Shown piece by piece: positions 1-64,000 of a DNA stretch of 64,000 nt. Made by a program: the position numbers and the translations under genes. The notes beneath the pieces are model-generated. The model made no database searches. It saw nothing but the letters and a program-made list of their open reading frames with translations, and was not told the DNA's origin. Origin of the DNA: Escherichia coli (GTDB lineage: Bacteria; Pseudomonadota; Gammaproteobacteria; Enterobacterales; Enterobacteriaceae); NCBI RefSeq assembly GCF_011045215.1, contig NZ_CP049201.1, one strand, 5' to 3'. Each line of letters opens with the position of its first letter. Position 1 is the first letter of the stretch.

Positions 1-687
1 CACACAGCGCGCGTAAACGCTGCATAAACGCAGGCGTCGCGGCGTAGAAACCGCCTTCGCCCTGAACCGGCTCAATCACGATGGCGGCGATATCTTCCGG
101 CGCGGCGTCATTTTTGAAGATCCGGTGGATGCTGGCGATAGCGTCATCTTCACTGATGCCGTGCAGCGGGCAAGGATAAAGCGCGCGATAAACGTGCCCT
201 GGCATCAGGCCCATGCCCGCAGAGTACGGATTCACCTTGCCGGTCAGCGCCAGCGTGTAATGCGTGCGCCCGTGATACGCGCCGCTAAAAGCGATGGTGC
301 CGCTACGTTTGGTGGCAGCGCGGGCGATTTTCACCGCGTTTTCCACCGCTTCGGAACCCGTGGTGACCAGCAGCGTTTTCTTGGCAAAATCGCCCGGCAC
401 CTTCTGATTCATAATCTCGCACAGCTCCAGATACGGCTCGTAAGCCAGCACCTGGAAGCAGGTGTGCGACAGTTTTTTCAACTGCGCTTCCACCGCCGCA
501 ACCACTTTCGGATGCAGGTGCCCGGTATTGAGCACCGCAATGCCGCCCGCGAAATCAAGATACTCACGGCCTTCAACGTCCCACACCCGGCAGTTTTCCG
601 CGCGGTCAGCGAAAATCGGGTGAATTTGCCCAACGCCACGGGGAATCGCCTGACTGCGGCGCTGCATTAACTCTTTATTGCTGCTCA
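1..687 (-). CDS. gabT: 4-aminobutyrate aminotransferase GabT, N-terminal ~229 codons; gene runs off the window start
   Basis: Reverse-strand translation from ATG at 685-687 reads MSSNKELMQRRSQAIPRGVGQIHPIFADRAENCRVWDVEGREYLDFAGG..., which I recognise as GabT; sits immediately downstream of gabD as in the csiD-lhgO-gabDT operon. Confidence 0.9.
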
Positions 688-701
688 TTCGCGTTCTCCA
701 G

Positions 702-2150
702 TTAAAGACCGATGCACATATATTTGATTTCTAAGTAATCTTCGATGCCATACTTCGAACCTTCACGACCCAGACCCGAGGCTTTGATGCCGCCGAACGG
801 GGCCACTTCATTGGAAATAATGCCGGTATTGATGCCGACGATGCCGTACTCCAGCGCCTCGCCCACGCGGAAGACGCGACTTAAATCACGGGCGTAGAAA
901 TAGGCGGCAAGGCCAAACTCGGTGTCATTGGCCTGCGCAATCACATCGGCTTCATCTTTAAAACGGAACAGTGGGGCTAGGGGGCCGAAGGTCTCTTCTT
1001 TCGACACTTTGGCGTTGGACGGAACGTCCACCAGAATGGTCGGCTGGAAGAAGTTGCCGCCGCGTTCGTGCGCTTTACCGCCGCAAACCACGCGCGCGCC
1101 TTTCTCCAGCGCATCGGCAATATGCTCTTCCACTTTTGCTACCGCTTTTTCATCGATCAGCGGCCCGATGGTGACGTCTTTATCCAGCCCGTCGCCGATA
1201 TGCAGTTTGCTCACCGCCTGCTGCAATTTTTCGGCAAAGCGGTCATACACGCCGTCCTGCACGTATAAACGGTTGGCGCAGACGCAGGTTTGCCCGGCGT
1301 TGCGGAATTTCGAGGCCAGTGCGCCTTCCACGGCTTTATCGAGATCGGCATCGTCAAAGACGATAAACGGCGCGTTGCCGCCCAGCTCCAGCGACACTTT
1401 TTTGATGTCTTTCGCGCACTGTTCCATTAACTGGCGGCCAATTTCGGTCGAGCCGGTAAACGACAGTTTGCGTACCAGCGGGTTGCTGGTCAGTTCATTA
1501 CCCACCGCGCCCGCCGAACCGGTGACCACGTTAAACACGCCAGCCGGAATGCCCGCGCGGATCGCCAGCTCTGCCAGCGCCAGCGCAGAGAACGGCGTCT
1601 GACTGGCGGGCTTCAGCACCATCGTGCAGCCAGCCGCCAGCGCCGGGCCGGCTTTACGGGTAATCATCGCCGCCGGGAAGTTCCACGGCGTGATAGCCGC
1701 GGTGACGCCAATCGGCTGCTTGATAACAATCAGGCGTTTATCGGCCTGATGACCGGGAATGGTGTCGCCATAAATGCGTTTGCCTTCTTCGGCAAACCAC
1801 TCAATAAAGGAGGCGGCGTAGCTGATTTCACCTTTCGCTTCAGCCAGTGGTTTGCCCTGTTCGAGGGTCATCAGGCGCGCTAAATCGTCCTGATGCTCCA
1901 TCATCAAATTGAACCAGTTGCGCAGAATGTTGGCGCGTTCTTTGGCGGTGAGCGCACGCCAGGCGGGCAGGGCGCGGTTGGCGGCGTCGATAGCGGCGCG
2001 GGTTTCATCAGCGCCCATTTTCGGCACGCTACCCAGCTTGTCGCCGTTCGCCGGATTGGTGACGTCGATGACTTCACCATTGTTGGCGTCCAGCCATTCC
2101 CCGTTAATCAACGCCTGCTGGCGGAATAATTTACTGTCGTTAAGTTTCAT
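702..2150 (-). CDS. gabD: Succinate-semialdehyde dehydrogenase (NADP+) GabD
   Basis: 482-aa ORF with aldehyde dehydrogenase motifs (ELGGNAP, GQTCVCANR); recognised as GabD; operon context. Confidence 0.95.
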   Translation of the reverse strand: MKLNDSKLFRQQALINGEWLDANNGEVIDVTNPANGDKLGSVPKMGADETRAAIDAANRALPAWRALTAKERANILRNWFNLMMEHQDDLARLMTLEQGKPLAEAKGEISYAASFIEWFAEEGKRIYGDTIPGHQADKRLIVIKQPIGVTAAITPWNFPAAMITRKAGPALAAGCTMVLKPASQTPFSALALAELAIRAGIPAGVFNVVTGSAGAVGNELTSNPLVRKLSFTGSTEIGRQLMEQCAKDIKKVSLELGGNAPFIVFDDADLDKAVEGALASKFRNAGQTCVCANRLYVQDGVYDRFAEKLQQAVSKLHIGDGLDKDVTIGPLIDEKAVAKVEEHIADALEKGARVVCGGKAHERGGNFFQPTILVDVPSNAKVSKEETFGPLAPLFRFKDEADVIAQANDTEFGLAAYFYARDLSRVFRVGEALEYGIVGINTGIISNEVAPFGGIKASGLGREGSKYGIEDYLEIKYMCIGL

Positions 2151-2172
2151 TGTTACGTCCTGTTTTCAAAGG

Positions 2173-3441
2173 TTATTGATTAAATACGGCGTGTAAGGCA
2201 TCCACACTACGTGCCGCTCGCAGCGTGCGTCCGGGGTTACTCTGGCTTGCCAACAGCGTTTGTACCTTGCTGACAATATGCGCACCAATAGGAATTGCTG
2301 ATGTCGCTGCCGGGGAGGGCGCATTGCAGGTGTGGATCGTGCGCGGGGTGGTGACAAACAGAAAATCGTCAATCAGCTTGCCGTCCGGCGATACCGCCTG
2401 CGCCCGCACACCGGCGGGCCAGGGCTGGAGATCGCTTAACGAAAGCCGGGGACAATACTTTTGCACCAGCCGCAGATAGCCGCTTTTGCACAGCGAGTTT
2501 TTCATCTCGCCCAGTCCTGAGCGTAGATGGTTTTGCAGCACCCGGCGAATCCCCGACGAGCCTAAAATCTCCAGCGTGTCGCTAAATGAGAAGTCGCGCT
2601 TGCGATAGCCTTCGCGTTTGAACGCCAGCACTGCGTTTGGCCCAACGGTGACGCTACCGTCGATCATGCGGGTGAGATGAACGCCCAAAAACGGCATTGC
2701 CGGATCGGGAATGGGGTAAATCAGATGGTTAACAATCTGGTTATGCTCCGGCGCCAGGCGGAAATACTCGCCGCGGAACGGGCAGATAATAAAGCCCGGT
2801 TCGAGGCCGAGCATTTTCACCAGCCGGTCAGCCATCAGCCCGGAACAGCTAATCAGCGTCGATGCTTCATAGTCGCCGCCCTGACGGGTACGTATCACCA
2901 CGCCGCTTTTATGCTCACTAAGGCCGCTGACTTCGGCGTTATAGATAATCTCGCCGCCTCTGGCCTGGAAAATTTTTGCCATCGCCGCCGTTACTTCGCG
3001 GTAGCTGACAATGCCGCTGGACGGCACAAAAATACCGCCAAGCCCGGTGATATTCGGTTCGCGCTCGCGCAGTTCATCGGCGTTTAACCACTCGCGCTCG
3101 ATACCGTTTGCCGCCGTGCGTTCCCACAACGCGCGCATCCGTTCCATTTCGAGTTCAGAGGTGGCGACCAGCATCTTGCCGCAGTTGTCGTAGCGAATGC
3201 CGTTTTGATCGCAAAAGGCTTTGGTGGCGCGGTTTCCCGCCAGGCAAAACTGCGCCTTCAGACTGCCGGGCGTGTAATAAACCCCGGCATGGATCACGCC
3301 GCTGTTGTGGCCCGTCTGGTGACAGGCCGGGCCGGACTCTTTTTCCAGCAACGCAATGCGGGCGTCCGGGTAGACATCAATCAGTTGCATGGCGGTCGAC
3401 ATGCCGATGATGCCGCCGCCAATAATCACAAAATCATACAT
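2173..3441 (-). CDS. lhgO: L-2-hydroxyglutarate oxidase/dehydrogenase LhgO (YgaF)
   Basis: ORF 2173-3507; likely true start at MYDFVIIGGGIIG (FAD-binding GxGxxG) giving ~422 aa; between csiD and gabD. Confidence 0.9.
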   Translation of the reverse strand: MYDFVIIGGGIIGMSTAMQLIDVYPDARIALLEKESGPACHQTGHNSGVIHAGVYYTPGSLKAQFCLAGNRATKAFCDQNGIRYDNCGKMLVATSELEMERMRALWERTAANGIEREWLNADELREREPNITGLGGIFVPSSGIVSYREVTAAMAKIFQARGGEIIYNAEVSGLSEHKSGVVIRTRQGGDYEASTLISCSGLMADRLVKMLGLEPGFIICPFRGEYFRLAPEHNQIVNHLIYPIPDPAMPFLGVHLTRMIDGSVTVGPNAVLAFKREGYRKRDFSFSDTLEILGSSGIRRVLQNHLRSGLGEMKNSLCKSGYLRLVQKYCPRLSLSDLQPWPAGVRAQAVSPDGKLIDDFLFVTTPRTIHTCNAPSPAATSAIPIGAHIVSKVQTLLASQSNPGRTLRAARSVDALHAVFNQ

Positions 3442-3460
3442 CCGCTCAATTCCTTTGCGC

Positions 3461-4552
<1,092 letters not shown>

Positions 4553-4555
4553 TTA

Positions 4556-4575
4556 TTGTGATCAAAAGCAACAAA
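4556..4575. promoter_or_regulatory. Weak CRP-like half-palindrome (TGTGATCAAAAGCAACA) upstream of csiD
   Basis: TGTGA-N6-CAACA in the csiD upstream region; csiD is known to be cAMP-CRP and sigma-S dependent; match is imperfect. Confidence 0.25.
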
Positions 4576-4775
4576 TTGGTAACATTTAACGTAGGGTATT
4601 AAGGCAAAGTGAGACAGGAAATGAATAACTAAAGCAACAGGTTAGGGGGGGGATTACCATCAGAGAACAGATTATCTGGTCGATAAAAAACGGTAAATGG
4701 CTTCACTGCAAAATGACCGCTAGTAAACTAAATATATTATCTGCCCCGTTTTAGCGGGGCAGATATAACATTAAA

Positions 4776-7028
4776 TTACAAATAGAGATAGTTCAGCGGT
4801 TCTCCTGTTCTCCCTAAAAGAAGAGCGCTACGCCCAGGAATATTGATATTTAGAGTTCCGCCTCTAAGCATAAATGCTTTACCAGGGGGGATACTTTTGC
4901 GTGTATTATTAATAATAATGTTAACGCTATTACTCCCCATGTTTTTATATTTTCCAGGTTGCAATTTGTTAGGCCAGGCACCTTCAACTTCTTCGTTTCC
5001 TTTATTTATTATAACTAGTCCATCATGAGGAGAGTGATTAATGTTCACAGAATCCCCACGACTAAAGGCCAGAACGTTTTTAGTTGCAAATACACCCTCA
5101 AATGCGCTCCATATTCCTGCTTTATCTATATATAATGCGTGGAATTCATTGTAGAGCTGCTGATAGGTAGAGCAACCTTTATTAAGCCACGCCTCACCGC
5201 CGACACGCGTCGACCCATCATAATTTTTAATTTCAGTCGTTGATTTTAATACTTGGCCATCCCAGTAAACTAAAGGCCTGCTGAACGGGAGAGCGGCCAT
5301 ATATGCCATTGCTAATTGTTCATCTTGTTGATGGTTAAATAGAAAATCATTGAAAAGATTGCCATTGTTAGGAAAATCATGGTTAATGTTAATCAATATC
5401 CGTCTTTTTGATGGGATGCTTGAGATTGTGGAACCCGGTTTTGATGCAAGGGTTTGGAGATCGCCACCAAATGAAAAAGCTTTTATCGTCTTCATGAGCA
5501 ATGAAAAATCAATGGCGCTTAAATCATCTCTTTCATAAAGCAGCGATGACATTTGTTCTTCATCCAACTGACAAGTTACCAGATATTCCATGTAATTCAT
5601 GACGGCTTTTTCATGATATTTTGGGTTAAATAAGTTAGTATTGTGTAATCGCTCATTATAATTTTTAAGCGGTGGGGTTATTGATCTTTCTATTTGTTCA
5701 TGTTTTGAGTGTTTTGCTGCATCGTAACGTAAACCTCGTACGCCATATTTTCGCATTTCACGAACGTATTGATTTTGCAGCATAATAACCTGGTCACTTT
5801 TGGGGGTTGTTTTAGGCATTCCATTTAAACGCTTTTCTTTTAATGCATGGAGGTTTTCCCATTCATCCTTAGAAATATTATCTTTACTAGCTTCGAAGTC
5901 TTTTGCAGTGAGATGTATATCTTCTGGATGGATTTGTTTACGTTCTTTTGTTACTGGATCGATAATAAATGGAATCAAAACCTGACCTTGCCAATAGCCA
6001 GGGATACCACCTTCTATATCTTTACTGATCTTCGCTCGTATATCAGCAGAGGGATAATCCAGGTCATTTTTACCACTACCCCCGATTCCCATAAAGTTAA
6101 AAGTATAATCAGGAATGATATCGATACCAAATTTTTTAGCATCTTTAACCAATGCGATAAAATCCTGCAAATCTCCCATTGGATTGTGGATGGTACAAAG
6201 ATCTTCGGGTTGATAAGCGTGAAACCAGTAACCTTTTTCTTCTTCGGGAGTTTCTGGTCCGTCGGCACGGAAAGTTGTCACTGGAGGGATTTGTATATAC
6301 CCATAATGGCAACGTGCAAATTCAGACATATTTTCTCTGATCTGCTGGTAGGTGGCATTAAAAGCATGAAGAATCGCTTCGCCAGGTTTTTTGGGGGTGA
6401 TGATTTCACATTGTGATTTCTGAACAGCAGTAAGAGATTTACGCTCAAGTGTTTGCCGTAGATGTTCTGGATTGATTAGTATTTTAAATGTTTCTTGCTG
6501 TCCGGAAGGTGACGTCACGTTAATATTATATACATCGGCTGCCAGCTCATAGTCAGGAATGTTAATAGCATATGCAACATATTTATCTTTTGGGGAGGGT
6601 TTGTCAGATATAATGTGGGTGAAATGTTCAGCAGGACCATACTGGTGAACCCCCTTATTATATTCTCTTTAATTCATTGTATCTCTTTGATAAATCCATG
6701 TTTTTCCTTCTCCTATCCTGTCTGGCGCTGTAATACTACGCTGTGCAGCTTTATTCAGTTCACGGTAAGTTGTATCTGGAAAAAGGGAAATTTTATAATC
6801 GTTTTTTAACAGATCATTAATGATTTTTTCTGCGTGAAAAGTTGATATAATTTCTCTGTCTTTTAAATCCTGAGGATAAACTCCACAAGCATTAATAATA
6901 TTTGTTACACAGTTTAGATATTCTAATGTATTTAATTTGGAATTTAGATCCCCGTCAGTAATGTTCCATGATAACAATGTGGGGTTGTCGATAGGTAAAT
7001 TTCTTGGTCCTGGTTTTATAGAAAACAT
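4776..7028 (-). pseudogene. ygaQ: ygaQ-like alpha-amylase-family gene split by an in-frame TAA (ORFs 6669-7028 and 4776-6518)
   Basis: The 119-aa and 580-aa ORFs are in the same frame, separated only by TAA at 6669-6671 (minus strand) and 50 sense codons; GLRYDAAKH motif resembles alpha-amylase region II (GFRxDAAKH). Confidence 0.6.
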
Positions 7029-7587
7029 AATAACGTTCCTCTAATGGTAGAGTAATATGATGTATACGTAAACATAAAAATGTTTAATTGTTGTGAAAGT
7101 AATTGCAAACAGATGTCCTATTTTTATCCAATATTTATATGGAAAAGGATAATGCTTAAATCTGTTTTTTTAATTATCGATGTGGTCTGGAGAGGCAACT
7201 GTCAAAAATCGCTCATACGAAACTAATTATTAGCAGAATAAGTTCTATAAAAGAATATATTGCTATATGAAGTTTATTTTTATGGAGTGAAAAGTAACAG
7301 ATATCATAATGATGCGAAAACTCTTCAGTTAATGTAATAAACTTATATTATTAGATACAAAATCATTACAAAGTATCATTGAATCGATGATAACTATAGA
7401 TAGTGTTAATTATTAACATTTGCTTGTTGACTGCGAGTATCGACTTTGCGAATGGAGGCGATGTCGGGTTTTATGTCGCATGTATTGACGCCCCAGGATG
7501 GATGAGAACGCATAAAAATCTGTTATTTACATCATAAGATCATCATGTTTATTGCGTGGTTTATAAGTATTGTTATTGCATACTTAA

Positions 7588-7663
7588 GGCCCTTTAGCTC
7601 AGTGGTTAGAGCAGGCGACTCATAATCGCTTAGTCGCTGGTTCAAGTCCAGCAGGGGCCACCA
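7588..7663 (+). tRNA. ileY: tRNA-Ile (anticodon CAU, lysidine-type; ileY/ileX-like)
   Basis: 76-nt sequence GGCCCTTTAGCTCAGTGGTTAGAGCAGGCGACTCATAATCGC...GGGGCCACCA with CAU in the anticodon loop and encoded CCA end; recognised as the E. coli minor tRNA-Ile. Confidence 0.93.
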
Positions 7664-8414
7664 AATCATCATTCATGTATCAGGAAGAGTTAAGGGTACA
7701 AGGGGTACTCGATGGCGGTCTATATTTCATGACTAACGCCATTTAAAGGAAGAAGTGCGGTGGGTGGTTTCGAATGAGGGCTGGTGTTTTGGTACGTGGC
7801 ACGCCACTGCAATGTATTTATCCATCAGTACTCATTCAAAAGTACCTGGAAAAAATGCCCGCTATGCCAAGCGGGCAAATTGCTTACATGTGGAATTAAG
7901 TAATTAACGATAAAGCCAGAGTATTATCATTTATTATACCCATTCATTTAATCAGGTTAATTACTCAAATCACTGAACTATTCTCTGTTCGCTCACTGAT
8001 GATGAGTGAGTACCACAACCAATGTATGTAGAACAATGCCGTAGAGTAAGGATGAAATGTCTCTGCCACGCCTTAAACATCTACTACTGACCAGAACACC
8101 CGCCGCAGGTAGATGAGTTTTGTGAGCGTTACAGGAGCGTGGCTATGCTCATTAACCAACGCTATTGAGATATAAATTTCTAACACTTGAAAAACGATTT
8201 TCACTAATAAATTATAACGGGTGTTTTTTATCATACAGCGAAATAACTTTTTGTTTATTAAATTTAACATTTTTGTGCTAATTTAATTAAAAAGTCCATG
8301 CGTAGCATGTGAAGCAGTTAATGCCAGCAATTGTCTCAAATGAGCGATTTTTTATAGTGACAAACAATAATAACATTAAAAATAGCCATGTAGACATTAA
8401 CTGAGGAATAGACA

Positions 8415-9764
8415 ATGTTAATTAATAAAAGCAACGGATTTAACGCTAGCGCAGTTTTGGGTAGTGGAAGTTATAATGAAAATAAATCTTCTAAACACAT
8501 GGAGCTACTAGCTCATAGTATTGTAAAATTAATTTGTAAGGAAGCTGCATCAGAGACGTATCGCGGTGCTCTTGAAACTTTACAAAAAATGATGTCTGAA
8601 TGTAAATATAAAGAAGGCAACGCCTTTGTCATTATGGGAGCTGGAGGACAATTAAAACGTATTAAATATGATGTTGATGAAAATAAATTAAAAATATTCA
8701 ACATATACTTTGATAATAATTACGAGGTAGTTACTGATGGTGAGCCTGACGTAGTATTTTTAAGCAAGCAGGAGTGGGAAAATCTTCTCATTAAATTAAA
8801 ACCGGAGATTAAAGAAAATGTGTTTTCTGAAAATAACAAATTATCGAGAGAAAATAATTTTGATCAGTATGTTCAATCCGCTAAAAGAAATGAACAGACC
8901 CTTTTCGATAATATAAGAAAAAGTGATTTTCATGTTGGTTCACTTAAGCCAGGTAGTATGAATAATGTTATTTTAGAAATGCCACCAAATGTCTGTATGG
9001 AATCACGTAATTCATATGAAAACCAAATAGATGAGATTTCATCTTTGTCAGAGTCAAAGGAACACCCCATAGATATTCAAGAAAAAACAGATGCGTTTGT
9101 GAATGAGTTCAGGGGGATATTATTTGATCAAAATGGAAGGTCTTCAGAGTTTCTACTTAATTTTTATGAATGTTGCTATGTGTTTTTACCAAGAGCGCAG
9201 CCTCAGGATAAAATCGAAAGCTATAATTCAGCACTGCAAGCTTTTTCCATCTTTTGTTCATCTACGTTGACACATAATAATATAGGCTTTGATTTCAAAT
9301 TATTTCCAGAAGTCAAGCTGTCTGGAGAACATCTTGAAACGGTATTCAAATACAAAAATGGCGATGATGTCCGGGAGATAGCCAAAATTAACATTACTCT
9401 CCAAAAAGAAGAGGGTGGCTTATATAATCTACGTGGATTGGATTTTAAGGGATGCTTCTTTTCTGGACAGAACTTCAGTAACTATGATATTCAATATGTG
9501 AACTGGGGAACGTCATTGTTTGATGTTGATACTCCGTGTATTTTTAATACGCCTGCTAACCATGAGAGTTATGAAAAATCATTAAAACCTGTAAGCGAAA
9601 ACGGTTTAAATGGAGTCTTATCTGATCGTAATAAAAAAATAAAAATGATCACGGGTGTGGCGCCATTCGATGATATTTTATTTATGGATGATGACTTTGA
9701 TGATAACTCCCCTGAGGATGCTCCCATTGAGAATAGTCCTGTTGTGAATAGTCCCCTTGTATGA
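8415..9764 (+). CDS. Pentapeptide-repeat-containing protein (ypjB/ypjC-region gene; EspX-like effector family possible)
   Basis: 449-aa AT-rich ORF; C-terminal stretch LRGLDFKGCFFSGQNFSNYDIQYVNWGTSLFDVD fits a pentapeptide-repeat pattern; acidic C-terminal tail. Confidence 0.55.
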   Translation: MLINKSNGFNASAVLGSGSYNENKSSKHMELLAHSIVKLICKEAASETYRGALETLQKMMSECKYKEGNAFVIMGAGGQLKRIKYDVDENKLKIFNIYFDNNYEVVTDGEPDVVFLSKQEWENLLIKLKPEIKENVFSENNKLSRENNFDQYVQSAKRNEQTLFDNIRKSDFHVGSLKPGSMNNVILEMPPNVCMESRNSYENQIDEISSLSESKEHPIDIQEKTDAFVNEFRGILFDQNGRSSEFLLNFYECCYVFLPRAQPQDKIESYNSALQAFSIFCSSTLTHNNIGFDFKLFPEVKLSGEHLETVFKYKNGDDVREIAKINITLQKEEGGLYNLRGLDFKGCFFSGQNFSNYDIQYVNWGTSLFDVDTPCIFNTPANHESYEKSLKPVSENGLNGVLSDRNKKIKMITGVAPFDDILFMDDDFDDNSPEDAPIENSPVVNSPLV

Positions 9765-10059
9765 AGTTCTAAAAGTAGTTTTCAATGATAAATAAATGGC
9801 TATTTTTACGAAGAGATAATAACGTAGATTGAAACAATATGTATTATTGATTGAGTAAATGGGATTATTCTTCACACTACATCCATTTTAGTGTCACTAC
9901 CAAAGAAAAAGGGGCTACGTTTTCATGTAACCCCTTGATTTATTTGGTGGGCTAGCAGTGACTGAATTGGTGCTGTAATTGGTTGAAATATTTCATCTAA
10001 TGTCTGGTTCAACTTTCCTTAGCTGCCTGAAAGTTTTTTGATCTTACCCAGCAATAACA

Positions 10060-10390
10060 GCGTTACGGTGCACCACGCCTGACTGAAGAACTGCGTGCTC
10101 AGGGTTACCACTTCAACGTAAAACCGTGGCAGGAGGTCCGGACTGAAAAAACTGCTCAGGACATCATCGGCAGGGAACGCACTGCTAGTCTGTAAACTGA
10201 ACCGACTGGGGCGCAGTATGTGGCATCTTGTCGTGCTGTTGGAGGAGCTGTGCGAACGTGGTATTAACTTTCGTGCTCTGGCCCAATCTATATTTGCCCA
10301 ACAATGGGGGGGCGAATGCTGTAAAAGTAAAACAATCTGCGATCTCAAAGTTATTGTGTGATTTTTATGTGAGCAGAAGATATTCATCAG
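10060..10390 (+). pseudogene. Degenerate serine DNA-invertase fragment (pinH-like) fused to a short unidentified upstream piece
   Basis: Frameshifted translation gives ...[52 protein letters not shown]..., matching the central region of Gin/Pin invertases ([30 protein letters not shown]); lacks the catalytic N-terminus and C-terminal HTH. Confidence 0.45.
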
Positions 10391-10699
10391 AAACGATTAT
10401 GTAAATCATTTTATTTTGCCAACGGCCTCATTGTCGAAAGAAAAGAATACGCCCGTGTTTCCTGAATAGATTGACTTTTTTATCCAACCACACTTCAGCG
10501 CACTGCGTTTAAAAAATGCCTCATTCTTATGCGGAATATCATCATTTCATCATGATGTCTTTGATGAGCGGTGAACACAATACACTTGCGCTGTCTCTTC
10601 AGGATGAATCCCCTGGTCTGGTGCCTGTGGGCTGATGTTGCAGCAAAGCTAAGGTCGCTTAAACGCTACTCAGTATTCACTTTTCAGAGGATGAAATTT

Positions 10700-13600
10700 A
10701 TGAACAGGACCAGTCCCTATTATTTTCGCCGCTCAGTACTTTCCTTATTGATATCTGCCTTAATATATGCCCAGCCTGGAGAGGCTGCTTTCACATCAAT
10801 CGTTACTGGTATCGTAAATGGTGAAACTGTTGATGGTGATCAAATAGTAGATGAACGTGGTACAACTAATGATATTCATATCATTAATCACGGCCGCCAG
10901 ACTGTAATTGGTGGGATGTCTAATGGAAGTATTATTGAAGTTGGTGGACAACAAGATGTAGCAAGCCATAATGATTATCAGGGGCAAGCTAATAATACAA
11001 TCCTTCATGGGGGTGCACAGGTAATTTATAATGGCGGGAATTCTACCGGTACGATAATCGAGAGTGGTCATCAGCAAGTTTATAACGGTGGTACCAGCAA
11101 TGGCACGATAATCGAGAGTGGCAATCAGTACGTTTATAAAGATGGTACCAGCAATGGCACGATAATTAAGAATGGTAATTCAGTCGTCGAAGGAGGGAGG
11201 GCGAACGGGACTGTCATCGATGGTGGTAAACAAACAGTAACAACTCAGGGATATGTTGACGGTACGACGATAAATAAGTCCGGTTATCAGGACATCATGC
11301 AAGGAAGTCAGGCAAAGAATACGACAATAGATGGGGGGCGGCAGTATGTGGACTCGAGTTTTGTAGAAACCACCATCATCAAAAATGGGGGCGATCAAAG
11401 AGCATATAAGAGCCATGCGCTGAACACTACGATAGATGGAGGTCGACAGTATATTGATTCAAGTACTGCACAAATAACCACCATTAAAAATGGAGGAACG
11501 CAACAATTAATTGCCAGCCAGGCTATGATCACCTCGATTGAAGGGGGAATGCAGACGCTGGAAAGTTCGTCAATGGCGTACAATACCACGATCTATTCTG
11601 GCGGGAAGCAAATTGTTGATAACACCAGCACCTCGGATGTTATTGAAGTTTATTCCGGTGGCGTGCTTGATGTTAGTGGTGGTACGGCAACAAATGTTAC
11701 CCAGCACGATGGTGCAATTTTAAAAACAAACACTAACGGTACGACGGTGAGCGGTACGAATAGTGAAGGTGCATTCTCCATCCACAATCACGTGGCAGAC
11801 AATGTGTTGCTGGAAAACGGTGGTCATTTAGACATAAACGCATATGGTTCGGCAAACAAGACGATTATTAAAGATAAAGGAACAATGTCAGTTTTAACCA
11901 ATGCTAAAGCTGATGCGACCCGAATAGATAATGGCGGGGTTATGGATGTTGCCGGAAACGCGACCAATACCATAATTAATGGTGGTACACAGAATATTAA
12001 TAATCATGGTATTGCCACGGGCACTAATATCAACAGTGGAACGCAAAATATCAAGAGCGGCGGGAAAGCTGACACGACAAATATATCCTCCGGGAGCCGG
12101 CAGATTGTTGAGAAAGATGGTACGGCAACTGGCAGCAATATTAGCGCTGGAGGCTCGCTGATTGTCTATACCGGCGGTATTGCACATGGGGTTAACCAGG
12201 AGACGGGCAGTGCTTTAGTTGCCAACACGGGTGCAGGGACTGATATCGAAGGATACAACAAGCTCTCTCACTTCACTATTACCGGAGGGGAGGCTAATTA
12301 TGTTGTGCTGGAAAATACCGGCGAACTGACGGTAGTGGCTAAAACCTCGGCGAAAAATACTACCATTGATGCTGGCGGTAAGCTGATTGTCCAGAAGGAG
12401 GCTAAAACAGATAGCACCAGACTTAATAATGGCGGCGTTCTGGAGGTTCAGGACGGTGGTGAGGCTAAGCATGTTGAGCAACAATCCGGCGGCGCATTAA
12501 TTGCTTCCACGACCTCCGGAACACTTATCGAAGGAACCAACAGTTATGGTGATGCTTTCTACATCAGGAATTCAGAAGCTAAAAATGTAGTGCTGGAAAA
12601 CGCTGGCTCATTAACCGTCGTCACTGGTTCCCGGGCAGTTGACACGATTATTAATGCCAACGGCAAAATGGATGTTTATGGAAAAGATGTTGGCACTGTA
12701 CTCAATAGTGCTGGCACCCAAACAATATATGCCAGTGCCACTTCTGATAAAGCAAATATCAAAGGTGGCAAGCAAACGGTATATGGTTTAGCCACTGAAG
12801 CAAATATCGAAAGTGGTGAACAAATTGTTGATGGTGGGTCAACAGAGAAAACACACATCAATGGTGGCACGCAAACCGTTCAGAATTATGGTAAGGCAAT
12901 CAATACCGATATCGTCTCTGGCCTACAACAAATTATGGCAAACGGGACAGCGGAAGGTTCCATTATTAATGGGGGTTCACAGGTAGTTAATGAGGGCGGT
13001 CTGGCTGAAAACTCGGTGCTTAATGACGGCGGCACACTCGATGTGCGGGAGAAAGGCAGCGCAACGGGGATACAGCAGAGTAGCCAGGGCGCTTTGGTTG
13101 CAACCACCAGGGCGACGCGGGTCACAGGAACACGCGCGGATGGCGTCGCGTTCAGCATCGAGCAGGGTGCGGCGAACAATATCCTGCTGGCAAATGGCTG
13201 CGTGTTAACCGTGGAGTCAGACACCACTTCCGCCAAAACACAGGTCAATACGGGCGGGCAGGAGATCGTCAAAACAAAAGCCACTGCGACAGGCACGACG
13301 CTCACCGGCGGCGAACAAATCGTCGAGGGTGTGGCGAATGAGACAACGATTAACGACGGTGGAATACAAACAGTTTCGGCTAACGGAGAGGCAATAAAAA
13401 CAACGATCAATGAAGGCGGTACGCTGACAGTTAACGATAATGGCAAAGCAACAGATATCGTCCAGAACAGCGGTGCCGCTCTCCAGACGAGCACGGCTAA
13501 CGGTATTGAAATCAGCGGTACTCACCAGTACGGCACTTTTTCCATTTCCGGCAATTTAGCGACCAATGCGTTGCTGGAAAATGGCGGTAATTTATTGGTA

Positions 13601-15433
13601 TTAGCAGGCACCGAAGCTCGCGACTCCACGGTTGGCAAGGGTGGTGCAATGCAAAACCTGGGTCAGGACTCCGCCACAAAGGTTAACTCTGGCGGGCAAT
13701 ATACCCTTGGGCGGTCAAAAGATGAGTTTCAGCCTCTGGCCCGGGCAGAAGATCTCCAGGTCGCTGGCGGGACGGCAATCGTCTACGCAGGTACGCTGGC
13801 GGATGCATCGGTCAGTGGCGCGACAGGAAGCCTGTCGTTAATGACGCCACGGGATAATGTTACGCCAGTTAAACTCGAAGGGGCGGTCCGGATTACCGAT
13901 AGCGCGACATTAACTCTGGGAAATGGCGTCGATACAACGCTTGCCGACCTGACGGCTGCCAGCCGGGGCAGTGTCTGGCTTAACAGCAATAATTCCTGTG
14001 CAGGTACCAGCAACTGCGAATATAGAGTAAACAGTTTGCTACTCAACGACGGTGATGTTTATTTATCAGCACAAACAGCAGCGCCTGCCACAACTAACGG
14101 TATCTACAATACGCTGACAACCAATGAACTTTCCGGTAGCGGTAATTTCTACCTGCATACCAACGTTGCAGGCTCCCGGGGCGATCAACTGGTCGTCAAC
14201 AACAACGCCACTGGTAATTTTAAAATCTTTGTTCAGGATACCGGCGTCAGCCCACAGTCTGACGATGCGATGACGCTGGTGAAAACAGGGGGAGGGGATG
14301 CTTCGTTTACGCTGGGCAATACCGGCGGTTTCGTTGATCTTGGGACCTATGAGTATGTCCTGAAAAGTGACGGCAACAGCAACTGGAACCTGACCAATGA
14401 TGTCAAACCCAACCCGGATCCCAACCCAAATCCGAAGCCAGATCCAAAACCAGACCCAAAACCGGATCCGAAACCAGACCCGACTCCCGATCCAACGCCG
14501 ACACCCGTTCCGGAGAAACGCATCACGCCTTCTACGGCAGCCGTACTCAATATGGCTGCAACATTACCGTTGGTATTTGATGCTGAGCTAAACAGTATTC
14601 GCGAGCGGTTGAACATAATGAAAGCGAGTCCACACAACAATAATGTCTGGGGGGCGACGTATAACACCCGTAATAATGTCACCACCGATGCGGGTGCCGG
14701 GTTTGAGCAGACGCTGACCGGAATGACAGTGGGGATCGACAGCCGTAATGATATTCCTGAAGGAATTGCCACGCTGGGCGCTTTTATGGGTTATTCCCAT
14801 TCACATATCGGTTTTGATCGCGGAGGACATGGCAGTGTGGGCAGTTATTCTCTGGGCGGCTATGCCAGTTGGGAACATGAAAGTGGTTTCTATCTGGACG
14901 GTGTCGTGAAGCTGAACCGTTTTGAAAGTAACGTAGCCGGTAAAATGAGCAGCGGTGGAGCCGCCAATGGCAGTTACCACAGCAACGGGCTGGGCGGTCA
15001 CATTGAAACCGGGATGCGATTTACCGATGGTAACTGGAACCTGACGCCGTATGCATCGTTAACGGGGTTCACCGCTGATAACCCCGAATATCATTTATCC
15101 AATGGCATGAAATCGAAATCAGTCGATACCCGCAGTATATATCGTGAACTGGGGGCAACGCTGAGTTACAACATGCGTCTGGGGAACGGTATGGAAGTTG
15201 AGCCGTGGCTGAAGGCGGCTGTGCGCAAAGAATTTGTCGATGATAACCGGGTGAAGGTGAATAATGACGGTAATTTCGTCAATGATTTGTCGGGCAGACG
15301 TGGAATATACCAGGCAGGTATTAAAGCCTCATTCAGCAGTACGTTAAGCGGGCATCTCGGGGTGGGGTATAGCAACGGTGCCGGTGTGGAATCCCCGTGG
15401 AACGCGGTGGCTGGTGTGAACTGGTCGTTCTGA
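10700..15433 (+). CDS. ypjA: AIDA-I-type adhesin-like autotransporter (ypjA-like)
   Basis: ORF 10571-15433; probable start ATG 10700 (MNRTSPYYFRRSVLSLLISALIYAQPGEA signal peptide); passenger built of ~19-aa imperfect repeats (NGTIIESG.QQVYNGG...), PNPDPNPNPKPDPKPDP linker, C-terminal beta-barrel ending ...AGVNWSF. Confidence 0.85.
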   Translation: MNRTSPYYFRRSVLSLLISALIYAQPGEAAFTSIVTGIVNGETVDGDQIVDERGTTNDIHIINHGRQTVIGGMSNGSIIEVGGQQDVASHNDYQGQANNTILHGGAQVIYNGGNSTGTIIESGHQQVYNGGTSNGTIIESGNQYVYKDGTSNGTIIKNGNSVVEGGRANGTVIDGGKQTVTTQGYVDGTTINKSGYQDIMQGSQAKNTTIDGGRQYVDSSFVETTIIKNGGDQRAYKSHALNTTIDGGRQYIDSSTAQITTIKNGGTQQLIASQAMITSIEGGMQTLESSSMAYNTTIYSGGKQIVDNTSTSDVIEVYSGGVLDVSGGTATNVTQHDGAILKTNTNGTTVSGTNSEGAFSIHNHVADNVLLENGGHLDINAYGSANKTIIKDKGTMSVLTNAKADATRIDNGGVMDVAGNATNTIINGGTQNINNHGIATGTNINSGTQNIKSGGKADTTNISSGSRQIVEKDGTATGSNISAGGSLIVYTGGIAHGVNQETGSALVANTGAGTDIEGYNKLSHFTITGGEANYVVLENTGELTVVAKTSAKNTTIDAGGKLIVQKEAKTDSTRLNNGGVLEVQDGGEAKHVEQQSGGALIASTTSGTLIEGTNSYGDAFYIRNSEAKNVVLENAGSLTVVTGSRAVDTIINANGKMDVYGKDVGTVLNSAGTQTIYASATSDKANIKGGKQTVYGLATEANIESGEQIVDGGSTEKTHINGGTQTVQNYGKAINTDIVSGLQQIMANGTAEGSIINGGSQVVNEGGLAENSVLNDGGTLDVREKGSATGIQQSSQGALVATTRATRVTGTRADGVAFSIEQGAANNILLANGCVLTVESDTTSAKTQVNTGGQEIVKTKATATGTTLTGGEQIVEGVANETTINDGGIQTVSANGEAIKTTINEGGTLTVNDNGKATDIVQNSGAALQTSTANGIEISGTHQYGTFSISGNLATNALLENGGNLLVLAGTEARDSTVGKGGAMQNLGQDSATKVNSGGQYTLGRSKDEFQPLARAEDLQVAGGTAIVYAGTLADASVSGATGSLSLMTPRDNVTPVKLEGAVRITDSATLTLGNGVDTTLADLTAASRGSVWLNSNNSCAGTSNCEYRVNSLLLNDGDVYLSAQTAAPATTNGIYNTLTTNELSGSGNFYLHTNVAGSRGDQLVVNNNATGNFKIFVQDTGVSPQSDDAMTLVKTGGGDASFTLGNTGGFVDLGTYEYVLKSDGNSNWNLTNDVKPNPDPNPNPKPDPKPDPKPDPKPDPTPDPTPTPVPEKRITPSTAAVLNMAATLPLVFDAELNSIRERLNIMKASPHNNNVWGATYNTRNNVTTDAGAGFEQTLTGMTVGIDSRNDIPEGIATLGAFMGYSHSHIGFDRGGHGSVGSYSLGGYASWEHESGFYLDGVVKLNRFESNVAGKMSSGGAANGSYHSNGLGGHIETGMRFTDGNWNLTPYASLTGFTADNPEYHLSNGMKSKSVDTRSIYRELGATLSYNMRLGNGMEVEPWLKAAVRKEFVDDNRVKVNNDGNFVNDLSGRRGIYQAGIKASFSSTLSGHLGVGYSNGAGVESPWNAVAGVNWSF

Positions 15434-15443
15434 CCATCAACGA

Positions 15444-15466
15444 AAAAGCCCACATCTGTGGGCTTT
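15444..15466 (+). terminator. Hairpin after ypjA (AAAAAGCCCACATCTGTGGGCTTT)
   Basis: Perfect stem GCCCACA/TGTGGGC immediately 3' of the ypjA stop codon; weak U-tract. Confidence 0.5.
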
Positions 15467-16111
15467 CATGTTACCAGGAGCCGCGGCTCCTTTGCGTATC
15501 CTTTTATGTCTCCTCACCGTCTGGTCGGTGTCCTGCTGAGACTTCTAACTTCCTGTTTTTGTTGGTGTTGTTTTTACACCTTCCAATCATGATTGGTGCT
15601 GGCGTCCCTGTGCTTTTAATTATAGTGTATTGATATTTAATATTTTTGTTTAAATTAATTTCGTTATGGGTTCCAAAAAGGAACCATAAAGTAGAACCAC
15701 AGAACCTCGCATGGTTCCAACATGCCTAGCGACTTCAAAATAACACGCTCTATGGCAAACTAAATGTAAGTGTGGCTGGATATTTAGCGTCTGATTACTG
15801 AGAGGGTCAATAAAAACTGCTCTATCTCAAATACTGTAGTGGCCCATAAACTTGTCCGCTTGAGTCGATGGTGTACCTCGTCCGTTCAGGCCCGGAGTGG
15901 CTAATTAGCAGAGTATTCATGTCTGCTATGAGCGAGGATCGGACGTAAAACAACTGTAAAAAACTATTTAACTCAGGCAGAAATGTCAAGATTCAGTGAA
16001 AATGTCTAATCACTGGTTCGTTAGAAATGCCCATATGTTGAAAAGGCTGCTGCAAAAAAGTCTCTCGCAGCGGCCTCTTTAATATAACGTCATTGTGTGC
16101 ATCATCTTTAA

Positions 16112-17464
16112 TTATGGGTTTAACTCAAACTGTTCCCCGTTTATTAATTTTCGCAATAAGTCAAGTGCCTCAGATGAGTATTTTCCGACACCACTTTTCC
16201 CAGATTTAATGAAAACATGATAATTGTTGTCTGATGCTTTAATGTTGAAGTCGGTTAGTTTTCTTAATTTTTCGAATTCTTGATTAACATAGTGCCACGA
16301 TCCCATGTCGAGAATCCTTGCCAGATCAGACATTGTATATGGGAAACTAGCATTTAGTGCCTGCCCATTATTGAGTTCAGCGATACCATACATTTTTGCT
16401 AATGCATCATCATGCTCTGCAATATTGCGGAACATCTCAAAATCGTATGGAAGTTCTTGTTTAACAAGGGATTCTGATGCGAATGTGTACGTTCTGGCTA
16501 GAAATGCACGCACAAGTTTTGGATTAACGCTAATTTCCGGTGTATTAGATGATAACGCATCAAAAATCCAACCAAAATTATTTGCGTATATCACCTTGAT
16601 TCGAACGCTTTTATTCTCACCAACACCGATTAGCAATTCCTTTTGATGAGAACCAGTGGCCTCGCAGTCCTTACTGAAGGAGACAAGATAAATATTTGGA
16701 ATCAATGCATTATTGGGAGCGATGATTTCATCTATATCAGAGAGAATTGCCTTTATGTTTTCATCATTGATACTGTACCCAAAGAAAAACAAGGGGTGTT
16801 CAGCAAAATATGTTAGCAACTTAGCACTGATATATTTCTTACGTTTATAGAAATCAACATAATCTTCATTTGTAATAACAATACTTTCAACTTCATGACT
16901 GCTACCATGAATTTTCATGATTTCGCCATAAGATGAATAATTCACTTTAACAACGTTATGACCAACTATTGCCTGATAATTGTCAAATATTTTTTCTAAT
17001 GTGTCGTCATAATTTGTTGTGATTATTGCATGAGGTTTTACTTTCCTTAATTTCTGAACTTCCTCTGTATATTCCATGTTCGAGAAATCAACGGAGTTTG
17101 ATAATTCATTCAGAATGGATGCAATTTCATGCTTAATATAAATATCTTTTGGAGTCGTTCCTTCAAAGTATGTCTCTGGATAGCGATCCTTGCCATCATC
17201 CCAAGCCCATTCAGCATAGAAGTCACAAAAATCGCTAGCAATCAAAGGTTTGTTATCACCCTTTGTTTGGCTGTAGTAACCATAAGGGCGTTTGATCAAG
17301 GGGCATATTTCCGCTAGTTGCTTTAATAGACCTTCCCAGTCAGGCGCTTTTATATATCGTTGTGAAATACCTGCACCCATGAATAAAATGGGTTGGACTT
17401 GTAAGTTTTCAAGGCAAGATTTAACATCTTCGATTATTTCTTCTTGATATTCCGTAAAGTCCAT
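16112..17464 (-). CDS. Stand-alone SIR2-family (ThsA-type SIR2_2-like) protein with unknown C-terminal domain; candidate NAD+-depleting anti-phage effector
   Basis: 450-aa AT-rich ORF; sirtuin-like motifs ILFMGAGIS (GAGxS), ITTNYD, KIHGSSHE (HG) and FFFGYSINDENI line up with ThsA SIR2-domain motifs as I recall them; no partner gene within ~0.7-0.9 kb. Confidence 0.7.
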   Translation of the reverse strand: MDFTEYQEEIIEDVKSCLENLQVQPILFMGAGISQRYIKAPDWEGLLKQLAEICPLIKRPYGYYSQTKGDNKPLIASDFCDFYAEWAWDDGKDRYPETYFEGTTPKDIYIKHEIASILNELSNSVDFSNMEYTEEVQKLRKVKPHAIITTNYDDTLEKIFDNYQAIVGHNVVKVNYSSYGEIMKIHGSSHEVESIVITNEDYVDFYKRKKYISAKLLTYFAEHPLFFFGYSINDENIKAILSDIDEIIAPNNALIPNIYLVSFSKDCEATGSHQKELLIGVGENKSVRIKVIYANNFGWIFDALSSNTPEISVNPKLVRAFLARTYTFASESLVKQELPYDFEMFRNIAEHDDALAKMYGIAELNNGQALNASFPYTMSDLARILDMGSWHYVNQEFEKLRKLTDFNIKASDNNYHVFIKSGKSGVGKYSSEALDLLRKLINGEQFELNP

Positions 17465-18352
17465 ATAGTTACCTCAGGGATAGGTGATTGCTATGTGATG
17501 CACCGCGAAACGGTTCGGGGCTTTGTGACACCCAAACTTTACCCCGGTTTCCCAGCGTTTCCTTTGTATATAATATCATTGAAGTTAATTGCGTTTCTCA
17601 GAAATCTTCTTAGGATGTGATTGCAATAACGGCAACACAGCGCACACATCGCGGCTGATCAGTGAGTATGAAGTGGTTTACTGAATTTGGCCGCCTGAAT
17701 CGAGAGACAAAATGTCCGCTCCTGGCACTAAGCAGAAGTTCCCGAACAACGTAAGCTGGCATATGCCCTCGTTCCTCCGTGGGGACTATCGATCTATTTG
17801 CCGGTTGTGTTTAAGCAATATCGCCAGCGGCGTGAGCTCTCAGTGCATTCAATCAAGCTCACAAATCACACAGTCTTTACTTTTTTTAGATTCCCTAATG
17901 GTTTCGCGTCATAGCCTCAGCCAGATAAACCTGAGCTGCTTTAGGGGTATATGCCTTTCCGAGCATAAAGGATACTGTTTCTATGAAAACTGATCGCGAG
18001 AGCACGATTAGGAGATCAGAACCTGATTTGACATTGATACTGGCTATCAGCGATGGGCAGTTCTCGAATACATCTGACAATCATTTACCTCATTAAGTTT
18101 TATTTCCAGAAGTGCCGTGATCCAGCACGAGTGCTGATAATCAATATCACTTGGGTAATGATTGACAAGTTCACTAAACAACGAGCAGATATTTTAAAAT
18201 TGCCTGCAGCTTCCACATCACCAGGCAGAGGCGTCAGACCCTTAGCACCATACGATTCATAGAGTAATTCCCAATATAGTTGATGCTGAATTTCTTTGTT
18301 CATGTTGAGGCAGTATATTGAAACAATGAGAATGAATCACACATATAAGCTC

Positions 18353-19357
18353 TCACAATCTTCCGCCGTTTTTGACTGTTGCAGATATACTTTTAGCAGG
18401 TTTTAAATGCCTGGAGATTTCTTTCTGTTCTCGACGGATTTTGTATGAATTAATTTCTTCATAATCCTTGTGTTTATTTATTTTTGATAAATCAACCAAG
18501 AGATTATTTCTTATCATCCACTTTACAATTCGCTTGTTGATATCTTTATAGAGAGGGCCGCCTTTATATTTATAGAAGTGAATATCATGAATTTCACTGA
18601 TGAAATCAAGTATGGATAAGATTTCTTTATAATCACCAATGTAACTGTTAATGGTGAAATGGTCTTTATTAAGTTCTATTTTGAATCCATGTTCAGAAAG
18701 GTAATACAAGAAAAAGGCTGAGTCGAGATCACAAAAATCTACATGCAGCGTTCTTCTGTCAAATTTATCAATATGCGAGAGAATGATATCATGTAATTCA
18801 TAATCATATACATTTTCAATAAATCCTTTCCCTGAATGATCAATTTGATTGACATTGCATCCAGCATCTATTGCTACGGATAAAACTTCCGGGGAAAGGG
18901 GCATGAAGAGAATATTCATTCCTTTTTTATCGATGTGATTTATATCACAACCAGCATTAATTAATTCTGTCAATCCTTCAGCATTCCTGTAATGTTCAAA
19001 AATGCATGTGTAGCCATTAGTATCCGTATGCGAGGTGTCTAAACCCAGTTCAATCAGTTTCTTCAGTATTTCTGGATTTTTTTGATGAAAGAGCGCATTT
19101 TGCCCATGTCCGTTGATATGGTGTATATTAATTCCATAACTGAGCAGGCAATCCATGGCTTCCAGGGTTCTGCAGGCAAAAATGGCATTGTTGCCGTTAC
19201 TGTTAACAGCATTGATGTCATAGCCTATTTTTAAAGCTTTCTTTATATCATCAGGTGATCTTGCATTGAAGAATGATTCAGAAATGGCAAGGTCTAATGC
19301 CTTTTCTAATAATCCCTTTTGTAATAAGGATATGACTAATTCCATAAACACCCCCAT
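18353..19357 (-). CDS. Ankyrin-repeat protein (paralog 1)
   Basis: 334-aa ORF with repeated G.DIN..D..G.N.LF blocks (~33-aa periodicity) and a C-terminal region shared with ORF 31629-32573 (..VKWMIRNNL../..IKWFIRNDI..). Confidence 0.7.
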   Translation of the reverse strand: MGVFMELVISLLQKGLLEKALDLAISESFFNARSPDDIKKALKIGYDINAVNSNGNNAIFACRTLEAMDCLLSYGINIHHINGHGQNALFHQKNPEILKKLIELGLDTSHTDTNGYTCIFEHYRNAEGLTELINAGCDINHIDKKGMNILFMPLSPEVLSVAIDAGCNVNQIDHSGKGFIENVYDYELHDIILSHIDKFDRRTLHVDFCDLDSAFFLYYLSEHGFKIELNKDHFTINSYIGDYKEILSILDFISEIHDIHFYKYKGGPLYKDINKRIVKWMIRNNLLVDLSKINKHKDYEEINSYKIRREQKEISRHLKPAKSISATVKNGGRL

Positions 19358-19479
19358 GAAAAAATGTTTAAGTCATTAGATATCAGAAATTCTGTGAAAT
19401 GCAACAGCTGGGGAAAGGTGTTCATGATGTGCGGAATAAAAATTTCCACAAACCACCCGTGGATACATCAGAAACACCT

Positions 19480-19960
<481 letters not shown>

Positions 19961-20102
19961 TTCTCAGTTCAACTTCCTTCTGGCTAGGTTAACTTGCAAG
20001 CAGGAAGTGCTTTTCATCGATTAGTGAATACGGTAGTTTTTTCAAACTAACTGAACTCTATTCGTATGACTTAAATCTTTAAGAAGGCAGGAGATTTGAA
20101 TT

Positions 20103-20957
20103 TTGAAAAACTGGTCACCAGAGCATACTAAAGAAATCAAAGCTTGGCTTGACATAGATAACTATCGCAAGCTCGAAGACATCAGTTTAAATGCCTTGTA
20201 TCACGAACTTTGGGCAAGAGCACTTCTGTACAAGCCTGGGCCTACTGACGAAGAAAAGAAAGGGCTATGGGTGTACATGACTGAAATTTTCAGTGGGAAC
20301 CCCCATCTTTTCAAAGGGAAGCATCTCGATTATCCAACAGTTAACGATACTCTCTACAGTCCTCCACACATTTTTATCACGGATATCACCAGGCTTGCTG
20401 AACTTAGTGTGATGGCTCTTAGTGTGAATCTTTTCACCTGGGAGGAAGGAAACGATGAATATTGTGTTAATGCGCCTCATCACGAAGCTTATGTGTCACA
20501 ACTCTTGTCCCCCTTATGTGAGAAAACGGTGTTGCTTGAAATCGATCTTGGTAGTGGTACTGACGATGAAATAGCCGAATCGATAAAAGCGGCCCTGCCA
20601 CAATGGAGATCGGTAAAAGGAGTGGAAGTTAATGAAACCGGTATCGTTCGTTTCGGCTATGGAACCATTAAAAAAATTATAAATTACAGGTTGGTTGCGA
20701 TGCTGGACATCTTACTTTGGGCAAAAAGGAAAGAACTAAGAATCTCAGATGATCGCCTCTCCCGGCTTCTTTATACTGATGAAGATGAAGAAACAACTAC
20801 CCGTTTAGGGTATCACATTAAAGACTCAGATCGTCCGCTTGCGATGAAAGCTGCAACGATAGACTTCATTAGGCAGTTCAATTTTTTCATGAACCGAAAT
20901 CCCCACCTGAAAAACATGAGAGTTTCAGATGTGATGAAACTCTCTGATTCTAACTGA
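20103..20957 (+). CDS. Hypothetical protein (284 aa), upstream of alpA-like gene
   Basis: Long ORF; position before an AlpA-like gene suggests an integrative-element module; no motif recognised. Confidence 0.55.
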   Translation: MKNWSPEHTKEIKAWLDIDNYRKLEDISLNALYHELWARALLYKPGPTDEEKKGLWVYMTEIFSGNPHLFKGKHLDYPTVNDTLYSPPHIFITDITRLAELSVMALSVNLFTWEEGNDEYCVNAPHHEAYVSQLLSPLCEKTVLLEIDLGSGTDDEIAESIKAALPQWRSVKGVEVNETGIVRFGYGTIKKIINYRLVAMLDILLWAKRKELRISDDRLSRLLYTDEDEETTTRLGYHIKDSDRPLAMKAATIDFIRQFNFFMNRNPHLKNMRVSDVMKLSDSN

Positions 20958-21079
20958 TCTCGAATTCCCGAAGTCTACTACTGCAGGGCAGACCGTAACC
21001 CTGCAGTTAGGAAGCTCGCTCCTTTCTTTTCCCAACTGTTCGTATAGTGATCCCATCACAACGACAAAGGGAAAACAAA

Positions 21080-21286
21080 ATGAACAATCAAAATACCCGC
21101 CTAATTCGCTTGCCAGAAGTTATGAACAGAACCGGCTATGGCAAGGCCTGGATTTATCGTCTAATCAACGAAGGTTTATTTCCACAACCAATAAAAATTG
21201 GTTCGCGTGCAATTGCATTTGTCGAAAGCGAAGTAGATGAATGGATCGCATCTGCAATTGAACGTTCACGTAAAAATGCAGCCTGA
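21080..21286 (+). CDS. alpA: AlpA-family (prophage regulatory / excisionase-like) DNA-binding protein
   Basis: ORF 21047-21286; start ATG 21080 preceded by AAGGGA; sequence LIRLPEVMNRTGYGKAWIYRLINEGLFPQPIKIGSRAIAFVESEVDEWI matches the AlpA/MerR-like HTH pattern. Confidence 0.7.
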   Translation: MNNQNTRLIRLPEVMNRTGYGKAWIYRLINEGLFPQPIKIGSRAIAFVESEVDEWIASAIERSRKNAA

Positions 21287-21490
21287 TTACGGGGCTAATG
21301 ATGAGTGTATTAAATTTGGTGTGTAAAAATAAATGGTGCTATTCAACAATGAGCCGAGGGCCGCCTGATATTTTATAAGTAGTATTAGGTTAGGCTTTGG
21401 TATTAAGAAGTAATAACAATAGTCATTGGTGGAGATTATGATGGCATTTTTACCGTGACATTATAAATTAATAAGTACAGGAGATTTAAA

Positions 21491-21766
21491 ATGAATAATT
21501 CAATCAGAGTACCGGAAGATAAAGATTTTGTATGTGCATTTGTGACTTCACCGGATAGCTTGTATGAGGCTATTGAAACCTATCGTAATTATGTAGATCC
21601 AGTCGAAGAGATAGAGTTTGAGCACGTCCTTCTTTATTTGTTGTGTTCTATACTGGTCGAAGGTGCTACAGATGTTACCATTAATGATGAAGTACGAATG
21701 TGTATTGAGCACCTTGTCAATGAAAAAAATATTATCAGAAAGAATAATGCAGGTAAAAAGGTGTAA
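21491..21766 (+). CDS. Hypothetical small protein (91 aa)
   Basis: ORF in AT-rich island segment; ATG preceded by GGAG; no recognised domain. Confidence 0.4.
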   Translation: MNNSIRVPEDKDFVCAFVTSPDSLYEAIETYRNYVDPVEEIEFEHVLLYLLCSILVEGATDVTINDEVRMCIEHLVNEKNIIRKNNAGKKV

Positions 21767-21939
21767 AGTCTGTAATAAATTATCATGGGTACAGACAGCA
21801 CAAGTCTGTACCTTCTTATTTTAATCCTACTGGTAATGATATATAAAAATTATGTGCTTTTGATAGCGGTCATGTGGTTTTGCTATAGTAAGCATTGCAG
21901 GATAGGAATATCCTAAACTTTCATTCTCTGCCCTTTGTT

Positions 21940-22245
21940 TTATTTAAGATAACTGAAAAATACAGGGTTTAAACGATACTGGTATTTGAACTCAGTAGGT
22001 ATAATAACATTCGTATCAATCAGTTCATCGATGGCCCGATAAAATCGGGCTGGCGTAATATGTATATCTTCCTGCTGTGCGATGGATGTTGCACGGTGAA
22101 AGTTCAGGTAAACAGTGTTTTTATCTGGTGTGTATGAAGCGATTAATGTGAGAAGCCAAAACACATAGTGAGCAGTATTGTTCAGATTGCGTTGTTCATC
22201 TGATAATTTATTCTGGTAAAGGTAAGCAGGGAGTCTTTGCTTCAT
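21940..22245 (-). CDS. Hypothetical small protein (101 aa)
   Basis: ORF immediately downstream of the wHTH gene on the same strand; no recognised domain. Confidence 0.4.
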   Translation of the reverse strand: MKQRLPAYLYQNKLSDEQRNLNNTAHYVFWLLTLIASYTPDKNTVYLNFHRATSIAQQEDIHITPARFYRAIDELIDTNVIIPTEFKYQYRLNPVFFSYLK

Positions 22246-22314
22246 AAAGATATCCTTTGTTTTATTAAGTTTTTCGCTGGTGTGGGGCGTAAAATCACCG
22301 CGCTGTTATGTCTT

Positions 22315-22878
22315 TTAAAAGGGAATGCCGTCAGTTGGATATCTGTTTCTGGATTTTTTTACAGGCTTTGTTTTGCGCCCTGCGCGATAAAAGTTGAATG
22401 AAGTGGCAAAATCTTCAGTCTCAAGTCTGGATTTACTGAATTTATCCATCAGATCTTCATTGAAACGATGAGGAATACCTTTTACGCATAAATTAGAATT
22501 CAGGTAAACCTGACCGTCTTCAGCGTTACGGATCAGTATTTTCCTCTCAAATAATTCTCTGAATGCACGTGAAACATTCGATTTATTCAGTCCTAACTCT
22601 CTGGCAGTACGTGACTGTGAAAAGTCAGGGATAATATTTCCATAATCAATGACTGAGAAAAGATAAAGAACAATTCTGAATGCCGTTGGTGTCAGATCCA
22701 TTCGGGCGAGTGTGGCCGTATTATCTTTAAAGACCATCGAAAAATCGTCACGAAAGGATGTCTTTTTACAGGCACTTGCTTTAACTTTTATTTCTTCCAG
22801 ATCTTCGGGCATAACATCTAATGCTTCTGCAATGATTGCTTTTTGTTCTTTAGTTAACATAACACTTGTGTTTGACAT
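22315..22878 (-). CDS. Winged-HTH protein, replication-initiator-like or regulator
   Basis: 187-aa ORF with probable HTH (TARELGLNKSNVSRAFRELFERKIL); lies next to a direct/inverted-repeat-rich noncoding region (23.3-23.7 kb). Confidence 0.55.
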   Translation of the reverse strand: MSNTSVMLTKEQKAIIAEALDVMPEDLEEIKVKASACKKTSFRDDFSMVFKDNTATLARMDLTPTAFRIVLYLFSVIDYGNIIPDFSQSRTARELGLNKSNVSRAFRELFERKILIRNAEDGQVYLNSNLCVKGIPHRFNEDLMDKFSKSRLETEDFATSFNFYRAGRKTKPVKKSRNRYPTDGIPF

Positions 22879-23341
22879 AATGGCTCCTTTTTTATTATTG
22901 TGATAACAGATATGGCATATTAAATTTGTTTGTCAATATTATTAGTAATAAAAATTTTAAAATATTATATTTATTGCTCTGTGATTATTTTTTTAGTGAA
23001 ATATTAAGGGTTGTCAGAGTTATTACGAAGGGTGCTAAATTTCACCATCACCCGTTATGTCATTAATAATTTTTGGTTCTGAAAGATACAACCAATATTC
23101 TATCTTAACTTGTTGATGTAATTGATTAATTTTCTTTTTGTATTTGCAAGATAAAAGAGTGATAAAGAAACAAGAAACCGAAATTTAGCTTTAGACTGAC
23201 ACAAAATTCCATTGTACACAGTTTGATAAACACTGCTATTGCTGATTTTCCTTCGTAATATTATTCCTTAAGTGAAGCCTGCGCACCTGTATGTTGCGCC
23301 ACTGGGCTTCAGAACATTGCTATAGTGTTTAACTGTCAGTA

Positions 23342-23439
23342 GAAATACGCTTCGCGCAGGAGTTCAGACAGTTGGGTTTAGCTCTCAGCACAAATACGCT
23401 TCGCGCAGAGATTCAGACTGCTGAGTTTAGCGAAAGAGT
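23342..23439. repeat. Two tandem ~49-bp direct repeats (AAATACGCTTCGCGCAG.AG.TTCAGAC.G.TG.GTTTAGC)
   Basis: Read directly: 23342-23390 and 23391-23439 are near-identical; followed by nested inverted repeats (GGCTCACGCCGG at 23475-23486 vs GGCGTGAGCC near 23618-23630). Confidence 0.7.
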
Positions 23440-24151
23440 GGACCCGACTACATGATTTACCCGTTAACTTAATACGGCTCACGCCGGAACCCCTTCGGAA
23501 AAATCCTTTCTGCTTCAGCGAGTGAGTGCTGTGGGCACTCAGCGGCGCTGCAAGAGGGATTAAACGTTGGGTTTTCATCTGACGGGTAAAAATAATCTAC
23601 ATATATCTGTCGTCGGGGGCGTGAGCCGGTGCGTAGCACTCTCTCAGAAAAATTCCTGAAGGGGTTTTATCTGAAATCTGGAAACTACCTGGCTTTTGAA
23701 AAAAGGAAGTGGTAATGCAATCGATCGGACTCAACATTGCAACAGCGTAAGCTGTTTCCAGTATTAAAAGAATAAATAGTTGTCATTTTAAAATAAAATA
23801 TTTTCAATTTTGTATTGATTTAAATTTTAAAGCTGATAGTACTTAATTATAAAAACAAAAAAGGAGAGGGTTATGAGTAATATTTTTGTTTCTTCTCAGG
23901 AAGAAAAGTTTATATTTGTTGTTGATAAATATATAACACAGCATCGCGACAGTGTTAATAACAATATTTTTTACAGAAAACTTTATGTGCTTTTCGCTGG
24001 ATACCATCTGAAGTATTTTTATTCACGGGCGCAATATCGCAATTCGTGTTATTGCGTATTCCGCTCTATTCGATCACGGATTGGCATCGAAGTTCGATCA
24101 GCGATTCGCATCCATTCGATCAACCGGGAACTTAACTTTTTCTACCGCTTT

Positions 24152-24907
24152 TTAACTCGTTTTTTCGCTGCTTTCCACTGTCGGGGGATTTTTCCTCAGG
24201 GACTCTCCCTGAAGGACCACTCTGTGTGAGTTATGTACCAGTCTGTCCAGGATGGCATCTGCTGTTGTTGGGTTCTCCATCAGACCATGCCATTTATCTA
24301 CCGGGAACTGGCTTACCACTATCGTGCTGCTTTGTCCGTAACGATCCTCTGTGATCTCCAGAAGGTCATTACACTGGGCGTTACTTAACTGTTCCAGCCC
24401 CAGATCGTCCAGGATTAGAACCTGTATTTTTTGCAACTGTTTCAGATATTTCAGCCAACTGCCATCAACACGTCCCTGAGCCAACTGTTCCAGTAATCGC
24501 CCGGTTCTACAGTACCGGACGCTGTATTTCTGTCGACATGCCTGTTCGCCCAGCGCATTGGCTATCCAGCTCTTACCGCATCCTGTCGGACCGGTTATCA
24601 GTAGGTTTTTCCTGTGGATTATGTAGTGGCCGTTCAGCAGTTCCCTCATCTGTTCAGCCCGCAGACCTCTTGAGGCCGGATAACGCAGCCCTTCCGGTGT
24701 TGCCTGATATTTCAGGCAGGCATTTTTTCTCAACCGTGCCACACGACTGTTTTCTCTGCTCAGAAGCTCGTCATCAACCAGCAGTGTCAGCCTTTCCTCG
24801 AACGACAGTTCGTCGTAAGTCTGAGGCGTTTCCCGTTGCCGTATCAGGCTCCCGGCCATCGCCGGGAGTTTCAGTTGGGTCAGTTTGTTTAACAGATTAT
24901 CACTCAT
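24152..24907 (-). CDS. istB: IS21-family helper ATPase IstB
   Basis: ORF 24152-25150; likely start MSDNLLNKL (24907); Walker A GPTGCGKS and typical IstB layout; overlaps the end of istA. Confidence 0.85.
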   Translation of the reverse strand: MSDNLLNKLTQLKLPAMAGSLIRQRETPQTYDELSFEERLTLLVDDELLSRENSRVARLRKNACLKYQATPEGLRYPASRGLRAEQMRELLNGHYIIHRKNLLITGPTGCGKSWIANALGEQACRQKYSVRYCRTGRLLEQLAQGRVDGSWLKYLKQLQKIQVLILDDLGLEQLSNAQCNDLLEITEDRYGQSSTIVVSQFPVDKWHGLMENPTTADAILDRLVHNSHRVVLQGESLRKNPPTVESSEKTS

Positions 24908-24923
24908 ACGGTTGTTCCTTCTG

Positions 24924-26489
24924 TCAGTGGTAGTAGCCAGGACCACGCAGGTTTTCATGCTCTGAAGCATATGCCGGATGTTGTTCGCCCTGGCGGGATA
25001 ACGGAAGCTCAACGTTATCCCGATGATGACGCAGCAGATTGTCGATAAAGCGTCTGTCCGGGGCGTTATAGTGCAGGGCAACGTAACAGGCCTTTTCCAG
25101 CCGTTCCGGGCCGTATTTTTTCTGAAGTGCCAGCAGACCCAGGACTGCACGGTAAGCCAGCTCCGGATGGGGTTTGGCTTTCAGCATGGATTCAACCACC
25201 CGGCCTGTGGACGGACCTGTACGGTTTCCCTGCTCGATAAGGCGTTCCGGTGTCCATGTCCCATGCCGCCGGTGGCGTTCTGGCATGTGAAGCGGATTGG
25301 TTGTGTGTTTATATTCATGTGTGCTGCGCGGATGTTGCGCCACACACTGCCCCTTGTGCCAGAGCTGTACCACCGACTGCCCCACCTTCAGTGACAGACG
25401 CTGACCGACCAGTTCGTGTGGAACGGAGTACCAGTGACGGGCATATTCAACGTGGTAGTCAGGGCCAACCTTCACGGCTTTGTATTCCGTGTATTCATAA
25501 GGCTCCAGAGGCAGCGGAGAGAGTGCTGGTGCATCCAGCATGCGGAAGCGTTCTGCGCGGGTTTGATTACCGTATCCCTTCATTGGTCGGTTATTCATGT
25601 CCGTCAGCAACTCCCGAAGGCGTGCATTCAGCGCCCTGAGCGTGTGGAAGGTTTCATTACGGATGCGGGCAAGAAGCCATCGCTCGACGATGAGGACGCC
25701 GTTTTCTGCTTTTGGTTTATCTTTAGGTTTGCGCGGGCGGGCCGGGATAATAACCGTGCCATAGTGCTCAGCCAGCGCCTGATAACTGTCGTTGATGACA
25801 GGCTCATAGCGATCGGCTTTTTTCACTGCGCTTCTGAGGTTATCGGGGATGAGCAGCTTCGGTACGCCGCCCAGGAAGGTCAGGCAACGGCTGTGGGCAT
25901 TTAACCATGACATCATGTCCTGACCTTCGCACGCTTCAACATAGGTATAGTTGGACGCCCCCATTACAGCCACGAAGATTGCCACGCGGCGTATCTCTCC
26001 GGTGTCCGGATTAATAACAGGGACCGTAGGACCACAGAAGTCGATAAAGAGCTTTTCGCCAGCACGATGCTCCTGTCGCATGGAGAGGCGTCGCGTTTTT
26101 TTCCACTTCCGGTAGCAACGGCAGAAGTGTGAGTATCCCATCGCTTTGTCACCCGCCTGTGCCTTGTATTCCATCCACAACAGTTGGCGCGTCACGCCAG
26201 GTTTTCTCATTTCCGTATCGAAGTACAGCATGTCAGGCATAACAAGCTCTGACGCAGAGGTGTCTTTGGGCGGGAAAATGAGTTTCTCCAGCGTGTCATG
26301 GGATATATCAGCAGGTAATGGCCATGACAGAGAAGAGGCTTTGAAGCGGGCAAGAACCTCAAAAACGGTTGAGGCGCTGATGTGTAACGTCAGTCCGATA
26401 CAACGGTTAGTCAGCTTCTTATCGAACTTGAGCTGAAGGATCTTAAAACAAGTTTCCATAGTGCTCCTGGATTTTCTCTTTTTGGACAT
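24924..26489 (-). CDS. istA: IS21-family transposase IstA
   Basis: ORF 24924-26591; likely start MSKKRKS (26489); N-terminal HTH followed by integrase-like catalytic core; paired with istB. Confidence 0.8.
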   Translation of the reverse strand: MSKKRKSRSTMETCFKILQLKFDKKLTNRCIGLTLHISASTVFEVLARFKASSLSWPLPADISHDTLEKLIFPPKDTSASELVMPDMLYFDTEMRKPGVTRQLLWMEYKAQAGDKAMGYSHFCRCYRKWKKTRRLSMRQEHRAGEKLFIDFCGPTVPVINPDTGEIRRVAIFVAVMGASNYTYVEACEGQDMMSWLNAHSRCLTFLGGVPKLLIPDNLRSAVKKADRYEPVINDSYQALAEHYGTVIIPARPRKPKDKPKAENGVLIVERWLLARIRNETFHTLRALNARLRELLTDMNNRPMKGYGNQTRAERFRMLDAPALSPLPLEPYEYTEYKAVKVGPDYHVEYARHWYSVPHELVGQRLSLKVGQSVVQLWHKGQCVAQHPRSTHEYKHTTNPLHMPERHRRHGTWTPERLIEQGNRTGPSTGRVVESMLKAKPHPELAYRAVLGLLALQKKYGPERLEKACYVALHYNAPDRRFIDNLLRHHRDNVELPLSRQGEQHPAYASEHENLRGPGYYH

Positions 26490-26625
26490 TGACGTCTCCA
26501 CTGGTTTAAACACGGCAATGGAGACTGTGGTGAAAAGAGTTAATTCCCGGAGTGACTGGCGAATTCCAATCAATGATCGGAAGTATGCCAAATCGTGATC
26601 GATTGTGATGCCAACATATCCTTAC

Positions 26626-28100
26626 CCATAAATCCGAGTGATGTTATTCTGTTGATAAATTAACCATAATTTAGAGGAACTATGGAAAACTGGGTTATTA
26701 AGGAGCTGGAATCTCTGAATGTTGGTGATATCAGGCTCGAAAAGCGAATAAAGCACGTTCTCAGTGTGCTTAGCCGTTCACCAAAGGAAAGTATTCCCGT
26801 ATCCTGCCGTACCTGGAGTGAGACAAAAGCTGCTTATCGTTGCTTTTCCAGTGATAAAATTTCAGCCGATAAAATCATGGCTCCCCATAAGAAAAATATC
26901 ATCGAAAGGACTAAACAGTTTAAACGGGCTCTGGTTTTACAGGATACGACTGAACTAAATTATTCTGGTCAAAAAAAGAAACAGGGCGTCGGTCCCAGAC
27001 GACATGAAAATGAGCGAGATTTGTTTATTCACCCTCAATTGGTTATAAGTGATTCAGGTATTTGCTTAGGGGTTTATGATGATTATCAATGGTTCAGAAA
27101 AGAACTCAAAACTCAGAAACAAAGTCGTAAAGAAATAACTAATGATTCACTTCACAGGAAACATATCAGTGAGAAAGAAACAGGACGGTGGATAGAAGGA
27201 TATAAAAAAGCAACAGAACTGGCTAGGTCCTGTCCTGATACCCAGATAATTTCTGTTTCAGACCGTGAAGGTGATATTTACGACCTCTTTGAGAGTGCAG
27301 AAAATGAAAGTGGGATAAAGGCTGACTGGCTCGTAAGAATGAAGAGCATTAACCGGGCTATACTGAATTCATCAGGAAAAAGAGACTCATTACTCCTGAA
27401 TGAAAAAATGATGCAGATTTTGCCACAGCAGATAATTGAGTTTACCCTTCCGGAAGGACGAGGACAACCTTCCCGCAAAGTCCAGCAGGAGCTACGCTTA
27501 GCAAGGTTGACGCTACATCCACCCACCGGTCGAAGAGGAAAGTTACGTTGTTCTCCGGTAACGGTAACTGTATTACTTGCAAAGGAAATAAATGCTCCAG
27601 AAAGTGTCCAGCCATTAGTATGGTGGCTAATGAGTAGTGTACCTCCAGAAAAGCTGACGGAACCCGCACAGCTTATTCAATGGTATTTATTACGCTGGCA
27701 GATTGAAGTTTTCTTTAAGGTATTAAAAAGCGGATGTCAGGTTGAGAAATTACAACTTGAGACATTTGAACGCACAAGGAACTGTCTGGCCTTATACCTT
27801 ATAATCTCATGGAGAATACTTTATCTTAGCTCATTGTATAAAATGGTTCCGGAGGAACCCTGTGATTTAATTTTCGAAAAGAAAGAATATGAGTATCTCT
27901 GGATATTGGTAGAGAATACGCCTCCACCTGAAAACATACCGAATATAAGAACGGCGGTTTTAATGCTTGCAAGATTAGGAGGATATCTGGCAAGAAAAAA
28001 TGATTCGCCTCCAGGCCCTAAGACTATATGGTCAGGATTAACACAATTAATGCTGTCAATTAATGCCATAGAAATAGCCCAGAAAACTTGTGGGTAAGGG
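26626..28100 (+). mobile_element. IS4-family insertion sequence nested in the IS21-family left end
   Basis: Single transposase ORF flanked by imperfect terminal inverted repeats (CCTTACCCATAA... / ...TTGTGGGTAAGG); both flanks carry IS21-type repeat motifs; boundaries approximate. Confidence 0.6.
26682..28097 (+). CDS. IS4-family DDE transposase
   Basis: 471-aa ORF containing the IS4 Y-x2-R-x3-E-x6-K signature (YLLRWQIEVFFKVLK). Confidence 0.85.
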   Translation: MENWVIKELESLNVGDIRLEKRIKHVLSVLSRSPKESIPVSCRTWSETKAAYRCFSSDKISADKIMAPHKKNIIERTKQFKRALVLQDTTELNYSGQKKKQGVGPRRHENERDLFIHPQLVISDSGICLGVYDDYQWFRKELKTQKQSRKEITNDSLHRKHISEKETGRWIEGYKKATELARSCPDTQIISVSDREGDIYDLFESAENESGIKADWLVRMKSINRAILNSSGKRDSLLLNEKMMQILPQQIIEFTLPEGRGQPSRKVQQELRLARLTLHPPTGRRGKLRCSPVTVTVLLAKEINAPESVQPLVWWLMSSVPPEKLTEPAQLIQWYLLRWQIEVFFKVLKSGCQVEKLQLETFERTRNCLALYLIISWRILYLSSLYKMVPEEPCDLIFEKKEYEYLWILVENTPPPENIPNIRTAVLMLARLGGYLARKNDSPPGPKTIWSGLTQLMLSINAIEIAQKTCG

Positions 28101-28195
28101 TATGTGATGCCAAACTGTGATCGGAGATGGATGCCAAATCATGATCGATTCGAATGCCAAACTGCGATCGATTCAGATGCCATTTTGCAGTTATC
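28100..28195. repeat. Displaced IS21-family subterminal repeat block (3-4 copies of ATGCCAAA..TGATCGATT)
   Basis: Read directly: GTGATGCCAAACTGTGATCGG, GGATGCCAAATCATGATCGATT, CGAATGCCAAACTGCGATCGATT, CAGATGCCA. Confidence 0.6.
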
Positions 28196-28576
28196 ACGTT
28201 GATAATATCATGCAGATGTTTATGGGTGTCGTTTCTACCCTGAAGGCCCCTCTGCTCAGGCAACTCGCAAACAGTGACACATTACTGCATTGCCTGAATT
28301 CGCTCGTGAATTATATTTCAGGCAATCTGGATGAAGCAGAGCACATTTATGCTGATTTACTGGCACAGTATGAAAAGAAACGCATTGCACGTTCTCTGGC
28401 TTATACACCACCAGGATCCGTGGTCAGGAAAAGGCTGTGAGGCAGCGGATACGTACTGGACAGGGGATGGCAGAGTGACATAAAAGCAGTCGTTTCCCGC
28501 AAGACATTACCGGGCATTAAAAAGGCAGGAGCCACCGGTCTGGTGTCCTGCCTGGCGGGATTGTTTTACTGTGGTC

Positions 28577-28897
28577 TTACTTATCAATGACCTGCCAGCC
28601 ATCATCCGTTTTGATCAGCCTGACAGCCGCTGTGCGTTTTTCGTTATCGACAACAGCTGTTACATTGCATTTATAGCTTTTATCCGATAGTTTTTCGCAG
28701 TCATGCTTTTTGACAGATTTTAATTCCCGCAGTGCGTCTTTCGGGACATCTTTACCTGCTATGGATTTAACGATGGCATTCGTCTGCTCCATGACCTTAT
28801 TCATCGCAGTGTAAATATCCTGCTCAGACGGTTCACCGGTACAGCCACTCAGCAAAAAAATGGACGCAATGAGTGTGGTAAATGCATATGTTTTCAT
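28577..28897 (-). CDS. Small lipoprotein (106 aa)
   Basis: N-terminal signal peptide with lipobox LLSGC (MKTYAFTTLIASIFLLSGCTG). Confidence 0.6.
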   Translation of the reverse strand: MKTYAFTTLIASIFLLSGCTGEPSEQDIYTAMNKVMEQTNAIVKSIAGKDVPKDALRELKSVKKHDCEKLSDKSYKCNVTAVVDNEKRTAAVRLIKTDDGWQVIDK

Positions 28898-28923
28898 AAA
28901 ATAATCCCAGACTGTAGAGTACG

Positions 28924-29322
28924 TTATTGAATAAGGCCGGTTTTCATCTTGCTGTTGTTTTCAGAGATCGTCCACTTACTGACCGTTTCGCCTTTAAATT
29001 CGATTTCCAGCGTTTTGGCCTGCGTCTGTGAACCGCCTGTCAGCAACCCGACCACTGGAATGAATGTGGTGGCATCAAACTGATTGTTATCCATCGAATA
29101 AGTCCATTCTTCATTGCCACTATCAAGTGTAGTTTTGGTTTCGGGCTCACCTAATGCGGTAATGATTTCTGATTTCGTTGTTTTATTTTTTATAATTTTC
29201 GACTGCAGACTTTGTGCTGTTTCTTTTTTTAGATGCTGGTTGCCTGATGTTGAACAACCAGAAATAAGGAAAGCAGAAATAAAAAACACAGAAATCATGA
29301 ATCTGTTCATAAGTTCTCTCAT
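28924..29322 (-). CDS. Small lipoprotein (132 aa)
   Basis: Signal peptide with lipobox LISGC (MISVFFISAFLISGCSTSG); alternative start MNRFMIS possible. Confidence 0.6.
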   Translation of the reverse strand: MRELMNRFMISVFFISAFLISGCSTSGNQHLKKETAQSLQSKIIKNKTTKSEIITALGEPETKTTLDSGNEEWTYSMDNNQFDATTFIPVVGLLTGGSQTQAKTLEIEFKGETVSKWTISENNSKMKTGLIQ

Positions 29323-29359
29323 ATTAATTTTTTATGTTTGCGGTGGTATGAAATTAATA

Positions 29360-29635
29360 TCACCGTATAAAAACAACTCTGTCTGCATATTTCTTTTTAA
29401 TAATGCAGATAAGAATAATGACGCTGGCAAAAAACGTAATGACTGAGACAGGAGTGCTGCCGGTCAATGAAAATACTAACCAGGCGAGAGCTAATGCCAC
29501 GAATTGAAACAGGAATGCCACACTGAGCGGACTCTCACCGTAGGCGACTTTTGCATGGCAGCCTTTGCAAATCCGCACGCCGTGCGGGCTTTGTGTAAAG
29601 CAGAAGGGGCAGCTAATCGTTTTATTATCCATCAT
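29360..29635 (-). CDS. Zinc-ribbon membrane protein (91 aa)
   Basis: N-terminal CPFC...CKGC four-cysteine motif followed by two hydrophobic segments. Confidence 0.5.
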   Translation of the reverse strand: MMDNKTISCPFCFTQSPHGVRICKGCHAKVAYGESPLSVAFLFQFVALALAWLVFSLTGSTPVSVITFFASVIILICIIKKKYADRVVFIR

Positions 29636-29820
29636 GACTCCGTGGCCTGATTTAAGGTGATGTATTTTTGAACATTTTCGATGAATGATCCGCTTTAGTA
29701 AAATTGCTTGTACCGATCGATGGATCTCTGTTGATAGGTTATAACTATCATAACAAGATTATCGATCTATATAAACGATCAATATTTTATTGACTATCAC
29801 TAAAATATGGATTAGTTAAC

Positions 29821-31050
29821 TTATGGTGCAGGATAGGGGTTATTTTTAACTAATTGTTCTTTAATGGGATTTGTTGTCATGGAATGACAGGGTGTCAGAA
29901 GATGCAGGTGCAGGATTTGGTGGAAAGGATGTGCAGTGGCATGTAACAGAGACATGCCCCTGCGCCTGAGAAGTGCCACAATATGGCCGAGCAATACAAA
30001 CCACGAATGCAGACGACGCTGGCGGGGTATCTGACGAGCTGTATTGTGCAGTTTGCTCCTGAGTTGAATGACACCCACTGTTTCCTGTTGTCTTTCCAGA
30101 CGAATTTTTTCTTCAAGCTGAAGGATTTTCTCCAGAATCGTTTCCCGGTTTGCAGCCTGTTCTTCAGGCTCGCATGATGGCACTGGCACTGGCACTGGCA
30201 CTGGCACTGGCACTGGCACTGGCACTGGCACAGTCTGCTGTTGCTCTTTTTTCAGTAAAGCCAGGTGCTCTGGTGTAAAATCAATCTGTGTTTGCAGAGA
30301 AGACCAGCCATACTTTTTTCCAAGCTGAGACGCTTTAAAGGCAATGCCCTGGTACTGAAATGAAAAGCCGTTCATTTTTCCCGTTGAGGCGATATTAGGT
30401 TTACAGTTCACGCCTTCCTTTTCCAGCATAGTGATAAAAGTCAGCAAATCAGGGCGGCCGGTTAACGCATTATCAATCAGGCTCTGCAGAGTGGACCTGG
30501 GGCAGGGAGTTGTCGTTCTTTCAGCCATCATCAGCTCGTTGCGGGAAGGCTTTCTTTTCTCCTGACTATGACTACTGATTGCAGATGTGGTTTGAGTGAG
30601 TTTGTGGACTTTCTCCAGCTCGCTGATAATCCGGGTACTGATAAGATTTTCATTTTTCCCAAGGTACAGCTTCCCACCGACCATGTTAATTCTGTTAGCT
30701 ATTATATGGATATGCTGCCCGTCCGAATCATCGTGCATGATATAGCAGCGAAGATGGGTTTCAGTGAATCCCATCCGGGTCATATAATCGTCAGCGAATG
30801 CCGCCCATTGTCTGACTGACAGTGTTTCTCCCTTTGGCAGGCGAAGCGAATTATGCCAGACAGGTTTGGCGACACCGGGGCGCAGTAGTCTTGTGCCTTC
30901 AAATTCACTGATAAGTTCAGCAGCAGTGCTTCCCGTCATGTTGCCACCGATAATATAAGGCGTGATTTTGTGGTGAGATCCTGACTTAAGGCTATAGAGA
31001 ACAACACCTGCGAACTGTTTACCCCGCTTTATTTTCTGCATACCTTTCAT
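29821..31050 (-). CDS. Mobilization relaxase (MobA/MobL-like) with internal (VP)n linker; C-terminal tail of doubtful authenticity
   Basis: Three-histidine relaxase-type motif HDDSDGQHIHIIANR; start overlaps the mobC-like stop (ATGA at 31047-31050); low-complexity tail after the VP repeat. Confidence 0.65.
   Translation of the reverse strand: MKGMQKIKRGKQFAGVVLYSLKSGSHHKITPYIIGGNMTGSTAAELISEFEGTRLLRPGVAKPVWHNSLRLPKGETLSVRQWAAFADDYMTRMGFTETHLRCYIMHDDSDGQHIHIIANRINMVGGKLYLGKNENLISTRIISELEKVHKLTQTTSAISSHSQEKRKPSRNELMMAERTTTPCPRSTLQSLIDNALTGRPDLLTFITMLEKEGVNCKPNIASTGKMNGFSFQYQGIAFKASQLGKKYGWSSLQTQIDFTPEHLALLKKEQQQTVPVPVPVPVPVPVPVPVPSCEPEEQAANRETILEKILQLEEKIRLERQQETVGVIQLRSKLHNTARQIPRQRRLHSWFVLLGHIVALLRRRGMSLLHATAHPFHQILHLHLLTPCHSMTTNPIKEQLVKNNPYPAP
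30178..30231. repeat. Perfect hexanucleotide tandem repeat (TGGCAC)x9 inside the relaxase gene
   Basis: Read directly; encodes a run of 8-9 Val-Pro dipeptides on the minus strand. Confidence 0.95.
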
Positions 31051-31451
31051 TGAGTTGGCTCCAGAAAGGTTGATGGAATAAGGTGATCCCTGAGAGTTTT
31101 GATTTGTCTGCGCAGGGCGAAGAGTTCTGTACGGGTCAGTTCGCTGTCAGGGCTTTTGCTGTCGAGATGATTCAGCAGGCGGTTTAAATGCTGTGAAAGG
31201 TTGCCGAGTTTAATCCATGCTTCACGATTGATTTCAGGTAATACCGGTGGGAGTTTGTTGAGGGATGCCATTCTTAGCCATTCCCCTTTTTTATAAGGGC
31301 CTCTTTTACTATCGAGAATAGATAATTCTTCTTCGTTTAACCGAACGCTGACGCAGTGAGTTCGAACTTCATTAGGTGAATATTTTGCTGTATGGAATTT
31401 ACCTCTTCTTGAGCGTCTTGATAGATCTTCTTTACTTTCATTTTTATGCAT
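31047..31451 (-). CDS. MobC-like relaxosome accessory protein
   Basis: 134-aa basic protein immediately upstream of and overlapping the relaxase gene; typical mobC-mobA arrangement. Confidence 0.5.
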   Translation of the reverse strand: MHKNESKEDLSRRSRRGKFHTAKYSPNEVRTHCVSVRLNEEELSILDSKRGPYKKGEWLRMASLNKLPPVLPEINREAWIKLGNLSQHLNRLLNHLDSKSPDSELTRTELFALRRQIKTLRDHLIPSTFLEPTQ

Positions 31452-31628
31452 ATCTAACCTTTTTTAAAATGTGTTCATGATCTACAGTTAGCGCATTGGT
31501 AAAATAAGTCAAGGCAGTGTCGAAATTTATAAATAAGATAGGTGGAGCAGATTGCTAATTAGGTAATCTGCTCTGGGTAAAAATAGGGTTCATATTAAAT
31601 TCATTATGACAGTGAGGAGGGGCGGAGG

Positions 31629-32573
31629 TTACAATCTACGTTTTACTGGCATTAAAGAGATTGTTTGTTTCATAATTTCGCTAAGTTTCTTTTTCTCATG
31701 TTCTGCTATATATTTACAAATCTCATCATGTCGAATATGCTGTTCCAGTTGTTTTTTATCCATTTTGATGTCATTGCGGATAAACCATTTAATGGTTTCA
31801 ATGTCCCCGCGTAAATCATAACCTCGCAGTACAATATGGCGAAAATGTGTGTTGCTGATATCTGTCTTCTTCTTTAGTTCACTGAAGAAAGAGCTCATTT
31901 CATTTTCATTGGCACTTAGATAAACCTGGCAGTTATCAGAGATAGTAAAGTTAAGGTTTTTCTTCTGAAGCAAATCCATTATCTGCAGACTTTCGCTGTT
32001 GAGGTAGTTGAAAATTACTGGACTGCTATCCTTCATACTAATATGACGAATGAGCATTTTGGCTTTGAAATCGCCTAATGAATAGCAAATTTCAAAAATA
32101 CCGTGACCCTGGTTATCTCTGTGGTTTATATCGCAACCGGCCTGTACCATCAAATCAAAGATAGAGTGATTTTTTACGTAAAAAAGTATTGTTCTTCCGC
32201 ATTTATCCACATTGTTGACATTAATTCCAGCATTGATCAGGGTTTTGCAACAGGATATATTATCAGCTAACGAGCATAAACAGGTTTGGCCGAGACCATT
32301 TTTATGGTGTATATCTACGCCGGAATCAATCAATTTTTTCAGTATGTGAGGATTTCGCTGGTTAAACAAAACATTGTGACCATAGTTGTCAGCATGGTTA
32401 AAATCTATTCCTGCTTTAACCAGAGTGTCAATCATTCTTGGGTTTTTACAGTAAAACAGTATATTTCTTCCAAACGAATCCAGTGTATTAATATCGGAGC
32501 CTGCATTAATGCAAGCCTGAATGTCTTTTGGAGTTTTACAAGAGAGTAATGTATTTATTGCGTTGTTATTCAT
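31629..32573 (-). CDS. Ankyrin-repeat protein (paralog 2)
   Basis: 314-aa ORF with ankyrin-like repeats (GSDINTLDSFGRNILFY..., GIDFNHADNYGHNVLF...) and the shared C-terminal region; 16 bp downstream of ORF 32589-33029. Confidence 0.7.
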   Translation of the reverse strand: MNNNAINTLLSCKTPKDIQACINAGSDINTLDSFGRNILFYCKNPRMIDTLVKAGIDFNHADNYGHNVLFNQRNPHILKKLIDSGVDIHHKNGLGQTCLCSLADNISCCKTLINAGINVNNVDKCGRTILFYVKNHSIFDLMVQAGCDINHRDNQGHGIFEICYSLGDFKAKMLIRHISMKDSSPVIFNYLNSESLQIMDLLQKKNLNFTISDNCQVYLSANENEMSSFFSELKKKTDISNTHFRHIVLRGYDLRGDIETIKWFIRNDIKMDKKQLEQHIRHDEICKYIAEHEKKKLSEIMKQTISLMPVKRRL

Positions 32574-32588
32574 AATTTTTCTCCTCTG

Positions 32589-33029
32589 TTAAGCGACTAA
32601 TCTGATATAGTTGTCATGGTTGGTTTTATATTCCTTTATTTTTTTAATGTCTTCGTAAATTCGAGCGAGTGAAAACCATGAGATCTCTTTCAACATGTTT
32701 TTGTTGCTTACATACAAAATGTTACCACCGCGAAATGAAAAAGCATTATGGAATGTACTTTCATTCGTCGTTTTGAGAAATCGAATGAAATTTTTTATTG
32801 TCTCTTTTTTGTTCATGTTATAAGAGGTGAATGTATAGATAGAGAATACGGTTAAAATATTTCTCTTCGAGACCATATGTCTTGAGAAATAATCGAAATA
32901 AAATCTTTGCTCCTGAGTGTCACTTTTGCAGAAAAAAGAAAATTGTGGATTATATAATCTATAAAGATCTGCGTTCTTTTTTGTTTTGGCGAGATAGTTA
33001 GTCAGGCTTGGATATTTTGTTTTATTCAT
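32589..33029 (-). CDS. Hypothetical protein (146 aa), probably co-transcribed with ankyrin paralog 2
   Basis: ORF ends 16 bp upstream of the ankyrin gene start on the same strand; no recognised domain. Confidence 0.45.
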   Translation of the reverse strand: MNKTKYPSLTNYLAKTKKNADLYRLYNPQFSFFCKSDTQEQRFYFDYFSRHMVSKRNILTVFSIYTFTSYNMNKKETIKNFIRFLKTTNESTFHNAFSFRGGNILYVSNKNMLKEISWFSLARIYEDIKKIKEYKTNHDNYIRLVA

Positions 33030-33389
33030 TTTAGTTCTCCTTTATTTAATTAACAAAGGAAATATATATTATTAAATAAACAAAATGCAAATATATTTTT
33101 ATATTTATTTAATTAAATAGTTATATTTTTATTATATTTCATATAAGGTGTTGTTTTTCATTGTTATTTTATTTTTATCAAAAAGTGCTGTGTTTTATTT
33201 GATTGATTTGGTTTGAGAGTAGTGATTGATATAGTATGAATTGGCGATGAGGGTGTTTTAAAAAATAAATTTATCAAAGTGCAAAGGTGCAATGTGGGGC
33301 TTTGTATTAAATTAATGATGTTAGCGCCCCTTGGCTATCTAACTAAAGGTTAAAGCCAAGGGGAGAGTGTTCAGGCAGATTCAATTCAT

Positions 33390-34371
33390 AATCTTTTTTT
33401 TGTAATTGCTTTACAGGTAACTGGTTGAAGCGTTGTTCGTAAAACCTTTTGCTCTCTCTGTAATTTGTCCTGGAGGATTTCTTCATAAAAGTAGCGTTCT
33501 TTTAGCGATTCTATATCAACTTTTATATCATTACGTATTAACCATTTAATTAGCAGTCTTCCTGCATAGTGCGTCAGTAGATATGTACTGCTTATGTAAA
33601 ACCAAACATGACTAATGTCTGTCAGCTTCTTTAGTTGTAAAATTAATTTTTTAGCGTCGGCATTTGTTGGTGTTATGATACATTTATCACTTATCTCAAA
33701 TTCATTTTTTGTTTTATAAGCAATGACAACAGCTCAATTGATTTAAATGTAATGTTCTTGAGTACAATTTTTGAACTATTTGTAAGGTGAATATTACGGA
33801 TAAAAAAGCGCATGTAGTTATCATTTTTAGATTCCCAGTGCGTATATTTACCAACTATGCTATTATTTTCTGACTGCCAGTGATCGAATGCTGTCTGTCC
33901 ACTTATATTTTTATGATTAATGTCGCAACCAGCCTCAATTAGTGCATCGTACACATATCCTTCAAATGGAATGAAAAGAAAGGAATTGCCATATCTATCT
34001 TTGGTATGGATATCTAGTCCTGCTTTGATAAGATATTTTACTAACCCTGGTGAAACATCAATATGTTGAATCGCAAGGGTGCCTGACTTATTCCGGTGGT
34101 TAACATTAATACCATTGCTGACAAGAAGTTCCACTGTTTCAACATTTTGAGCATAGAATAATGCATTATTACCGTCATTATCCAAGTGGTGAATGTCAAT
34201 GTCAGCGTCAATCATTGCCTGTATAGCTTCAGGTACATTACAGGTAAAAAGAGCAGTTTGACCTTTACTATTGCACATATTTATATCCATGCCAGCCTTA
34301 AGGCAACGAAGGACACCATTTTTAGACTTTACACGGAATAGGTTATTTTTATTATTTTCTCTTGATATCAT
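33390..34371 (-). pseudogene. Ankyrin-repeat paralog 3, frameshifted at a homopolymer tract
   Basis: 226-aa ORF stops at 33691-33693; the paralog-consistent C-terminal region (...KNEFEISDKCIITPTNADAKK...LLIKWLIRNDIKVD...) continues in another frame; shift maps to the T6 tract at 33705-33710; 3' end approximate. Confidence 0.55.
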
Positions 34372-34890
34372 TGTTTATCTCCTTTTTTGTTGTTTTCAAG
34401 ATATTAATGACACCAGATTTTACGGTATTCAAATTTATTTTTGTTTTATTAGGGGGTATCTGATTTGGTTTGCTTAAGGTTATTCTTAACTTAATGGAAC
34501 ATAGGGACTTTAAGGTTATCCTATGTGATGTGGATTAACCATTTTCACAAGAATATTTATCCATATTGGAGCTAATCTGTATAAAGGAGATAATTAGAGG
34601 CTCAGATATTAATACTATAGAGAGTAATGCTATAGGATATGGAAAAGATCATGTAATATAATGGTGGTTATTAATGTTCATCTTAATTTTGGAAATTAAA
34701 TGAGTAGTGTTTTTTATGAGGTTTTTTGCTGTTGATAATTCTTATTAAAATTTGAAGAGCATCCTTTAAGTTATTCGGCTTGAGGATGCTCATTTAAAAT
34801 TTAAGCAGCGTAGTCTTTTTCAACAGCCAGGAAGGGGTGATGCTGCCAACTTACTGATTTAGTGTATGATGGTGTTTTTGAGGTGCTCCA

Positions 34891-35133
34891 GTGGCTTCTG
34901 TTTATATCAGCTGTCCCTCCTGTTCAGCTACTGACGGGATGGTGCGTAACGGTAAAAGTACTGCCGGACATCAGCGCTATCTCTGCTCTCACTGCCGTAA
35001 AACATGGCAACTGCAGTTCACTTACACCGCTTCTCAACCCGGTACGCACCAGAAAATCATTGATGTGGCCATGAATGGCGTTGGCCTCAACACGATTTTA
35101 CGTCACTTAAAAAACTCAGGCCGCAGTCGGTAA
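34891..35133 (+). CDS. insA: IS1 InsA (deletion variant, 80 aa)
   Basis: [80 protein letters not shown]. Confidence 0.85.
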
Positions 35134-35177
35134 CCTCGCGCATATAGCCGGGCAGTGACATCATCGTCTGCGCGGAA

Positions 35178-35555
35178 ATGGACGAACAGTGGGGCTACGT
35201 CGGGGCTAAATCGCGGCAGCGCTGGCTGTTTTACGCGTATGACAGGCTCTGGAAGACGGTTGTTGCGCACGTATTCGGTGAACGCACTATAGCGACGCTG
35301 GAGCGTCTTATGAGCCTGCTGTCACCCTTTGACGTGGTGATATGGATGACGGATGGCTGGCCGCTGTATGAATCCCGCCTGAAGGGAAAGCTGCATGTAA
35401 TCAGCAAGCGATATACGCAGCGAATTGAGCGGCATAACCTGAATCTGAGGCAGCATCTGGCACGGCTGGGACGGAAGTCGCTGTCGTTCTCAAAATCGGT
35501 GGAGCTGCATGACAAAGTAATCGGGCATTATCTGAACATAAAACACTATCAATAA
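35178..35555 (+). CDS. insB: IS1 InsB segment (expressed as InsAB' by -1 frameshift)
   Basis: [22 protein letters not shown]...[15 protein letters not shown] matches the IS1 InsB C-terminal region. Confidence 0.85.
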
Positions 35556-35600
35556 GTTGGGACCATTACCAAATAGTTTATATGCTAAAAATTTAGGGAA

Positions 35601-38600
35601 TCATTTTCCTAATTCTCCAGCTAAAAGTTCAGCCTGCTTCAAAACAGTCTCTGTGGCGAGCAATGACATATCAGGCGGATAACCATATTTTTTGAGCAGA
35701 CGTTTTACCACCACGCGAATTTTTGCTCTTGCTGCTTCTTTCACTGTCCAGTCAAGACTGACATTGTTGCGGATAGCCTCCGTAAGTACGACTGCCAGTT
35801 CTCGTAGTTTTTCCTTTTCCATTAACTCGCGAGCACTGTCGTTATCTGCAACAGCAGAATAGAAGGCATATTCATAAGCGCTGAGGTTTAACTGGCTGGC
35901 AAGGCTGTCAGATTCCTGGATAGTCTTGGCAAGCTTGATTAGCTCATCAATTACCTCCGCTGCTGTCAGTACCTTGTTCTGGTAGCCATTGATTGCAGAG
36001 GTCAGCATATCAATCAGTTTTTTGCCTTGGGTGATACTTTGATTCGAGCGAACTTTAATCTCGTCAGAAAGCAGTTTTTTAAGCGTTTCCAAAGCAATAT
36101 TTCTGTGTTGGTAATCCTTCATTTCCTGAAGGAATTCTTCAGAAAGAACGGAAATATCTGGCTTTTGTATCCCAGCAGCGTCAAAAATATCAACAACTTT
36201 ATCGGTAACCAGAGCCTGATCGATAGTCTGTTTTACCCGAACTTCCAGACTGTCATTGTGTTCTTCTTCTGATCCGTCTGAGTTTTCAGTAAATTTATTC
36301 AGTCTGGCTTTTACTGCCTGGAAGAATGCTACTTCGGGTGCCGCTTCCATTGCTTTATCGTGCGGTGTCGCCAATGCAAATGCCTGCGACAAGGCTGCAA
36401 CCGCAGCCAGGAAACGCATTTTACCTTTACCGTTATCCAGCCCTAAAATATGGTTTTCTGATTCAAGAATAATTGTCAGGCGTTGTGAAGTAGTTGCGGC
36501 AAAGTAAGCTTTGTAATCGTAGCCATGCATCATGCCTTCCAGGATTTCCAGCTTTTCCTGCATGAGCGTTACAGCTTCTTCCTGAACCTCAGCAGGATCT
36601 CCACGTCCACCTGCATCAGAGTAAAAGGAGAGGGCTTCTTTTAAATCAGAGGCAATGCCCAGATAGTCAACAACCAGACCGCCTATCTTATCTTTATACA
36701 CACGGTTCACACGGGCAATTGCCTGCATGAGGTTGTGGCCTTTCATTGGTTTGTCGATATACAGCGTATGCATGCTGGGAGCGTCGAAGCCGGTTAACCA
36801 CATATCACGCACTATCACCAGTTTCAGCTTGTCGTCGTCATCCTTCATACGATTAGCCAGAACCTGACGTTCTTTTTTTGTGGTGTGGTGTTTAGCGATT
36901 TCTGGTCCGTCAGCAGCAGAAGAGGTCATGACGACTTTAATCACGCCATCATTTAGATTATCGCTGTGCCATTCAGGTTTTAACTCTATGATTTCTTTAT
37001 AAAGTTCAGCAGCAATACGACGGGACATGGTGACAATCATGCCCTTGCCATGATCGGCATTAGATTTTAAGCGCTGTTCAAAGTGCTGAACCATATCCGC
37101 CGCAATAGCTTTAATACGTTTTGAACTGCCAATCAAACCTTCGATTCTGGCCCATTTAGACCGTTCTTTCTGGGTAAGCGTCAGCTCGTCTTCGTTAAAC
37201 TCATCGTCGAAGTCTTCAATTAGCTGGCGACCTTCGTCACTGATGGCAATTTTGGCAAGACGGCTTTCATAGAAGATACGCACGGTTGCACCGTCTTCTA
37301 CGGCCTGTGAGATATCGTAGATATCAACGTAGTTACCAAAAACAGCAGGTGTGTTTACGTCCGTTTTTTCTATGGGGGTTCCGGTAAAGCCAAGATAGGT
37401 AGCATTGGGCAAGGCATCACGCATATATTTGGCAAAGCCGTAAACGGTGCGTTTACCTGTTACGTTGCCTTCGCTGTCTTTCACGTCAACTTCTTTGGCG
37501 CTGAAACCGTATTGTGAACGGTGGGCTTCATCAGCGATAACGACAATATTGGTTCTGTCTGACAACAACTCATAGATATTGCTGCCATCATTAGGCTGGA
37601 ATTTTTGAATAGTGGTAAACACCACACCACCAGAGGCTACGCGCAAATATTCTTTGAGTTCTTCCCGGTTGTCGGCCTGTTTTGGTGTCTGACGAAGTAG
37701 CTAGGTCGCGGAAGAGAACGTACCGAATAGCTGATCATCCAAATCGTTACGGTCAGTAATCACAACAACTGTCGGATTATCCAGCGCCAGCACAATTTTC
37801 CCGGTATAAAACACCATCGAAAGCGATTTACCGGAACCCTGAGTATGCCAGACTACGCCCGCTTTGCGATCTCCGGTTTTTTGCGCATTAACAAGATCTT
37901 TACTGTTACGTCCCTGCTGGCGCAGTGCCACTTCGGCAGAGGGGGAGTCCGCATTCACCGCTGAGGCACGAATAGTGGAAAGAACTGCTGCATTGACCGC
38001 GTAGTACTGGTGATAAGCCGCCATTTTTTTAACAGTACGGATACTGATAATCCCTTTGCTGTCTTCATGTTTGCTGGCCTCAAACACGATAAAGTGGCGG
38101 ATCATATCCAGCAGCGTTACAGGATTAAGCAACCCCTGTAATAAAACTTCAAGCTGTGGTTGGGTACTGGTGGCTTGCGTTTTACCGTTAGCAGTTTTCC
38201 ACGTCATATAACGACTGAAATCGGCAGAAACCGTCCCCGCTTTGGCTTCCAGCCCGTCAGATATCACATTAAAAGCATTGTAGTTAAACAGACCGGGGAT
38301 TTGGTTCTGATAGGTTTTAATCTGATTATAGGCACCTGTTACCGTAGCATTTTCGTCAGCGGCATTTTTAAGTTCGATAACGACTAATGGCAGGCCGTTG
38401 ATGAATAAAATAAGATCAGGTCGGCGGGTATGATTGCCTTCTTTGATGGTGAGCTGATTAATGACCAGAAATTCATTATTAGTGGGATCGTTAAAGTCGA
38501 TCAGGCAGGCCAGCTCTCCTTGTGTATTACCATCCTTACTGACTTCGATATTGATCCCTTCGGTCAACAGGCGATGAAAGGCCAGATTGTTTGCCATTAG

Positions 38601-38840
38601 ATCAGGTGTGCTGATCTGCATCACCTGTTTCAGGGCTTCCTCACACTTCTGTTCACTAAGGTGCGGATTCAGGCGTTGTAGAGCAATACGCACCTTATCT
38701 TCAAGGATAACCTGCTGATAGCTACGTAACGGATTGATTCCACTGGGTTCAATGTCCGGGCCGTAAACATACTCATAGCCCAGCCCTTGCAGGTGCTCAA
38801 TTGCCATTACTTCAATATCGGATTCGGTCATCTTTGCCAT
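35601..38840 (-). pseudogene. hsdR: Type I restriction enzyme R subunit HsdR interrupted by an in-frame amber codon
   Basis: ORFs 37701-38840 (N-terminal, helicase motif I GSGKS) and 35601-37646 (C-terminal) are in the same frame, separated by a single TAG at 37701-37703 (...[33 protein letters not shown]...). Confidence 0.8.
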
Positions 38841-38898
38841 GCGTACTGTCCTTATTGCCGCTTAACCAGAGAGCGGGCTGTACACCCGCATAATTATT

Positions 38899-40050
38899 TT
38901 ATGCTACTGATGCGATTGCTTCTTCTGCATACTGAACCCGTACTTCACCGCTCATCAGTTTGGGAAGTAAGGTATCGCGGAGTTTTTCTAAGCTATCAAT
39001 TTGTTTTGAGTTGTTAATAAGTTTACTTTCAAATGAATCTAATAACTCATTAATTATACGTAGGGAAGCTTCTGTTGGCAGATTAACATTGAACTTCTTA
39101 AGATGATCCAAGTTAACTCGTTGTCTGCCACTTGAACCTTCCATACAGCTTTCTGCATATTCTTTGAAGTCCGGGTTTCGGCACATGATATATGAGATAA
39201 AAGGATGGATTTCTTTTTTAGGACGCATAACTATGAATTCGGTAGAACCCCATCCAGTTTCATTGTCGTCTAAAAAATCAATATAGGCCGCTTTCCCATT
39301 TTCTAAACATGGGGTAATTCTGGCTAGCAAGGTATCTCGTTTAGTAAATTTAGTTCCTGAAGAAAATGGACGTCTGTAATATCCATTTGCACGAAAATTA
39401 ACAGTGCTCAGTCCAGCCATGTCCAAATAAGTAGCGTCTTGGCTTTTAATTAAAGTTCGCTTTGGATTAAAGTCAATTATCTGATCTATACTAACTGATA
39501 CACCAGTGCTATCTAAAATAAACCACTGCCTAAACAGGGTTTCAGCCATAGATTCTAGTGTTTTATTCTGGCAATGAAGCAGGTCTATTTTGTCTTTAAG
39601 AGAGGACAAAATAGAGGCGATGGCTTTTTGTTCAGATTCATCAATTGGTAAGTAAAGAGGAATCAAATTTAGCGATGCTTTATTTAATTTTGGTTGAGCA
39701 GCACCTGTTAAATAAGGAGATAGATCAAGTTGTGAAAAATATTGGATTATCAATGCCGTTAAATGGGGCTTTTTAGCTTTAAGGACATGAGCGTGATTAT
39801 TAACCCAAAATTTTCCAGTAGCTTCAAATGCTATAGGTGTTTTTCTGGAATTTAAGTTTTCTCCATCTTCAGAAATAAGGATGTAGCTGCCATCAAAAAT
39901 ATAATTGTCGATATAATCGACAATTCCTGACGCTCCATAATATGGAAAATTTCCTTTCTTATGGGCTCGTTCCATAGCACTCAAAGGAATTCTTTGTGCG
40001 TTGCAAAAATCTGCTAATTCAGTTATACAAAAATTTCTCCACCTACTCAT
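38899..40050 (-). CDS. hsdS: Type I R-M specificity subunit HsdS
   Basis: 383-aa ORF between hsdR and hsdM, start overlapping the hsdM stop; two-TRD architecture with conserved central and C-terminal helical regions. Confidence 0.75.
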
Positions 40051-41594
40051 AAAACCACCTTCGCCAGATTATCAACGATGGCTCTGTTCAGACGCGCCTC
40101 TTCTTCCAGTTGCGCTTCAAACTCAGCTTTAAGAGCCGTAAAGCGTTCTTTAAAGTCGAAATCGTCTTCTTCATCAGCAAGACCAACATAACGGCCAGGT
40201 GTCAGCACATAATCGAGTTTAGCAACTTCAGCAATGTCTACTGACGCACAGAAACCAGCGACGTCTTCGTAGTCGCCACCTTTGTTACGCCAGTTATGGT
40301 AGGTATCGGCTATGGTTTTAATATCGTAGTCAGACAGGACTTTGGTTCGACGATTAATTAAATGGCCTAAATTCCGGGCATCAATAAACAGAATTTCTTT
40401 ACTGCGATCACGATATTGGCTGCTATTTTCACGATCACGACGCATAAACCATAACGCCGCAGGGATCTGGGTGTTCAGGAACAGTTTTGCAGGTAAATTT
40501 ACGATACAGTCAATCACATTGGCATCTTTTACCAGTGCGGCACGGATATCACCTTCACCAGAACTTTTAGATGTTAAAGCCCCTTTTGCCAGTACAACAC
40601 CAGCCTGACCTTTTGGCGACAGGTGATACAGAAAATGCTGCATCCAGGCAAAGTTAGCATTCCCGGTAGGTGGGATACCGTATTGCCAACGGGCATCGCC
40701 ACGAAGCTGCTCACCGGACCAGTCAGACACGTTAAACGGTGGATTGGCAATGATAAAATCAGATTTTAGATCTTTGTGGGCATCGTTAAGGAATGAGCCT
40801 TCACTGTTCCAGCGGACGTGTTCTGAATTGATACCCCGGATAGCCAGGTTCATTTTTGCCAGACGCCAGGTGGTCTGGTTGGATTCCTGACCGTAAATCG
40901 AAATATCGTCAATATTTCCCTGATGCGCTTCAACAAATTTTTCTGACTGAACGAACATACCACCGGAACCGCAGCAAGGGTCAAAGACTCGGCCTTTATA
41001 GGGTTCCAGCATGTTAACCAGCAGGCTTACGATGGATTTTGGCGTATAGAACTGACCGCCCTGTTTGCCTTCTGCCAGTGCAAATTCACCAAGGAAGTAT
41101 TCGAATACGTGGCCTAATACATCAGCAGAACGCGCTTTGGCATCTCCCAGTGCAATGTTGCCAATCAGATCTATCAGTTCACCCAGCACAGTTGCGTCGA
41201 GGTTCTGGCGAGCGTAGACTTTCGGCAGCACACCTTTTAGCTGTGGGTTACCCGCTTCGATAAGCTCCATAGCATCATCAACCAGCTTACCGATTTCGGG
41301 TAGCTTTGCCTTAGATATTAGATAGTTCCAGCGTGCAAGCTCAGGGACAAAGAAAATGTTGTAAGCGGTGTACTCGTCTCTATCTTCCGGGTCAGCGCCT
41401 GCGAACTCGCCTTCACCAGCCTTCAGCAACTCATAATGAGATTCAAAAGAATCAGAAATATACTTAAGGAAAATCAGGCCCAGCACGACATGCTTGTACT
41501 CGGCTGCATCAATGTTCTTACGTAGCTTGTCAGCCGCTTTCCACAGGATGACCTCTAACGGGTCTGTTTTGATTTCTTTAGGTTTTCTGGCCAT
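40047..41594 (-). CDS. hsdM: Type I R-M N6-adenine DNA methyltransferase HsdM
   Basis: 515-aa ORF with AdoMet-binding motif [10 protein letters not shown] and catalytic NPPF. Confidence 0.9.
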
Positions 41595-41754
41595 TAGCGT
41601 AACTTTGTGAAGGTGGAAGATGGCCCTATTTTGCCTTAAAGTTCCGCTTGTTACGAGCTTATACAGCGATTAATTATTATCTGGTTTTAGTGTGTTCGTG
41701 TAGCTCAGCAAGTGCAATGACTCATGGAGTAAATGCTTTGTAGCGGGATTGTAG

Positions 41755-42070
41755 ATGTCAGGTCATTGCCGTCAATGGAGCCAGTGTCATTGGCATAATT
41801 GCTGCACAGCCGATGCCACGCGCACATTCGCTAGTTCACTGTGGTTCATCGTGTGTACTACACCAGTACGCAGTCCGGGAAGTAACGGCATGGCAGAATC
41901 GTTTGTAAAGACGTTCAAGCGGGATTATGTGTACGTAGATGATCTGCTGGATGCAGTCTAAATGATGGAAACAATGGCAGAATAGATAGAGGATTATAAT
42001 AATCTGCATCCACACAAGGGGTTGAACATGAAATCGCCACGCGAATATCGTGATGCCATATTAGCAGTTA
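41755..42070 (+). pseudogene. IS3-family (IS2-group-like) transposase OrfB C-terminal remnant with internal stops
   Basis: ...NGMAESFVKTFKRDYVYV...IEDYNNLHPHKGLNMKSPREYR... resembles the IS2 InsD C-terminus (NGIAESFVKTIKRDYI...HYNEWHPHSALGYRSPREY). Confidence 0.55.
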
Positions 42071-42515
42071 ATTAGCCGTGTCCGTTTTAGCAGGGACAAC
42101 TCCAGTATTCAAAAAAGCTTTCTTAGTGCATATGCATGAGGTGAATAGATGTACAGGCTATGACAAACCATAGTTGTAATTTTTAATGTTTAAAATTCTC
42201 CGTTACAGTAGGACACTCCTTGTACATTAAATTCCATCTAAGGTTGAATTTTTAATTTAATAAGGTCGCAATCTAAAATGATGTGTATGGGGTTATTTGT
42301 AAGATGATTTTTTATGTTTGATAGTGGTGATTAAGGGAGCGGGTAATGTTTGTCTATTCAAAAATATAGAGATTCAAGGTTGGTAGCAGTTTGGCTTCTT
42401 TTCTAACCGAAGGGCAGAAAAGCAAGGGGAACTCGAAGAAGCAAGCGCAGCGGCTTCGCAGAGTTAGCCCTTGCTTCTCTTATAATTGGCATTATTCATT
42501 CAAGAACAATAGGAT

Positions 42516-42535
42516 CTTCGCTTGTACAAGCGAAG
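42516..42535. repeat. 20-bp perfect palindrome CTTCGCTTGTACAAGCGAAG
   Basis: Read directly; lies in a 1.1-kb AT-rich intergenic region upstream of the ParB-like/recombinase module, near a second inverted repeat (42414-42479). Confidence 0.8.
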
Positions 42536-43189
42536 CTATAATAAAAACAATCAATTAATTATTTTAAAAGTATTAAACAAGAACCTATTGACATTCATAA
42601 AATACAAGTTATTTATAATGTATGCCATAAATAAAAAGTTTTATGTCATATGTATCCTGCACTATGTGCAGTTAATGTACCACTTGTCCCATAGATGGGA
42701 ATATTGGAAAGGTTACTTTGTTTTGAAGTAGCCTTTCGTCCTTCAATATTAACGATTACTTATTGCTATTACCAAGTCCAGTCGAATCGAAGAACATCTT
42801 TTATCTGAAACGACTCCTAATACCCGGTTAAAGCCACAATAACTCTCGCATACGTAGACCAAAGAAAAATTATGATATTAAATATGTGATTTTTTTTAGT
42901 GTTAAGTTGAATAATTAAATACTGGAGAGTTTTCTGTGCACTACCAATTGCTGGTTCATCTGTTCTGCCGCTGATGTTTCTGACGAATCTCCCGGTGACA
43001 CAGAACTGTCCCTCTCTACCAGCCTTTATTCGACTCAATGTCCGGCTGCTGATACGCAGTTATCCCTTCGTATCAATGACTGACACTTAAACGTAATGCT
43101 TTGGTTGCTGGCGTATCTGACAGCTTCTTCGGCGTGAAGGTCGTTGTGTAAGTATACTTCTTGGTTTATTTAGGCTATATAAAACATGA

Positions 43190-44086
43190 CTATGACTTGC
43201 TGTTTTCAGTAAGAGTCTTATCATCCAAAGAATTTATTCTAGAAATTCTTTTTAACTCATTAAGATAATCAACCTCGTTTTCTAAGAACCAATGAAGAAC
43301 TTTAGAATTGCCAAGTAATTTATTAATATATGACTGGATTATAACGAATTTCAACATATCTGAACCATACTCGGTTTGAAGCTTTTTCGTTTCTTCCGAA
43401 GTTGTTGCCATTTCTTGTTCCAGACGAAGTATGGTTTTTTTTATATCCTTTTTATAGGGAGTGTTTTTCCCTTTATTTACTATCATCGATGCCGGTGTTG
43501 CATCCAAGATGCTCATTGCAAATTTTTTACTATAATTATCAAAATTAATCATTGTACCGACTGCTTCAATTTGGCGAATTGGCTTCATTTTCCTCAAAAC
43601 GTCAAATGTAGCCTTAGGTATAGGTTTATCAGAAAGTTTCGCAATTACACTTGGATCTATGCCGTTCATCACATTCGCTTTATCTTTTATGGCATCAACA
43701 GATATGCCCAAAGCAGCACTAAGTTTTTCAATTGATACTTTTGCCAGAGACTTAATTATCATTCTATGTTCTTCAACTACATTTATATGATTCACTTGTT
43801 TGTTAGGAGTGAAAGCATCATCTATGCTCGAAAGTATACATGGAGCTTTTTCTATACCTAAGTCTTTTAAAGCCTCAACCCTTAAATGGCCATCAAGTAT
43901 CTTAGTGACATCTTTATCTTTGTCATAGAATACTATTATTGGTTCAATAATACCTAAGCTTTCGATAGAGGTAACTATTTGATGATATTTATGGCTTCGC
44001 TTTACGTTTTCTAATAATTCCTTAGATGGAATTAACTTATTAGTTTCCAGGTAAATAAAATTATCGCCAAAACGTATCTGAATCAT
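43190..44086 (-). CDS. ParB-N-terminal-domain (ParB/Srx-fold) protein, paralog B
   Basis: 298-aa AT-rich ORF; ILDGHLRVEALKDLG resembles the ParB arginine-patch box (GERRxRA); start overlaps upstream stop (ATGA). Confidence 0.65.
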   Translation of the reverse strand: MIQIRFGDNFIYLETNKLIPSKELLENVKRSHKYHQIVTSIESLGIIEPIIVFYDKDKDVTKILDGHLRVEALKDLGIEKAPCILSSIDDAFTPNKQVNHINVVEEHRMIIKSLAKVSIEKLSAALGISVDAIKDKANVMNGIDPSVIAKLSDKPIPKATFDVLRKMKPIRQIEAVGTMINFDNYSKKFAMSILDATPASMIVNKGKNTPYKKDIKKTILRLEQEMATTSEETKKLQTEYGSDMLKFVIIQSYINKLLGNSKVLHWFLENEVDYLNELKRISRINSLDDKTLTENSKS

Positions 44087-44979
44087 TTTAATACCTCTTT
44101 GTTTACTGGGGTTAATATCTGAGATGGTAGTTCTGAAAGATTCTCTTGTTCAAGTATATGTTGAAAGCTTTTATTCATCATTATGATGTTAAAAATCTCA
44201 TTTACTATTAGTAGGTTGGTTTTTATGAATTTTGAGTTGTTATAAACAGATTTATGTTCAGCGATACTATTTTCATAAAGCTCAATCAACTCCTCTGCAG
44301 TCATCCTTTTTGATGGTTTGTGATAATAAAATCCGGCTGCTTTTGCACCTTTATTCCCAACTGTTCTTTGATTTAGAATGTGTTTTATCTTTATAATGTC
44401 CCGACTTTTTATTAATTTTTTATCATATGCTTCGGTAAGAATATCTTGTGCTTCCTCAGTTTCACATCTTGCAAATTGCACTGCGAGATACAGAGGCAAA
44501 TTACCCCGTTCGACTGCTGAGAGAAGTTTATGCTCTCCCTTATCAAGTAGCATATTAATACTGCTCACCCAGTTCGATGAATATCCAGTAATCTCACTTA
44601 TTTCGGAGTCTGAAAGTCCTCTGATTTTCATGTCTTTAATCACCTGTAATAACTCATTAGAACGTGGTCTTCTCCTTGCAATGTTTTCAACTAAACTCAT
44701 AACGTAAGCATCTTCTTCTGATACATCTCTTATAATTGCTGGAATAATAGTTTCACCTAATGCAACGAGAGCCTCTATTCTCCCTTGACCACAAATTAAA
44801 GCATATTTGAAATCGCCTTCATCAATAGCTCTTACGCTTATAGGCTTGCTTAATCCTCTTTTTTTTATGCTTTCCTTTATTTCTTCATGCACTAACTTAT
44901 TTCTTGTTCGTGGGTTAAGAAATTTTATTTTTGCAATCTCAATTTGAATTATTGGGAATTCATTTTTTTCAGGCAGCAT
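44083..44979 (-). CDS. ParB-N-terminal-domain (ParB/Srx-fold) protein, paralog A
   Basis: 298-aa ORF; LICGQGRIEALVALG ParB-box-like motif; start overlaps the recombinase gene end. Confidence 0.65.
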   Translation of the reverse strand: MLPEKNEFPIIQIEIAKIKFLNPRTRNKLVHEEIKESIKKRGLSKPISVRAIDEGDFKYALICGQGRIEALVALGETIIPAIIRDVSEEDAYVMSLVENIARRRPRSNELLQVIKDMKIRGLSDSEISEITGYSSNWVSSINMLLDKGEHKLLSAVERGNLPLYLAVQFARCETEEAQDILTEAYDKKLIKSRDIIKIKHILNQRTVGNKGAKAAGFYYHKPSKRMTAEELIELYENSIAEHKSVYNNSKFIKTNLLIVNEIFNIIMMNKSFQHILEQENLSELPSQILTPVNKEVLK

Positions 44980-46525
44980 ATAGTTCCCTCACTTTCATGC
45001 GAGTAATAATTTGTAGAAGTTTATCAAGATTATCAAATCTATAGAGATCTAATCGAATGTTGTTTGTTTCCGTCATGCACATTTTATTATATTCGTTTTC
45101 AATCTTTGGTATGATATAAAAATCAAGAGGTGAAATATTTTGTGAATTCATTCGTATAACAATTGTTATGTCTGCTTTCTGTGAGTTATCAAACCGGACT
45201 TTCCATCTAAGTTTACCTGATTTCATATGTATGCATTTAGTAACAAGGACGGAAATTAAAAACTCATCATTGATGTAAAGCATTGGGGCATATTTATACT
45301 CGTCTATATGACAGTTACTTTTTAAAATTTCACCCTTAAAATCCTCAATTATCTCTGAGTGAAATGATCTTAGTGCTTCATTTATTTTGAGATAGCTGTA
45401 ATCATGTTCTGGCTTATAACCAATCAAAGTATATGCTCTTAAAAGACCACCAAATCGGGTTCTATAAACAGAAGATGAAGGGCCTGTATCATCTTCATCA
45501 ATGATAAAGCCTGATAGTTTTCCATTAGATTCTAATTTTTGTTTTAGTTTTTCTAATAGATCTTCATTAGTCAAATGAATGGATCGGAGCTGAATTATTT
45601 CTTGAGCTTTATTGTATTTTTTCTTTGAAATAATAGGTTTATATGCCTTGTCACATCTAACCCATTCATGTTTGGGGTTTTTTACAAGCCTACTTTTTAA
45701 TTTAGATGAGGTTTTGTTATATATGTTGTTTCCAATATATTTTTCATTTGTCAAAATTTGATGTATTTTTGCACGAGTCCATAATGTTCCATTTTCTGCA
45801 GGTATGTTCTGTTCATTTAATCTCTCAGCAATAATGAATTCTGGGACGTTATTATCTATAAAGAGATCATATATTCTATTTACAATTTTTATTTCATTTT
45901 TTGGTCCCGGAATTAATATTACCCTATCTGTTTGAATACTCTTTCTTTTGCGGAAACTCAATATTTCTTTAGCTATGCCATTTTCGTCTACTAAAAGACG
46001 TCTCAGCCCATAACCAGCCATACCGCCTTGATGATAACCAAGCTTTATTAAATTTACTTGCCCTATAAATACCTTTTCAGATAAATTCCTGCTGTGATAT
46101 GCAGCACTAGATCTTTTTATATTCAGTATAACAGAGGACTCTAAAGGGAAATCTTTAGTGGGTATAGGTTCGGAACAATATATAAGATCTACACCATTTC
46201 TCTCAAATAGAAAGGAATAATATGCCGCTTCATCACTATTTTGAAAACGACCAAAACGGCTCACATCATAAAATAATACAGCCTGTATATCTATTTTCTT
46301 TTGTTCTACATCGCTAAGTAACTGCTGCAAAGAATGCCTGCCTACGATACTGACTCCGCTCTTACCTGCATCATCGTAGGTATAAGCGATTTCCATATTG
46401 TTCTTTTCAGCATAATCTTTGATATATTCGGACTGATTATGTAAAGAATATTGCTGATGGTCGGTAGACATCCTCAAGTACTGCGCGACCCTAACTCTAT
46501 GATTTTTGTCATTTTCGCTAGCCAT
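44969..46525 (-). CDS. Large serine recombinase (resolvase catalytic domain plus recombinase domain)
   Basis: 518-aa ORF; N-terminal YLRMSTDHQ (catalytic Ser motif) ... DVSRFGR typical of the serine recombinase fold; length indicates the large-serine-recombinase class. Confidence 0.8.
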   Translation of the reverse strand: MASENDKNHRVRVAQYLRMSTDHQQYSLHNQSEYIKDYAEKNNMEIAYTYDDAGKSGVSIVGRHSLQQLLSDVEQKKIDIQAVLFYDVSRFGRFQNSDEAAYYSFLFERNGVDLIYCSEPIPTKDFPLESSVILNIKRSSAAYHSRNLSEKVFIGQVNLIKLGYHQGGMAGYGLRRLLVDENGIAKEILSFRKRKSIQTDRVILIPGPKNEIKIVNRIYDLFIDNNVPEFIIAERLNEQNIPAENGTLWTRAKIHQILTNEKYIGNNIYNKTSSKLKSRLVKNPKHEWVRCDKAYKPIISKKKYNKAQEIIQLRSIHLTNEDLLEKLKQKLESNGKLSGFIIDEDDTGPSSSVYRTRFGGLLRAYTLIGYKPEHDYSYLKINEALRSFHSEIIEDFKGEILKSNCHIDEYKYAPMLYINDEFLISVLVTKCIHMKSGKLRWKVRFDNSQKADITIVIRMNSQNISPLDFYIIPKIENEYNKMCMTETNNIRLDLYRFDNLDKLLQIITRMKVRELYAA

Positions 46526-46807
46526 GCACGAAACCTCATGGGTGATTCAATACAATGTAGAGGATAAAATTGATCAAATTTTAACCGAATTCAACTGTTT
46601 TATCATTGATTAGAGCGAATTTGGTAGATCTTCGAGGTGTATGATAATCGAGAAGAGATGTGAATTATTTAGCTGATATGACCGACAGCTTTCGTTATGT
46701 GGACTCAATGTCCCCATTTGTAAATGGCTATGCTTAGTCCACATAGGTTAATGGTGTGATTATTAATTCTTTAACTAAATCAAGATAGTTAATCCATCAT
46801 GGGAGAG

Positions 46808-48037
46808 TTATGCGGCAATAACTTTGCATTTTTGAGACGAAACATAGTCACTCCACCATTGCATGAGAACCACCCGTTCAGTGAGATACTCTGCACGATT
46901 GTAGGCTGCAATTATTTCATCTTTCTTCGAGTGGGCAAGGGCGGCTTCTAAGACATCAGTCCTAAACTTGCCAGACTCCTCAGCAGCCGTTCTAGCAATG
47001 GATCGCATACCGTGAGCTACAAGCTCACCTCCGAAACCCATACGGATTATGGCCGCATTAGCTGTTTGTTCATGCATGTGATTGAGTGGAGCTTTGATAC
47101 TGGGGAACACCCACTCTCTATGCCCGCTGATGACTTTCATTAAATCCAAAACTCGCAAAGCTTCTTTGCTCAGTGGAACTTTGTGAGGCTTCTTCATTTT
47201 CATAAACTCCGCCGGGATGTTCCACATGCCAGTTTCAATATCAATATCTGACCATCTTGTGCGAACAGCTTCACCTGGGCGAACCCATGTGAGAAGTTGC
47301 CACTCAATCAGTAGCCTTGTTTCCAAACGGATAGAAGCATTGTTTAGAGCAACCAAGAAGCGAGGGAGTTCGGAAGGGGGTAATGCTGGCATATTCTGTT
47401 TTTTTGGCTTGCTGAACCGTTGCCCCAGGTTGTCTGCCGGGTTGAATTCTATGAGTTCTTCTGTTGCTGCATAGCGGAAAATTTCATTCAGGCGGGATAT
47501 GATGCGGCGAAGTGTTTCAAGGACACCTCGTTTTTCTATGGGTTCTAAATGCTGTTTAAGCATTTTAGGGCGAATCTCCTTAATTGGGGTATCACCCAAT
47601 GTGGAAAAGATATTTCTCTCTAGGCTTCGCCAGATGTCGTTAGCATGATCTTGGGAGATGCCTGACGTTTTGACTTTCTCATCAAGCCACTTCTTGGCTA
47701 CTGCTTGAAATGTATGTTCCGTGGCATCTTTCAGTGCATTGGCTTTTTGGTTGTTATGAACTTGGGGGTCTATACCATTTGTAAGCAACGACAAGTATTC
47801 ATCACGTAAAGCTCGTGCCTTCGCAAGTGTAAGGTGAGGATAGGTTCCTAAGCTCACCTTAGTTCGCTTTTTGGTCACAGGCACTGCATATCTGAAATAC
47901 CAATTTTTCTTCCCTCCCTTCGCCAGGGGAGCGATTCGCAACAGCAAACCATCGCCGTCAAAAAGGTTAACCTCTTTTTCGGCAGGTTTGGTGCTTTTGA
48001 TTTCAGTGTCAGTGAGCTTCTTAGCGATTTTGGCCAT
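46808..48037 (-). CDS. P4-type tyrosine integrase
   Basis: ORF 46808-48118; likely start MAKIAKKLTDTEIK (48037, ~409 aa); C-terminal catalytic-domain residues (...HGMRSIARTAAEE...); located 166 bp from the ssrA 3' end, same orientation. Confidence 0.85.
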   Translation of the reverse strand: MAKIAKKLTDTEIKSTKPAEKEVNLFDGDGLLLRIAPLAKGGKKNWYFRYAVPVTKKRTKVSLGTYPHLTLAKARALRDEYLSLLTNGIDPQVHNNQKANALKDATEHTFQAVAKKWLDEKVKTSGISQDHANDIWRSLERNIFSTLGDTPIKEIRPKMLKQHLEPIEKRGVLETLRRIISRLNEIFRYAATEELIEFNPADNLGQRFSKPKKQNMPALPPSELPRFLVALNNASIRLETRLLIEWQLLTWVRPGEAVRTRWSDIDIETGMWNIPAEFMKMKKPHKVPLSKEALRVLDLMKVISGHREWVFPSIKAPLNHMHEQTANAAIIRMGFGGELVAHGMRSIARTAAEESGKFRTDVLEAALAHSKKDEIIAAYNRAEYLTERVVLMQWWSDYVSSQKCKVIAA

Positions 48038-48203
48038 GTTTGGGACCCTCGATTTTAGGACCCATCTTCGTGGGTCCCATTCAGGGTGCCATAACTCGTA
48101 GTTCTCAGCAATTCTCACTAGACTACAATAGACGTAAAAAAGCCCGCAGAGCTTGTGCTGTGCGGGCTTAGTAGACTTTACTGAACTTCAGTACATCAAT
48201 ATT

Positions 48204-48566
48204 TGGTGGAGCTGGCGGGAGTTGAACCCGCGTCCGAAATTCCTACATCCTCGGTACTACATGCTTAGTCAGTCTTTACATTCGCTTGCCAGCTGCGGAC
48301 GGACACGCCACTAACAAACTAGCCTGATTAAGTTTTAACGCTTCAACCCCAGGCAGGGCTTCCACGCGATCTCTTTTGGGTTTGACCTCTCTTGATCCCC
48401 GTCCTAAGAGCGGAGGCTAGGGAGAGAGGGCTCTAAGCAGGTTATTAAGCTGCTAAAGCGTAGTTTTCGTCGTTTGCGACTATTTTTTGCGGCTTTTTAC
48501 GAGGCCAACCGCCCCTCGGCATGCACCTTGGGTTTCGCAAATCCCGTCGAATCCAGAATCAGCCCC
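48204..48566 (-). ncRNA. ssrA: tmRNA (SsrA)
   Basis: Reverse complement reads GGGGCTGATTCTGGATTCGACGGGATTTGCGAAACCCAAGGTGCATGCCGAGGGGCGGTTGGCCTCGTAAAAAGCCGCAAAAAATAGTCGCAAACGACGAAAACTACGCTTTAGCAGCTTAA...GCTCCACCA, i.e. E. coli tmRNA including the ANDENYALAA tag-encoding segment; 363 nt. Confidence 0.97.
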
Positions 48567-48780
48567 AATGTGTAAAGGTAAGTATACCAGATTTATGAGC
48601 GCCATGACCAGCCTCAATGGCGTTATCGTTAAAGATTTAGCACCCATGTAGCCTGATTTTTATTCGATTAAGCAATGGGATGGCAACATTTGTGTCGGAT
48701 GTGATAGCCAATAAGATGTTCATTCGCGCCGCCGGAGAGGGAGGCGCGGTGAGGAACTGGTCAATAATTGGAGTGCAGGT

Positions 48781-49263
48781 TTAACGGTGGGCGTTTTTCA
48801 TGATACGTGCTTTATCCACCTGCCATTCGCGTTCTTTGATATCTGAACGTTTATCGTGCTGTTTCTTACCTTTGGCGACGCCGATTTTCACTTTGCACCA
48901 GGCATTTTTCCAGTACAGGGAGAGCGCCACTACGGTATAGCCTTCTCGATTGACGCGACCGTACAATGAGTCCAGTTCGCGCTGGTTGAGAAGTAACTTG
49001 CGGGTACGGGTAGGATCGCACACCACATGCGTGGAGGCCACGGCCATTGGCGTGATGTTAGCGCCAAACAGAAATGCCTCTCCGTCACGCAGAAGGACGT
49101 AGCTGTCGCTGATATTGGCTTTTCCTGCGCGCAGGGATTTAACTTCCCAGCCTTGCAGGGCAAGTCCCGCTTCGAACTCTTCTTCGATAAAGTATTCGTG
49201 ACGGGCGCGCTTGTTAAGCGCGATGGTCGCTGAACCAGGTTTATGTGCTTTTTTCTTCGTCAT
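48781..49263 (-). CDS. smpB: SsrA-binding protein SmpB
   Basis: 160-aa [36 protein letters not shown]... recognised as SmpB; directly upstream of ssrA. Confidence 0.95.
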
Positions 49264-49394
49264 AAGCGTCGTGAATCATCGGTAATCTGAAATCGAAAAC
49301 ACCCCATATCAATCCTGCGGGGGACAAGGCTCTATCTTAGCATGAACCCGATGTTACCCAGCGCCGGGATAGCGTTTTTTTTACAGCAGGATAA

Positions 49395-49871
49395 ATGATA
49401 TTATTTGTTGGATTTTTGTTGATGGAAATTGTTATGCCTCAGATTAGCCGGACCGCACTGGTACCCTACAGCGCGGAGCAAATGTATCAGTTAGTGAATG
49501 ACGTTCAGTCTTATCCTCAGTTTTTGCCGGGTTGTACCGGAAGTCGGATTCTGGAGTCCACTCCTGGGCAGATGACTGCGGCGGTAGATGTCTCTAAGGC
49601 TGGGATCAGCAAAACGTTTACTACCCGCAACCAGTTGACCAGTAACCAAAGTATTCTTATGAATCTGGTGGATGGGCCGTTCAAGAAATTGATTGGTGGA
49701 TGGAAGTTTACGCCGCTGAGCCAGGAGGCGTGTCGTATCGAGTTTCATCTCGACTTTGAGTTTACCAATAAGTTGATTGAGCTCGCCTTTGGTCGCGTGT
49801 TTAAAGAGCTGGCGTCTAATATGGTCCAGGCTTTTACGGTTCGTGCGAAAGAGGTTTACAGTGCCAGGTAA
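49395..49871 (+). CDS. ratA: Ribosome-association toxin RatA (SRPBCC family, YfjG)
   Basis: 158-aa ORF; conserved smpB-ratA-ratB neighbourhood. Confidence 0.85.
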
Positions 49872-50151
49872 AATTGCCGTTGAGGTGGCTTATGCGCTAC
49901 CTGAGAAGCAGTACCTGCAGCGCGTGACGCTGCAGGAGGGCGCGACGGTTGAAGAAGCTATTCGCGCCAGTGGCTTGCTGGAATTGCGTACCGATATCGA
50001 TTTAACTAAAAACAAAGTCGGCATTTACAGCCGTCCGACAAAACTAAGCGATAGTGTGCATGATGGCGATCGGGTGGAGATTTATCGCCCTCTCATTGCC
50101 GATCCGAAAGAGCTTCGCAGGCAACGAGCAGAAAAATCAGCGAATAAATAA
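49861..50151 (+). CDS. ratB: RatB (YfjF), probable GTG start overlapping the ratA stop
   Basis: ORF 49777-50151; GTG at 49861 gives ~96 aa ([16 protein letters not shown]...). Confidence 0.75.
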
Positions 50152-50157
50152 CGGACA

Positions 50158-50188
50158 GAAAAAAGGTGCTCATTGAGCACCTTTTTTA
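50158..50188. terminator. Bidirectional rho-independent terminator between ratB and bamE
   Basis: AAAAAGGTGCTCATTGAGCACCTTTTTT: GC stem flanked by A-tract and T-tract. Confidence 0.7.
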
Positions 50189-50212
50189 ACGTCTTTGAGA
50201 GCAACTTTATTA

Positions 50213-50554
50213 TTAGTTACCACTCAGCGCAGGTTTGTTATCAATATTGGTCAACACACCGCTACTGTTAAAGGTTAGCGTCAGCGTTTGCTGCGTTACA
50301 CCTTCATGACCTGGTTGCTGGCGGAAGACATAGAACCAGGTATTCGTACCAAATGGATCGGACATCAGCGGTGTACCCAATGCGTACGCAACTTGTTGTT
50401 GCGTCATGCCAACACGTATTTTGGATACGTCGTTAGCGGTCAGATAGTTCCCCTGGTTGATGTCAGGACGGTAAACCACTCGCTCCAGAGTGGAACAGCC
50501 TGCGGTCAACATCAATAGTACTGCTGCTGCAGCAGTCAGCGTTTTACAGCGCAT
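50213..50554 (-). CDS. bamE: Outer membrane protein assembly factor BamE (SmpA)
   Basis: 113-aa lipoprotein (lipobox LTAGC); recognised BamE sequence. Confidence 0.9.
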
Positions 50555-50702
50555 AGTGATTTGATTCCTTTTCGGGCCCGAGCAGTACGTGGCTCATCTG
50601 TAATATGCCGATGATAATAGACCTTTCATCACTTTAAAACCTTTTGCTTTCCGGTCTTACGGCGTTTTGCTGTTTACTCTGACCGTGAAGCAGGAAAAAA
50701 GT

Positions 50703-52364
50703 TTACGCCGCAAGCAGTTCTTTCGCATTCGCCAGTGTGTTACGTGTGACTTCACTGCCACCAAGCAGGCGCGCCAGTTCTTGTAACCGCGCTTTTTTAT
50801 CCAGAGATTGCATATGCGTTTCTGTCATCGCACCATCGGTTTCTTTGCTGACAAAATAGTGTTGATGACCACATCCCGCGACTTGTGGCAGGTGGGTAAC
50901 ACACATCACCTGAGTTGATTCGCCGAGTTGACGCAGCAGTTTGCCGACAACTGCCGCTGTTGGACCGCTAATCCCTACATCCACTTCATCAAAAATCAGT
51001 GCCGGGGTTTCCATTTTACGCGCCGTGATGACCTGGATTGCCAGTGCGATGCGGGACAATTCACCACCGGATGCGACTTTGGCAATAGGCTGCATTGGCT
51101 GACCTGGGTTGGTGGTTACCCGAAACTCAATACGATCGGCACCGTCAGCGCCCAGGTGATGCTCGTCAAATTTAACATCGATCGTAAACTGCCCATGCGG
51201 CATTGAGAGCGCATGCATACTGTCGGTGATCAGCTGTGCAAGTTCTTCTGCATATTGCTGGCGTTGTTGGTGTAATGCGCGCGCGGTTTCCAGTGCCTGC
51301 TGATGATGTTTCGTTACCGCCAGCGCGAGCGTTTCTTGTGAGTCGGCCTGATCGTCCAGTTGCTGCTGTTCTTCCAGTAGCGACTGGTAATACTGTGGTA
51401 ATGCCTCAGGGCTGACGTGATGTTTACGTGCCAGCGAAATCTGTTTTGAGATGCGTTGTTCAAGTTCAAACAGCCGGTTGGGATCGAGATCCAAACGATC
51501 GCAGTAGTGGCGCAGTTCGTCGCTGGCTTCAGCAATCTGGATGGTAGCTTCTTCCAGCATATCAAGTACGCCGGACAGTTTGCTGTCCATGTCAATCAAT
51601 TCGCTCACCAGTTGTTTAGCCGTGTAAAGCTGACTTTGCAGGTTTGCGTCTTCACCGTCGGCCATTAATGCCAATGCATTCTGGCTGGTGGTCAGCAATT
51701 GACCGCTGTTCGCCAGACGTTTGTACTCTTCGTCGATTTGCTCAAACTCTCCGGGCTGCGGATTAAATTCGTTAAGTTCTTTTAATTGGTATTGCAGCAG
51801 TTCCGCACGGGCGGCGCGTTCCTGACTTAACTGTTGATGATGCGCGAGGTCACGGCAGCTTTGATGCCACAACTGATAACGTGCGGTCATTTCCTGAAGT
51901 AGAGAGGTTTCATTGGCATAGCCATCAACCTGGAATTTTTGGTGCTCGGGTTTGGTGAGTAACTGATGAGCGTGCTGACCATGGATCTGAATCAGCAACT
52001 GACCCAGTTCGCGCAGTTGTGACAGAGGAACAGCTGTACCGTTGATGAAACCACGGGAGCGACCATCGCTGCTGATCACGCGACGAAGCAAACATTCATG
52101 CCCGTCTTCAAGCTGGTTTTCTTCCAGCCAGCGCAGAGCCGCTGGCGTATCTTTCAGAGAAAAACGGGCGCACAGGTCAGCGCGAGCAGCGCCGGTACGC
52201 ACCATGTCGGCTTCAGCGCGACCACCGAGACAAAGACCGAGGGCATCTATTGCAATAGATTTACCCGCGCCGGTCTCGCCAGTTATTACGGTCATGCCGC
52301 TATGAAAATCAATCTCAAGCTCACGAACGATAGCAAAGTTGCTGATGGTCAGTTGTGCCAACAT
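50703..52364 (-). CDS. recN: DNA repair protein RecN
   Basis: 553-aa ORF with SMC-like Walker A (GETGAGKS) and coiled-coil middle region. Confidence 0.95.
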
Positions 52365-52375
52365 AGTCGTTTTCC

Positions 52376-52434
52376 TGTATGAAAAACCATTACTGTTATT
52401 GCGTACAGTATAAACTGGTTTTATATACAGTAAA
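52376..52434. promoter_or_regulatory. LexA (SOS) boxes in the recN promoter
   Basis: CTG-N10-CAG motifs read directly: TACTGTTATTGCGTACAGTA (52393-52412), ACTGGTTTTATATACAGT (52416-52433), weaker CCTGTATGAAAAACCAT (52376-52392); recN is a known LexA target. Confidence 0.7.
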
Positions 52435-52449
52435 GAGGCTGGCGTAAAA

Positions 52450-53328
52450 TTAGAATAATTTTTTTGACCAGCCGAGCTTGGTGCTTAATGTGTTGAAATA
52501 ACTGTAATCTTTCGGATGAATCAGATTCAGATGGTAATCACAGCGACGAATCAGGACATCTTCACCTTCCTGAATCGGCAGTGCTATCTGGCTGTCGCAA
52601 CTGATTTCCAGGTCGTTACGGCGATGCGAAAAACGCAGACGGATCGTGCTGCTGCTGTTTATGACCAGTGGTCGTGCTGACAACGTATGCGGGAACATGG
52701 GCACCAGGGTAATCGCATCCAGAGAGGGGGTCAGAATAGGACCGCCCGCAGAGAGGGAATAGGCGGTGGAGCCTGTTGGCGTCGAAATAATTAGCCCATC
52801 AGATCGCTGAGAAAACGCAAAGATCTCGTCGATATACACTTCGAACTCTATCATATGCGCCACTTTGCCTGGATGAAGTACCACTTCATTTATCGCGGTG
52901 CTGATGCGCTTTTGGCAATCTTGCTGACAGACTTGCGCTTCCAGCAAAAAACGTTTCTCGCTGATGTAGTGACCTTCCAGCACATCGGCTAATTGTTGCT
53001 GGGCGTTATCGGGGTCAAGGTCAGTCAGGAAACCCAGGTTGCCACGGTTGATTCCAATAACTTTAATATCGTAACGGGCGAGCGTGCGCGCCGCGCCCAG
53101 CATATTACCGTCGCCACCAACGACTACCGCGAGATCAGCCAGTTGCCCAATCTCCGCGAGCGTGCCAGTTTTCACATTCTTCAGTTGCAGTTCGTGAGCG
53201 ATTTGTTGCTCAACGATGACCTCGTAACCTTTTGTGCACAGCCAGCGGTAGAGCATTTCATGTGTTGTCAGTGCAGTAGGGTGCCGTGGGTGTCCCACAA
53301 TGCCAATACACTTGAAATGATTATTCAT
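52450..53328 (-). CDS. nadK: NAD kinase NadK
   Basis: 292-aa ORF with GGDG motif ([14 protein letters not shown]). Confidence 0.95.
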
Positions 53329-53374
53329 TTTTCCGAGGTCCTTGTTGCGAAGATTGATGACAATGTGAGTGCTT

Positions 53375-53405
53375 CCCTTGAAACCCTGAAACTGATCCCC
53401 ATAAT
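53375..53405 (+). promoter_or_regulatory. Sigma-32 heat-shock promoter of grpE
   Basis: CCCTTGAAA (-35) and CCCCATAAT (-10) with ~13-bp spacer upstream of grpE. Confidence 0.65.
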
Positions 53406-53417
53406 AAGCGAAGTTAG

Positions 53418-54044
<627 letters not shown>

Positions 54045-54065
54045 TTTCTGTTTTCGTAATAATTC

Positions 54066-54100
54066 ACGGCCCTGCATGCGAATGTCGGGCCGTTTTCGTT
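54066..54100. terminator. Hairpin between convergent grpE and yfjD
   Basis: ACGGCCC-N14-GGGCCGT followed by TTTTCGTT. Confidence 0.5.
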
Positions 54101-55385
54101 ACTCCGCCACACTCTCGCGCAGCGGTTTCACAGGAAAAACTTTTACCTGCTTAATCATATTGTCCTGTACGTCGAGAATATCGATATCGTACTCGCCAAT
54201 ACGCACGCGGGTGCCTGCGACAGGAATCTCTTCCAGTGCCTCAAGAATGACGCCATTAACCGTGCGGGCATCATCTTCCGGTAGATGCCAGTTAAAGGCT
54301 TTGTTGATTTCCCGCACGTTGGCAGTGCCATCAATAATCACCGAACCGTCGTTTTGCGGCGTGACCTCTTCGGCAAGTGTTGGCGACATCGACGTGGTGA
54401 AATCACCAACTATCTCTTCCAGAATATCTTCAACCGTCACCAGCCCCTGAATGTCTCCATACTCGTTGACGACCAGGCCGACTTTCTTTTTGTTGCGCTG
54501 AAACTTAACCAACTGCGTGCTGAGGGGCGTACCTTCCGGGACAAAATAGATCTCGTCCGCGGCGCGCAGCATGGTTTCTTTGGTGAACTCTTTTTTCTCC
54601 GACATCAACCGCCAGGCTTCACGTACTCGCAGCATACTGATGGCGTCGTCCAGCGAATCACGGTAGAGCACGATGCGCCCGTGAGGTGAGTGGGAGAGTT
54701 GGCGCAGAATCGATTTCCAGTCATCGTTGATATCAATACCGATAATTTCACTGCGCGGCACCATGATGTCATCAACGGTCATTTTTTCCAGATCGAGCAC
54801 CGACAGCAGCATATCCTGATTGCGACGGGAAATTTGTGAGCGCGATTCATGCACGATAGTGCGCAACTCTTCTTTGCTCAAAGAGCCGCTGACCACGATA
54901 TCGGTTTTGATGCCCATCATGCGCATTAACATGCGGGTGATAGCGTTCAGCAACCAGACCAGCGGCATCATCAAAATTTGCAGCGGTGCTAACAGAATAC
55001 TACTCGGATAAGCGACTTTTTCCGGGTATAGCGCAGCGATAGTTTTCGGCAACACTTCGGCAAAAACCAGCACCACAAAGGTCAGCACACCAGTCGCAAT
55101 TGCCACGCCCGCATCGCCGTACAAACGCATCCCAACAATAGTGCCGAGCGCGGAGGCAAGAATATTGACCAGGTTATTGCCGATTAACACCAGGCTTATC
55201 AGCCGGTCTGGCTTACGCAGCAATTTTTCGACGCGTTTGGCCGAGCGATTACCCTGTTTCGCCATATGTCGCAGACGATAGCGGTTGAGGGTCATCATTC
55301 CGGTTTCGGACCCGGAGAAATAGGCTGAAATGACCACCATGATGATCAGAATAATGATCAACGTAGTAGTAGAAATGTGTTCCAG
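54099..55385 (-). CDS. yfjD: CNNM/CorC-family inner-membrane protein YfjD (UPF0053); start codon uncertain (CTG at 55385 or TTG at 55361)
   Basis: DUF21 TM domain plus CBS pair plus CorC/HlyC C-terminal domain; AAGGAG lies 7 nt upstream of an in-frame CTG; no in-frame ATG or GTG upstream of the TTG used by the ORF track. Confidence 0.8.
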   Translation of the reverse strand: MEHISTTTLIIILIIMVVISAYFSGSETGMMTLNRYRLRHMAKQGNRSAKRVEKLLRKPDRLISLVLIGNNLVNILASALGTIVGMRLYGDAGVAIATGVLTFVVLVFAEVLPKTIAALYPEKVAYPSSILLAPLQILMMPLVWLLNAITRMLMRMMGIKTDIVVSGSLSKEELRTIVHESRSQISRRNQDMLLSVLDLEKMTVDDIMVPRSEIIGIDINDDWKSILRQLSHSPHGRIVLYRDSLDDAISMLRVREAWRLMSEKKEFTKETMLRAADEIYFVPEGTPLSTQLVKFQRNKKKVGLVVNEYGDIQGLVTVEDILEEIVGDFTTSMSPTLAEEVTPQNDGSVIIDGTANVREINKAFNWHLPEDDARTVNGVILEALEEIPVAGTRVRIGEYDIDILDVQDNMIKQVKVFPVKPLRESVAE

Positions 55386-55405
55386 GGGAAACTCCTTTTC
55401 TGGGT

Positions 55406-56197
55406 TTAGCTGATTAACTGCTGGACAATTCGGCTGCCGAAGTAGGCCAGTGTCAGAATGACTGCACCCGCAACGTTAAACCAGACGACGCGGCGTCCAC
55501 GCCATCCTTCATGATAATGTCCCCACAGCAGCACAATATAGACAAACCACGCCACGATAGAGAGCACAGCCTTGTCGATATTTTCCATGCTAAATAAGTT
55601 GTGCTTGTAGAACAGGCCAGTGCAAAGCGTGAGCGTTAGCAGCACTACGCCAATCTGCGTGATGTGGAACATTTTACGCTCGATACTCATCAATGGCGGC
55701 ATTTCCTGGTTAAACGCCAGCTTCTTGTTCTTCAGTTGGTAATCAATCCACGCCAGTTGCAGCGCGTACAGGGCGGCGATAATTAGCGTGGCATAGGAAA
55801 AGAGCGATAAGCCAATGTGCACCAGCATCCTAGGCGTAGCTTCCAGATGGGTGATGTATTCATTGGGCATGAAGGTTGCCAGCGCCAGGTTGATAAGCGC
55901 AAAGGCATAGACAATGGGTAGCAGCAACCAGCCACGATTGCGAGAAGCCACAATGGTCATTACCGTACAGATCATCAAACTGACCAATGAACCAACGTTC
56001 AGCAGGCTGAGGTTTTGTCCGCTATCACCGTCGGGCAGGATGCGGGCTTCCAGAGCGATTGCGTGGCAGACCAGCGCAATGACCGCAGAAATAATAGCCA
56101 TGCGCCGCCAGCCGCCGTTTTTTTGCAGCAGACCGGGAACAATCAGCGCAAGACTGACGGAGTAGGCGACAAGCGCGAGCAGAGCAAAAACGGGCAT
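55406..56197 (-). CDS. ypjD: Inner-membrane protein YpjD (cytochrome c assembly-like)
   Basis: ORF 55406-56272; likely start MPVFALLALVAYS (56197, ~263 aa); multi-TM. Confidence 0.8.
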   Translation of the reverse strand: MPVFALLALVAYSVSLALIVPGLLQKNGGWRRMAIISAVIALVCHAIALEARILPDGDSGQNLSLLNVGSLVSLMICTVMTIVASRNRGWLLLPIVYAFALINLALATFMPNEYITHLEATPRMLVHIGLSLFSYATLIIAALYALQLAWIDYQLKNKKLAFNQEMPPLMSIERKMFHITQIGVVLLTLTLCTGLFYKHNLFSMENIDKAVLSIVAWFVYIVLLWGHYHEGWRGRRVVWFNVAGAVILTLAYFGSRIVQQLIS

Positions 56198-56363
56198 AGT
56201 AATGTCGACAGTTTGAGCAATAAGAAAGAGAAGCAGTATAGCGTCAGGTGAACGCTGCTCCAACCGTTGCATAACAACAAAGACGCCTTCATGTTATACT
56301 GCGGCAAAATACTGATGATGTGTCGCGATTGCGGCCAACCGTTTCCACCCCAGGCGAGAGACA

Positions 56364-57725
56364 ATGTTTGATAATTTAACCGATCGTTTGTCGCGCACGC
56401 TGCGCAATATCAGTGGCCGTGGACGCCTCACTGAAGACAACGTAAAAGATACGCTGCGCGAAGTGCGCATGGCGCTGCTGGAGGCGGACGTCGCTCTGCC
56501 GGTAGTGCGTGAGTTTATCAATCGCGTAAAAGAGAAAGCGGTTGGTCATGAAGTTAATAAGAGCCTGACGCCGGGGCAGGAGTTCGTCAAAATCGTCCGT
56601 AACGAACTGGTTGCGGCGATGGGCGAAGAGAACCAGACCCTGAACCTGGCTGCGCAACCGCCTGCGGTCGTACTGATGGCGGGCCTGCAAGGTGCCGGTA
56701 AAACAACCAGCGTTGGTAAACTCGGTAAGTTCCTGCGCGAGAAGCACAAGAAGAAAGTGCTGGTGGTTTCTGCCGACGTTTATCGCCCGGCGGCAATCAA
56801 ACAGCTTGAGACGCTGGCAGAGCAGGTGGGCGTTGATTTCTTCCCTTCTGATGTTGGTCAGAAGCCGGTAGATATCGTTAACGCGGCGCTGAAAGAAGCC
56901 AAACTGAAATTCTACGACGTGCTGCTGGTGGATACCGCTGGTCGTCTGCACGTTGACGAAGCGATGATGGACGAGATCAAACAAGTCCATGCGTCGATTA
57001 ACCCGGTTGAAACCCTGTTTGTGGTTGACGCCATGACCGGTCAGGATGCGGCCAATACGGCAAAAGCATTCAATGAAGCGTTACCGCTTACCGGCGTAGT
57101 GTTGACCAAAGTGGACGGCGATGCCCGCGGCGGTGCGGCGCTCTCTATTCGTCACATCACTGGCAAACCGATCAAGTTCCTCGGTGTTGGCGAGAAAACT
57201 GAGGCGCTGGAGCCGTTCCATCCGGACCGCATCGCGTCGCGTATTCTCGGCATGGGCGACGTACTGTCGCTGATCGAAGATATCGAAAGCAAAGTTGACC
57301 GCGCGCAGGCAGAGAAATTAGCCAGCAAGCTGAAAAAAGGTGACGGCTTCGATCTCAACGACTTTCTTGAGCAGCTGCGCCAGATGAAAAATATGGGCGG
57401 CATGGCTAGCCTGATGGGCAAGCTGCCGGGCATGGGGCAGATCCCGGATAACGTCAAGTCACAGATGGACGATAAAGTGCTGGTGCGTATGGAAGCCATC
57501 ATCAACTCGATGACGATGAAAGAGCGCGCTAAGCCAGAAATCATCAAAGGTTCGCGTAAACGCCGTATTGCTGCCGGTTGCGGTATGCAGGTGCAGGACG
57601 TTAACCGTCTTCTGAAACAGTTCGACGACATGCAGCGCATGATGAAGAAAATGAAGAAGGGCGGAATGGCGAAGATGATGAGAAGCCTGAAGGGGATGAT
57701 GCCGCCGGGATTTCCTGGTCGCTAA
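56364..57725 (+). CDS. ffh: Signal recognition particle protein Ffh
   Basis: 453-aa ORF with GTPase motifs (GLQGAGKTT, DTAGR) and Met-rich C-terminal M domain. Confidence 0.95.
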   Translation: MFDNLTDRLSRTLRNISGRGRLTEDNVKDTLREVRMALLEADVALPVVREFINRVKEKAVGHEVNKSLTPGQEFVKIVRNELVAAMGEENQTLNLAAQPPAVVLMAGLQGAGKTTSVGKLGKFLREKHKKKVLVVSADVYRPAAIKQLETLAEQVGVDFFPSDVGQKPVDIVNAALKEAKLKFYDVLLVDTAGRLHVDEAMMDEIKQVHASINPVETLFVVDAMTGQDAANTAKAFNEALPLTGVVLTKVDGDARGGAALSIRHITGKPIKFLGVGEKTEALEPFHPDRIASRILGMGDVLSLIEDIESKVDRAQAEKLASKLKKGDGFDLNDFLEQLRQMKNMGGMASLMGKLPGMGQIPDNVKSQMDDKVLVRMEAIINSMTMKERAKPEIIKGSRKRRIAAGCGMQVQDVNRLLKQFDDMQRMMKKMKKGGMAKMMRSLKGMMPPGFPGR

Positions 57726-57783
57726 ATGACCTTATGCGACAGAGTTATTAACTGCTGATTGCATTTTCTCCAGAAATCAGTAA

Positions 57784-58110
<327 letters not shown>

Positions 58111-58128
58111 TCTGTCACGGTGGTCATG

Positions 58129-58677
58129 ATGAGCAAACAACTCACCGCGCAAGCACCTGTTGATCCCATCGTTTTGGGAAAAATGGGTTCGTCTTACGGT
58201 ATTCGTGGGTGGCTCAGAGTGTTTTCTTCCACCGAAGACGCCGAAAGCATTTTTGACTATCAGCCCTGGTTTATCCAGAAGGCGGGTCAGTGGCAGCAAG
58301 TCCAGCTGGAAAGCTGGAAGCACCACAATCAGGACATGATCATCAAGCTGAAAGGCGTTGACGATCGTGATGCGGCGAACCTGCTGACAAATTGTGAAAT
58401 TGTCGTGGATTCATCGCAGCTGCCTCAGCTTGAAGAGGGTGACTACTACTGGAAAGACCTGATGGGCTGCCAGGTAGTAACCACTGAAGGCTACGATCTC
58501 GGTAAAGTCGTCGATATGATGGAAACCGGATCCAATGACGTTCTCGTCATTAAGGCAAACCTGAAAGATGCGTTTGGTATCAAGGAACGTCTCGTACCGT
58601 TCCTCGATGGGCAGGTTATCAAGAAAGTCGATCTCACTACTCGTTCAATCGAAGTAGATTGGGATCCTGGTTTTTAA
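58129..58677 (+). CDS. rimM: Ribosome maturation factor RimM
   Basis: ORF 58120-58677; start at [10 protein letters not shown] gives 182 aa. Confidence 0.9.
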
Positions 58678-58707
58678 ACCACCGGATAAACGGTAAAAGA
58701 CGGCGCT

Positions 58708-59475
58708 ATGTGGATTGGCATAATTAGCCTGTTTCCTGAAATGTTCCGCGCAATTACCGATTACGGGGTAACTGGCCGGGCAGTTAAAAATGGCCTGCTG
58801 AGCATCCAGAGCTGGAGTCCTCGCGATTTCACGCATGACCGGCACCGTACCGTGGACGATCGTCCTTACGGCGGCGGACCGGGGATGTTAATGATGGTGC
58901 AACCCTTGCGGGACGCCATTCATGCAGCAAAAGCCGCGGCGGGTGAAGGCGCAAAGGTGATTTATCTTTCACCACAGGGACGCAAGCTTGATCAAGCGGG
59001 CGTCAGCGAACTGGCAACGAATCAAAAATTGATTCTGGTGTGCGGTCGCTACGAAGGTATAGATGAGCGCGTGATCCAAACCGAAATTGACGAAGAATGG
59101 TCAATCGGCGATTACGTTCTCAGTGGTGGTGAGTTACCAGCAATGACGCTGATTGACTCCGTTTCCCGGTTTATTCCGGGAGTACTGGGACATGAAGCCT
59201 CGGCAACGGAAGATTCCTTTGCTGAAGGATTGCTGGATTGCCCGCACTATACGCGGCCTGAGGTGTTAGAAGGGATGGAAGTTCCGCCAGTGTTACTGTC
59301 GGGCAACCATGCCGAGATACGTCGCTGGCGTTTGAAACAGTCGCTGGGCCGTACCTGGCTTAGAAGACCTGAACTTCTGGAAAACCTGGCTCTGACTGAA
59401 GAGCAAGCAAGGTTGCTGGCGGAGTTCAAAACGGAACACGCACAACAGCAACATAAACATGATGGGATGGCGTAA
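58708..59475 (+). CDS. trmD: tRNA (guanine37-N1)-methyltransferase TrmD
   Basis: 255-aa [33 protein letters not shown]... recognised as TrmD. Confidence 0.95.
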
Positions 59476-59513
59476 GCCCCCGAGATATCAGTTTACCCAG
59501 GATAAGAGATTAA

Positions 59514-59864
<351 letters not shown>

Positions 59865-59892
59865 GATTTCGCTTAAGCGACATCCTGTTAAG

Positions 59893-59925
59893 AAGGGCTG
59901 GCCAATTGGCTGGCCCTTTTTTTAT
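59893..59925. terminator. Rho-independent terminator after rplS
   Basis: AGGGCTGGCCAATTGGCTGGCCCTTTTTTT: perfect GC-rich hairpin plus T7 tract. Confidence 0.8.
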
Positions 59926-59940
59926 CTGTTTGCTCGTGTT

Positions 59941-60423
59941 TTAAGGGGTAGTAATCACCACTGCGACGCGGCGGTTCTCGGCGCGGCCCTGGGCGGTCTT
60001 GTTACTGGCTATGGGATATTTTTTTCCTAAACCCTGTGTGGTGAGATTGCTGCGCGGAATTTGTCCACCCATAGCCCATGCATCGGCCACGACATTCGCC
60101 CGTTTCAATGATAAGCCTTCGTTGTAACTGTCTTCACCATAGTTATCGGTGTGTCCATCCATACGGGCATGTGTTAGCCCTGTCGAGGCCAATTTGGCTG
60201 CCATGGTTTGGATCTGTTGCTGGCTTTCCGGGAGCAATTTGTAGTCATTTTTTGCGAACAGAATGGCATCTGATAAGCCCAGCGACCAGTCGCCGGCGGA
60301 TTCAGTAAATCCATAAGATTGCATAGCGGCGACTTGCTCAGGAGTAAACTTTCCCTGAGGGGACTGGCAGCCAGTCAGTATTAGTGAGGTGAAAATCAGG
60401 GGTGCTACCAGGTGCTTTATCAT
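59941..60423 (-). CDS. yfiB: OmpA-family lipoprotein YfiB
   Basis: 160-aa ORF with lipobox (LTGCQS) and OmpA-like C-terminal domain; yfiR-yfiN-yfiB operon context. Confidence 0.9.
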   Translation of the reverse strand: MIKHLVAPLIFTSLILTGCQSPQGKFTPEQVAAMQSYGFTESAGDWSLGLSDAILFAKNDYKLLPESQQQIQTMAAKLASTGLTHARMDGHTDNYGEDSYNEGLSLKRANVVADAWAMGGQIPRSNLTTQGLGKKYPIASNKTAQGRAENRRVAVVITTP

Positions 60424-60438
60424 ATCGATATATCCTTG

Positions 60439-61665
60439 TTATCTCACCAGCTTTTCGGCACGCTGGTGTTTGGCCTGATACATATTGTGATCGGCAAGCT
60501 CTTGTAATTTTTCCGCAGAGGCGTGCTCAATGGTCATCGCGTAACCAATGCTTAATGTCATGGTGGTCTGATGGCCATTATGAAGATCAAACGGGAGATT
60601 AAAGATTTGTGTCAGTGCTGAGCATATCTGCTGCACTTCAGATTCCGACTGTACACCATAGAGCACCATCGCGAATTCATCGCCGCCCAGGCGGTATGCT
60701 TTATGTCGCAGCCCGCCAAATTCAGCTAACCGTTTTGCGATTTCAATCAAGACTCTATCGCCCGTCGCATGACCCCAGGTATCATTGATATATTTGAAAT
60801 TATCGCCATCAAGAAATAGTAACGCCGACGTTTTTCGGGCATCGGAATTGTTCATCAACGTATTGATGCCGCTACGAAACGCTGCGCGGTTAGCCAGCCC
60901 GGTTAATGGGTCATGTAGCGCGGTACGCAGAAGCTGCGCATTTTTGGCCTGTAAACGAAGCTGCCACTCTTCCATTTCATCCAGCAGACTGTTGAAGTCG
61001 AGAGCGAAGCGGTGAAACTCAGCGATACGTTCTTCCGAAACTCGTCGGGAAAAATTGCGGTTGGAACGCACATCATGTACGACATCGGTGATATTTTTCA
61101 GTGCTTCCACCAGGCCATTGTGCAAATGGCGGGTGAGGGTAATTGCGATTCCTGATGCCAGCAGAATACAACCGGTCAGTACGGCGAGCGAAAACCAGAT
61201 AAAATGGCTGATTGAACTGTCGCGAGCGGTTAAGCGTACTTCGCCAATGGTTTCGCCATTGTGACGAATCGGCTGAATGATGGGCGCAGGGAAGAGCCAG
61301 TGGCTTATGAAATTGCTGAAAGTATCGCCTGGATCCTTACGGGTGTAATGCCAGGATGCCAGAATATTTTGCTGCTTATCACGTACTTCTGCAGTTGAAA
61401 ATTGCCCTTGCTGGCCCAGCGCTGCCAGTGTTTCAGTTGCTGCAGGGCCATCGGCAAAAACGACAGCTGCTTCCAGACTGTAAGTCATTGTTGCTGCTGT
61501 CAGTGCCAGGTTTTTTTGCGCGTACTGTTTCAGGGTCAGCACCGAGGTCACGGAAAGCAGCAACCAGATCAGCATCATAGTGATAAATATGCTGGTCATA
61601 CTGATGTTGCGTAATGCTCTTTTAAACGTGGGGCGCTTATTAAGAGAATTATCGTTATCCATCAT
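60439..61665 (-). CDS. dgcN: Diguanylate cyclase DgcN (YfiN)
   Basis: 408-aa ORF with N-terminal TM/periplasmic region, HAMP and a GGDEF domain (RLGGDEF). Confidence 0.9.
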
Positions 61666-62173
61666 TTTTCTTCCGTGCGAGCATTAAGACATCCGGGTTG
61701 ACCTTTACACCGCTACGCGATAAGGCATCCAGGTTTACGGCAAATCTGACGTCATTATTGTGGATGATCAGACAAAAGGCGCTACCAATAATGCACTCGG
61801 TATTTTGTTCGGCAATTAATAATAACGCCTTTGACGGATATTGTTCGGTTAATTCCATCTGGAATGTCGGTGACTCGTTGCCAAAATAAAAACCATTGCA
61901 GCCTGAAATCATCGCCTCTTGTTGAGTGTGAATGATGACAGGCAGATAAGGCAAAGATGTCGCGGCATTCTCTTGTAGGGCGGTACTAAAACGTGAAGAT
62001 GAAAAGATACATAACTTTGGTGGCCCTGATAGCGCAGGCCAGCGGGTGTAACTGACAATACCGGAAACCATCATACGCACGTTTTTCGCAACGTCAGAAG
62101 GCTCCAGAGCGAGTATTGGTGCTCCCGTCAGCAGGAGAATCAGCAGTAAGAACAGTCGGTGAGAAAAACGCAT
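61655..62173 (-). CDS. yfiR: Periplasmic DgcN inhibitor YfiR
   Basis: 172-aa secreted protein; start overlaps the dgcN region; conserved operon order. Confidence 0.9.
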
Positions 62174-62322
62174 TCAGGGATCCCCACCATCTTCGCTCGA
62201 AATGCATCGATATTTTTTCAGAATGCTCATTAAAATATCATTTTTTCATGCGACCGTCATCAATGTGAGAAATAAAACACAATGAGCCAAATCTTATGTT
62301 TAATTTATTTGTGGGGTTTTAA

Positions 62323-62688
62323 TTAATTTAATCGTATTGTGCTGGCATTTTCATCAGCCCCTTTTTGCCATACTTCATGCAGTTGGCTGGCATTTTCAAC
62401 ATTGTTGCAGCTGGCAGGAAAGCTTTTACCGGAAAGTCCCCGGGCATAAGTAAAATCGGTCTGGCAAGTTTTCTTTTGTCCTTCGGCATATCCTTTAAGG
62501 TATAGACCGCGATCCGCCTGTGAATCGCTAAATGCATCGTCATCTTTTATGGCGCTGCCCGATATCGCATCTTCCATACCGACATCATACCAGTCGGTGC
62601 TGGTCAAGGTTGGCGCGTGAGTATAAGGATCAATCTGACATCCGCTAACCAGTAAAGCCAACAAGGGGGCGATAAACTTTTTCATCAT
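62323..62688 (-). CDS. yfiL: Lipoprotein YfiL
   Basis: ORF 62323-62706; probable start ATGATG (MMKKFIAPLLALLVSGC) with AAGGAG 7 nt upstream; lipobox LVSGC. Confidence 0.8.
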   Translation of the reverse strand: MMKKFIAPLLALLVSGCQIDPYTHAPTLTSTDWYDVGMEDAISGSAIKDDDAFSDSQADRGLYLKGYAEGQKKTCQTDFTYARGLSGKSFPASCNNVENASQLHEVWQKGADENASTIRLN

Positions 62689-62733
62689 TTCTTTCTCCTT
62701 TTTCAAAGCATAGCGGATTGTTTTTAAAGGAGG

Positions 62734-62802
62734 TGTAAATTTATTTGTACGAAATAAGCATCAAAAGCGCGAGTAAATTGTTTCTGTAAAGAAAAATGTA
62801 CG
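62734..62802. promoter_or_regulatory. TyrR boxes in the aroF-tyrA promoter region
   Basis: TGTAAA-N6-TGTACG at 62734-62751 and 62785-62802 (TyrR consensus TGTAAA-N6-TTTACA); aroF is a classic TyrR-repressed promoter. Confidence 0.65.
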
Positions 62803-62896
62803 AAATATGGATTGAAAACTTTACTTTATGTGTTATCGTTACGTCATCCTCGCTGAGGATCAACTATCGCAAACGAGCATAAACAGGATCGCCATC

Positions 62897-63967
62897 ATGC
62901 AAAAAGACGCGCTGAATAACGTACATATTACCGACGAACAGGTTTTAATGACTCCGGCACAACTGAAGGCCGCTTTTCCATTAAGCCTGCAACAAGAAGC
63001 CCAGATTGCTGACTCGCGTAAAACCATTTCAGATATTATCGCCGGGCGCGATCCTCGTCTGCTGGTAGTATGTGGTCCTTGTTCCATTCATGATCCGGAA
63101 ACTGCTCTGGAATATGCTCGTCGATTTAAAGCCCTTGCCGCAGAGGTCAGCGATAGCCTCTATCTGGTAATGCGCGTCTATTTTGAAAAACCCCGTACCA
63201 CTGTCGGCTGGAAAGGGTTAATTAACGATCCCCATATGGATGGCTCTTTTGATGTAGAAGCCGGGCTGCAGATCGCGCGTAAATTGCTGCTTGAGCTGGT
63301 GAATATGGGACTGCCACTGGCGACGGAAGCGTTAGATCCGAATAGCCCGCAATACCTGGGCGATCTGTTTAGCTGGTCAGCCATTGGTGCTCGTACAACG
63401 GAATCGCAAACTCACCGTGAAATGGCCTCCGGGCTTTCCATGCCGGTTGGTTTTAAAAACGGCACCGATGGCAGTCTGGCAACGGCAATTAACGCTATGC
63501 GCGCCGCCGCCCAGCCGCACCGTTTTGTTGGCATTAACCAGGCAGGGCAGGTTGCGTTGCTACAAACTCAGGGGAATCCGGACGGGCATGTCATCCTGCG
63601 CGGTGGTAAAGCGCCGAACTATAGCCCTGCGGATGTTGCGCAATGTGAAAAAGAGATGGAACAGGCGGGACTGCGCCCGTCTCTGATGGTAGATTGCAGC
63701 CACGGTAATTCCAATAAAGATTATCGCCGTCAGCCTGCGGTGGCAGAATCCGTGGTTGCTCAAATCAAAGATGGCAATCGCTCAATTATTGGTCTGATGA
63801 TCGAAAGTAATATCCACGAGGGCAATCAGTCTTCCGAGCAACCGCGCAGTGAAATGAAATACGGTGTATCCGTAACCGATGCCTGCATTAGCTGGGAAAT
63901 GACTGATGCCTTGCTGCGTGAGATCCATCATGATCTCAAAGGGCAACTGACGGCGCGCGTGGCTTAA
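62897..63967 (+). CDS. aroF: DAHP synthase, Tyr-sensitive (AroF)
   Basis: ORF 62828-63967; start at MQKDALNNVHITDEQVLMTPAQLK gives 356 aa; recognised AroF sequence. Confidence 0.95.
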   Translation: MQKDALNNVHITDEQVLMTPAQLKAAFPLSLQQEAQIADSRKTISDIIAGRDPRLLVVCGPCSIHDPETALEYARRFKALAAEVSDSLYLVMRVYFEKPRTTVGWKGLINDPHMDGSFDVEAGLQIARKLLLELVNMGLPLATEALDPNSPQYLGDLFSWSAIGARTTESQTHREMASGLSMPVGFKNGTDGSLATAINAMRAAAQPHRFVGINQAGQVALLQTQGNPDGHVILRGGKAPNYSPADVAQCEKEMEQAGLRPSLMVDCSHGNSNKDYRRQPAVAESVVAQIKDGNRSIIGLMIESNIHEGNQSSEQPRSEMKYGVSVTDACISWEMTDALLREIHHDLKGQLTARVA

Positions 63968-63977
63968 GAGGTTTATT

Positions 63978-64000
63978 ATGGTTGCTGAATTGACCGCATT
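63978..64000 (+). CDS. tyrA: Chorismate mutase/prephenate dehydrogenase TyrA, first codons only
   Basis: ATG at 63978 followed by MVAELTA...; 10 bp downstream of the aroF stop as in the aroF-tyrA operon. Confidence 0.8.

What the first reader, a model, noticed from the sequence alone, without database searches (positions are those of the whole stretch)
55359..55400. yfjD has no in-frame ATG/GTG start: AAGGAG Shine-Dalgarno followed by CTG
The only strong ribosome-binding site (AAGGAG) lies 7 nt upstream of an in-frame CTG at 55383-55385; the ORF track start is a TTG eight codons downstream with no SD. Starting at the CTG gives 428 aa, which I recall (unverified) as the K-12 YfjD length. Either this strain has a start-codon substitution or the gene uses a rare non-canonical initiator.
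Basis: partly seen in the sequence, partly recalled or inferred. Interest (0 to 1): 0.3.

Follow-up and report, generated by a model that had tools for sequence, protein, structure and literature searches.

The report
Known CTG start codon of yfjD
The E. coli membrane-transporter gene yfjD (corB) really does begin with the rare start codon CTG behind a strong ribosome-binding site, but this is already annotated in the K-12 reference genome and was reported as confirmed by mutagenesis in 2013, so the finding is correct but ordinary.

Summary
On the minus strand, AAGGAG (55397-55392) is followed by a 6-nt spacer and an in-frame CTG (55385-55383). The first in-frame TTG is codon 9 (55361-55359), and a CTG start gives 428 aa.

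It is not strain-specific. K-12 MG1655 has the identical sequence, and both the K-12 reference and NCBI's PGAP pipeline start the CDS at this CTG. At least 5411 of 5425 complete E. coli genomes carry the SD-CTG core, and none has ATG or TTG in the same 34-nt context.

[quoted passage not shown] It calls this the second such case in K-12, after hda.

My comparison of 79 Enterobacteriaceae species supports this independently:
- The codon is always NTG (CTG 36, TTG 30, GTG 13, ATG 0), with T and G invariant.
- Three-base periodicity begins immediately after it.
- Codon 9 is an ordinary Leu codon.

One possibly new detail is that the full AAGGAG occurs in 31 of 36 CTG species and 0 of 43 TTG/GTG species. 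This suggests that Shine-Dalgarno strength compensates for the weak CUG initiator.

Verdict: already known, low interest.

The parts
54099..55385 (-). yfjD (corB) coding sequence, 428 codons plus stop, starting at CTG
   Evidence: Translation. 427/428 identical to K-12 YfjD. Annotated with these limits in K-12 and in the 100%-identical strain NZ_OZ282453.1. Pfam domains CNNM 11-184, CBS and CorC_HlyC.
55383..55385 (-). CTG initiation codon of yfjD
   Evidence: It is the annotated first codon in K-12 and PGAP records. The literature reports mutagenesis confirmation (PMC3531124). In 79 species the codon is NTG, with T and G invariant and N = C36/T30/G13. Codon periodicity starts right after it.
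55392..55397 (-). Shine-Dalgarno sequence AAGGAG, 6 nt upstream of the CTG
   Evidence: Sequence. The AAGGA core is conserved across 79 species at the same distance. Predicted duplex with the anti-SD is about -8.2 kcal/mol.
55386..55391 (-). Spacer TTTCCC between SD and start codon (7 nt, TTTCCCC, in O157:H7-type genomes)
55406..55408 (-). Stop codon (TAA) of the upstream gene ypjD, 20 nt before the yfjD CTG. The two genes are probably co-transcribed and possibly translationally coupled (inference).
   Evidence: No promoter-like or terminator-like site lies between the genes.
55359..55361 (-). TTG at codon 9, the mechanical ORF-finder start and the older annotation. Rejected as the start.
   Evidence: No SD precedes it. 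In 79 species, codon 9 is CTG 49, CTC 11, CTA 7, TTG 7, CTT 4 and TTA 1, the pattern of an ordinary Leu codon. Mutating it had no effect on expression according to PMC3531124.
55338..55340 (-). In-frame ATG at codon 16, an internal Met. Used as the start by gene callers that do not allow CTG. Rejected as the main start.
   Evidence: It would remove residues 11-15 of the CNNM domain match. Codons 2-15 show coding-type conservation.

Best explanation
yfjD (corB) encodes a CNNM/CorB-type inner-membrane transporter, and its translation starts at the near-cognate codon CUG at 55385-55383.

Proposed mechanism:
1. The 30S subunit is positioned by pairing of the strong AAGGAG Shine-Dalgarno sequence with the 16S rRNA 3' end. 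The 6-nt spacer places the CUG in the P site.
2. fMet-tRNAfMet (anticodon CAU) reads CUG with a first-position mismatch, so the protein begins with Met (MEHISTTTL..., 428 aa).
3. CUG is a poor initiator, giving about 1-2% of AUG in reporter assays. The gene is therefore probably translated at a low rate.
4. That low rate is partly offset by the strong SD, and possibly by ribosomes arriving from ypjD, which stops 20 nt upstream.

Shown here: the sequence, the annotation, conservation within E. coli, and the comparative start-codon signature. Taken from the literature: mutagenesis and fusion confirmation, cited there as unpublished data. Inferred: low expression as the selected outcome, SD compensation, and coupling to ypjD.
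For: - K-12 has the identical sequence, and b4461 is annotated from the CTG. PGAP does the same in the 100%-match strain and in the O157:H7, LF82 and ChlosBP variants.
- The 34-mer spanning SD and CTG is present in 5080 genomes, and its +1C variant in 331, out of 5425 E. coli genomes. ATG and TTG versions give no match.
- In 79 Enterobacteriaceae species the first codon is CTG 36, TTG 30, GTG 13. Its 2nd and 3rd bases are invariant while its 1st base varies, which is the reverse of a sense Leu codon.
- Column entropy for codons 2-8 is 0.33/0.10/5.69 bits by codon position. The 21 nt upstream give 9.0/9.6/9.6. Translation must therefore begin at or before codon 2.
- In 75 of 79 species no in-frame ATG/GTG/TTG lies between the upstream stop and this codon.
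- The Pfam CNNM domain match starts at residue 11.
- CUG initiates at 1-2% of AUG (bioRxiv 10.1101/063800).
Against: - The only experimental confirmation I could find is cited as unpublished results inside a database paper.
- I found no ribosome-profiling or N-terminal proteomics record for yfjD in the texts and supplements available.
- The motif alone is not rarer than chance in the window.
- Minor additional initiation at TTG-9 or ATG-16 is not excluded by sequence analysis.
Confidence: 0.92

Rival explanations
1. The true start is the TTG at codon 9 (55361-55359), as the ORF finder and the older K-12 annotation had it. On this reading the CTG with its SD is a coincidence in the leader.
For: It is the first canonical start codon in the ORF. 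The AAGGAG-N-CTG motif alone can occur by chance. The MazF-regulon table apparently still measured distance to this start.
Against: - No SD precedes it.
- Codon 9 is CTC, CTT, CTA or TTA in 23 of 79 species, and these codons cannot initiate.
- Codons 2-8 show strong third-position-only variation and encode an almost invariant EHISTTT.
- Mutating TTG-9 had no effect on expression (PMC3531124).
Confidence: 0.02
2. The main start is the in-frame ATG at codon 16 (55340-55338), giving a 413-aa protein. This is what gene callers restricted to ATG/GTG/TTG produce in species where codon 9 is not TTG.
For: ATG-16 and GTG-17 are invariant in 79 of 79 species. Public databases hold 409-423-aa models starting MVVISAYF.
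Against: - No SD-like sequence lies upstream (CTGATCATC).
- It would remove the first 5 residues of the CNNM domain match and part of the first hydrophobic segment.
- Codons 2-15 evolve like coding sequence.
- The curated annotation and the reported mutagenesis both point to the CTG.
Confidence: 0.03
3. The CTG is a strain-specific substitution of an ancestral ATG, or a sequencing error in this window.
For: None beyond the rarity of CTG starts.
Against: - The sequence is identical in K-12 MG1655 and in at least 5411 of 5425 complete E. coli genomes.
- No E. coli genome has ATG or TTG in the same 34-nt context.
- CTG is also present in E. albertii, Salmonella, Enterobacter, Raoultella, Kosakonia and others, and none of 79 species has ATG.
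Confidence: 0.005
4. Initiation at the CTG depends mainly on translational coupling. Ribosomes terminating at the ypjD stop 20 nt upstream would re-initiate at the nearby SD-CTG, rather than new 30S subunits binding there.
For: The gap between the ypjD TAA and the CTG is only 20 nt and contains the SD. No promoter-like or terminator-like site lies between the genes. The region has no notable RNA structure (z = -0.64).
Against: - In several species with a CTG start (Raoultella, Intestinirhabdus, one Citrobacter amalonaticus) the 45 nt shown upstream of the start do not look like the ypjD 3' end seen in the other species, so a close ypjD stop may not be universal. I did not map ypjD in those loci.
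- The strong SD and its co-variation with the start codon argue for SD-driven initiation.
- This rival complements the main explanation rather than excluding it.
Confidence: 0.1

Closest known systems
E. coli K-12 yfjD (b4461, YP_026171.3) as annotated in NC_000913.3 and described in EcoGene 3.0 (PMC3531124)
   Same: It is the same gene. The 5' region is identical (SD, spacer, CTG, TTG-9) and the protein is 427/428 identical. The CTG start is already annotated and reported as experimentally confirmed.
   Different: Only one amino-acid difference, F130I. Nothing differs in the initiation region.
hda of E. coli K-12, the first chromosomal gene shown to initiate with CTG (as cited in PMC3531124)
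   Same: Both are chromosomal genes whose translation starts at a CUG near-cognate codon read by initiator tRNA. In both cases earlier annotations placed the start elsewhere.
   Different: It is an unrelated protein (a DnaA-inactivation factor versus a membrane transporter). I did not examine the hda initiation region here, so any similarity in SD strength is untested.
infC and pcnB AUU start codons (from my own knowledge of E. coli translation, not tested here)
   Same: They are non-canonical, IF3-discriminated initiation codons that keep translation low.
   Different: For infC the weak codon is part of a demonstrated autoregulatory loop through IF3. No regulatory loop is known or shown for yfjD.
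CNNM/CorB Mg2+ transporter family (archaeal and bacterial CorB structures, PMC8242095; Salmonella CorB, PMC12421838)
   Same: Same domain architecture: CNNM/DUF21 transmembrane domain, CBS pair and CorC_HlyC domain.
   Different: Transport activity of E. coli YfjD was not examined here. In Salmonella, corB deletion gave no phenotype in the assays of PMC12421838.

Membership tests
Bacterial genes with a CUG (near-cognate) initiation codon | In-frame CTG at the 5' end of the ORF, preceded by a Shine-Dalgarno sequence at a functional distance (about 5-9 nt) | tested here: met
   AAGGAG at 55397-55392, a 6-nt spacer, then CTG at 55385-55383. Anti-SD duplex is about -8.2 kcal/mol.
Bacterial genes with a CUG (near-cognate) initiation codon | No canonical ATG/GTG/TTG start available in frame between the upstream stop and the CTG | tested here: met
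   The ORF finder's first canonical start is TTG at codon 9. In 75 of 79 related species there is no upstream in-frame canonical start.
Bacterial genes with a CUG (near-cognate) initiation codon | Sequence downstream of the CTG, before any canonical start, evolves as coding sequence, and the codon itself behaves as a start codon across species | tested here: met
   Entropy for codons 2-8 is 0.33/0.10/5.69 bits by codon position, against no periodicity upstream. The codon is NTG in 79 of 79 species, with T and G invariant and N = C/T/G.
Bacterial genes with a CUG (near-cognate) initiation codon | Experimental proof: loss of product when the CTG is mutated, or an N-terminal sequence or ribosome footprint at the CTG | not testable with these tools
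   [quoted passage not shown] I found no Ribo-seq or N-terminomics entry for yfjD.
CNNM/CorB (HlyC/CorC family) transporters | [quoted passage not shown] | tested here: met
   Pfam hits: PF01595 residues 11-184 (E 1.3e-53), PF00571 (E 9.9e-9), PF03471 residues 344-418 (E 2.3e-19).
CNNM/CorB (HlyC/CorC family) transporters | Divalent-cation (Mg2+/Co2+) efflux activity | not testable with these tools
   Known only from the literature on homologues (PMC8242095, PMC12421838).

The most novel reading that the evidence does not exclude
The start of corB/yfjD may be kept deliberately weak throughout Enterobacteriaceae, with the Shine-Dalgarno sequence co-evolving with the start codon to hold initiation within a narrow range.

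- The start codon is never ATG in 79 species. It is CTG, TTG or GTG.
- The full AAGGAG accompanies CTG in 31 of 36 species and TTG/GTG in 0 of 43.
- 74 of 79 tips are concordant. No run out of 20,000 simulations of an independently evolving trait on the gene tree came close (maximum 65).

If true, this would be a clean natural example of compensatory evolution between start-codon strength and SD strength in a single gene.

A still more speculative add-on concerns MazF. The ACACA at codons 2-4 has been reported as a MazF cleavage site. Cleavage there would detach the SD and CTG, possibly switching the mRNA to TTG-9 or inactivating it under stress.
Probability: 0.35. Interest if true: 0.3.

Novelty: already known. 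Interest (0 to 1): 0.1.

Why it matters
For the scan this is a correct catch of a rare feature. CTG starts are among the rarest annotated initiators in E. coli, and EcoGene calls yfjD the second confirmed K-12 case, after hda. It is nevertheless already in the reference annotation and in the literature, so it opens no new question.

Its practical value is as a caution. ORF finders and gene callers restricted to ATG/GTG/TTG mis-start this gene, giving 420-aa or 413-aa models, and such truncated models are present in public protein collections. At least one published table appears to measure a feature relative to the obsolete TTG start.

The only piece that might be worth a short follow-up is the tight co-variation of CTG with a full AAGGAG SD across genera.

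Tried and rejected
- **Independent experimental evidence for the start.** The main texts of the Ribo-RET preprint (10.1101/520783) and the TRAINSPOTTER N-terminomics paper (PMC13245402) do not mention yfjD. The TRAINSPOTTER supplements held as text have no yfjD, b4461 or P37908 entry. No supplements are held for the Ribo-RET preprint or for PMC7043885.
- **RNA element or structure around the start.** There is no Rfam match at E <= 1 in 53900-56500. The 80-nt initiation region folds no better than shuffles (z = -0.64). I rejected a hairpin or riboswitch explanation.
- **Internal promoter or terminator between ypjD and yfjD.** None was found by consensus scan.
- **Homologues beyond Enterobacteriaceae.** I wanted to ask whether the weak start is older than the family. 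The genome scan kept only the 80 best loci (all >= 86% identity), and the protein search listed only the top 120 (also >= 86%). Start codons outside the family remain unexamined.
- **Other AAGGAG-N5-8-CTG matches in the window.** The match at 38506-38521 is internal to a 379-aa ORF. The match at 42206-42221 lies where no ORF of at least 80 aa exists. Neither looks like a second CTG start.
- **The remaining 14 genomes.** Of the 5425 E. coli genomes, 14 match neither 34-mer. I did not inspect them individually.

Full report
**What is there.**
The feature lies on the minus strand. The upstream gene ypjD (a cytochrome c assembly family protein) ends with TAA at 55408-55406. Twenty bases later an in-frame CTG (55385-55383) opens the reading frame that runs to the stop at 54099. 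Inside that 20-nt gap sits AAGGAG (55397-55392), separated from the CTG by the 6-nt spacer TTTCCC.

The mechanical ORF list starts the frame at TTG 55361-55359, eight codons further on (420 aa). Nothing resembling a Shine-Dalgarno sequence precedes this TTG. Counting from the CTG gives 1287 nt, or 428 aa.

First, an in-frame ATG (codon 16, 55340-55338) and GTG (codon 17) do exist further inside the ORF. Second, the bare motif AAGGAG-N5-8-CTG is not rarer than chance in 64 kb: 3 found against 1.17 expected. Position and conservation carry the argument, not motif rarity.

**It is the reference state, not a strain peculiarity.**
A 401-nt query around the site matches 5425 of 5426 complete E. coli genomes. 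In K-12 MG1655 the sequence from the ypjD stop to beyond codon 20 is identical. The reference annotation of yfjD (b4461, 2748774..2750060, 1287 nt) begins exactly at this CTG.

PGAP annotations begin there too. This holds in the strain with a 100% match to the window and in three variant strains. The window's protein differs from K-12 YfjD at one residue, F130I.

A 34-mer spanning the SD, the CTG and six further codons has an exact core match in 5080 genomes. A variant with one extra C in the spacer, the O157:H7 type, matches 331 more. Together these make 5411 of 5425. The same 34-mer with ATG or TTG in place of CTG matches nothing. The remaining 14 genomes were not inspected.

**It is already published.**
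The EcoGene 3.0 paper (PMC3531124) has a section headed 'CTG start codon verification'. It reports three things:
[quoted passage not shown] '

The data are cited there as unpublished (D. Dague and K.E. Rudd), so primary data are not available to me. This is the main weakness of the experimental record. I found no ribosome-profiling or N-terminomics entry for yfjD in the texts I could reach.

**Independent comparative evidence.**
I fetched the orthologous locus from 80 species-level genomes of Enterobacteriaceae. The 5' end was available in 79 of them, and I tabulated the initiation region. Four results follow.

1. The first codon is CTG in 36 species, TTG in 30 and GTG in 13. It is never ATG.
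2. Its second and third bases (T, G) are invariant in 79 of 79 species, while its first base varies among C, T and G. A sense Leu codon behaves the other way round. Codon 9, a real Leu, is CTG 49, CTC 11, CTA 7, TTG 7, CTT 4 and TTA 1.
3. Three-base periodicity switches on immediately after the NTG. Summed column entropy over codons 2-8 is 0.33, 0.10 and 5.69 bits for codon positions 1, 2 and 3. These codons encode an almost invariant EHISTTT. The 21 nt upstream give 9.0, 9.6 and 9.6 bits.
4. In 75 of 79 species there is no in-frame ATG/GTG/TTG between the upstream stop and this codon.

Translation must therefore start at or before codon 2, and the NTG is the only candidate. TTG-9 cannot be the conserved start, because in 23 species that codon cannot initiate at all. 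ATG-16 is invariant, but it lies inside the Pfam CNNM domain match, which begins at residue 11, and has no SD. The 409-423-aa database models beginning MVVISAYF are artefacts of gene callers that do not allow CTG.

**How it most likely works.**
The strong SD pairs with the 3' end of 16S rRNA; the predicted duplex is about -8.2 kcal/mol. With the 6-nt spacer this places the CUG in the P site. Initiator tRNA reads CUG with a first-position mismatch, which is established knowledge of near-cognate initiation, so the protein begins with Met.

In reporter assays CUG gives 1-2% of the AUG level (bioRxiv 10.1101/063800). The inferred consequence is low synthesis of this membrane transporter.

No RNA family, unusual structure, promoter-like site or terminator-like site lies between ypjD and yfjD. 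Co-transcription with ypjD is therefore likely, and some translational coupling is possible. This is inference.

The protein has the CNNM/DUF21 + CBS + CorC_HlyC architecture of CorB-type Mg2+/Co2+ transporters (PMC8242095, PMC12421838).

**The one possibly new detail.**
Across the 79 species, the full hexamer AAGGAG occurs in 31 of 36 CTG-start loci and in 0 of 43 TTG/GTG-start loci. The latter carry AAGGAA, AAGGAC or AAGGAT, or a weaker site with no AGGA core (3 loci). Mean anti-SD duplex energy is -8.1 kcal/mol for CTG loci, -6.1 for GTG and -5.9 for TTG.

On a neighbour-joining tree of the gene, parsimony needs about 9 changes of CTG versus other and 8 changes of AAGGAG versus other, but only 11 changes of the joint state. 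Most changes therefore fall on the same branches. Examples are Raoultella against the Klebsiella oxytoca group, Citrobacter amalonaticus against the C. freundii complex, and Kosakonia against Trabulsiella.

I simulated an independent binary trait with 6-12 changes on that tree, 20,000 runs for each number of changes. No run reached the observed 74 of 79 concordant tips; the maximum was 65.

This fits compensatory tuning, a stronger SD where the start codon is weakest. Four caveats apply:
- The tree is a gene tree.
- The two sites are only 7 nt apart, so a single recombination event would move them together.
- Atlantibacter and two other lineages have CTG without AAGGAG.
- General start-codon/SD compensation has been discussed before (my recollection, not checked here).

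**Verdict.**
The 'strain-specific substitution' reading is wrong. The feature is already annotated in the K-12 reference and reported as experimentally confirmed in 2013. Interest is low. The residual value is the annotation caution and the SD/start-codon co-variation.

Noticed in passing
window 55386-55397 (-); loci L003-L082: Across 79 Enterobacteriaceae species, the full SD hexamer AAGGAG occurs in 31 of 36 loci with a CTG start and in 0 of 43 loci with TTG or GTG. No species has ATG. The association far exceeds simulations of independent evolution on the gene tree.
   Followed up: partly
L083 (E. coli O157:H7 FRIK2069), equivalent to window 55386-55391: 331 E. coli genomes, including O157:H7 strains, carry one extra C in the SD-CTG spacer (TTTCCCC, 7 nt instead of 6). 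PGAP still starts the CDS at the CTG.
   Followed up: partly
L085 (E. coli ChlosBP-23-1), equivalent to window 55400-55406: This strain has a 9-nt insertion, apparently a duplication, in the ypjD-yfjD intergenic gap just upstream of the SD. LF82 has a single substitution there, AAACCC to AACCCC.
   Followed up: no
window 55376-55380 (-), ACACA in codons 2-4 of yfjD: The MazF-regulon paper (PMC5001579, Table 1) lists yfjD with a cleaved ACA 17 nt from the start. No ACA lies within about 35 nt upstream of the CTG. The ACACA at 55380-55376 is 17 nt from the old TTG-9 start, so that table seems to use the obsolete start. The cleavage site would then be inside the coding sequence, downstream of the SD and the CTG.
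   Followed up: partly
window 55406-56272 (-), ypjD: The longest ORF for ypjD is 288 aa from the ATG at 56272. K-12 and PGAP annotate 792 nt (263 aa), starting 25 codons downstream at MPVFALL, about 56197. The Pfam cytochrome c assembly match covers residues 61-286 of the long form.
   Followed up: no
public protein collection, P0104, P0012, P0007: Many automatically called YfjD homologues in public collections are truncated at Met16 (409-423 aa, starting MVVISAYF). Their gene callers do not allow CTG starts. NCBI models start MEHISTTTL.
   Followed up: yes
window 42206-42221 (-): A second AAGGAG-N7-CTG match lies in a stretch (42100-42300) with no ORF of at least 80 aa on either strand. I did not determine what occupies this region.
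   Followed up: no
window 54996-54998 (-), residue 130 of YfjD: The window's YfjD differs from K-12 at one residue, Phe130 to Ile, within the CNNM transmembrane domain. Most relatives listed have Phe, Leu or Val there.
   Followed up: no
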